Positions 1 to 52,146 of a DNA stretch of 52,146 nucleotides are shown in pieces. The stretch spans positions 10,816,858 through 10,869,003 of the forward strand of contig NC_057753.1 of assembly GCF_004010195.1 (NCBI RefSeq). Direction: 5' to 3'. Position numbers and translations under genes: made by a program. Source of the DNA: Chiloscyllium plagiosum (taxonomy: Eukaryota). The notes beneath the pieces were generated by a model, which ran no database searches, was not told where the DNA came from, and saw nothing but the letters and a program-made list of their open reading frames with translations. How positions within the stretch are numbered: position 1 is the stretch's first letter; the number at the start of each line of letters is the position of its first letter.

Positions 1-665
1 GGACTTGTAAATATATGGCTTACTTGTAAAATAGAAGGCTGGCTGCGAGTGTAAATATACTCTGCATTCGGAAGCCTGTGGTGATGCTGTGTAACGCGCG
101 CAGAAGGGGGTCACGTGATGCTCTGTTTCGTGCCCCGGAAGAGTGCGAGGAGGTCACGTGGTGCGCCGTTTCGCGGGCGAGGAGGTCACGTGGTGCTCCG
201 TTTTGCAGGCGAGGAGGTCACGTGGTGCTCCGTTTAGCAGGCGAGGAGGTCACGTGGTGCTCCGTTTCGCTGGCCGAAGAAGGTCACGTGGTGCTCCGTT
301 TCGCGGGCAAAAGATGTCGGGGCAAAAGGCGTCGGACATCCGGGAACGCGGGGAGGTGGAGAATGGAATCAGATCAACAGCCAATCAGAAGATAATTCTA
401 CCTCCATGATTGCATGACGTTTTTTATTGTATAAAAGACTGGGTCAGGGACAGGAATAGGTCTTACTTTTTGAACTGACACACTTTGTATTTTGTCAGGG
501 ACGGAAAGGTCTAGACCCAGAGCTCTGTATACTTTGTCCACTTATTGTTTAAAATAAATTAAGAGTGTGAGATTGAATATCTTCTATTGCTTCATTTAAA
601 GAACACGCAGGACTGGGCTCTCACATAGAAGAAAGTAAGTTGGTAGATTGAGCCAAAGTCCAACA
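1..665 (+). mobile_element. LTR (5' end probably outside window) inserted into a Tx1-like LINE
   Basis: Ordered promoter layout: tandem E-box repeats (111-310), CCAAT (~382), TATAAAA (~430), AATAAA (~553). Ends ...CCAACA at 665, exactly where Tx1 RT homology (KVRQKVG, minus) begins. Confidence 0.65.
107..310 (+). repeat. ~32-bp tandem repeat, six GTCACGTG E-box copies
   Basis: CACGTG at 112, 155, 187, 219, 251, 285; unit GGAGGTCACGTGGTGCTCCGTTTCGCGGGCGA. Confidence 0.95.
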
Positions 666-1577
666 CTGCCTACTTTCTGCCTCACTTTACTGATACGCTC
701 CTCCCAAGATTTGGCGCATGACCCAGCCCCTCCGAACCAAATACCCAGTAACTTCAGGTGGTCAGTCCTGACGGTGAAGGGGATGAAGGATTGGTCAGCC
801 CAGTTCCCAAACAGGATAATCCGAGGCCTTGCTCTTGCCTCGGACCATCTTGGCCCCCGAGGTCCGTTTGAACTGGTCACAGATGCACATGAGGCTGTGC
901 ACGGACAGCGGATCCAAACAGAAAACGGCAACATCATCCACGTACAGAGAGGTTTTAACCTGTAGGCCCCCGCTGCCAGGAATAGTCACCCCTCTCAGGC
1001 TTGCATCGTTCCTGATGGACTCGCAAACGGCTCTATGCAGCACACAATCAAGGCAGGAGAGAGAGAGGGCAGCCCTGCCCTGACTCCAGATCTGACTGGG
1101 AAGCTGTCTGATTCCTACTCATTGATCGAGACTGCACTGACAATTTTGCTGTAGAGCAGTTGGATCCAATTGCAGATTCCCCCCCCTCCCCCCAAAACTC
1201 ATTTTGTGTCCACCCCCCTGTCCTGCACAGAGGAGATCGTATCCCTGAGGAGTGCAAGACTCTCAGCGATCTTCCTGCCCGGTACAGCACAGGTTTGGTC
1301 AGGGTGAATACCAATCCCAGAGCAGACCAGACCCAGTTAGCGATGACCTTTTACAAGATTTTGTAATCTACGTTTAATGGTGAGATTAGTCTCCAATTTC
1401 TGATTCCCTCCCTCTCCTCCTTCTGCTTGTATATGAGGGTGATGATGCCTTTCCTCATGGATTCGCTCACGGTACCTACCAGAAGCATACTGACATACAC
1501 CTCCAGCAGGTCCTGGCCAATCAAGTCCCATAGAGCAGAATAGAGCTCGACCGGTAAGCCGTCGCTTCCGGGAGTAA
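666..1577 (-). mobile_element. L1/Tx1-clade LINE ORF2 RT fragment (copy 1, decayed)
   Basis: Minus frames give PGSDGLP, QGCPLS, SLYVDDVAVF, LKLLGIWFG and SWEERISKVRQK, with frameshifts. Confidence 0.9.
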
Positions 1578-1579
1578 AC

Positions 1580-3616
1580 CTCTTTTTTTATTTCAAAAAT
1601 ATACTTTATTCATAAAATAATTTGATGGCCTGTACAGTTGGTCATGCCATACATATGTAAATATGTACATACAGAGATCAGAATTTATCATATTTTCACA
1701 GGTCTGTACATTTTTCCATCATATGCCTATATAATTAGCTGAGGCGTCAGCAGAGCCCAAATGACTGCATGGGCCCCCTGTTCTTCGTTAGGCAGGCAGA
1801 CTTTACACAGTGGTCTTTCCCCACCACGCCCTGGCGGCAGCTGCCCCAAGCTTCAGTGCATCCCTCAACACCTAGTCCTGGACCATGGAATGTGCCAGTC
1901 TGCAACACTCAGTCGGGGTCAACTCCTTCAGCTGGAAGATCAGCAGGTTTCGGACCACCCAGAGAGCGTCCTTCACCAAGTTGATGATCCTCCAGGCAGA
2001 GTTGATGTTCGTCTCGGTGTGTGTCCCGGGGAACAGGAGTCCCGCGTCACGGCGCTGCTCGGGACGAACCTCGACAAACACCACTGCATTCCTCTCCAGA
2101 CTCCCTCTGCATAGGCACATTCCAGAAGGAGGTGTGCGACAGTCTCGTCCCNNNNNNNNNNNNNNNNNNNNNNNNNNNNNNNNNNNNNNNNNNNNNNNNN
2201 NNNNNNNNNNNNNNNNNNNNNNNNNNNNNNNNNNNNNNNNNNNNNNNNNNNNNNNNNNNNNNNNNNNNNNNNNNNNNNNNNNNNNNNNNNNNNNNNNNNN
2301 NNNNNNNNNNNNNNNNNNNNNNNNNNNNNNNNNNNNNNNNNNNNNNNNNNNNNNNNNNNNNNNNNNNNNNNNNNNNNNNNNNNNNNNNNNNNNNNNNNNN
2401 NNNNNNNNNNNNNNNNNNNNNNNNNNNNNNNNNNNNNNNNNNNNNNNNNNNNNNNNNNNNNNNNNNNNNNNNNNNNNNNNNNNNNNNNNNNNNNNNNNNN
2501 NNNNNNNNNNNNNNNNNNNNNNNNNNNNNNNNNNNNNNNNNNNNNNNNNNNNNNNNNNNNNNNNNNNNNNNNNNNNNNNNNNNNNNNNNNNNNNNNNNNN
2601 NNNNNNNNNNNNNNNNNNNNNNNNNNNNNNNNNNNNNNNNNNNNNNNNNNNNNNNNNNNNNNNNNNNNNNNNNNNNNNNNNNNNNNNNNNNNNNNNNNNN
2701 NNNNNNNNNNNNNNNNNNNNNNNNNNNNNNNNNNNNNNNNNNNNNNNNNNNNNNNNNNNNNNNNNNNNNNNNNNNNNNNNNNNNNNNNNNNNNNNNNNNN
2801 NNNNNNNNNNNNNNNNNNNNNNNNNNNNNNNNNNNNNNNNNNNNNNNNNNNNNNNNNNNNNNNNNNNNNNNNNNNNNNNNNNNNNNNNNNNNNNNNNNNN
2901 NNNNNNNCATCCTTCCTGATGGACTCGGCAGATGGCTCTATGCAGCACACAAACAAGGCAGGAGCGAGAGGGCAGCCCTGCCTGACTCCAGATCTGACTG
3001 GGAAGCTATCTGATTCCCACCCGTTGATTGAGACTGCACTGACAGTGTTGGTGTAGAGCAGTCTGATCCAATTGCAGATTCCCTCCCCAAAGCCCATTTT
3101 GGAAAGAACATCTCTCATATACGTGTGTGATATCCTGTCAAAGGCTTTCTCCTCGTCCAGGCTGATCAGGCAGGTGTCCAACCCTCTGTCCTGCACGTAG
3201 GCGATCGTATCCCTGAGGAGTGCGAGACTCTCAGCGATCTTCCTGCCCGGCACAGCACAGGTTTGGTCAGGGTGAATCACCGACCCCAGAGCAGACCTGA
3301 CCCGGTTGGCGATTACCTTTGACTGAATTTTGTAATCTGTATTCAACAGTGAGATTGGTTTCCAATTTTTGAGTTCCTCCCTCTCCCCCTTCCGCTTGTA
3401 GACGAGGGTGATGATGCCTTTCCTCATGGATCGGGAATGGTACCTGCCCGAAGCATACTGACATACACCTCCAGCAGGTCCTGGCCAATCAAGTCCCACT
3501 GAGCGGAATAGAGCTCGACCGGTAAGCCGTCGCTTCCTGGAGTTTTATTCTTTTCGAAGGACTCGAGGGCCTTGGTCAGCTCGTCCAGAGATAGCGGCTG
3601 GTCAACTCCCTCTTCC
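1580..3616 (-). mobile_element. L1/Tx1-clade LINE, 5'-truncated, with 3' UTR and short A tail (copy 2; spans gap 2152-2907)
   Basis: KTPGSDGLP, NWKPISLLNTDYKI, LDEEKAFDRISH, GVRQGCPLAP, and C-terminal ETVAHLLLEC zinc motif; T-run plus TTTATT (poly-A/AATAAA on minus) at ~1583-1610. Confidence 0.92.
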
Positions 3617-4086
3617 AAAATAAATTCCTAAGCATTGAACAGATACCTTCAGTCGAGCAGCTAACCCTGGCAAGGGACACCGCGACAGTTATTGGAGCCG
3701 GTCAGTCTCAGCAGTTAAACCCAGCAGTGTCTCCTCGCTCCAACAATCCCTACGACATAGTGCAATAGCGGGAAATCTGCAAGAAAGTGACAGTTCTGGA
3801 AAGTCTCTGCAGCTCAGGCTGTATCATGAATGAGAGAGCAGGAGTGTTGCAGCTCACTGACATTCGGTCTTCAAGAACGACCTACTCCAAAGCCTCTCCG
3901 TCTCAGTGCAGGAGAGACAAGCATTTCTCTTGGTTTGACTTTGCTGTGAGTAAATCCGTTCACTCTAACCCCGAAAAAAGGAATTTCCCGGAACTCGGAA
4001 CTAAGTCCAGCTAGGTAAAAACAATGGCTGCAGATGCTGGAAACCAGATTCTGGATCAGTGGAAGAGCGCAGCAGTTCAGGCAGGT

Positions 4087-4199
4087 CCAGCTCCAGAGCC
4101 CACCCAGTCCTTCCCTCCAGCTCCCACCCAGTCCTCCCCTCCAGCTCCCACCCAGTCCTCCCCTCCAGCTCCAGCTCCCACCCAGTCCTCCCCTCCAGC
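4087..4199 (+). repeat. 24-bp C-rich minisatellite (~4 copies)
   Basis: Unit CCAGCTCCCACCCAGTCCTCCCCT; not seen expanded at the paralogous position (~38400). Confidence 0.9.
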
Positions 4200-4318
4200 C
4201 GCGTCGCCTCTTTGCAGCTTAGACACCGCCCCCCCAAAGCGCTTACTCCACAAACAGCGAGGTGCTGCCCTTCTTTCACTCGGATTGGTTCGAGAACCAG
4301 CCAGTTCCATAACGTCAT

Positions 4319-4575
4319 CCTGCACTGCCCCGCTTTCTATTGGCCAGAACATGCCGTCAATCATCTAAGAGTTGAAGCATGCGCAGAGCGGACAGATGTT
4401 TTTCCAGTTGTACACATTTAGTAAGAGAGGAATTGAGTTCATTTCCTGCACTGCCCCGCTTTCTATTGGCCAGAACATGCCGTCAATCATCTACGAGCTG
4501 AAGCATGCGCAGAGCGGACATGTTTTTCCAGTTGTACACATTTAGTAAGAGAGGAATTGAGTTCATTTGTATTTC
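4319..4575 (+). promoter_or_regulatory. Tandemly duplicated ~125-bp promoter-like module (ATTGG box plus NRF1-like GCATGCGCAG)
   Basis: 4319-4445 is repeated at 4446-4575; a single copy is at ~38528-38690. Promoter function is inferred. Confidence 0.5.
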
Positions 4576-5025
4576 CTCTTAGGAAGAAGGGAGAGGTTTT
4601 TAAAAAAAATATGATATGTAGACATCCCTGAACTGTGTTTATTTTCCATCCTACATTGTCTGGAGGACGGTGAAGAGACAACCACAATGTTTAGAGTCAT
4701 ATGTCGGTCAGATCGGGAAAAGGCGAGCCCAATGGTATTTTACAATAATTAACATTTCACTACTGTGTGGCCTGATGGATTTGAACGTCTCTCCTAGAGC
4801 TAAAAGATGTTGTGACAAAGCCACTGTCTCCTGGGACAGAAATTTCCAGCTTTGGTGAACAAGAGGACACAATGTTCCAGGGAAACCAGAATTATCTATT
4901 TGGACTTTCCATCTTGAACTGACAGGAATAACTTCTGTAAAAACTCCTTCACAGGATTTTAGGGAGAAGATTTAAGTGTGAAAAGAAGAATTGTTATCCA
5001 TAAATCTGTGTTGAATAATACCTAA

Positions 5026-5746
5026 TGTTACGTCATGAAGATCAAACCCTTCAGTTAATTAAACCAAACGCACAGAAAAGCTCAATTTGCCTCGTAACCT
5101 GTTAAAATGTGTGACAGAAGTCCTCTAATTCCACTATTTTAAAAAATTAACAATTTATTTTTCTAACTCTTAAACATTAAACAAAAGCTATTCACGAATC
5201 CAACCCCCCCCCCTTTTCTTTACTTCCTATCAGACCCCGACTGAATAAAATAATATGCTCTTCTAATACCATATTTATTAAATATTCCATTAACTTAATC
5301 TCAAGGCCACACAGTCTCCTCTTCTTCGATGTTTTCACTCTTCCAGCTGCTGATCTCCCTGGGTCGGCTTTCTTTTTCACTGTGCATATGTTTCACGTGA
5401 AAAGGTACGTTTGATAGAGAGTATTTTCTAATTTCTCTGAGAGCACGGTATTAGATGGGCAATTGCTCTCCGTCTAATTTTCAAAATACTAGGTTTATAT
5501 ACCCCCCAAGACACATTAAATTCTTATAATTTGATTGGTTTCTAGGTGTCAAAACAATAAAATTCAAATTCCATTGGCTTCTAGTATCCTGGTATAATTT
5601 AAATTGATTGATTAAATTTGACTTGTTGTCAAAACAACTATGAAAACTCAAGTATTCATTGAACAGCAATTGATACACTTGAGCTGGCAGCTGTGGTGGC
5701 TGTACTTTCTATCTTCGTGACCACATATGTTTTTGACTTTGTAACA
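5026..5746 (-). repeat. Gypsy 3' LTR
   Basis: TGTTAC...GTAACA termini; adjacent TCTCCCCACTTAAG is a polypurine tract on the minus strand. Confidence 0.9.
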
Positions 5747-8700
5747 TCTCCCCACTTAAGAAAAACAATGACCCATTGTAATGAAAAGTTGCTTAATTTG
5801 TTTTCCTCTAATTCATAATACCATGAAATTTATATGTCATTAATCTTAGATTTCACATTAATTCTGCACACATATATAAAATTGAAATCAGTCAAATCTT
5901 ATTTACATTTTTTCCTTTAAATCCATGATAAAGCATCTTATATTACATTTTTACAATGCTCAACAAACACAATTTGTAAATTAAATGTCTGTAACATAAT
6001 GAAATAGTCTCGTATTTTTGTCTTTAAGTCTTTCCAAAAATGTGCGAAGCTTCTGGTCTGTGTACACAACTGTCTCCTTCACATTGTTCATCACATAAAC
6101 ATTAAAATGTTGTAAGGCCAGAACCAATCTCAATAATTCTTGTTCGAATAATAGTATTCTCTCCGGTGGATACTGAGTTTTGTTTTAAAAAGTAGCCAAT
6201 TAACCATTCAAATCCATCATCATCTTCCTGCATCAATACATCTCCAATCCCTATCTCACTAGTATAGATTGCAACTTTGAAGAGTTTCAAAAAATTTGGT
6301 GCAGTAGTTAATATGGCTTTTAAGTTCTCAAATGCATCCTGGTATTGTTCTGTCCACCAATATTTTGTGTTGTTCTTTAGTAAATCTGTCAGTGGTGCCA
6401 CCATGCTGCCGAGGTTTGGGACAAACTTCTGGTAGAATCTGCTCTGTCGCAAAAATCAAAGCACCTCTTTCTTCAAGGACGATTGTGGAAATTCTCTGAT
6501 GGCCTTTGTCTTTGCATTCCTTGGTGCCAACCTTCCATGTCTAACATTATGTCCCAAGAATGTCACCTCTGCCTCCATGAATTCTGTTTTCTTTAAGTTT
6601 CTTATCATAATCATTCAAAGAGCTCTACCAACTGTACCATTTGATCTTTCCATGATTCGCTAAGGATCACCACATCATCAAGATATACAACACAGTTACT
6701 TAATCCAGCCACAACACTGTTCATGAGTCTTTGGAATGTGGTTGATTCATTCTTCATTCCACTTGAATTGGAGTTACAAACTTCTTTTGCTTTCTCTATT
6801 AAGTTACCTGCCGATAATCATGCAATAAGTCCAAATTTGTGATGTAAGTGGGCTTGTCCAAATTTCTCTATACAGCCCTCCAATCTTGGGATTGGGTGTG
6901 GGTCTGAGTTTGTTATGGCATTGACCTTCCGATAGTCTACAGAAAATTGTTGAGTCCCGTCAGGTTTGGGAACTAACACGATCAGTGAACTCAACTCACT
7001 CTGACTTGGTTTGATGATATCTTTGTTGACCATGGCATCCACTTTTCCGGATCTGTACGGCTTCAAGAGGATTCAGCCTATAGAGATGTTGTTTTATTGG
7101 AACAGCATTCCCTTCTTCCACCTCATGCACAATAGTATTAGTCCTCCACATCTATTCCTACATATCCTCATACTACTGCAACAAACCTTTCTTTGCTCTT
7201 GAGACAGACAGCTCACTATCCTATCCCATTCCTCAAGTACTACCTCGTAATTAATGTCAGAGGCCCTCTCACTTTATGTCTGAATATTAACTCAAAGGGA
7301 GCAAACTGAGTAGATTCATTTGGGGCATCTCTAATGGCAAACATTATGAATGGGATATCTTTAGCTTAACCATTCGGGCAATCTGACAGGACACTCTTAA
7401 CATGGTCTTCAGGGTCTGCTGCCACCTTTCCAAGGTTCCCTGGGATTCAGGATAGTATGCACTTGATTCAAATGCTGTATGCCTAAGCTATCCATGTCTT
7501 CCTTAAACAGCCTAGCAGTAAAATTAAAACTTTGGTTTGCCCGAATATCTCTGGGTAGCCCGTATTGGGTAAAGAAAACTACAAACTCCTCCACCATCCT
7601 TTTTTTGCCTTAACACTCCATAATGGAATCGCTTCTGGAAATCTGGTAGGCATATCCATTATGGTTAGCAAATATTGGTTCCCACTTTTAGATTTAGGAA
7701 GGGGATCTACACAATCAATCATAACCTATGTAAAAGGTTCTTTTCATGTGGGAATTGGCAATAAAGGTGCTAGTTTTATAATTGCCTGTAATTTACCTAC
7801 CACTTGGCACATATAACGTGTGGCAAAAGTCAACCACATCCTTGTGAAGTCTTTTATATCTTAGCCTGAGTCCTTCCTCACATCAAGGTGATCTCCTACT
7901 AGTTATTCATGTGCTACTCATAATACTTCCTGTCTGTTGGCTACCAGCAACACAATCCTGTGCACGCCCACCCATGTCTCCTCTGCACTAACCTGCTGTG
8001 GTCTTCATTTTCGTCTTAGGACTCTATCCTTAGACAATAATCCTCATGAATACATTCCGAACCCTTTTCTAAGCAGGCTTTGTTATCTCATCTTTCTGTT
8101 GTAAGCCCATTAGCCTTTCAGGACAAAACAACTCTGCCTGACTCGCTACCTGTTCAGGTTTTTCCTGTTACATCAAACAGAGTGTCAACTAACTGAATCT
8201 CAACTCTTCCGTCTTTCTCTTTAGCCTTTCTTTCTTGCGGTAACTTATGATAGTGGACCTTGTTACTACACAGTCCGGAAAAATTCTGGGTATTTTTCAT
8301 TTACCTCCTCCATTCCCTGGTTTCCTGGTTCTCCACCACAATAGGCATCACTCTCACTTTGGATCCTACCAAGTTGTTCCCAAGAACAAACTGTATTCCT
8401 GTTTCTGACACTCTGTCCATCACTCCTACTGTCAATATGTTAATTTTGTTTTGGCTCTCCATCTTAATCTTACACAGGGGAATGCTACATTTCTGTCCAT
8501 CTATTCCACAAATTGCCACACTCTCGTGTGACATTTCAGAAAGAGTGCAAATTCTTTTATCTCTTACTATTAGAGACTGATTAGCTCACATATCTCTCAA
8601 AATTGTAACTTCTTTCCTTTCTCCCCCTGTTCTTCCTGAGTAAACTTTACCCACAGACATAAAGTCTTTATAGAGATCGGGCAGTAACTCAATATCCTGC

Positions 8701-9099
8701 CCCTGCCTAAGCTGTGCACTCTCCTGCAGCTCCTTTCTTTTTCCTGGGTTTCCTTTATTATTTTCACTAATGGGACTGGTTTAGCCTCTTTCACCACTTC
8801 TTTTCCCACAGTGCCTTTCTTCAAGGATCAGCACTGTGATTTTACATGCCCCACTTTCTGGGAGTGAAGACACCTTTTCCCAGTGCCCTGCTTAAACCAT
8901 CGGCACTGGAACTTTGTGTGTCCCACTCCATTATAGAAAACACCTGAGGCTTTTCACCTCCTTTTCACCCCCCCGGGCTTCTTTTTACACCGGTGATAAA
9001 TTATTCCCATTGTGATCCACTCTGTTTTGTAGAGAAGGATCTTCACTTCTCCCAATTTCTATCAGAAATTCCTGTCGGAAATGAAATTTTGCCTTATGC

Positions 9100-9600
9100 A
9101 CAAATGCATATTCATCTGCCATCTCTGCCACTCTTCTCACTTTTAAAAGTTTCTGATCATCCACTTAAGTTCGTAGCATCTCTGTAAGTGAGTTTTTAAA
9201 CTCCTCCAGCAGAATAATCTCTCTTAGAGCCTCATAGGTCTTATCTATTTTTAAGGCCCGCGCCATCTATCAAAATTGCTATCTTTAATGCTTTAGCACT
9301 CAACATAAGTCTGACCTGGTTCCTTCTTTATGTTTCTGAACCACTGTCTCTCCGTTTCTGGTACCAATTCATAAGCACTCAAAATACCTTTTTGTCATCT
9401 GTATAATCTCTTGACCCCTCATTTGACAGCACTGCAAATGCCTCACTGGCTCTGCCTACCAGCTTAGTTTGGACTAGCATTACCCACAAGTTTTCTGGCC
9501 ACCCCTAGCCTAGCCAAATTTTCAAATGAAATAAAAAAGACTTCAACATCTTTCTCATCGAAATGTGGCAATGTTTTAAGATATTTGTATACATCCCTAC
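9100..9600 (-). pseudogene. Gmr1-like gag capsid with SCAN-like C-terminal domain
   Basis: Hand translation gives GWPENLWVMLVQTKLVGRASEAF, ILSAYELVPETERQWFRNIKK and YEALREIILLEEFKNSL. Confidence 0.75.
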
Positions 9601-9907
9601 CTTTTCCCTTCATCTCCATTCTGTTAACTTTACTTTCCTGACTAATTCATAACTTCTGAAGTTCAAATTCTCTCTCTGTTTCTCTCCTCACCATTTCTTT
9701 ATCTTCTAACATGGCTCTTCTTTCATAGAACACAGAACAGTACAGCACAGTAGAGGCCCTCGATGTTGTGCTGACCTTTTATCCTACTGTAAGATGAAAC
9801 TAACCTATGTACCCTTCAATTTACTATCATCCATATGCCTATCCAAGAATCACTTAAACGTCCCTAATGTGCAGTGCATTTCACAAACCCACCACTCTCT
9901 GTAAAGA

Positions 9908-10629
9908 GGAGAAAGTGAGGTCTGCAGATGCTGGAGATCAGAGCTGGAAATGTGTTGCTGGAAAAGCGCAGCAGGTCAGGCAGCATCCAGGGAACAGGAG
10001 AATCGACGTTTCGGGCATAAGCCCTTCTTCAGCCCTTCAGCCCTTCGGACATAAGCCCTTCTGTCCTGAAGAAAGGCTTATGCCCAAAACGTCGATTCTC
10101 CTGTTCCCTGGATGCTGCCTGACCTGCTGTTTTAAAAAATTCTCAAGGTCAGGTTCGTAGGAGAGTAGTCTGACACAGAACAAACGACCAAGAGGCGAGT
10201 CTGCTAGAATATGGGCATTTTATTCCCCGCAGCGTCGCCACAACGGGTCTGGCTTATACTCACTCTACATGTTACCGGAACTGGGAGCCGTCAGTTCTCG
10301 TAGAGCGGTTGCCAACAACCCACGCTCGGCGGTTAAACGTAACCCCGGAGCAGACTCACCGAACTGGAGACTTTTCCAGCTGATATACTCTTTTCCAGAT
10401 ATAAACATTCATGTGAACAGCAGAGCAAGGCTAAAAAACACATTCCATTCTGGTTACATACAGATAAGAAAATTCACACGGGGAGGTGTGTAATAAGATT
10501 CACACGGGACTAAGCAACACCTCCATTCCGGTTAGATTCACACATGTATTGGGACATAATTTTTAACCGTTTCACCACATTCCACTGCTTGGAATTTTAC
10601 ACCACACCTGCTGCGCTTTTCCAGCAACA
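9908..10629. mobile_element. Penelope-derived palindromic element with back-to-back hammerhead motifs
   Basis: ~80-bp inverted arms (9950-10032 vs 10066-10127 plus 10612-10630); 15-bp flanking duplication CACTCTCTGTAAAGA at 9893-9907 and 10630-10644. Confidence 0.75.
10128..10606 (-). mobile_element. Solo LTR (479 bp)
   Basis: TG...CA ends, perfect 5-bp TSD CCTGC (10123-10127, 10607-10611), AATAAA on minus (~10218). Confidence 0.85.
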
Positions 10630-10960
10630 CACTCTCTGTAAAGAACCTACCTTCTTTTCTTTATCTTCTAACTGCAGTTGCCTCAATTGCAATTTAAGTC
10701 TTTCTAACTCTACTGCGCTTGTCCGTTCCTCTGATACACCAAAGTACTTGACCAACTCCAGAACCTCTTTAGCAATGTTAGGAGCTATTTCTCTCACTTT
10801 TATTTTAACCAACCACAAGTAACCGACATTAAATACATTTTCTCACCTAAGTTTTATTTAAAGATCAAGGACACTAATTGCCAAGTGTTTAAATCTGCTG
10901 GGACCTTTCATACCCAAAATCTATTCAAATATGTCCAAATCTCTGGATCTATATAAACCT

Positions 10961-10987
10961 GTTCAAATCCCCGGCAACAAGCCCCCA
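10961..10987 (-). promoter_or_regulatory. tRNA-Pro primer-binding site (degenerate)
   Basis: Minus reads TGGGGGCTTGTTGCCGGGGATTTGAAC vs tRNA-Pro complement TGGGGGCTCGTCCGGGATTTGAAC, 3 nt from the 5' LTR. Confidence 0.85.
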
Positions 10988-10990
10988 AAT

Positions 10991-11775
10991 TGCTACTTCA
11001 TAGAGGTCAAACCTCTCTGTTAATTAAAACCAAACATACAGAAAAGCCTGCCTCATCTCGTAATATGTTAAAATGTGAGTAAGTGACAGAGAGCTCCTCA
11101 ATTCCACGATATAAAGAAAAATAACAATTTATGTTTTAAACTCTAATATTGAATATTAAACAAAAACTATTCACAATTCTAAGCACCTCTTTTTTAACTA
11201 TTTACTATCTGACCCCATCGCTATAAAATAATTTGATGTTCCAATAACACATCTATTCAACATTACACTAACTTAATCTAAGGTCAGACAATCTCTATCA
11301 TTTTTAGTGTTTTCACTTTTCCTGATCTCCATGAGTCTGTTTTTTTACTAGAGTATGTTTCACATGGAAAGGTACCTTTGACAGAGAGTGTTTCCTAATT
11401 TCTTTGAGGAAGATGGGCAGTTGCTGTCTGGCTCTGATCGATGGCAGTTGTTGTCTTTCTAATTTTCAAAATATTGGGTTTATATGCCCCCCGATACAGT
11501 AAATTCCTATAATTTGGTTTCTAGGTGTCAAAACAATAAAATTAAAATTCCATTGACTTCTGGTATCCTGGGCATAATTTAAACTAACTGATTAAATTTG
11601 ACTAGTTAAATTTGAATTGGTGTCAAAACATCAAACAGAACTCAGGTATCCATTTAATAGCCAATTGCTACATTTGGAACAATCTGACTTTTTGCTGGCA
11701 GCTATGGTTGTGCTTTAAACTCAGAAAAGCACTCTGTATCTTAAAGTGACCATACATGCTTTTGATGTCATAACA
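10991..11775 (-). repeat. Gypsy 5' LTR
   Basis: TGCTAC...TAACA; alignable along its length with 5026-5746 but visibly diverged. Confidence 0.88.
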
Positions 11776-11794
11776 TTGCATTGATCATTCGTCC

Positions 11795-12330
11795 TGGATA
11801 AACACGAGGACACCAACACCATGATGAAACCAGGGAAATGTTGAGACCGAGGGAAGAGATTTAGTTACCCTTTCCAACTGGAAATTGATTGATGCAGTCA
11901 CATTGGAGAGAGGCTGTTTACCTGCTCTACATGTGGGAAGGGATTCACAGTGTTATTCAGCCTCCAGAAATACCTGCTTATTCGCACTGAGGAGATACTA
12001 TTTAGGTGCACTTCTGATGGAAAGTGTTTCACAAAGTCAACCTCACTGCGCACCAACAAGTTCACATGGGACAGGTTGTTTATGTGTCCTGTGTGTGGGA
12101 AGGGATTTGCACGACCATCAAACTTGTTGCGACACCTGCAAGTTCACACTGGAAATGAATTATTTACTTGCTCTGAGTTTGCGAAGGGATTTGCATAGTC
12201 CCAAAACTGGTGATACATCAACACATGCATACTGGCAAGACTGTGTAAAAGAATTCACTCAGTCTATTCTTCTGCCAGCACATCAGTTCACACTAGGGAG
12301 AGATCATTCACTGCTCCGAGTGTGATAAGA
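11795..12330 (+). pseudogene. C2H2 zinc-finger pseudogene
   Basis: SHIGERLFTCSTCGKGF and CPVCGKGFARPSNLLRHLQVHTG, with stops and frameshifts. Confidence 0.9.
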
Positions 12331-12354
12331 AATCCATTCAGTTTTCCCAACTTC

Positions 12355-12490
12355 CAGTGCCGTTACAATACTAGCATCTACCCAACAATGTGGAAAATTG
12401 CCAGAGAATGTGCTGACGTGAGAGTGCCAGACCTTGACTTCAAGGCTGCATTCGACCCAGTGTGGCATCAAGGAGCTTTGCTTAGATTCC
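12355..12490 (+). mobile_element. Short CR1/L2-type RT fragment
   Basis: YNTSIYPTMWKIA and LDFKAAFDPVWHQGAL; paralog at ~40065-40195. Confidence 0.7.
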
Positions 12491-14244
12491 ACTCTGTAAC
12501 TTACTACAGCGTATGTTACTCTGTATATGAATCACCCTGATCCCCTTGATTAGATTCCAGTCTGTAATTCCTTCCCGAGTAGCATTTCCAGACTTTTCCT
12601 TGAGTAATGTTTGACTGGAGTCTTGTGGTGAGTCTTTCTAATCTCTGTCTCACTCACTTGATAATTTTGGTGGTTTGTAATTCGCTACGAATGTTAGACT
12701 GCACTCCTCAATCTTCTGCATTTATCTTACTCAGACATGGGACCTGAACGTCGTTAGCATCTATTTGCCATCCCTCATTGTGCCATTGAGTTCCAGACTT
12801 CAGATCTCTGGAGTTCTATGTCAGCTTGAATGAGAATGTTGGGCCTTTAATGAGCTCCTTGAATTCAGAGGCACAGAGAAGATGATAGAGAAAGCGAGGG
12901 ACAAGACTATGAGCAAAGGTTAGCATTTTATAATGCATTACCAGAAGCCTGTGTGGGTCAGCAGGCACGGGAATCGTATATTAAATTAACTTGATGTGAG
13001 GAAGGCGAGAACCAGCTCTGGAATGAAACAAAGTCACTGGACCTGAAACGTTGACTGTACTGTCTGCCCATTGATGCTGCCAGACCGACTGAGGTTCTCC
13101 AGCAGTTTTTGATTTTGTTTCAGATTTCCAACATCTGCAGTTATTTATTTCTTGTTTATTGATCTGGATGATCTGTTTTTTGGGGGGAATAGAATGCTGC
13201 AGGCCTTCAGGAATGTGAAAGAATCAAACTCCGAGGTGACAAATGCATAGATGTAATTTTCAGAAGCAGATGAGCTGAGGTGGAGCAGAGTCCGATATTA
13301 TTCCTAAGGTTTAAAGAGGTGGTCATAATGCAAGTGTGGATATGCAGTTGGACGCTCATCTGGGAGGTAAATCATTTACCAAGCTTTCAAGTGGCAAGTT
13401 TAGCCTCCCACATTTGGCATGAAGATAGATGGAAGTGGTGGCTGGAGAGTGGTGTTTGCAATATGGTTTGGACATAATGAACTTGAACTTCTCATTCTTT
13501 AATTGTGCAAGATTTACAAGTATCTAGAATTGGGTGTTGGACAAGTCAAGACAGTAAGAAATGCAGAGAGAAACTTGAGGATAATGATTTTCACATATAC
13601 CTGCTTCTCAGGTCGAAGTTTTGCAAATTCAGTCAAACCTCTCGTTGTATTAATGATACCTGAAATGTCCACCCTTTCTTCCCTATCTCTCCCACTTCTC
13701 ACTCTCTCTGCCTCTGTCACTCTCACTGATTTTCCTCTTTCAGAGGTTAGAGTCATTTGTAAGTCCAGACCAGGAAGTAGAGTTTCTTCACTGAAGAACA
13801 TTATTGAATCAGTGACAATTCAGCAATGTTTATGATCACTATTTCCTAGTTTGGATCCCATAAATGATCAAAATAATTCAGGTCTCTGTGATTTTCTGAT
13901 TTCTCAATCAATCTTTTTGTTGTTTCAGATCACTTTTATATGAAGTAGTGGATAGGAATGAATTACAGGTCAGGAAATAAAACCATACATCCCATCAGGA
14001 TCTGACCAATAAACCCAATTTCTCACATCCTGAACACCTGTTTCTGTTGGATTAATTGAAGCTTGCCCAGTCACAGATGCTGATATTTTGGATGAACATG
14101 AAATAAATTCACTTGTTTTGAAGCAGATTAAACAATAGTCTTTTTAATTTCTCTCACACAAGGTTTCTCTTTTCTTTTCAAAGATTGGCTCCCAACAGTG
14201 TCTCCTCCCCCATCCTGTCTAACAGCTGAAGAACTGACACCAAC

Positions 14245-14455
14245 AGACCCCATGTCTGTGTGGATTTCCTCCAGGTGCTCCAGTTTCCTCCCACAATCCA
14301 AATTTGCAGGTTAGGTGGATTGTTCATGCTAAATTGCCCACAGTGTTCAGGGATGGATAGGTTGGGTGCATAAGACTGGTAAATATAGGAATGGGTCTGG
14401 GTGGACTTGTTGGGCTGAAGGGCCTGTTTCCACACAGTAGGAATTCTAATTCTAC
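14245..14455 (+). mobile_element. HE1-like SINE, 5'-truncated
   Basis: TTTCCTCCAGGTGCTCCAGTTTCCTCCCACA core and GGGCCTGTTTCCACAC tail. Confidence 0.85.
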
Positions 14456-14832
14456 TGCATAGTTTAAGTGGTGATATATTGGGATGTGGAGAAAGTGAGT
14501 ACTCCAGATGCTGGAGATCAGATTTGGCAAGTGTGGCACTGGAAAAGCACAACTGGAGCAGGAGAGTCAACGTTTCAGCCACGAGCCCTATATCAGGAAT
14601 AACGTGTGGATGTACAAAGAATCTTCTACACCAGTCAATGCCAGTTGTTAGACAGGTGCAACAAGCAATGAGCAAGGCAAGTGGTATATTAGCAAGAGGA
14701 ATTAAGAAGTGGGGATGTCTTCCTGCATGTAGGGAGTCATTGAGTATGTCCAAGGCTGAGTTCGTCTGATTTTTGAACAAGAAAGAAGTGGATGCCTATG
14801 GGCGTAGACAAGAAAATGGTGTTCAGACCAGT

Positions 14833-15235
14833 TAGAGTCATACAGCATAGAAACAGACGCTTCAGTCCAACTAGTCCATGCTGACTATGTTCTCAAACTA
14901 AACTGCCAGTCTTTGGTCCAAAACCCTCCAAACCTTGCCAATTCATGTACTTATCCAAATGACTTAAATATTGTAACTGTACCTACATCCACCACTTCCT
15001 CTGGACATTCATTCCAGATGCAAACCACTCTCTGTAGAAAACAAATGATGCCCCTCATGTCTTTTTAAAATCTTCCTCCTCTCACCTTAAAAATTTGCTC
15101 CCTTGTCTTGAAGCCCCCACCCTCGGGAAAGAATACCTATCATCCACCTCATCTATACCTCTCATGATTTTATAAACCTCTAAGGTCACCTCTCAAACGT
15201 CAATTTTCCAGTGAGAAAGGTCCCAACCTATCCCT
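14833..15235 (-). mobile_element. HER1/CR1 LINE 3' end
   Basis: Reverse of typical CR1 3' end (CCACCACTTCCTCTGG..CATTCCA; GATTTTATAAACCTC). Confidence 0.85.
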
Positions 15236-15349
15236 TAGATGTAATTTTATTCATACTCATTTATGATCTGTTCAATGCTGGTGCAGGCTCGACAAACCAA
15301 ATGGCCTACTCCTGCTCCAGTCCTCACACTCTATGTCCAGGACAGCAAG

Positions 15350-15735
15350 AGACCATAAGACAAAGAAGCAGAAATTATGCCATTCAGCCCATCAGGCCTG
15401 CTCTACCATTCAATCATGGCTGATAAGTTACTTAACCCCGATTTTTCCCTCTTTCTCCACATAACTCTCAATCCCCCTGATACTCAAGAACCTCTCTAAC
15501 TCAGTCTTAAATCTTCTCAGTGACCTAGTCTCCACAGCCTTCTGTGGCAGTGAATTCCACAGGTTCATCACTCTCTGGCTCAAGAAATTTATTCTTATCT
15601 CCATTCCAAAAGGTCTGTCTTTTACCCTGAGGCTGTGCCCTCAGGTCCTAGTCTCTCCTACCTATGGAAATATCATCTCAACTACCACTCTGCCTAGGCC
15701 GTTCAGTATTCTGTATGTTTCAATTAGATCCCCCC
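15350..15735 (-). mobile_element. CR1-like LINE 3' fragment
   Basis: GCCATTCAGCCCATC, GAATTCCACAGGTTCA and CCTAGTCTCTCC motifs typical of the reverse CR1 3' end. Confidence 0.75.
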
Positions 15736-15894
15736 TGAGTGTGGGCCTGCTAATCAGCATGTACCAGACCCTTCAGTATGAGGTCCAGCAGGGATTAGGT
15801 TCAGCAAAGTGAGAATGGGGGGAAGAGTGTGTGGGATGAAGATTTTCAGCTTTCAGTGAATGAGAGAGGAAAGAAACTTTGCTATAAATTAGAA

Positions 15895-16690
15895 TTGATT
15901 AGATGGGCTGAGGAGTGGCAGATGGAGTTTAATTTAGATAAATGTGCACTGTTGCATTTTGGTGAAGCAATCCGGGACAGGACTTTCACAGTTAATGGGG
16001 AGTGTTTCTGAAAAATAAGAGACCTTGTGTCGCAGGTTCATACTTCCTTGAAAGCAGAGTCACAGGTAGACATGGTAGTGAAGAAGGCATTTAGTATGCT
16101 TGCCCTTATTGGTCAGTGCATTGAGTATAGGAGTTGAGAGGTCACGTTGCAGCTGTACAGGACATTGGTTTGGCCACTTTTGGAATATTGCATTCAGTTC
16201 TGGTCTCCCTGGTACACTACAGGAAAGATGTTGTGAAACTGTGAAAGGGTTTGGAAATGATTTACAAGGTTGTTGCTAGATTTCGAGAGCTGAACTAGAG
16301 GGAAAGGCTGTTTTCCCTGGAGCATCGGAGGTTGAGGGTTGACCTTTTCAAAGTTTATAAGGGGCATGGATATGGTGAATAGCCAAGATCTTTTCCCCAG
16401 GATTGGGGAGTACAAAACTAGATGGCTTAAGGTTGAGGTGAGAGGGGATGGATTTAAAAGGAACCTGAGGGACAACTTTTTCACTCAGAGGGTGTGGCAT
16501 GAATGGAACAAGCTGCCAAAGGAAGTGGTGGAGGCTGGTATAATTACAGCATTTTAAAGGCATCTGAATGGATACATGAATAGGAAGGGTTCAGAGGGAT
16601 CTGGGCCAAATGCTGGCAAGTGGGACTCAATTAATTCTGATATCTGGTCAGCACGAACAAGTTGGACTGAAAGGTGTCTTTCTGTGGTGA
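15895..16690 (+). mobile_element. HER1/CR1 LINE 3' part
   Basis: WAEEWQMEFNLDKC..LHFG, LEYCIQFWSP and NFFTQRV..WN.LP..VVEAG. Confidence 0.92.
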
Positions 16691-17239
16691 ATGACTTAAG
16701 TCTTTGGTGAAAGCAGAAGTGTCAATGAGAAGACTAGACTTATAGTGTAGCTTTCAAAGATGTTTTGCCCTGACTGGGAGTAGAGGAAGTTACAATGAAA
16801 TCTATCATTTGTGAGACAGCAACTGAGTGAGGAGTCTGGTATTTTGGTGGAAAATAAAATTCATTGCACTGTAGGAATGAAATGGTTTCAGGTTTACTGG
16901 CAGTAAGTAAAGTGTGCTGAGTGGGGAACCCAGTGAAGTGTCAGGTGGATTTTTGTTTTAAACTGCTCATTTATTTCAGCCTTCAACATTGTATCTCTGA
17001 TGTTGAAAATCAGAGGAAGCGGTGGATCAGTAACTGGTATTGTTAGAAGCCTTACGATTTTCAGCACTGCAGGTACTGCATTGTTTTATCAGCATTGTAA
17101 AGGTTACTAGCAGCAGCCGGAGGTGTGGGATCTATTCATTAGAAACCGTTAAGCAGTTAGATAATGCATTCGATTTGCAGAAGGTGGGAGGTTCTGGATG
17201 CTGTGATTGGGCAAACACAACTGCGGAAAATCATAGAAG

Positions 17240-17745
17240 CCCTAGAGTGTTGAAGCAGGTCATTCGGCCCATCGCATTCACGCCAACCATTCGAATAAGC
17301 ATGCCACCAACGCACATCCCCCCAACCTACCGAGTTGTTTCTGCTGGTGAGTGAGACTAGGACGAGGGGACATGGCCTCAAGATTAGGGTGAGTAGATTT
17401 AGCACAAAGATGAGGAGGAACTGCTTTTCCCGGAGAGTAGTGAATCTGTTGAATTCTCTGCCCAAGGAAGCAGGAGAGGCAGCTTCGTTAAGAATATTCA
17501 AGACAGTTGTGTAGGTACTTGCATGGTAGCGGAATTAAAGGTAGTTGGGGTAATGTAGGTAGGAGGAGCTGAAACGATGGCTAGATTAGCCACGATCTTA
17601 ATGAATGGCGGAGCAGGCTCGATGGGCCAATTGGCCTTCTCCTTCTTCAATTACTACTAATATATAACCCTGTATTTCCCATCGGCTAACCCACCTGACC
17701 TACACATCTCTGGACACAATGGGCAATTTAGCATGACCGATCCAA
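17240..17745. mobile_element. HE1 SINE fragment (minus) interrupted by CR1 3' end (plus, ~17330-17655)
   Basis: HE1 reverse tail 17240-17320 resumes at ~17665; intervening TRTRGH..K..FS.RVVNL motif. Confidence 0.7.
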
Positions 17746-18009
17746 ATCAAGGCAGGTGAGCAATGTTGTGATGTGGAAAATGAACATCAGAGAATGATAG
17801 AAAGGCATACGGAGAATAAATCAACCAGCAATCAATGCTGGATTCAAAAGATCACAAAAATTGTAACTAAAAACTGAATGCTGCACTACAACAAAAGTGA
17901 CACTGCTCCTTCAAGCACTGATATCATGGTAGTATGGTGTCAACTTGAATACAGGTCCTGATTTCTCTGTCCTCTGATCTCCCTGTTCCCACAGAGTGAG
18001 GTGTCATCT

Positions 18010-18125
18010 GCATTCCTAACCCACCAACTGGTCCACACTGGGGAGAGGCCGTTCACCTGCTCTCAGTATGGGAAGGGATTCACCCACTTCTCCCACCTAC
18101 AGAAGCACCAGTGAGTTCACTTGCC
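18010..18125 (+). pseudogene. C2H2 ZNF terminal-finger remnant
   Basis: [32 protein letters not shown]; paralog at ~48010-48115. Confidence 0.85.
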
Positions 18126-18169
18126 ATCACAGGGGGAATTGAAGGAGCAACGGCCAAGTGCCAATATCG

Positions 18170-18400
18170 ACTGGACTATCAACCCAGTTCTGGGGACTTC
18201 CACGTTCGAATCCCACTGTGACAGATGGCAGAATTGGAATTCGGTCAGGAATCTGGAGTTCAGAATCTAATGATGAGACCATTTTTGTAGGGAGAAAAAC
18301 CCATGTGATTCACTCATGTCCTTTTTAGGGAAGGAAACTGCCATTGCGGGAAAGATGATTCCAGACCCACATCAGTGTAGTTGACACTTGACTGCATTTC
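18170..18400 (+). mobile_element. DeuSINE/SacSINE1-like element
   Basis: B-box GTTCGAATCCC plus AAAAACCCAT.TGATTCACTCATGTCCTTTT.AGGGAAGGAAA core; related copies at ~37410-37600 and 48170-48440. Confidence 0.65.
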
Positions 18401-20135
18401 CCCTCACCCCCCCCCCCCCCATCAAATTAGTGGGGAAAAACTTACTTGGATACAGCGATTAGGTTGAAATTGCTGAGTGAGGCAATATTTCCTCTGAGTT
18501 AAGGCTGTAACAAGGATTCAATTTCCCTGTTGTCATTTTATGACAACAAGGACAACTGCAGCAACAACAAAAAAATACAGAGCCAGAATAGCTGTACATC
18601 AGAAAATGTTTAGGAAACACCAGGCCTTTCCTCAGAAGCCACCTACCCGAAACACAGCTTTGTGGTGGTATCATCACTTATTCTGGTGTGCCCTGTACAC
18701 AGCCCATGTTCACACGTCAACGCCATGGTAGGGTGGGGTCCACGCAATCGGATCTTCCTGCCGTGGGGCCACTGATAATTTTACCATTTGGCACCCTACT
18801 GCACTCATAAGCAAGCAGGGTCCTATACACAACACTATGAGCAAGACCAGTCCTACAACTAGTAGCCCATGTAAGATCCAATACCCCCATCCTCCCCAAA
18901 GGGAGGTGAACCATCAGAACCAAGAATCATCTGCTGGGGCAGGCGGTTGTATCGCTACCTTCATATGATTTATTACACTAGTGATATTCTGGGACTCATC
19001 AGGAATATTAAAACAGCATGAGGTATCTAACACTTTGCAGAAGCCCCCTCTCTCGGCCGTCAATATGTCTAGTATTAATCGATTTTGTATCACTGCTTCC
19101 CTAACTGCCGTTAACTCAGTGTTAATGAGTCGAGGCCTTCCTCCGTCTCATTTGCTAACAGTAATATACTATATGTAAGGCCATTAATCTTGTTTATTGT
19201 CACTGTTGTCCCTGCTCCCAAAAGGATGGACCGCCCAATGTTCGCTCCTGGTGTAGTACAGGGGTCTGTGAGGGTGTACCCTTTCCAATGCCGTGGGACG
19301 TCCCTTCGGGTGCATCTGTTACCGGTTCTCGGGGTGAACACTGTTGTGCCAGTGGACAGTATCGCGGGGTAGCAGCACCCTTTCCATCCCAGGGGAAGGT
19401 GGTGGTACCCTTTCTCTCCACAGGCCCATATTATACCCGCCACCATGGTCTAATTGTTGATTAAGGGACAAGCAATGTTTATGGTCATACCATTTGCATA
19501 AGTTGCTGAGCAAGAATCATTGTTCAAGTACAGCGTTGTCGTGCACTGGGAGATCCCCAAGTGGAGTCTTCCCTGATTGGTGCAAATACACGTTTCTCCT
19601 CTGCCTTCCACTTTATGGAAAGCTGTGGTCGGGAGCGTGTCAGCCTTGGGACTGCAGTTAGCCTTGTGTTCGGGTGGTTGTGCAAGATTTTCCCTAATTG
19701 CTCCCCCTGTCAGGGTCAGGGTGGTTGCTGCCCGCAGAAGGAGACAGCTAGCATTTCTCGCCAGGCTCTCTGTAATTTGTTCGGCAGTTCACCGTTAGGC
19801 TGTGTGCAAGCATATCCAACAAGGGTGGCCACCGTCTAATCTCCGGTATTTATTAGGGCCAAAGCACATGCTCTGTTCCCTTCACATCCAGCAATGGCCC
19901 TTTGCACTTCCCAACCTACTGGTGTCGCATTTACGCCATTTATCTCCTGCATGGTCAATTCTACTACCGAGTTAGACTTGCTATCCAGTCAACTCCCTCT
20001 GGATTTGGGCATGACCTTAATGCCCTCTGCCCTTCTTGGGGTTAGGTCCATGATCTGGTTTGGTTGGTTGACATGCCCTGGTGCTACTGTTTTCTGTAGG
20101 ACCTTTTGCACTGCATCTCGGGGTGGGGCGCACTG

Positions 20136-20740
20136 TACCACTATATTCACCTGTCTATAGATCTCTGAGAAGGGTCTATCTATTCCACAATACCACACTC
20201 CCTCATCGTTCTTCTGAGTCTTGGATATTACCACCCATGCCCTGACACCTCCTATCTTGATCATAGAATATCTATTTCCTGTGTCAGGTGTCCCTTTGGC
20301 TGTGGTGGCTACTACTAAGTGCCAGTCACCGGCACCGCAAGGATCCCTGCATAAATATTTATTATCCCATTTATAGTGGACGGCACGGTGGCACAGTTGT
20401 TAGCACTGATGCCTCACAGCGCCAGAGACCCGGGTTCAATTCCCACCTCAGTCTACTGACTGTGTGGAGTTTGCACATTCTCCCCGTGTTTGCATGGGTT
20501 TCCTCCGGGTGCTCCGGTTTCCTCAAACAGTCCAAAAATGTGCATGCTAAATTGCCTGTAGTGTTAGGTGAAGGGGTAAATGTAGGGTCTGGGTGGGTTG
20601 CGCTTCGGCGGGTCGGTGTGGACTTGTTGGGGCGAAGGGCCTGTTTCCACACTGTAAGTAATCGAGTCGTCCTGGTTTCTAAATGGCCATGGGTCGGATG
20701 TGAAGGTCCCCTTAATTCCCTCAGTTAAGATTACCATCTG
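20136..20740 (-). other. CD300/pIgR-like Ig V-set domain within env (split by SINE)
   Basis: After SINE removal: ..DDYKWDNKYLCRDPCGAGDWHLVVATTAKGTPDTGNRYSMIKIGGVRAWVVISKTQKNDEGVWYCGIDRPFSEIYRQVNIVV. Confidence 0.85.
20378..20664 (+). mobile_element. HE1 SINE (near full length) inserted in env
   Basis: A box TGGCACAGTTGTTAG, B box GGTTCAATTCC, HE1 core and tail; AGT duplicated at 20375-20377 and 20665-20667. Confidence 0.93.
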
Positions 20741-20855
20741 CGGCTGCATCCCCTGCCCTTACGAATAGTCCTACTAGGACACTTGCTAAAAGTGTGAGCT
20801 GGAGCAGCCCCATTATTTGTATGAGGCTTCTAATCACTACTTGCACTTAATTGGT

Positions 20856-21245
20856 TCAGGTGCTGTCCGATGTCTCCTCAGGCCCAGCTACACGCTTGCA
20901 ATGGCTGGCGTGTGACCATGTGGTTCTTTCTGCAATCTTAACTGCTGTCTTTGTTGCAAGGAGCACTTGAAACGGTCCCAGACACCTCTTCGCCTTCCAG
21001 TTTTTCCTCCTGAAGTCTTTCACCACTATCCAGTCTCCAGGATCTAGCTCGTGCAGCTTCCCTTCTGCTGGTTGGGGTAGTGCTGCTTTCACTTGATTGC
21101 TTTTCTTCTGGTGTGGCCTGTGACTGTAACTCCCGTACATCTGCTGTTGGGGTACAAATGTTTGTCATAAACATGTCAATCTGCTCACTTGGCGGCTGGT
21201 GGGTTGCCGTTCTTGCTGCTGAGTCTGCCCTTGCATTGCCTGTAC
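20856..21245 (-). pseudogene. pol: ERV pol remnant (RNase H C-terminus joined to integrase C-terminal domain)
   Basis: GTGNARADSAARTA...ELQSQATPEEK is joined directly to QVKAALPQP...PGDWIVVKDF...WSHASHCKR; the IN core is absent. Confidence 0.88.
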
Positions 21246-22454
21246 CTTGTGGGCTGCCCATCTCCACCTCAGCCTTCCCCTGTCAGTCACCCTGTCACTC
21301 AGCCTCCGCAAACAAAGCACCCGTCAGGTGGTCTCAGTCCACTATGGGCATTATGGACTTCAGTGAGGCGTGTAAAGTACCGGGACACGGTCTCACCTTC
21401 CCGTGGTTTATACATTGCTATTTTGGTCATATCCATTTGCAATGGGAGTGCCTCCCTACAGGCGGTTGCCAGCGCTGCAACAAAAACATTAAAGTCTCCA
21501 TTTGCTCCGCTTGCGGATCGGCTACTCTGGCATGGATGTTTGCAGCTGGCCAGGTATACTTGATTTTGGTGACGTCAGCACCTAGTTTTCGTCCCAGGAG
21601 ACGTATCATCTCATGTGACATGGGACGGAACTCAGTACAGAACTTTGTCATTTCTTTGGCAACCTTATTATCTCCAACCTCGCGTGTGTCAGGCAACTGC
21701 CCATAGGCGCTTTCCAGATCCTTCATGGTCCATGGCCGTTGGACCAACACTGGATACCCTTCTGGACCTGCAACTGCAACCATTGGGGCTTGCAGAACTA
21801 CCTGGTTAGATGATCATGTGCTAGTACCCTCACTGCCTGACTCATCATCCGTCGGGGGGTGATCGCAAACAGGCCTTGGATGCCTTTCTGTCTTGGAGTG
21901 GTTGTCCTTCTTTTGGGTTCTTGCTTCAATTGTTTGCGGGTATCAGTTGTTTGCTATCAGTGATCCAGCAGACCCTGAGGCAATGGCCACTGACATGGAA
22001 CTTTCGCCAGGCGGATCTCATAGTGGGGCTGTAGGTCTCAGAGGGCAGTCATCAAGGTCAGGATCTGAAACAGACTTAAGACACTGTACAGCTTTGTTAG
22101 GTTGTTTTCCAGGCGCATCTGCATGTGCGCTGGTGTTTGGTATTTGATCTATCCTTTACTTGAGATTTCCTTTCTCCGATATCAGCCTCAGCCTTCCACA
22201 TGTAATAAGCACTCCAATTCATGGGTTATATTATTCCCTTCCTTTTCTCCTCTCTCTCCTCCAACCTTGACCTCAATATTTCCAGCTGTCTTTTACTAAA
22301 ATTTGCTCCCTCCGGAAAACCACATTCCTTGATCCTCAATTCTAACTGCTTTACAGACTCTGGGCCGTAATTATTTAGCATGTATGTGTATTTTTGGTTG
22401 GCCATTCCAAGTCCTGTGTGGACTCTCCCTTTGTTTGTTCTTGCCGGAGCCCAT
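21246..22454 (-). pseudogene. gag: ERV gag (MA to CA), truncated
   Basis: MGSGKNKQ (myristoylation-type start, ATG 22454), YMLNNYGP..GFPEG, PMVAVAGPEG..VQRPWTMKDL, and MHR-like KPREGETVSRYFTRLTE. Confidence 0.8.
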
Positions 22455-22969
22455 TTTTAGTGTAACTGGAAAAGTCTCTCTCTCTCTTCCCCCTCCCTCC
22501 CTTGGTACAGTTATCTTTTCCCTTCGACTTGCTTTTTACTTCCTGAGGACCCCTCTAGCATTGGGTGCATCCGCCTCAATGCCTTGGTTTTCGTAAACCA
22601 TATACCCGGTACATCTTTGGCGAGTCCAACTCAGCCAGTCCAACTCCAAGTCTAAAACCACCCCTACACTTGCTGTCTCCGAAACACTCTTGAGACGGCA
22701 ATCCCTTTCCCTGGGGCTCTAATACCACACGAGAGTTCACTGAACCCTTTTCCTTCTGTATTTATTTTTTTAGAATGAGTCTCTGTGTAGGATTACTTAA
22801 GCCACGACTCTTACCCCGAGCCTATTCGATTCGAACCCCCAGCACTGGGGCAATCCACAGATTCTCAGTCCTCTCACGCAAAAGGACCAATTCAGCGCTC
22901 GAGATGAAGTGAAAGACCTTCAAGGCGCTGGCGCCTGCGCCTCCTGGGAATCTTCAGAATCTCACCCAG

Positions 22970-23380
22970 TCGCGGAAATTAAATCAACTTGACTCAATTA
23001 TTAGCAAGAGCAAAGAAAGGAGTTTTATTCTAAATCCAGCAGGATTGACTCGTTACACTAAGCCAGATGCCTCAATGTAAGGAGGCCAGAACATCATTCA
23101 AATGCTTGCCTTATAGAGTTTCTTATCATGTTATCAAGGGCAGAGACTGGGAGAGCTCAAGTTGTTATCCACTCATCCCCTGGGCTTAGACATAACAGTT
23201 CTTCAGCTTTCGCTGAGTTCGACTATCGCAAGGTCGAGTCGAATGTTTATGGAATTCAAACAGAGATAAGCTAATGGCAAATCTTCATTAAAGTATCGTT
23301 TACAAAGCTCAGTACAGCATTGAACTGAAGAAAAGCATTCTCTCTTAAATTTCACAGTAAATGGATAATTTTCCATTACA
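22970..23380 (-). repeat. ERV 5' LTR (~410 bp)
   Basis: Minus begins TGTAATGGAAAATTA and ends TAATTTCCGCGAC (imperfect inverted termini); TATAA ~23112, AATAAA ~23025. Confidence 0.8.
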
Positions 23381-23799
23381 ATATAATTTCAGCTTTTCTC
23401 AGTTTTAAAGATCAGCCATTTCTTGTGCACCTGCATCTCCCAGGCAGAGTCAACACCATTCTCTTTTGCTCTTCTGAGAAGGGCTTGAGGCGTGAGAAAT
23501 CTTGGGGGTGAGGGAAGAGAGAATGGACAGGGCATCGAAAGACTATGGGGACAGAGGGTGGGGGAGAGAAGGGAAAGTGGGGGGAATAAAGGGTGGGAGA
23601 ATGTGGGGAGAGAGAATGGACGGGGCAGAAGGTTGGGGGGGGGAGAGATAATGGACTGGGGGCAGCAGTGGGTGAGGGTAGAGATAGTACAATTCTCACT
23701 TTCCCCAGGATGGGTGTCAGACCCACGAACTGGAACCCACCCTCCCACAGCCGTCATTTCTCAATATGCATGTGGCTAAGGCAGTCAAATCATATAATC

Positions 23800-24080
23800 C
23801 CTGCAGGCCATTCAGCCTATCGAATTCACACTGACCTTCCAAACAGCATTCCACCCAAACCCACCCACTTACCCTGCAGTTCGCCATGGCTAACCCACTC
23901 TAACCTGCACATCCCTGGACAGTTTAGTATGGTCGATCAATCCTAAACTGCAGATCTTTGGATTGTGGGAGGAAACCGGAGCACCCAGAGGTAACCCATG
24001 CAGACACAAGGAGGAGTAGGTGCCAAAGACGTCGTCCAAGGGTGTAATCGAATCTGGGTGCTGTGAGGCAGTTCCTCCCT
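23800..24080 (-). mobile_element. HE1-like SINE
   Basis: GTGGGAGGAAACCGGAGCACCCAGAGG core in reverse orientation. Confidence 0.85.
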
Positions 24081-24379
24081 GCTGCAGCCCTCTCTCAGAT
24101 CCTGTTTACCTGCCTGACCACACTCACATCCTCCTGATCCTGTCCACTGACCCAATCAGAAGGGTCGGTCTAGAGGGGAATACCATCTCCCGGAATAAAG
24201 TGTCTGGTTAACTTTCTCCCTTTCCCCCCAACATGTCTGCAGCTTGGCTTCCAGCTCCATTTCTCTGAATGAAGGTCCTCCAGCACGTGTCCACAGCTTC
24301 CCACCTTCTGCATTTTGAAAGACAAGTCATTTCCTGCCCTCTCCAATGTGTGTCGTGTAACTGCTTATTCATTTCTTAT

Positions 24380-25230
24380 GGCCAAGCAGAGGCTGATAGG
24401 TTCTGAACTTGGCTATGAGGATGGCCTCAACCGGGACCTTGGGTTCAAGTCACACGACATGTAACCCCACTACACTGTACACTCCCTCTCACACGTACAT
24501 TCTTACATACTCTCACACTCACTTAGACCCTCTGCTATCCACACATGCTCTCTCAGACACATGCACACAAAACCCCCACACTCACACCCTCTCACAGGCT
24601 TATACTCCATCAAGCACACACTTTACTAAGCGTGCACATTTGGAAACACACATTCACGCACACACACACACACAAGTCTATTGAGTGAATTTGCATTTGG
24701 AGATATTTTACTCAAAAAGCGCACAATCTGCAGGCAGTCATAAAGATGCTTAGCATGGAAACAGACCCTTCGGTGCAACTCGTCCATGCCAAATCCATTT
24801 AAAATTTTATAAATTCCTACTGTGGAAATAGAACCAGTCTGACTCAAGATTAGCATACAGACCGACTCTAACCTCACATCTTTCATGCATTGCCTGAGCT
24901 GAGAAGCTGTTTTCTTTTTAAATAAAATGTTAAATTATCTCGAGAATATGACCTGAAAGTAGTTCTGGGATGTACATATTAATGAACCGAAAATGTGCAA
25001 CCCATTCTAAAAGATAAAAGACCTAACAGCAATCTAGGTTTGTTCAACATATCATTTCTGTTAGATGACACTGTGATCTTTTGCTACAAATTCTGTCTTA
25101 TAATCCTGCTCTACAGCTACCCGATGAAGGAGCAGCTCTCCGAAAGCTAGTGGTTCCAAATAAACCTTTGGGACTATAACCGAGTATTGTGTGATTTTTA
25201 ACTTTGTCCACCCCAGTCCAACACTGGCTC
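24380..25230 (+). mobile_element. Penelope-like element 3' end (GIY-YIG C-terminus, CA-rich spacer, pLTR)
   Basis: YEDGLNRDLGF motif; tail with hammerhead motif (25118-25152) and AATAAA; inverted relative of 48950-49625. Confidence 0.8.
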
Positions 25231-26054
25231 CTTGACATCGATCCTAATGAATACAGCCCACATCTCCCGCTGCTGCCAGTGAACTTTATAATGCCGATGA
25301 AATTATGTAGTACTTGCACTCCTGAAAAAGTTACAATTCCTAAAGATACTAACTACTCGTTCACTGCTTCTTCTGACGGATGATATTAGAAACTTCGTGC
25401 TGGAGGCTGAAAGAAACGAGCAGCTTTAAAACAGCTATGAGATCTGTGGGATCTCATAGATTTTAATGAGAGTCTGAGCCCAGGGGTAAGTTCGGGTAAC
25501 CTATATTGTGACGCAACTTTGTTACAGCTTCAGTCACCCCAGCAACAAGGCATACAAAAAAGTAGCTTTTTTTTTTAAAGAAACAGCTCAAGCTCAAAGC
25601 GCACACACTCACCCTGCCCCACTTGCTTTACTATTGGTCAGCTGAGTTGTCCCTTCTATTCATTCAGGAGGCAGGATTCCTTGCCTCCGATCTGCTCTTA
25701 TTGCTACAGTGTATTGGGTCAGTTTTTGGTCAATGGTAAACCCAAAGATGTTCAAAAGTGTGTGGCCAAAAACTTGGTCAAAGTGCAGAGTAGTTTGAAC
25801 ACAGGAGGGACGTAAATGTGGAGAACTTTCAGTGGGGGAGTCATGGTGTTAATGGTGGGGGAGAGGAGAGGGGAATCCATAGATTGATGAGTGAAGGAAA
25901 TCAGAAATGATCAAGGGGTTGTGAGGCAGACTGCGCTCACAGAGTTAGAGAGGATGGCCATATTTAAACTAAGTATAAATTTTATAATTGAGGCTTGCCA
26001 GATCAGGAGCTAAAGTACATCAGCAGGCATAGGAGTGAGGAGTGGAGTGTACTT

Positions 26055-27100
26055 AGAGTCTTACAGCACAGCACGGAAACAGACCTTTCGGTCCAACTCA
26101 TCCATGCCAATCAGAATATCCTGAAATAATCTTGTCCCATTTGCCAGCATCTGGCCCATATCACTCCAAACCCTTCATGTATCCATCCAGATGCCTTTTA
26201 AATGTAATTGTACCAGCTTCCGCCACTTATGACTCTAAGTCTTTAAAAATAGCACATTGCCTTAACTGAACACTGAAACCCAACGTTACTGACAGTTTCT
26301 TTGTGTGTGAATCGAGGGTCTTATCTGTCCTGTTATAGCATTATAGGCATGTACAGCACCGAAAACAGACCCTTTGGTCCAACTTGTCTATGCTGACCAG
26401 ATATCCTAAATTAATCTCATTCCATTTGCACGGGCTGTACAGTGGCTCAGTGGTTAGCACTGCTGCCTCACAGCACCAGGGACCTGCTTTCAATTCCCAT
26501 CTCGGGCAACTGTCCGTGTGGAGTTTGCATGTTCTCCCAGTGTCTGCGTGGGTTTCCTCCAGATGCTCTGATTTCCTCTCACCGTCCAAAGATGTGCAGG
26601 TCAGGTGAATTGGCTATGCTAAATTGCTCATAGTGTTAAGTGCATTAGTTTGTGGTAAATGTAGAGAAATGGGTCTGGGTGGGTTGCTCTTCATAGGGTC
26701 GGTGTGGACTTGTTGAGCCAAAGGGCCTGTTTCCACACTGTAGAGAATCTAATCTAATTTGGCTCATATACCCAGCTAGATGCCTTTTAAAAGCTGTAAT
26801 TGTACCATCCTCCACCACTTCCTCTAGCTCATTCCATACACACACCAACCTCTGTTTGAAAAAGCTGTCCCTTTTAAACTTTTCCCCCCTTACCTTAAAT
26901 CTATGCCTACTAGTTCTGGACTCCCCTACCCTGGGGAAAAAAACTTTTCTATTTACCCTATCCATGCTCCTCATGATTTTATAAACCCCCATAAGGTCAC
27001 CCCTCAGCCTCTGAAACTCCAGGGAAAATAGTTCCTAAAAGCTCCAACCCTGGAAAAATCCTTGGTAAACCTTTTCTGAACCCTTTCAAGTTTCACAACT
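26055..27100. mobile_element. HER1/CR1 3' fragments (minus) with an inserted full-length HE1 SINE (plus, ~26432-26760)
   Basis: VYKIMRSMDRVN..SFFKQRLVCVWNEL on minus; HE1 A/B boxes and AATCT tail on plus. Confidence 0.85.
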
Positions 27101-27554
27101 TGTTACAAACACGTCAACTTTGTTTGTCTGACATGAGAGAATTTTCTGCACGACCTGTTCTGCCTGAAAGAGCCCTTCCCTTTGCTGCGATAGAACCAAT
27201 GACTTTCAAAATCCTGACAAACTCAGTTATCAGTCAAAGATTCATTTGGAGAAGCCTCGCAGTTAAATCTGTAAATGTGTAAGTGTGTTTAGTAATGAGT
27301 CACGAGTAAAGGCTGCATTAATCCTTTATTGTGAAGTTTTGCTCATACATCTTAAAACAGATCTTACGAACCTAGTCAGAATCAGCCTATGGGAATATAA
27401 GATGCCACTGGGTTATTTCCCAACCAGGACTGACTTTGTGCAGAAAATAGACATTTTAAATGAATGGGGTGCCGTTTGTTTTAAAAACCAGTGAACTTAA
27501 GAGGCACTGTATTGACACACAGAAACAGCTGAAATCATCACTGCAAATTGGAAT

Positions 27555-30155
27555 TAAGGCTGGATAGGCTGGGATGTTTTTCCTCTGGAATAGAGGACGC
27601 TCAGAGGTGAAATTTATAAAACCATGAGGGGTATAGATAGGGTCAATGGTAGTTGTCTCTTTCTAGCATAGGCGATTTGGTACTTGGTAATGAACCGGGA
27701 CAAATGATGGGCTTGTTAGTGGGTGAGCATTTTGGTGATGGTGACCACAATTCTGTGACTTTCACCTTGGTTATGGAGAGAGATAGGTGCGTGCAACAGG
27801 GCAGGTTTTACAATTGGGGGAAGGGTAGATACGATGCTACAAGACAGGATCTGAGGAGCATAAATTGGGAGCACAGGCTGTCAGGGAAGGATGTCGTTGA
27901 AATGTGGAACTTTTTCAAGGAACAGATACGATATGTCCTTGATATGTACGTACCTGTCAGGCAGGAAAGAGATGGTCGTGTGAGGAAACCTTGGTTGACG
28001 AGGGAGGTTGAATGTCTTGTAAAGAGGAAGGAGGCGGCTTACATAAGGTTGAGGAAACANNNNNNNNNNNNNNNNNNNNNNNNNNNNNNNNNNNNNNNNN
28101 NNNNNNNNNNNNNNNNNNNNNNNNNNNNNNNNNNNNNNNNNNNNNNNNNNNNNNNNNNNNNNNNNNNNNNNNNNNNNNNNNNNNNNNNNNNNNNNNNNNN
28201 NNNNNNNNNNNNNNNNNNNNNNNNNNNNNNNNNNNNNNNNNNNNNNNNNNNNNNNNNNNNNNNNNNNNNNNNNNNNNNNNNNNNNNNNNNNNNNNNNNNN
28301 NNNNNNNNNNNNNNNNNNNNNNNNNNNNNNNNNNNNNNNNNNNNNNNNNNNNNNNNNNNNNNNNNNNNNNNNNNNNNNNNNNNNNNNNNNNNNNNNNNNN
28401 NNNNNNNNNNNNNNNNNNNNNNNNNNNNNNNNNNNNNNNNNNNNNNNNNNNNNNNNNNNNNNNNNNNNNNNNNNNNNNNNNNNNNNNNNNNNNNNNNNNN
28501 NNNNNNNNNNNNNNNNNNNNNNNNNNNNNNNNNNNNNNNNNNNNNNNNNNNNNNNNNNNNNNNNNNNNNNNNNNNNNNNNNNNNNNNNNNNNNNNNNNNN
28601 NNNNNNNNNNNNNGGGTAGGTCTTGTCTTACAAGTCTTATTGAATTCTTTGAGGTGACCAAGCATGTGGATGAGGGTAGAGCAGTGGATGTAGTATACAT
28701 GGATTTTAGTAAGGCGTTTGATAAGGTTCCCCATGGTAGGCTTATGCGGAAAGTCAGGAGGCATGGGATAGTGGGAAGTTTGGCCAGTTGGATAGAGAAC
28801 TGGCTAACCGGTCAAAGTCAGAGAGTGGTGGGAGATGGTAAATATTCAGCCTGGAGCCCAGTTACAAGTGGAGTTCTGCAGGGATCAGTTCTGGGTCCTC
28901 TGCTGTTTGTAATTTTTATTAATGACTTGGAAGAGGGAGTCAAAGGGTGGGTCAGTAAATTTGCAGACGAAGATTGGTGGAGTTGTGGATAGTAAGGAGG
29001 GCTGTTATCAGCTGCAAAGGGACTTAGATATGATGCAGAGCTGGGCTGAGGAGTGTCAGATGGAGTTCAACCCTGTCAAGTGTGAGGTTGTCCATTTTGG
29101 AAGGACAAATAAGAATGCGGAATACAGGGTTAACGGTAGGGTTCTTAGTAAGGTGAGGAGCAGAGGGATCTTGGGGTCTATGTTCATAGATCTTTGAAAG
29201 TTGCCACTCTGGTGAATAGAGCTTGTAAGAAGGCCTATGGTGTATTAGCGTTCATTAGCAGAGGGATTGAATTCAAGAGTCGTGAAGTGATGTTGCAGCT
29301 GTATAGGACCTTGGTAAGGACACATTTGGAGTACTGTGTGCAGTCCTGGTCGACCTTATTTTAGGTAAGTTGTGAAAGCTTTGGAGAGGGTGCAGAGGAA
29401 ATTTACCAGGATATTGCCTGGAATGGAGAATAGGTCGTACGAGGATAGGTTGAGAATGCTAGGCCTTTTCTTAGTGGAACGGCGAAGGATGAGGGGTGAC
29501 TTGATAAGAGGTTTATAAGGTGATCAGGGGAATAGATAGAGTATACAGTCAGAGACTTTTTCCCCGGGTACAACAGAGTGTTACAAGGGGACATAAATTT
29601 AAGGTGAAGGGTGGAAGGTATACGGGGGATGTCAGGGGTAGGTTCTTTACCCAGAGAGTGGTGGGGGCATGGAATGCGCTGCCTGTGGGAGTAGCAGAGT
29701 CAGCATCATTGGTGACCTTTAAGCAGCAATTGGATAGGTGCTTAAGCTAGGACAAATGTTCGGCACAACATCGTGGGCCGGAGGGCCTGTTCTGTGCTGT
29801 ATTGTTCCATGTTCTATGAGACCAGTTAGCAAGGTTAGCATTCCTTGAGATCTATGGAGAGAGGGAGTCTACAACTAGAGGGAATATGTTTAAAGTAGGT
29901 GGGGAAAGATTTAAAAGGGACCTTTTTCACACAGAGAATGATGTGTGTATGGAATGAGCTGCCAGAGGAAGCAGTGCAGACTGGTACAATGACAACATGT
30001 AAACGACATCTGGACGGTGTACAAATAGGAAGAGTTTAGAGGGATATGGGCAAAGTGCTGGCAAATGGCACTAGATTAAGTTAGGAAAACTAGTCGGCAT
30101 GGACTAGTTGGACCGAAGTTTCTGTTTCCATGCTGTGCATCTCTATGACTATGAC
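27555..30155 (+). mobile_element. CR1-clade LINE ORF2 (EN end, RT, 3' end; 27665-29820, gap 28060-28613) nested in another CR1 3' fragment
   Basis: GEHFGDGDHNSVTF, YMDFSKAFDKVPH, GVLQGSVLGPLLFVIFINDL, SKFAD, FFTQRVVGAWNALP, TTCTATG tail. Confidence 0.93.
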
Positions 30156-30479
30156 TATCAGATGCCACCTGTGGCAGGCAGGTGGCACTAGTGTAGTTGG
30201 GGATCATAGACTGGTTGGACTGAAGGGTCTGGTTCCGGGCTGTATAACTCCGTAGCATCGAATGAATGGGGATCCATCCCAAAGAGATGATAAAGGTTTC
30301 AAGCACCACCTTAGACATGTGTGGGTGGACCCCCTCCAGATAATTGAGGGCAGTGGGATACTGTGAGGTTCAGTAGATCAGACAGTCAGCAAGTTCTCTC
30401 CAGGAGAGTTGACTCGAGAAAGGAAGAGGCTTCCAGTCCAAACATCAAGACTGACATCTCTGAATTTTGGCTAACTCTA

Positions 30480-30930
30480 TGACTCAAGAGTGAGTTATAA
30501 GGAGAGGCTAAACAAACTCAGATACATTTCTTCAGAGCATAGGAGACTGGGGGGGGGGGGGGGGGGGGGGGGGGCATATGGGAGTTTATAAGATCATGAT
30601 AGTCATGGATTGGGTGAATGCACTCAGTCTTTTTCTCCGGTTGGGGAATCGAGGATTAGAGGGCATCAGTTTAAGGTTAAAGGGGAAAGATTAAAAGGGA
30701 ACCTGAGGGATAACTTCTTTTGCACAGAGGCTGGTATGCATATGGAATGAGCTGCCAGTGGAAGTGGTTGAGGCGAGTACATGAACAACATTTAAAAGGC
30801 ATTTGGACAAATACATGGATAGGAAAGGTTTAGAAGGATATGGGTCAAGTGCAGGGAAACAGGGTTAGTTTTGATCGGCCTGGATTAGTTTGGGCCAAAG
30901 GGCCTGTCTCCACGCTGTAGGACTCTATGG
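30480..30930 (+). mobile_element. CR1 3' end with internal poly-G run
   Basis: SYKERLNKL.., RGHQFKV, NFF..WNELP.EVVEA; G-run ~30548-30575. Confidence 0.85.
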
Positions 30931-31029
30931 CTCACGTCTTTTTGTCACTCTGACAGTTTTGGGTTTCCTTAAGAGCATCTCACTAAATCACGCTGTATAA
31001 AACCAATCTCATTTGTCAACTCTGATACA

Positions 31030-31185
31030 GGTTAGAGTCCAACAGGTTTACTTGAACTCACGAGCTTTCAGAGCACTGCTCCTTTGTCAGGTGAAGTGAT
31101 GAAGGAGCAATGCTCCTAAAGCTTGGAATTTCAAATAAACCTGTTGGACTGTAACCTGATGTTGTGTGACTTCTGATGTCTTCAA
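31030..31185. repeat. Inverted pair of Penelope pLTR hammerhead-region fragments
   Basis: AGTCCAACAGGTTTA...TCAGGTG followed by TGATGAAGGAGC...TAAACCTGTTGGACT. Confidence 0.75.
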
Positions 31186-31349
31186 CTTTGGGTTTGTGTT
31201 AAACTTGATGGGATAGAATGTCCAACATAGCAAATTTAAACAGTATCGCTCAGAGGGATTAATTTGAAACCTTTCAGGAAGTGAGCTCAAGAAGGTTGAA
31301 CTATTTAAAGTTACTTGGACTCAATTTTAAAAATACATCAGGATCGGTA

Positions 31350-31820
31350 ATCAGAGATGTACAGCACGGAAACAGACCCTTCGGTCCAACTCATCCATGC
31401 TGACCATCCTAAATTAATCTAGACCCATTTGCCAGCACTTGGCCGAGATCCCTCTGAACCCTTCCCATTCCTGTCCCCATCCAGATGTCTTTTAAATGTT
31501 ATAATTGTACCAGCCTCCACCACTTCCTCTGGCAGCTCATTCCATACATGCACCACCCTTTGTGAACAAGTTGCCTCTTAGGTCCCTTTTAAATCCTTCC
31601 CCTTTCACCCTAAACCTATGCCCTCTTGTTCTGGACTCATCCACCTCCAGGGCAAAGACCCTGTTTATATACCCTATACATGTCTCTCATGATTTTATAA
31701 ACCTCTATAAAGGTCACCCCTCCGCCTCCAATGATCCAGGGAAAACTGTCCCAGACTATTCAGTCTCACCTTGCAGTTCAAATCCTCCAACCCCCAGCAA
31801 CATCCTGGTAAATCGTTTCT
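31350..31820 (-). mobile_element. HER1/CR1 3' end
   Basis: ACAGCACGGAAACAGACCCTTCGGTCCAAC tail and reverse ORF2 C-terminus. Confidence 0.9.
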
Positions 31821-32028
31821 GATGGAGAAGTCAACGTTTCAGGCAATTCCCAAACCACTGACTTCTCCCCCACTTGGTGCTGCCTGGCTTGCTGTGTTCT
31901 CCCAGCATCCGCAGTTTTTTTTTGTTGCTAACGAATGGCAGAGCAGACTTCATGGGCCGAACGGCCTAACTTCTGCTCTGATAGTCTTGCGGTCTTAGGT
32001 TTATGTGGATTGTTTCAGTGGGAACATG

Positions 32029-32318
32029 ATTAGATTAGATTAGATTAGATTACTTACAGTGTGGAAACAGGCCCTTCGGCCCAACAAGTCCACACCGACC
32101 CGCTGAAGCGCAACCCACCCAGACCCATTCCCCTACACCTAACACTACGGGCAATTTAGCATGGCTAATTCACCTAACCTGCACATTTTTGGACTGTGGG
32201 AGGAAACTGGAGCACCCGGAGGAAACTCTCACAGGCGTGGATGAAGAACATGCAAACTCCACACAGACAGTTGCTGAGGGTGGAATCGAACCCAGGTCCT
32301 GGTGGCCACTGAGCTGAG
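32029..32318 (-). mobile_element. HE1 SINE with (TTAGA)n tail, downstream of ZNF stop
   Basis: (TTAGA) repeats followed by the reverse complement of the HE1 body seen at 20378-20664. Confidence 0.92.
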
Positions 32319-32409
32319 GTTGGGGTTTGCAGTGGGGGAATTTCCAGCAGAAAACAAAAAGAGCCCACCAACTCTCCCACCGTGCACACTGTCAGAACAG
32401 GCAGGAGGT

Positions 32410-33267
32410 TCAGTCCTGGGGGTGACCCACAGCAGTGTCACCGGGGGAATCAGATTGTTGAGAATGCTGGTGCCTGCGCTGGTGCTTCCGCAAGTTGCTG
32501 GACAATGTGAACCTCCGCATGCACTCGGGGCAGGCAAATGGCCTCTCCCCAGTGTGGACTCGCAGGTGGGCCAGAAGGTCAGAGGACTGGGTAAAGCCCT
32601 TCTCACACTCGGGGCAGCTGAAGGGCCTCTCCCCAGTGTGGACCCGCCGGTGCTTCAGCAGGTCAGAGGAGCACGTAAAGCCCTTCCCACACTCAGGGCA
32701 TCTGAAGGGTCTCTCGCCGGTGTGGACCCGCCGGTGGGTCAGCAGGTTGGAGGAATTACTGAAAGTCTTCCCGCACTCGGGGCAGTGGAAGGGCTTCTCG
32801 CCACTATGCACCCGCTGGTGGGATACAAGGTGGGAGTAGCGAGTGAAACCCTTCCTACACTCGAGGCAGCTGAAGGGCCTCTCACCAGTGTGGACTCTCC
32901 GGTGGTTCAGCAGGGCAGAGGAATCGCTGAAGGCCTTTCCACACGTGGGGCAGCTGAAGGGCCTCTTGCCGGTGTGGACCCACTGGTGCCTCAGCAGGGA
33001 GTAGGATTTGCTGAAAGCCTTCCCGCACTCAGGGCAGCTGAAGGGCCTCTCACCCGTGTGGCCCCACCGGTGCATCAGCAAGGCAGAGAAATCGCTGAAG
33101 GCCTTCCCGCACTCGGGGCAGGAGAACGGCCTCTCCCCGGTGTGACTGCGCCGATGTGTCTCCAGGGCAGACGGGACACGGAAGCCTTTCCCGCAGTTGC
33201 CACACTTCCACGGTTTCTCCACTGGATGAGATTCCTCGGGTTTCTCCATGGCTGAAGCTTCAGCCAT
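32410..33267 (-). CDS. Tandem C2H2 (Kruppel-type) zinc-finger protein, 285 aa, 9 fingers, no recognisable effector domain
   Basis: Uninterrupted ORF; nine CX2CX12HX3H units with TGE(R/K)PF-type linkers; probable upstream acceptor TTTTTCCAG ending at 33592. Confidence 0.93.
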   Translation of the reverse strand: MAEASAMEKPEESHPVEKPWKCGNCGKGFRVPSALETHRRSHTGERPFSCPECGKAFSDFSALLMHRWGHTGERPFSCPECGKAFSKSYSLLRHQWVHTGKRPFSCPTCGKAFSDSSALLNHRRVHTGERPFSCLECRKGFTRYSHLVSHQRVHSGEKPFHCPECGKTFSNSSNLLTHRRVHTGERPFRCPECGKGFTCSSDLLKHRRVHTGERPFSCPECEKGFTQSSDLLAHLRVHTGERPFACPECMRRFTLSSNLRKHQRRHQHSQQSDSPGDTAVGHPQD

Positions 33268-34299
33268 ACACTAATGTATATACAGGCACTCCCCGCCGTG
33301 AATTCCTCTTTCCAGGCCGTGTAACTGTTTCAGACTCCACACTCAGTGCACTGCAACAGTCGGGTTTCTCATCCAGTCCCACTGATGCTGAAAACGTATT
33401 GAAATAGGAATCAGAAAGCTTTGCTGCTTTCATTGATGTGGAATTGAGGACTGCAGAGGATGGAGAGTCAGAATCGAAAACTGCAGCACTGGAAAAACAT
33501 AGGTCAGGCAGCATCCGAGGAGCAGGAGAGACGATGTTTTAGACCATCACCTGTTGACTTTGAAACTTCCGTCTTCAGATCTTCAAATACTCTGGAAAAA
33601 AGATTACAATAGTCATCACTGTTGGCCCAGGGTAGAAATTCAGAACAAGCAAATCTACTTTCTGCAGATCATTCTTTTCTTGTTATTCCATTAAACTGAA
33701 AGCACCATCCCACTCTCTCCCCTTCTGTTCTCACTCCACTCAAACTAATTCTCCTGAAGGTGCACAATATTCCTAAAGAGGCGTAAAACAATGTGCTGTA
33801 CAGCCACAACATAAACTTCAAAATCCTATACTTAATCAGAGGATTGGGAAAATTTTCGAAACCCACAACAGACAAGCGGGAAAGAATGGAGGGACAAACC
33901 GAACATTCGAGGGTCAGCTTGGAAGTATCAACTTTGGGGCGGGAGTGGGATGGGGGATGGAAGCCAAATGTGCTGGAGCCAAGGCTGAGGAAGAACAGAG
34001 GATGCAAAACCGTTGCAGCCGCTTTCAAACTCCAATGAAGAATATTAATGGGCTGTACTTGTACCTGTTGCATTTATTTGTGGGAATCAGGTGCATTTAA
34101 AAAATAAAAACAGAATCCCCACCCCCCCCTTCCCAATCTCTATCCTTCTGTTCCTCCACACCCGGGTAATTAAGACACATACCTGAGTTTTTCGAGTCTG
34201 CTCCCTCCCTGGATTCACTCCAGTTGCTACAAGTGAACAGATCTCTCCTCTCTCTCTCCCTCCCAAGATGAGGAGTTGCCCAGAAGGAGGGTATTTCAC

Positions 34300-34900
34300 T
34301 CGGAATAATGCACCTAACCTGCACAGCCCTGGGCACTATGGGTAATTTAGCATGACCAATCCACCCTAACCTGCACAACCCTGGGCACTATGGGTAATTT
34401 AGCATGGCCAATCCACCCTCATCTGGGCAAAGTTAAAAAAAAATCACAACATCAGTTCATAGTCCATCAAATTTATTTGGAAGCACTAGCTTTTGGAGCG
34501 CTGCTCCTTCATCAGGTGGTTGTGGATTATAAGATCATAAGACAGCATTTATAGCAAAGCATTACAGTATCATGCCACTGAAATGGTACATTGAACAACC
34601 TAGAATTGTAAAGTCTTTGATCTTTTAGACTGGGTTGCAGGTATCATTAAATAGATAAACCCCAGAACTTCATACAAGTCTCCTTTCTGAGATAATAAGA
34701 TTTTATAACAAAAGGTAACTTGTCAGTTCAGACAATGCATTAAAGGTGTGAGTTCAAAGTTGGTCTATATCCCAATTTAGAGGCAGACTGGTTCTATTTC
34801 TGAAGTGGAATTTACAAAATATTACATGCATTGACTGCCTGAAGATTGTGCATTTTTAGAGCAAAATAGAATGTATTTGCAAATGTGTGTGTGTGTGCGC
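34300..34900 (-). mobile_element. HE1 fragment (34300-34425) and Penelope pLTR (34425-34900)
   Basis: Duplicated GGGCACTATGGGTAATTTAGCATG HE1 unit; pLTR matches the reverse of 24700-25210, including the hammerhead at 34484-34518. Confidence 0.8.
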
Positions 34901-36244
34901 ATAAAAGGAAGAAGTGTATTTCCATGGTGTGTATCTCTATGTTTATTTGATAACAAATGCTTTATTTCTGTTGATGAAAATATTGTTATAAATCGTAGCT
35001 GAGTACTAATAGATGTAAGGGGCAGAGAATTCCTAAAGCAGGGCATGATAAGAATCCTGAGAGAATCATATTTCTGATTAACTTGCTAATGAACAAACAT
35101 TAACCACTAGCACCAACTATGTATTTATTTCTCATTTGGTTCCCTTTTCTTGTTTTATTCACCGCTATGATGACACTCTCTGTCTGAATGGTTGATAAAC
35201 TTTGAGATTGTGGGCTGGGTCTTGATTGACTGAACGTTTTATTGAAGATGTAAAAGGGGGCGTCAAAGTTTCATCAGAATTCCAGCAGAGCTGAGAACAG
35301 ATGACATGTCATTGTAGGAATAGGGAGATCAACAGAGGACAGGGAAATCAGGACCTGAAATCCGAGCTGACACCAGGCTACCCTGTGATCAGCGCTTTGA
35401 TTAGCAGTGCCAACCCTCTACCTTTACCTAGCTTCCCATTCAACTTGAATGCAAAATACCCCCTTATATTCAGGATGCAAGTGAAGTAGTGTCTTTGGAA
35501 GGAATCTCAGCTCAATTATTCTCTTCAATGTGTGCAGCAATTCATTCACTTTTGTTACAATGCAGCACACATTCAGACACAGTCTTTAGTTTCAATTATT
35601 GTCATCTACAGAATCCAGATTTGATTGCTGGTACATTTACTTCCTTGTCCCTTTGTATCGTACGTTGATGTTTATTTTCCACATCACTACATTAGCTCAG
35701 ACAATGCATTAAAGGTGTGAGTTCCAAGTTGGTCTATATCCCAATTTAGAGGCAGACTGGTTCTATTTCTGAAGTGGAATTTACAAAATATTACATGCAT
35801 TGACTGCCTGAAGATTGTGCATTATTTGAGCAAAATAGAATGTATTTGCAAATGTGTGTGTGTGTGCGCATAAAAGGAAGAAGTGTATTTCCATGGTGTG
35901 TATCTCTATGTCTATTTGATAACAAATGCTTTATTTCTGTTGATGAAAATATTGTTATAAATCATAGCTGAGTACTAATAGATGTAAGGGGCAGAGAATT
36001 CCTAAAGCAGGGCATGATAAGAATCCTGAGAGAATCGTATTTCTGATTAACTTGCTAATGAACAAACATTAACCACGAGCACCAACTATGTATTTATTTC
36101 TCATTTGGTTCCCTTTTCTTGTTTTATTCACCGCTGTGATGACACTCTCTGTCTGAATGGTTGATAGACTTGGAGATTGTGGGCTGGGTCTTGATTGACT
36201 GAACGTTTTATTGAAGATGTAAAAGGGGGGGTCAAAGTTCCATC
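34727..36244 (+). repeat. Near-identical ~550-bp direct repeat (34727-35275 vs 35696-36244)
   Basis: Visible alignment with few substitutions; the second copy ends at a gap. Confidence 0.9.
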
Positions 36245-37094
36245 NNNNNNNNNNNNNNNNNNNNNNNNNNNNNNNNNNNNNNNNNNNNNNNNNNNNNNNN
36301 NNNNNNNNNNNNNNNNNNNNNNNNNNNNNNNNNNNNNNNNNNNNNNNNNNNNNNNNNNNNNNNNNNNNNNNNNNNNNNNNNNNNNNNNNNNNNNNNNNNN
36401 NNNNNNNNNNNNNNNNNNNNNNNNNNNNNNNNNNNNNNNNNNNNNNNNNNNNNNNNNNNNNNNNNNNNNNNNNNNNNNNNNNNNNNNNNNNNNNNNNNNN
36501 NNNNNNNNNNNNNNNNNNNNNNNNNNNNNNNNNNNNNNNNNNNNNNNNNNNNNNNNNNNNNNNNNNNNNNNNNNNNNNNNNNNNNNNNNNNNNNNNNNNN
36601 NNNNNNNNNNNNNNNNNNNNNNNNNNNNNNNNNNNNNNNNNNNNNNNNNNNNNNNNNNNNNNNNNNNNNNNNNNNNNNNNNNNNNNNNNNNNNNNNNNNN
36701 NNNNNNNNNNNNNNNNNNNNNNNNNNNNNNNNNNNNNNNNNNNNTGTGGTGCAGGTGTCCTCATGTCTCTCCATATTAGAGGATTGGCTGACTCCTCACC
36801 CAGACAGGACAGGGATACAGTTTCTCCTCACTGAATGGTGGAATGTTTTTCAGGCTGTGGAACTGGCGCAGGACCTGTCCACGGTCAGTTCATTGGGCAC
36901 ACTGACGTTTGCAAACTTTTCCCACAGACAAACATTGACAATTCATTGGTTTTCAACTCCTGGTGAGATGATTCTAAGATCTTGATAGGATTTTTGTTTG
37001 GAATTCTTGCTGGTAAACGTGCTTCTGTGATTTGCTGTAAAACAATTTAAAACCAGGAAAAAAAAAAGTGTTTAAGATACTAAAGGAGATTGTT

Positions 37095-37375
37095 GAGAAT
37101 CATAGAAACCCTACAGTGGGGAAACAGTCCATAAGTCTGAATAGCAGACTTAGGCACACAGACCCACCGCCAACCCTGCATTCCCCATAGCTAATCCATT
37201 TAGCCTGCACATAATGGGCAATTTAGCACAGCCAATCCACCTAACCTGCATATCTTTGTGTTGTGGAAGGAAACCAGTGCACATGGATCTCCCTGCAGAC
37301 AGTCACCCAAGGCTGGAATCGAACATGTGTCCCTTGAGCTGAGAGGCAGCAATGCTAACCACTGAGCCACCATAG
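37095..37375 (-). mobile_element. HE1-like SINE
   Basis: Reverse A box (GCTAACCACTGAGCCACCAT) and HE1 body. Confidence 0.85.
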
Positions 37376-37619
37376 AATTCATTAAATATAGCAATTTGTG
37401 TGAAAGACACTCAAATAGTGACCATGAAAAGTTACTGGATTGCTATTAAAAAGTCAACTAATTCACAAATGTCCTTGAGGGAAGGCGACCCACTGCCTGT
37501 CCTGGGCGTCCACAAGACTCAGCCCTCAATGACAGCAGAGAGGGTGGGAGCAGAGGGATACTTAAGGACACAATTTCCTCCATCTTCATCACAAGACTAA
37601 CTGCGACGGATCCACCCCA

Positions 37620-37947
37620 CTGTTGGAATATTGTGTGCAATTCTGGTCTCCTTCATGTCGGAAAGATGTTGTGAAATGTGAAAGGGCTCAGAGAAGATTT
37701 ACAAGGATGTTGCCAGGGTTGGAGGATTTGAGCTATAGGAAGAGACTGAACAGGCTGGGACTGTTTTCCCTGGAGCGTTGGAGGCTGAGGGGTGACCTTA
37801 TAGGGGTTTACAAAATTATGAGGGGCATAGATAGGGTAAATAGGCAAAGTCTTTTTCCTGGGGTAGGAGAGTCCAGAACTAGAGGGCATAGGTTTATGGT
37901 GAGGGGGGAAAAATATAAAAGAGACCTAAGGACCAACTTTTTCACGC
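37620..37947 (+). mobile_element. CR1 ORF2 C-terminal fragment
   Basis: LEYCVQFWSP..RLRGDLIGVYKIMRG..TRGHRF. Confidence 0.92.
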
Positions 37948-39899
37948 ATCATCTAAAATACTTCTTCCAAAAACATATTCCTGAGCTTTGAACAGACACC
38001 TTCAGTTTAGCAACTAACCCTGGCAAGATTTGCCGCGACAGCCTCACCTTGGAAGTTACTGGAGCCGATCAGTCTCAGCAAGTGCTGGGGGTTAAACCCA
38101 GCAGTTACTCCTCATTCCAACAGACAAAAGTTGGCGCAACAGGGGGGAAATCTGCAAGAAAGTCAAAGTTCTGGAAACTGTCAGCAGCTCAGGCAGTATC
38201 TCTTAAGGAGAGACTGAAAGTGAGCATTGCAACTTACTAATCTTCGGTCTTCAAGAGCCAACCGTTCCAAAGCCTCTCCTTCTCGATGCAGGAGAGACAA
38301 ACGTTTCTTTTGGTTTGAGTTGGCTGCAAGTAAATCCTTTGACTCCCACCCCATGTAAAAGGAATTTCCCAGGGCTCAGTATTAACTCCAGTACAGATAA
38401 TTTCCACCAGGTTGTTCCTGAACCCATCCAATCCCTCCCTTCAGTTCTGCGCCTACACTGCGCATACTCTGTAAACAGCATTCATTCACCCTGATCAGTT
38501 CGAGGACCAGCCAATCACAAAATGTCATCCTGCGCTGCCCCTCTTTCTATTGGCCAGAACATGCCGTCAATCACCCAGGAACTGAAGTATGAGCAGTGCA
38601 GGAATGACGTTCGGATCATAAGACGCATTTCCAATTGTACACATGTATTAAAAGGAAAGAAATTTAGCTCATTTCTATTTCCTCCCAGGGAGAAGGGAGA
38701 GGTATTTTTTTTTATATGTATGCCTGAGCTGGTGTGGGTTTATTGTCCATCCCTCATTGTCTGGAGGGCGATGAAGAGTCAACCACAATATTGTAGGTCA
38801 AACCGGTGAAAGGTGAGCTCAACGGTATTTTACAATAACTGACAGAGTCCAGCTTTTTAATGACTTAACGTTTCACCCTTATGTGGCCTTGCGGGATTTG
38901 AACGTCTCTCCCAAGGGTCATGGATGACGAGCTGAAAATGTGTTGCTGGAAAAGCGCAGCAGGTCAGGCAGCATCCAAGGAGCAGGAGAATCGAAGTTTC
39001 GGTCATGAGCCTTTCTTCAGGAAAGATGACGAGACAAGTTATAGTGAGACAAAGCCACTGTCGCCTGGGACAGGAATTTCCAGCTTTGGTCAACAAGAGT
39101 ATACAATGTCCCAGGGAAACCGGAATTATCTGTTCAGAACTTCTATCCTGAACTGACAGGAATAACTTTTGTAAAACTTCTCTCACAGCATTTTAAAGGA
39201 GATTTACAAATGAAAAGAATCATAATTCTTAAGTCTGTGTTGACTAATACTTCCGTCATGTAGAATAAAACCCAACTGTTCATTAAACCAAACGCCCAGA
39301 AAAGGTCACCTTACCTCAAAGTCTGTTAAAATGTGACACTATTCCACTATTTAAAGAAAAATAATTGTTTTTAAAACTGTAACAGTGAACATTAAACAAA
39401 AACTATTCACAAATCCAATCCCCCTCATTAATTATTATCTAACACTGACTCTATAGAATAATATGCTATTCTAATAGCATTTATTAAACATTACATTAAC
39501 TCACGGCTNNNNNNNNNNNNNNNNNNNNNNNNNNNNNNNNNNNNNNNNNNNNNNNNNNNNNNNNNNNNNNNNNNNNNNNNNNNNNNNNNNNNNNNNNNNN
39601 NNNNNNNNNNNNNNNNNNNNNNNNNNNNNNNNNNNNNNNNNNNNNNNNNNNNNNNNNNNNNNNNNNNNNNNNNNNNNNNNNNNNNNNNNNNNNNNNNNNN
39701 NNNNNNNNNNNNNNNNNNNNNNNNNNNNNNNNNNNNNNNNNNNNNNNNNNNNNNNNNNNNNNNNNNNNNNNNNNNNNNNNNNNNNNNNNNNNNNNNNNNN
39801 NNNNNNNNNNNNNNNNNNNNNNNNNNNNNNNNNNNNNNNNNNNNNNNNNNNNNNNNNNNNNNNNNNNNNNNNNNNNNNNNNNNNNNNNNNNNNNNNNNN

Positions 39900-40020
39900 G
39901 CTGGAAATTAATTGATGCAGTCACATTAGAAAGATGTTTTTTACTGCTCTACACTTGGGAAGGGTTTCCGTGTTATCCATCCTCCAGAAACACCTGCTTA
40001 TTCACGGAGGAGATACTGTT
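39900..40020 (+). pseudogene. C2H2 ZNF remnant (paralog of 11878-12000)
   Basis: Aligns to the 11.9-kb ZNF pseudogene; LGKGFRVIHPPETPA / LQKHLLIH remnants. Confidence 0.75.
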
Positions 40021-40464
40021 CAGTTTTCCTTCCTGTGGCGAGCGTTTGGGTATCACCAAGCTCACTCAGGTACTGACCTGATTCTAGCCTTGGTTAAAAC
40101 ATGGACAAAAGAGCTGAATCCGAGAGGTGAAATGAGAGTGACAGCCCTTGCCCTCAAGGCTGTATTTGACCCAGTGTGGCATCAAGGAGCTTTGATTAGA
40201 TTCCAGTCTGTACTTACTCTTGTGTATGTTTCTCTGTGTATAAATCATCCCGATCTCCTTGATTAGATTCCAGTCTGTAAAAGTCACTCCTGATTAGATT
40301 ATAACCTGTACTTCGACCCCTGTTTTCTGTTACAATGTATGTAATCATGCCGATCGCCTCGATCAAATTTCCGTCTGTCACTCACTCCTGATTGTGATTT
40401 TCTGCCTGTTAACAACCCCATTCCTCGATTAGATTCAAGTCCATAAAACCCTCCTATGAGTCTA

Positions 40465-43400
40465 GCTACCCTTTGGCAACTTTGTTTGTATTCATTTTTA
40501 ACTTTTAGTACTGACCAATCAAAAATCCCTCCGTCTGAAGTTATAACATGATCTGTCATGGCTTATGTCTTACCCAGCATGCCATGCGAATGTGATAGTG
40601 CCCCATTTTCAATGCAGGCGGCCTACGAGCAAGCGCATGGGGTGGAGTCGGGATCATGTGCACTGAGGGTCCGGAGGTAGGAAGAGAGAATGATGTTAAC
40701 TGCTGTCCTACATTTACCGTGATGGTTCCTGGAAACTCTTTTCACGGGGAAAGAGAGGGAGCATTTCCAGACTTTTCCTCGAGTAATGTTTGACTGGAGT
40801 CGTGCAGTGAGTCTTTCTAATCTCTGTCTCACTCACTTGATAATTTTGGTGGTTTGTAGTTCACTGCGAATGTTAGGCTGCACTCCTCAATCTTCTGCAT
40901 TTATCTTACTCAGACATGGGACCTGAACGTCGTTAGCATCTATTTGCCATCCCTCATTGTGCAATTGAGTTCCAGACTTCAGACTCTTGGCGTTCGATGT
41001 CAGCTTGAATGAGAATGTTGGGCATTTACTGAGCTGTTTGAATTAAGAGGCACAGAGAAGATGACAGAGATAGCAAGGGACAAGACTATGAGCAAAGATT
41101 GGCATTTTATAATGGAACTTCTGCATTACCAGGAGCCTGTGTAGACCAGCAGGCACAGTAATCATAGGTTAAATGAGCTGGGTGTGAGGAAGGCGAGAAC
41201 CAGCTCTGGAATGAAACTAGGTCACTGGACCTGAAACGTTGACTGTACTGTCTGTCCATAGATGCTGCCAGACCTACTGAGGTTCTCCAGCAATTTTTGT
41301 TTCTGTTTCAAATTTCCAACATCTGCAGTTATTTATTTCTTCTTTATTGATCTGGATGATCTGTTGTTTGGGGGAATACAATGTTGCAGCACTTGGTGTG
41401 TGACAGAAGAATCAAACTCAGAGGTGACAAATGCATAGATGTAATTTTCAGAAACAGATGAGCAGATATGGGCAGAGTCAAATATTATTCCTGAGGTTTA
41501 AAGAGGTGGTCATAATTCAAGTGTGGAAATGTTGTTGGAAGTTCATCAGGGAGGAGAGTCATAGAGATCGACAGCATGGAAACAGACCCTTCGGGCCAAC
41601 TCATACATGCTGACCAGATATCTAGTCCCACCTGCCAGCACCCAACCCATATCCCTCCAAACCCTTCCTATTCATATACCCATCCAAATGCCTCTCTTAA
41701 TTGTTGTAATTGTAACCGCCTCCACCATTTCCTCTGGCAGCTCATTCCCTTCACGTACCACCCTCNNNNNNNNNNNNNNNNNNNNNNNNNNNNNNNNNNN
41801 NNNNNNNNNNNNNNNNNNNNNNNNNNNNNNNNNNNNNNNNNNNNNNNNNNNNNNNNNNNNNNNNNNNNNNNNNNNNNNNNNNNNNNNNNNNNNNNNNNNN
41901 NNNNNNNNNNNNNNNNNNNNNNNNNNNNNNNNNNNNNNNNNNNNNNNNNNNNNNNNNNNNNNNNNNNNNNNNNNNNNNNNNNNNNNNNNNNNNNNNNNNN
42001 NNNNNNNNNNNNNNNNNNNNNNNNNNNNNNNNNNNNNNNNNNNNNNNNNNNNNNNNNNNNNNNNNNNNNNNNNNNNNNNNNNNNNNNNNNNNNNNNNNNN
42101 NNNNNNNNNNNNNNNNNNNNNNNNNNNNNNNNNNNNNNNNNNNNNNNNNNNNNNNNNNNNNNNNNNNNNNNNNNNNNNNNNNNNNNNNNNNNNNNNNNNN
42201 GCTACCCTTTGGCAACTTTGTTTGTATTCATTTTTAACTTTTAGTACTGACCAATCAAAGATCCCTCCGTCTGAAGTTATACCATGATCTGTCATGGCTT
42301 TTGCCTTACCCAGCATGCCATGCGAATGTGACAGTGCCCCATTTTCAATGCAGGCGGCCTACGAGCAAGCGCATGGGGTGGAGTCGGGATCATGTGCACT
42401 GATGGTCCGGAGGCAGGAAGAGAGAATGATGTTATCTGCTGTCCTACATTGACCGTGATGGTTCCTGGAAACTCTTTTCACGGGGGAAGAGGGAGCATTT
42501 CCAGACTTTTCCTCGAGTAATGTTTGACTGGAGTCGTGTGGTGAGTCTTTCTAATCTCTGTCTCACTCACTTGATAATTTTGGTGGTTTGTAGTTCACTG
42601 CGAATGTTAGGCTGCACTCCTGTCTTCTGCATTTATCTTACTCAGACATGGGACCTGAACGTCGTTAGCATCTATTTGCCATCCCTCATTGTGCAATTGA
42701 GTTCCAGACTTCAGACTCTTGGCGTTCGATGTCAGCTTGAATGAGAATGTTGGGCATTTACTGAGCTGTTTGAATTAAGAGGCACAGAGAAGATGATAGA
42801 GATAGCAAGGGACAAGACTATGAGCAAAGATTGGCATTTTATAATGGAACTTCTGCATTACCAGGAGCCTGTGTAGACCAGCAGGCACAGGAATCATAGG
42901 CTGGGTGTGAGGAAGGCGAGAACCAGCTCTGGAATGAAACTAGGTCACTGGACCTGAAACGTTGACTGTACTGTCTGTCCATAGATGCTGCCAGACCTAC
43001 TGAGGTTCTCCAGCAATTTTTGTTTCTGGTTCAAATTTCCAACATCTGCAGTTATTTATTTCTTGTTTATTGATCTGGATGATCTGTTGTTTGGGGGAAT
43101 ACAATGTTGCAGCCCTTGGTGTGTGACAGAAGAAACAAACTCAGAGGTGACAAATGCATAGATGTAATTTTCAGAAGCAGATGAGCAGATATGGGCAGAG
43201 TCAAATATTATTCCTGAGGTTTAAAGAGGTGGTCATAATTCAAGTGTGGATATGTTGTTGCAATTTCATCAGGGAGGAGAGTCATAGAGATGTACAGCAT
43301 GGAAACAGACCCTTCGGTCCAACTCATACATGCTGACCAGATATCCCAATCCAATCTAGTCCCACCTGCCAGCACCCAACCCATATCCCTCCAAACCCTT

Positions 43401-43500
43401 CCTATTCATATACCCATCCAAATGCCTCTTTTAATTGTTGTAATTGTAACAGCCTCCACCATTTCCTCTGGCAGCTCATTCCATACACGTACCACCCTCT
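40465..43500 (+). repeat. Near-identical ~1.3-kb direct repeat flanking a gap (40465-41765 vs 42201-43500)
   Basis: Visible alignment with scattered SNPs and short indels on either side of N-run 41766-42200. Confidence 0.92.
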
Positions 43501-43961
43501 GTGTGTAAAAGTTGCCTCTTTGGTCTTTTTTATATCTTTCCCTCTCACCCTAAACCTATGCTCTCTCGTTCTGGACTCCCTGACCTCAGGGAAAAGACTT
43601 TGCCTATTTACCCTATCCATGCCCCTCGTAGTTTTGTAAACCCCTATAAGGTCACCCCTCAGCCTCCAATGCTGGGAAAACAGCCCCAGCCTGTTCGGCC
43701 TCTCCCTGTAGCTCAGATCCTCCAATCCTGGCAACGTCCTTGTAAATCTTTTCTGAACCCTTTCAAGTTTCACATCTTTCCGATAGGAAGGAGACCAGAA
43801 TTGCACGCAATATTCCAACAGTGGCCTAACCAATGTCCTGTACAGCCGGAACGTGACCTCCCAGCTCCTGTACTCAATACTCTGACCAATAAAGGAAAGC
43901 ATACCAAACGCTGCCTTCACTATCCTATCTACCTGCGACTCCACTTTCAAGGAGCTATGAA
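43278..43961 (-). mobile_element. HER1/CR1 3' part
   Basis: LYRTLVRPLLEYCVQFWSP..RLRGDLIGVYK. Confidence 0.93.
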
Positions 43962-44174
43962 NNNNNNNNNNNNNNNNNNNNNNNNNNNNNNNNNNNNNNN
44001 NNNNNNNNNNNNNNNNNNNNNNNNNNNNNNNNNNGGAGAGATTGGGATTTTCTCACATCCCCCTACATGCGAGATTCTATCATCATCTCCTGTGGTTATC
44101 TGACTTACAGACAGACCGCTTGTTTGTTCGAGCTGATCTTTCTCTGCAGGTGTAACAGAACATTCTGCATTCTC

Positions 44175-44570
44175 ATAGAATCCCTACAGGGTGGAAGCAG
44201 GCCCTTCAGCCCAACAACGCCACACTGACCCTCTGAAGAGTAACCCACCCAGACCCATTCTATTACACTACATTTCCCCCTGACTAATCCACCCTAACCT
44301 GCACATCCCTGAGTGCTAGGAGACAATTTACCACAGTCAATCCACCCTAACCTGCACATCTCTGGGCACTATGGGACAATTTAGCATGGTCAATCCACCC
44401 GGACCTACACATTATTTCTGATTGTGGGAGGAAATCTGAGCACCCAGAGGAAACCCATGCAGACACTGGGAGAATGTGCAAACTCCACACAGACACTCGC
44501 CCGAGACTGGAATCGAACCCAGATCTCTGGTGCTGTGAGGCAGCGGCACTAACCACTGAGCCACCATGCC
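44175..44570 (-). mobile_element. HE1 SINE, full length with internal repeats
   Basis: Reverse A and B boxes at ~44510-44568 plus HE1 core. Confidence 0.9.
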
Positions 44571-44749
44571 TGTTGAGTACTTGTTGAGTTCTATTATCCT
44601 GATGTCCTTATGTAAGGTATGTGTTGCCTGGATAGCATGAGACAATACTTGGCAGTGTCTCACAGTAATAATAAAGCAAATGTAGCCCAGGTGCAAAGTA
44701 GATCCTCACTGCTCACTTCCCATTGCTTGCCAGACTAATGGATAGCATG

Positions 44750-45180
44750 CACAGTCATCCAGCACAGCAACAGACCCTATGGTCCAACCAGTCCAGCTGA
44801 ACATAACCCCAAACCAAACCAATCCCACCTGGCTCCAATTCGTGTCCCCTCCAAACATTTTTGGAACATTACAGGTGCCCACACCCATTACATCATCAGG
44901 ACATTCATTCCAGATGTGACCCACCCGACATGTCAAACAATTTGCCCCTTGTCTTTTTTTTAAACCTCTCTTCTGTCACATTAAAAACCTGCTTCTCATT
45001 TTGAAACCCCCTCATGAAAAGACACCCACCGTGAACTCTTGTCTCGACCCCTCCTGATTTCAGGAAACCTCTGTCACCTCCTTCCCCCATAAACTCAAAC
45101 CCTCTATTCCGGGCAACTTCCTGGGAAATCCCTCTGGAGCCCTCTCCAGCTTTGTAAAAGTCTTTCCTGCCAGGAATGCT
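44750..45180 (-). mobile_element. Degenerate CR1 3' end
   Basis: ACAGCAACAGACCCTATGGTCCAACC tail and decayed ORF2 end. Confidence 0.65.
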
Positions 45181-45705
45181 CTGTGTGAAGCCTGAACTCA
45201 TGCACTAGCTGGTTTCAGAACAGTTTCTACCCTCCTGTTGTTAGAATACTGAATGGACTCACCAACTCTTAACATTTGCCTGTCCGTGTTTTTGTTTCTG
45301 CCGCTGTATACCTATTATTTACTATCTATGCTACTTAACTCTGTGATCTGCCAGTATTTCTCGCAAGACAGAGCTTTTCACTGTGCCTTGGTACACGTGG
45401 CAATAAATTCAAGTGCTGCCCGGGCACAAAATTGGAATGAAACACAGATGTTTCCTTTTGAGTTTTGGTAAGTATGGACTGTGGCAGTGTGGTCTAGTGA
45501 TGGGTAATAAATGCGGATTGAACCAAAGCACCCTGGAGCGACTGAAGGCTGGAATGCCAAATCCTTGCTGTTTTATCTTGGGAAGCCCCTCATGCCATCT
45601 CTCTGTGGGCACCGCTGGCGTTTCGCACCCATCTGCAAACAGTGCCTTGCTCAGCCATTTCATTTACAAAGGTTTAACATGGCTAGTTTAGCCTCACACA
45701 TTAGT

Positions 45706-46017
45706 GGGTGGCATGGTGGCACAGCGGTTAGCACTGCTGCCTCACACTGCCAGAGACCCGGGTTCAATTCCCGCCTCAGGCGACTTTCTGTGTGGAGTTT
45801 GCACGTTCTCCCCGTGTCTGCGTGGGTTTCCTCCGGGTGCTCTGATTTCCTCCCACAGTCCAAAGATGTGCAGGTCAGGTGAATTGGCCATACTAAATTG
45901 CCCGTCGTGTTAGGTAAGGGGTAAATGTAGGGGTATGGGTGGGTTATGCTTCGGCGGGTCGGTGTGGACTTGTTGGGCCGAAGGGCCTATTTCCACACTG
46001 TAATGTAATCTAATCTA
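45706..46017 (+). mobile_element. HE1 SINE, full length; absent from copy A
   Basis: A and B boxes, AATCT tail; the flanks join to match the empty site at ~13400-13425. Confidence 0.92.
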
Positions 46018-47199
46018 AAATTCGACATGAAGATGGAAGTGGTAGCCGGAGAGTGGTGTTTACAATGTGGTTTGGACACAATGGATTTGAACTTCTCATT
46101 CAATTGTGCAAGACTTACAAGTGTCTAGAAGTGGGTGTTGGGCAGGTCAAGACAATGCAAAATACAGGGAGAAACTTGAGGACAATTATTTTCACATATA
46201 CCTGCTTGTCTGGTTGAGATTTGGAAAGTTGTGTCAAATAATAATACCTAAAATGTCCACTCTTTCTTCCCTATCTCTCCCACTTCTCACTCTCTGTTTC
46301 TGTCACTCTCACTGTCTTTCCACCTTCAGGGATTGGAGTCATGTGGAAGTTCAGACCAAGAAGTAGAGTTTCTTCACTGAAGAACATAATTAAATCAGTG
46401 ACGATCCATCAACATTATGATTACTATTTCCTAGATTTGACCCCACAAATATCAAACTAATTCTGTGATTTTCTGATTTCTCAATCACTCCATGTTTAGG
46501 TTCAGATCACTTATAAAAAGTAGTGAACAGTAATTATTTACAGGTGAAGGAATAAAACCACACAACACCTGATTTCTCTGACCGAGAAATCCAATTTCTC
46601 ACATCCTGAACACCTGTTTCTGTTGGATTAACTGAAGCTTGCCCAGTCATAGATGCTGATATTTTGGATGAACATCAAATAAATTCACTTTTTGAAGCAG
46701 ATGAGCAATAAGTCTTTTTAATTTCTCTAACTCAAGGCCTCTCTTTTTCAAGAGTTGGCTCCCTCCAGTGTCTCCCCTGCCCCTCCCCACCCTATCCAAC
46801 AGTGAAAGAACTGACACCAACCATAGTACAGGGAGGGTAAAAACTGGGGATGGAGAAAAGAAATGTTAGCATTAAGTTTGGAAATTCAGCCCAGGGAGAA
46901 GTTATGGGTCAGGGATTTATAGCTTTGGCAGACCAAGAGATGGAAAAAAATGTTGTGTAGTAATTAGAGTTGCTTTTCCTGAAATTATTTTGTGTTCCTT
47001 TTCCAGCAAATTCAAGCTAAACTTCATGTCAAGGTCTGAATGATTCACTTGATTCAGCATGACGTGAACATTATTGGCCTTTGAATCTATCAAGAGAAAC
47101 TGTCCATAGAAGGCAATTTCAAATATCCGTGTGACTGGAAATGGACCGAGAACAACATCCACACATGCCCAAATGGGATGTCTCCTGACTTTTAAAAGA

Positions 47200-48115
47200 A
47201 CTGTAACCAGTGATTCAGCCTGAAAAGAAGCCATACCATTGCCAGTGCAGGGAAACCACACTCGTGATCTGTGTGAGGTCCCAGCTTCAGTTGATCTTCC
47301 AACCTGGAGAAACATAAGGAATAGTAAGTTTTGAAAAGATTTGCAGCTAAGGTTGAGGTTCTGGATAGAAGTTTGCTCACTGAGCTGGAAGGTTCATTTT
47401 CACACGTTTCGTCACCATACTAAGGAACATCATTAGAGAGTCTCCGGTGAAGCACTGTTGTTATGTCCCATTTGTGTTTAGGTTTCTTTGGGTTGATGAT
47501 GTCATTTGTTTTTCTTCTCAGAGCATGGTAGATGGGGTCGAAATTGATGTGTTTGTTGATAGAATGCCGGCTGGAATGCCATCCTTCTCAGAATTCTTAC
47601 GCATGTCTCTGTTTGGCTTGTCCTAGGATAGATGTTTTGTCCCAGTCAAAATGGTGTCATTCCTCATCTGTATGTAAAAATATTAGTGATAGTGGGTCAT
47701 GTCTTTCTGTGGCTAATTGATGTTCATGTATTGTGCTGGCTAGTTTTCTGCCTGTTTGTCTAATGTAGAGTTTGTTACAGTTCTTGAGAGGTATTTTGTA
47801 AATACTGTTCTGTATAAGGTATTTGAAGTTCATTAGTTGCTGATCCACCAGCGGGTCCACACTGGGGAGAAGCCATTCACCTGCTCCATCTGCAGGAAGT
47901 GGTTCACTCAGGTGGGCAACCTGTGGACCCACCAGAGGGTCCACACCCGAAAGAGGCCATTCACCCGCTCCAAGTGCGAGAAGGGGATCACGTGCTCAGC
48001 TAAGCTGCTGACCCACCAACAGGTCCACAACGGGAAGAGGCTGTTCACCCGCTCTGTGTGGGAAGGGATTTACCTGCTCCTCTCACCTACAGCGGCACCA
48101 TCGAGTTCACTTGCC
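47200..48115 (+). pseudogene. C2H2 ZNF pseudogene interrupted by a Penelope fragment
   Basis: N-terminal remnant (~47230-47320; SSNLEKHKE) and [36 protein letters not shown]..., with lost Cys residues and a frameshift. Confidence 0.88.
47325..47820 (-). mobile_element. Penelope-like element 3' end (GIY-YIG endonuclease, decayed hammerhead)
   Basis: SIYKIPLKNCNKLYIRQTGRKLASTIHEH; hammerhead-like motif ~47400-47440. Confidence 0.88.
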
Positions 48116-48949
48116 ATTGCAGGGGGATTAAAGGAGCGACAGCTGAGTGCCATTATCGACTGGACTATCAACCCAATTCTGGTAACTGCCGGGTTCGAAT
48201 CCCGCCATGGCAGATGGCAGAATTGGAATTCGGTCAGAAATCTGGAGTTCAGAATCTAATGATGAACCCATTTTCAGGGGAAAAACCCCATCTGATTCAC
48301 TCATGTCCTTTTTTAGGGAGGGAAACTGCAGTTGTGTGAAAGGATTCACTCAGTCAAACCCAGCTGCGTCTGGCCTCCAGTGACTCCAGACCTACAGCAG
48401 TGTGGTTGACTCTTTACACCTGACCACCCTCCTGGCAAATGAGTGAGGAGAAACTTACTTGGTTACAGTGTATGATTGAAATTGCTGAGTGAGGCAACAT
48501 TTTGTATGCGTTTAGCTGTTTTATTATGTTCAAAGGGACAAGATCAGCTGACCAATAGTAAAGGATGTGGGGTGGGTGGTAGGGTGAGTGCGTATGCTTT
48601 GATCTTGAACTGTTGAAAAAGCAAGTAAGTAACTTTTTGGACACCATTTTGCTGGGGGAGATCTGAAGCTGTAACAAAGTTGGGTCACAATAAAGGTTAC
48701 CTGAACTTACCGCTGGACTCAGACTCTCCTTGAAAGCTGTGAGATCCATTAGGTTTTTGTTTTAAAGTGGCTGAATTCTTTAGTTTACAATGTAAGGTTG
48801 TATCAGAAAGAGCAGTGAATGAGTAGCTCATATCGTTGGAAATTGTAAATTTTTCAGGAGTGCAGGTGCTGCATTGTTTCATCTGCATTGGAAAGTCTAC
48901 TGTTAGCACTGGCAAGATTGGGCTATGTTCACTAGAAATGATGTGGCAG

Positions 48950-49625
48950 AGCCGGTGTTGGACTGGGGTGGACGAAGTTAAAAATCAGACAACACTAGGT
49001 TATATTTCCAGACATTTATTTCGAAGCACTAGCTTTTTCAGCGCTGCTCCTTCATTGGGTAGCTGTAGAGCGGGCTCATAAGACACAGAATTTATAGCAA
49101 AAGATCATAGTGTCGTGCAACCGAAATGGTATATTGAACAAAACTAGATTGTTGTGAAGTCTTTCAATTTTTAGAATGGGTTGCAGGTTTTGGTTCATTA
49201 ATATGTAAATCCCAGAACTACTCTTAAGTCACATCCTCGATATAACTTGAGGTTTTATGTATAAAAAAAGTGAGATATCAGCTCAGACAATGCATTGTCT
49301 ATATCCCAGTCTTTAGTCAGACTGGTTTTATTTCCAAAGTAGGAATTTATAAAACATTACATTTGCCTGTATTAACTGCTGTAGATTGTGCACTTTTTGA
49401 GCAAAATAGAATGTCTGCAAATGCAACTTCACCCCATGGACATGTGTGTGTGTGTGTGAGAGAGAGTCTGACTGTTTGCGTGTGTGTGAGGTGAAGTATA
49501 AGCCTGTGAGAGGGTGTTTGTGTATCAGTCTAATGGGGTCACCTGTCGTGTGACATGAACCCAACGTCCTCGTTGAGGCCATCTTCATGGGTACCGAACT
49601 TGGTTATCAGCCTTTGCTCCACCAC
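48950..49625 (-). mobile_element. Penelope-like 3' end and pLTR
   Basis: KFGTHEDGLNEDVGFMSH on minus, followed by a pLTR related to 24700-25230. Confidence 0.82.
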
Positions 49626-50164
49626 TACAAACAATCAAGCAGTTACTGTTATAGTCTCTGTTCTCTGCAGTTGGCAGCATGACGCCAGATGGTATCGGTG
49701 TCTGTCTGGCGCCAAGACTCAGGAACTGATGTGCTCAGGATTGCAGGAGCTGGAAAGCGAGGTTGCAGCTATATCAAGCCCTTCTAAGAAGAGAGAGAGA
49801 ATGGATGGTGATGACGCATCCTGGGAGATGGGGTGAATGAGAAATAGCTGATCTGTAAAATTGAGCATAGCTCAAATGATCTATTTAGAAACAACATTAA
49901 AGTCTGAAAGCATGTTCTCTTTTTTTTTAAAGCTGTGGACAGCTTTCTGAAACTTGCATTCAAATATGTGCAATTAGGCCACATTTGATTACTGGCTGCA
50001 AGGGGTGAATGGCCTTTTCCTAGTCTTGTGAAATTGGTTCCAAATATGGAGAGAGAGAGAGTTGTCGGGTCCATGCTGACCAGATATCCTAAATTAATCA
50101 AGTGACCTATTTGCAAGTGTTTGGCCCATATCTCTCTCAACTGTGCTGTGTATCTGCATGATTT

Positions 50165-52146
50165 GGAGATGCCGGTGTTGGACAGGGAGTACAAAGTTAA
50201 AAATCACACAACACCAAGTTATAGTCCAATAGGTTTAATTGGAAGCACACTGGCTTTTGGAGTGCTGCTGCTTCAACAGGTGGTTGTGGAGGATGCAATT
50301 GTAAGGCACAGAATTTATAGCAAAATTTTACAGTGTGATGGAACTGAATTTATACATTGAAAAATACCTTGATTGTCTGTTGAGTCTTTCATCTGTTTGA
50401 ATACCATGATCGAATACCACTTCTTTCATGTGTAAATGACAAAACTTTTTTTAAAAAGTTGCTTTCTCGGGTTAACTGTAACAATTGGTGTTAGCTAAAC
50501 AATATGTTGAAGGTGATAGCCCCCTTTGTTCTCTGTCTATGCCAGTAATAGCAAAGCCCACCCACCCACCACAGTAGACAACATTATCACTGCGGGGAAG
50601 TCTATTATCAACTTATCGGACCACACCCTTCAACCAGAAGAGATTGAAGTCCTGAGTAGGGGTCTCAACTTCTGCCCCACCACCAAAATGGACCCGTTGG
50701 TTCTTGCAGCAGACATGGAGGAGTTCATCAGACTCCGGGAATTCTTTCAAGGTGCCGGCAGTGATCCCAACGAGCCCACTGATGAACTGGAACGAGCGAC
50801 CAAAGAAGATATCAACTTGGACCCCACCGGAGGGCCGCTGCCGTGGGCTTGACACATATGCTCAAACCGTCAGGGAATATATAAATGCCAGATTCCACAA
50901 AGTAGAGCAGAACATCACCCATTCACAACACAATGCCATCCAGGGTCTCCAAACCAATCACAACATTGTCATCAAACCAGCAAATAAAGGAGGAGCCATT
51001 GTCATTCAGAATAGAACAGATTACTGCAAGGAAGTGGACCAACAACTGAACAACTAGGAACACTACAGGCAATACCAGCTGATCCGACCTAAGAATACAC
51101 CCATGAATTAAACACATTGATCAGGAGTTTGGATCCCATCCTTCAGAGTTCCCTACGTGCCCTCATCCCACATACTACTTGTGTAGGCAACTTCTATTGC
51201 CTTCCAAAGGTACACAAAGCCAACACACCAGAACATCCCATCGTATCAGGCAATGGGACCCTGTGTGAGAATCTGTCCAGCTATGTTGAAGGCATCTTGA
51301 AACCTATTGTACAGGGGATCCTCAGCTTCTGTCACGACACTACGGATTTCTTACAGAAACTCAGCACCTACAGGCCAGTTGGACCGAGAACATTCCTCAT
51401 CACAATGAAAGTTTCCGCACTCTACAGCAGCATCACCCACAATGATGGCATCACAACAACAGCCTCAGTACTCAACACCAATAACTGTCAATCTCCAAAC
51501 GCCATCCTACAACTCATCCGCTTTATCCTCGATCATGCCTTCACCTTTGACAACCAGTTCTTCATCCAGACACATGGAAGAGCCATGGGGACCAAATTTG
51601 CACCCCAATATGCCAACATCTTCATGCACAGGTTCAAACAGGACTTCTTCTCTACATAGGATCTCCAACCAACATTATACACCAGGTAAATTGACATTTT
51701 CTTCCTCTGGACCCATGGCGAGGAGTCACTGATAAAAATACACAGTGATATCAACAAGTTTCATCCCACCATCAAACTCATCATGGACTACTCTCGACCA
51801 TCTGTCTCATTTTGGACACATGCATCTCGATCAAGGATGGATACATCAGCACCACACTCTACTGCAAACCCACAGACAACCTCACAATGCTACACTTCTC
51901 CAGCTTCCACCTAAAACATATTAAAACAGCCATTCCTTCTGGACAAGCCCTACGCTTACAATGGATCTGCTCAGATGAGGAACATGACAGGTACCTGGCA
52001 CCTGGAAGTACTCAGGGATGCCCTCATAAGAATGGGGTACGACGCTCAACTCATCGACCACCAGTTCCGACGTGCCACAGCAAGGAACCGTAATGACTTC
52101 CTCAGGAGACAGACACGTGCTGCAACCGACAGGGTACCCTTCGTTG
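50165..52146 (+). mobile_element. Penelope-like element: inverted pLTR fragment (~50165-50545) followed by decayed RT ORF running off the window
   Basis: IINLSDHTL..VLSRGLNFCPT, IVIKPANKGGAIVI, FYCLPKVHK..PIVS, GRAMGTKFAPQYANIFM, FLDT.ISI..STTLYCKPT; stops and frameshifts. An inverted 5' pLTR is typical of PLEs. Confidence 0.92.

Follow-up and report, generated by a model that had tools for sequence, protein, structure and literature searches.

The provirus and its env gene

On the minus strand of the window, i.e., the whole stretch of 52,146 nt that was analysed, positions 18530-23380 hold a provirus that is truncated and has lost internal sequence; it belongs to a gamma-type family of endogenous retroviruses with many copies (Table 1). 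That the family is an endogenous retrovirus follows from the LTR pair of a sister provirus (L002; LTRs of about 400 nt, 92.6% identical), from the traces of gag, pro and pol ahead of env, and from the many dispersed copies. In the window itself only the 5' LTR is present, and self-blastn together with a repeat search found no LTR pair there; homology to the sister copies breaks off near 18530, there is no 3' LTR, and the L002 LTR probe matches positions 18530-18587 only. None of the ORFs of the gag region, e.g., 21427-21813 (SSNQVVLQAPMV...), had a Pfam match. Most of pol is deleted upstream of the C-terminal integrase remnant, and as positions 1-66 and 67-309 of the integrase segment are separated by about 850 nt in L004 and other sister loci, the deletion junction in the window is placed near 21098/21099. 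One sister locus retains pro/pol sequence matching RVP (24.1 bits) and RVT_1 (27.0 bits, below the cut-off of 29.6). The integrase lies directly upstream of env in the window as well as in sister loci.

Table 1. Features of the provirus (window coordinates) and the evidence for each.
Feature	Position	Strand	Evidence
5' LTR	22969..23380	-	blastn to the LTR of L002, a sister provirus: 82.2% over 416 nt
gag remnants, several broken ORFs	21299..22456	-	also found in sister locus L031, gag region, 7165-7575
Integrase C-terminal domain	20856..21164	-	MLVIN_C, 38.3 bits
env start codon and putative signal peptide	20751..20813	-	ATG 20813-20811; tblastn of L013 residues 6-26, frame -2
V domain, strands A-B	20666..20752	-	tblastn of L013 residues 29-57, frame -3, 83% identity
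SINE, 290 nt, splitting the V domain	20376..20665	+	AGT duplication on both flanks
V domain, strands C-G (KYLCRDPC ... VWYCGIDRPFSEIYRQVNIVV)	20121..20375	-	Pfam V-set, residues 12-83 of ORF 19989-20399
Pro/Gln-rich linker, closed by an in-frame stop	19989..20120	-	translation
CWIC, the CXXC motif of SU	19810..19821	-	read from the sequence
RCTRR, furin-type SU/TM cleavage site	19303..19317	-	ORF 19111-19449
TM ectodomain, ISD and CX6CC (CKVLDTSCC)	18914..19147	-	TLV_coat, 37.4 bits, profile positions 448-486
Membrane-proximal region, hydrophobic anchor, short tail and env stop	18710..18913	-	ORF translation, WFTSLWGGWGYWILHGLLVVGLVLLIVLCIGPCLLM...
env-to-LTR spacer	18530..18709	-	sisters match only the first ~140-186 nt of the downstream segment

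The env gene at 18710-20813 is decayed and can be followed through a signal peptide, a V-set Ig domain, the Pro/Gln-rich linker, CWIC, RCTRR, the ISD and CX6CC to the membrane anchor. A CXXC motif, a furin-type site, an ISD, a CX6CC motif and a C-terminal anchor together mark it as a gamma-type env. The preliminary description of this DNA had laid out the env features on the same strand, and they were recovered at, or no more than 2 nt from, the positions it gave, including the ATG at 20813 that opens the putative signal peptide just past the integrase ORF (20856-21164). From this ATG the gene reads MGLLQLTLLASVLVGLFVRAG, the hydrophobicity of which suggests the signal-peptide role. The first half of the V domain, VILTEGIKGTFTSDPWPFRNQDD, is entered after one frame change (tblastn frames -2 then -3). 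The second half, YKWDNKYLCRDPCG...VNIVVQ, lies in ORF 19989-20399 and matches Pfam V-set with an E-value of 8.7e-5 and 23.1 bits, a half-domain score below the cut-off of 26; a single-sequence AF2 model of the window ORF reached a pLDDT of 40.4, too low for use. Over the linker region the ORF of sister locus L019 aligns by tblastn at 20126-19851 with one stop, and RCTRR has its counterpart in QTRRD of L019 and in K/R-rich sites of cyprinid Envs.

The SINE between the two halves is private to the window copy, as none of the 27 sister loci spanning the site has it there. Its limits had been given as 20378-20667, which is equivalent to 20376-20665, the plus strand reading AGT at both ends. It recurs at least four more times in the window, in copies that are 77-84% identical, and Rfam at gathering score gave no match in window positions 17000-24000. 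The env copy of the window is dead, as had been claimed: in addition to the SINE it carries a Cys-to-Ser change in the B strand, at least three frameshifts and at least five in-frame stops. The loss of the B-strand cysteine had also been noticed earlier, and the replacement stands; it was then located at 'PWPF' and is in fact the Ser of FTSDP, where the sisters read FTCDP.

Sister copies in the same genome

At least 58 matches of 78-89% identity are found on many contigs of the same genome, a lower bound, with 40 out of 384 candidates scored. The V domain lies between integrase and SU in each of the 29 sister loci retrieved first, and more copies were found later. The match to the signal peptide and strands A-B directly adjoins the match to strands C-G, with no insertion, in 27 of the 29 (the other two, L008 and L027, have no signal peptide/A-B match), which is the arrangement that had been deduced for the window by removing the SINE. 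The B-strand cysteine (FTC), for which a test in sister copies had been proposed, is present in 26 of the 29, all four cysteines, i.e., the B-F pair and an extra pair, are present in 20, and the V domain is uninterrupted in four. Several natural ORFs link the parts to each other: the signal peptide is joined to the Ig domain in L003, L010, L013 and L022, the Ig domain is joined to CWIC in L002 and L014 and to a variant CWIR in L006, and a 421-aa ORF of L019 leads from the linker into TM and holds the features from CXXC through the anchor together (TLV_coat 38.7 bits). The possibility of a separate accessory ORF for the V domain was ruled out, as the natural ORFs are continuous. Pfam V-set (PF07686, cut-off 26 bits) recognises L013 with 34.4 and L003 with 29.9 bits over profile positions 2-101 of 109, and L010 and L022 score 17.7 and 17.5 bits, below the cut-off. 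The V domain is under purifying selection: pairwise dN/dS among the copies, from pairs that are mutually non-independent, is 0.50 in frame (bootstrap 0.38-0.65) and 0.91 and 0.86 out of frame.

These copies also bear on the question whether the Ig-like reading is an accident, be it an ORF that arose by chance or an exon of the host adjoining the provirus. The window taken by itself would leave some room for this, since its copy is broken and its half-domain falls under the Pfam cut-off. The same domain is, however, found in the same place, the integrase-SU interval, of 29 sister loci and, in other fishes, within Env ORFs that are intact, which refutes a chance ORF, and a host exon beside the provirus was ruled out by the presence of the V domain in 29 of 29 loci. 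The likelihood of such an accident is practically nil.

Relation to host receptors and to other fish retroviruses

The V domain is supported as a member of the vertebrate pIgR/CD300 (CMRF35-like) V subfamily. A phmmer search with the C-G half-domain of the window gave 143 matches at E<=1e-3, and the best host relatives bear the names pIgR-like or CMRF35-like. A profile built from host sequences only scores the shark-type ERV domains with 71-85 bits, percomorph Envs with 82-95 bits and the four cyprinid Envs that have a complete V domain (P0146, P0147, P0149, P0150) with 44-61 bits. Searched against PDB sequences, a cyprinid Env profile finds human pIgR (E 1.1e-6) and CD300lf (2e-4), P0008 finds PD-1, pIgR and CD300a (7e-6 to 8e-5), and the best matches listed for L013 and P0008 are CD300a, PD-1, pIgR and TCR. 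The AF2 model of the V domain (pLDDT 82.3) has an Ig beta-sandwich fold that comes closest to CD300a by VIA, the top entries being CD300a and CD300c, with TREM2, CD300lf and pIgR D2 trailing by up to about 1.4 Z; the ESM Atlas gave FCAMR-like, CMRF35-like and pIgR-like proteins with scores of at most 0.81, to be read as leads only.

The cysteines agree with this placement. The V domain has the canonical B-F pair, and C66 and C70, the extra pair of KY.C..PC, are invariant or nearly so across 62 host and four ERV rows. Their C-x3-C spacing equals that of fish host matches such as P0029 and P0043, and the disulfide is putative. The F-G signature D.G.Y/W.CG.D is likewise among the conserved columns common to the V domain and the host family. 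The viral domain is thus like the host CD300/CMRF35-like and pIgR proteins, fish pIgR-like proteins included, in V-set fold, KY.C..PC pair and F-G signature, but it is no cellular receptor: it lacks its own stalk, membrane anchor and ITIM, being fused to retroviral SU-TM instead. It is 25-36% identical to host domains. Eight CD300/pIgR-like exons sampled on one contig (C26) of the same genome reach at most 32 bits to the ERV domain and, because they match so poorly, are not the donor; in a donor search of the same genome with a teleost CMRF35-like query the best matches were the ERV copies themselves.

The same domain occurs in Env proteins of Callorhinchus, cyprinids and percomorphs. The earlier proposal of a captured host domain holds, but the capture was not one by a shark virus. 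Intact percomorph ORFs of 611-623 aa combine V-set (35.9-43.3 bits) with TLV_coat (48-60 bits). Cyprinid Envs match Pfam V-set with E-values of 0.005-0.09 only. The order of signal peptide, V domain, Pro/Gln linker and CW.C is seen in natural ORFs. Four proteins among the initial host matches turned out to carry the Env motifs C..N.AC/Y.. after the Ig domain, with CW.C intact in P0008 only. Among 5075 candidates a search found no long protein akin to the ORF of L010 (signal peptide, Ig, linker), a weak result that other searches overturned. Outside the V domain, the SU-TM ORF of L019 is 41-43% identical to seven cyprinid Envs and 36% to an eighth, and 37-39% identical to percomorph Envs.

All sampled ERV-borne domains are monophyletic. 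In an unrooted tree of about 108-110 columns, from which half of the host rows and eight long-branch rows had been left out and in which all host rows came from the 143-match search seeded with the ERV domain, a branch supported at 100/99 separates the 20 ERV rows from the 59 host rows. When the eight host exons of the same genome were added, in a quick and likewise unrooted tree of 87 rows, the ERV branch received 97 by SH-aLRT. This monophyly does not identify a donor, and one may sit unrecognised inside the ERV clade. Shark-type and goldfish domains are only 24% identical, the cyprinid rows are on long branches and the tree tool raised its flag 'long branches meet', all of which would fit independent captures of pIgR/CD300-type V domains by shark-type and teleost ERVs. 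Such convergence is nevertheless very improbable: apart from the position of 20 out of 20 ERV domains on one side of the 100/99 branch, the flanking Env backbone is homologous throughout (37-43%, including a C.GN.ACAL and CW.C block that comes immediately after the linker), and the fusion point and the cysteine spacing are identical across all groups.

Proposed receptor binding and known Env systems

We propose that the ancestor of a retroviral lineage gained the V domain of a host gene once, and that this lineage would since have entered cartilaginous fishes (the source genome and Callorhinchus), cyprinids and percomorphs. The V domain is then most likely the receptor-binding or attachment head of Env, because it stands at the RBD position and there is no other domain between the signal peptide and the C-domain; binding of a ligand may trigger the CXXC/CX6CC-controlled fusion as in other gamma-type Envs. 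The architecture, the homology to the host family, the grouping of the viral domains in one clade and purifying selection are observed, and host-profile scores, the CD300a-like fold and the natural ORFs bear out the suggestion in the preliminary description of a host CD300/pIgR-type domain at the RBD position of a gamma-type Env. A receptor-binding role is suggested by position and analogy, and any ligand is putative: PS/PE and IgM, as earlier proposed, would be candidates, aminophospholipids and polymeric Ig being ligands of the host family. To the full account, i.e., a captured pIgR/CD300-type V domain, acquired once and serving as receptor-binding head of a gamma-type Env, we assign a probability of roughly 0.9.

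Captured Ig domains serving immune modulation are common in large DNA viruses. It is conceivable that the fish domain is similarly an attachment enhancer, or a decoy or immune modulator mimicking a pIgR/CD300-type receptor, while the C-domain of SU binds the true receptor. Structural matches in BFVD to poxvirus hemagglutinins and to herpesvirus CD200, UL and vIgFam proteins point in this direction, as does the model, set out in the accessible part of a preprint, in which a newly gained RBD begins as a general-purpose module for attachment (Hotzel, bioRxiv 10.1101/2024.03.17.585361). On the other hand, the V domain is kept in every examined branch of the lineage, selection on it is purifying, it is the sole independently folding module N-terminal of the C-domain, and no separate secreted form was seen, barring truncated or deleted ORFs such as P0023. 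A role of this kind in place of receptor binding is rather unlikely.

Retroviral RBDs evolve very fast and their origin is an open question. The V domain could be a little-diverged version of the classical RBD-C of MLV, FeLV, Env-Pb(1) and ZFERV, which has a modified IgV-like fold, and not a separate capture. The top Foldseek match by E-value is indeed the Env-Pb(1) RBD (6w5y, E 6.3e-8), and the V domain shares the position of RBD-C, N-terminal, followed by a Pro-rich linker and upstream of CXXC. The preprint, in its accessible part, also considers a host IgV gene, as yet unidentified, as a possible source of RBD-C, and its model of the ZFERV RBD is of the Pb(1) type (Hotzel, bioRxiv 10.1101/2024.03.17.585361). 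The alignment to 6w5y is however poor (TM 0.46-0.51, rmsd 6.8-9.9), the entry is not among the 50 best by VIA Z (all at least 10.9), and no RBD of Env-Pb(1), MLV or FeLV is among the 27 PDB sequence matches of L013 or the best 60 for P0150, the cyprinid profile and P0008. The comparison with the classical domains (MLV 1AOL, FeLV 1LCS, Env-Pb(1) 6W5Y, the ZFERV model) gives an N-terminal, independently folding, IgV-like domain with a Pro-rich linker and a CXXC-bearing C-domain on both sides. As described in the accessible text of the preprint, the structures and models of classical RBD-C have no B-F disulfide, expanded VRA/VRB/VRC loops and no clear sequence similarity to host IgV (Hotzel, bioRxiv 10.1101/2024.03.17.585361), whereas the fish domain has the B-F cysteine pair, no large loop expansions in its model and sequence matches to host proteins. 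We consider it unlikely that the V domain is a classical RBD-C, and quite unlikely that the fish Env lineage keeps the ancestral state of the classical gamma-retroviral RBD; if it did, these viruses would provide the link, at the level of sequence, by which the 'unidentified vertebrate host gene' sought in the preprint could be named (Hotzel, bioRxiv 10.1101/2024.03.17.585361).

The captured pIgR/CD300-type head may be compared to two known systems. The nearest prior case found, and the only host-derived one found described, is the SIRP-like IgV RBD of mammalian endogenous alpharetrovirus-like Envs; for CXXC-bearing gamma-type Envs the accessible part of the same 2024 preprint reports that no distinct type of RBD was found (Hotzel, bioRxiv 10.1101/2024.03.17.585361). 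Going by that part of the preprint, the fish domain and the SIRP-like RBD-C are both host-type IgV domains with a B-F disulfide at the N-terminus of SU, both can be traced by sequence to a host immune-receptor family, and each occurs in ERVs from several host orders. They differ in the donor family (pIgR/CD300-like as opposed to SIRP), in the CXXC motif (CWIC in the fish Env, none in the SIRP-like RBD-C Env) and in their hosts (cartilaginous and bony fishes as opposed to mammals). SIRP is absent from the 27 PDB sequence matches of L013 and the best 60 of P0008; this and the CWIC motif place the fish domain outside the SIRP-like class. The second system is CrocERV31, in which, according to the portion of the report that was accessible, env has given way to a whole host mRNA, that of Nectin-3, which encodes three Ig-like domains and evolves under purifying selection (Chong et al., 2014; PMC4299795). 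In both cases an ERV lineage has, at the position of env, a sequence from the immunoglobulin superfamily of its host on which selection is purifying, but as far as this portion describes CrocERV31 the fish ERVs differ in that a single V domain is joined in frame to a gamma-type Env that is complete in other respects. A literature search that stopped short of the preprint's supplementary Env list found no earlier description of fish ERV Envs with a V-set domain of the pIgR/CD300 type.

The lineage stands out as a CXXC-bearing gamma-type one of cartilaginous and bony fishes, the Env head of which can be recognised as pIgR/CD300-type by a plain sequence search. Database entries are exposed as Env fragments by this, among them several 'uncharacterized protein' records and an 'Immunoglobulin V-set domain-containing protein' of Callorhinchus. 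The fish domain may serve as a bridge, at the level of sequence, to the Ig-like fold seen in classical gammaretroviral RBDs. It is probably a whole virus lineage, and not a shark virus alone, that attaches to cells by way of a domain borrowed from a host, and the search for its cellular ligand is narrowed to the known ligands of the pIgR/CD300 receptor family.

An immunoglobulin V domain at the head of a gamma-type Env

Sequence matches and domain order support the proposal of the preliminary description that a host V domain of the pIgR/CD300 type occupies the receptor-binding position of a gamma-type Env. Two sister loci of the provirus in the Chiloscyllium plagiosum genome matched the Pfam V-set model above its cut-off (L013, 34.4 bits; L003, 29.9 bits) and two below it (L010, 17.7 bits; L022, 17.5 bits), and the half-domain in the window scored 23.1 bits. 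When 1.84 billion representatives were searched with the window ORF by phmmer, 143 matches were obtained, among which the named host proteins were pIgR-like and CMRF35-like, and the extra cysteine pair in KY.C..PC has the same spacing as in fish host proteins. The AF2 model, made with a 66-row alignment, had a pLDDT of 82.3. By E-value the top Foldseek match was the RBD of Env-Pb(1) (6w5y, 6.3e-8), yet the TM-score was ~0.5 and the rmsd 7–10.

The env gene in the window and in its sister copies

The env frames in the window were mapped against natural ORFs from sister copies, and the CWIC, RCTRR, ISD, CX6CC and anchor landmarks claimed previously were all found. The excision proposed at that stage (20378–20667) gives the same joint as removal of the SINE at 20376–20665. 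The 3' LTR is absent from the window provirus, since homology to the sister copies ends at ~18530, and most of pol is deleted.

Features of the provirus in the window
Feature	Position	Strand	Remark
Integrase C-terminal ORF	20856–21164	-	MLVIN_C 38.3 bits
env ATG, then hydrophobic leader	20813	-	downstream of integrase ORF
env segment, frame -2	20813–20751	-	
env segment, frame -3	20752–20666	-	then 290-nt insertion
env segment, frame -2	20375–19851	-	one stop
env segment, frame -1	19851–19132	-	three stops
env segment, frame -3	19129–18893	-	one stop
CWIC	19810–19821	-	
RCTRR	19303–19317	-	
ISD/CX6CC block		-	in env; TLV_coat match 37.4 bits
Membrane anchor	up to env stop at 18710	-	
SINE insertion, 290 nt	20376–20665		AGT flanks both ends (+ strand); several further copies within window
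5' LTR	22969–23380	-	

Directly past the truncated 3' end, an open frame resembles a C2H2 zinc finger (HTGERPFTC..., 17962–18354), within a 340-nt stretch that has a second copy 30 kb off (48008–48342, 84% identity). The window also holds a tandem array of at least seven overlapping 84-nt units (32423–33226) and two local duplications, 34725–35275/35694–36244 and 40465–41765/42201–43499, with 97.6% and 95.9% identity, respectively.

A search of the 3.56 Gb genome with the env DNA gave at least 58 matches at 78–89% identity, a lower bound because 40 of 384 candidates were scored. The segment for the signal peptide and strands A-B adjoins that for strands C-G in 27 of the 29 sister loci fetched first, the remaining two being without the first segment, and a SINE at the insertion site of the window was found in none of the 29. 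In L003, L010, L013 and L022 a natural ORF covers both the signal peptide and a complete V domain. In L002 and L014 a natural ORF connects the V domain with CWIC (CWIR in L006), and in L019 one of 421 aa reaches from the linker into TM. All four cysteines are kept in 20 of the 29 copies, the B-strand Cys in 26, and the V domain is uninterrupted in four. The Ser of FTSDP in the window aligns with FTC of the sister copies, so that the earlier assignment of the replaced B-strand Cys to PWPF was wrong by three residues. In one sister provirus an LTR pair of ~400 nt (92.6% identity) is found, with RVP and RT fragments.

Many near-identical open frames of 106 aa are present at further loci (L055–L059, four of them on C8 at 35.6, 38.4, 68.9 and 71.6 Mb and one on contig C101466; plus more rows), concentrated on C8 and unplaced contigs. 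Of the ERV V domain these frames keep strands C-G alone, followed by the start of the linker; they end in ...APGLEK(I/M)NVQ and look like a truncated env fragment multiplied within another repeat or a segmental duplication.

Distribution among fishes, donor and selection

The SU-TM ORF of L019 retrieves ERV Envs of cyprinids, with an identity of 41–43% for seven. The N-termini of these cyprinid Envs have the same V domain. The Pfam V-set model reaches only E 0.005–0.09 there; a host-only profile scores 44–61 bits against the four cyprinid Envs with a complete domain, and a cyprinid Env profile matches human pIgR (1.1e-6) and CD300lf (2e-4). On inspection six of the best "host" matches of the phmmer search were Env fragments. 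The Env block C.GN.AC.. follows the Ig domain in P0008 (Xyrichtys), P0010, P0007 and P0039, with CW.C intact in P0008, and P0011, which is without Env motifs, is placed with the Env fragments by tree position and sequence similarity only. In P0023, an ENA protein without a name, the SU C-domain and TM ectodomain are deleted and the Ig domain is joined straight to the membrane-proximal part of Env with its anchor; from its sequence this would be a membrane-anchored Ig-only form. A search with P0008 gave intact ORFs of 611–623 aa, one from Siganus, with V-set scores of 35.9–43.3 bits and TLV_coat scores of 48–60 bits. The capture is not that of a shark virus: it is lineage-wide, and Callorhinchus, cyprinid and percomorph Envs share the domain.

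Several database records of the lineage are misleadingly named: P0010 (UniRef A0A4W3INH6, Callorhinchus milii) is annotated as "Immunoglobulin V-set domain-containing protein" and is really an Env fragment, P0008, P0153 and P0193 are Envs or Env fragments labelled V-set protein or "uncharacterized protein", and Labeo rohita relatives carry the name "Syncytin-A". Most cyprinid Envs with an N-terminus (P0146, P0147, P0149–P0152) have a glycosylated N-terminal extension of ~50 residues, ending in a furin-like R-Q/R-R-x-K/R-R just before the V domain (only KRE in P0153), which could represent a propeptide or an additional site of cleavage. Shark-type and percomorph Envs are without it.

A careful tree separated the 20 V domains carried by ERVs from 59 host rows (every second of the 118 remaining once eight long-branch rows were dropped) by one branch with support 100/99. 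When eight host exons of the C. plagiosum genome were added in a quick tree, the ERV group again lay on one side of a branch (97), and Callorhinchus and C. plagiosum ERV rows grouped together (80). The sampled local CD300/pIgR-type exons were rejected as donor, because the host V-exon cluster on C26 matches the ERV domain poorly (≤32 bits, compared with 50–57 bits for teleost host domains). Tandem open host V-set exons of this type lie at C26:11026472–11476142 and ~7.5 Mb (L047–L054); they score 56–78 bits with the host profile and cluster with teleost pIgR-like domains, not with ERV domains. Pairwise dN/dS among the 29 copies was 0.50 (bootstrap 0.38–0.65) against 0.91 and 0.86 in two wrong frames, and the V domain was therefore constrained during divergence of the lineages.

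Proposed role and relation to known Env receptor-binding domains

No folded module other than the V domain separates the signal peptide from the SU C-domain, and a Pro/Gln linker and then CXXC lie downstream of it; in gamma-type Envs this position is occupied by the receptor-binding domain (PMC9967133). By analogy, the V domain most likely binds a cell-surface ligand, and binding would release the fusion machinery controlled by CXXC/CX6CC; the ligands known for pIgR/CD300 proteins are no more than candidates. The main rival is that the domain serves as an attachment-only or decoy module.

A crocodilian ERV with env replaced by nectin-3 has been described (Chong et al., 2014, PMC4299795). Our topical literature searches gave no account of a pIgR/CD300-type V domain in a fish ERV Env. 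The observation of an Ig-headed Env is confirmed, and its interpretation is supported with three corrections, concerning the extent of the capture, the local genes as donor and the site of the B-strand Cys. A preprint (Hotzel, 2024, bioRxiv 10.1101/2024.03.17.585361) found that Envs with CXXC include no RBD of a distinct type, and reports a host-derived RBD "for the first time", a SIRP-like IgV of mammalian alpha-like Envs, from which the present lineage differs in donor family, Env class and hosts. According to the preprint, RBD-C, the classical gamma-type class, has a modified IgV-like fold that lacks the B-F disulfide; the preprint leaves its origin from an unidentified host IgV gene undecided. 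The lineage described here may bear on such an origin, but structure and sequence comparisons did not show kinship to RBD-C.
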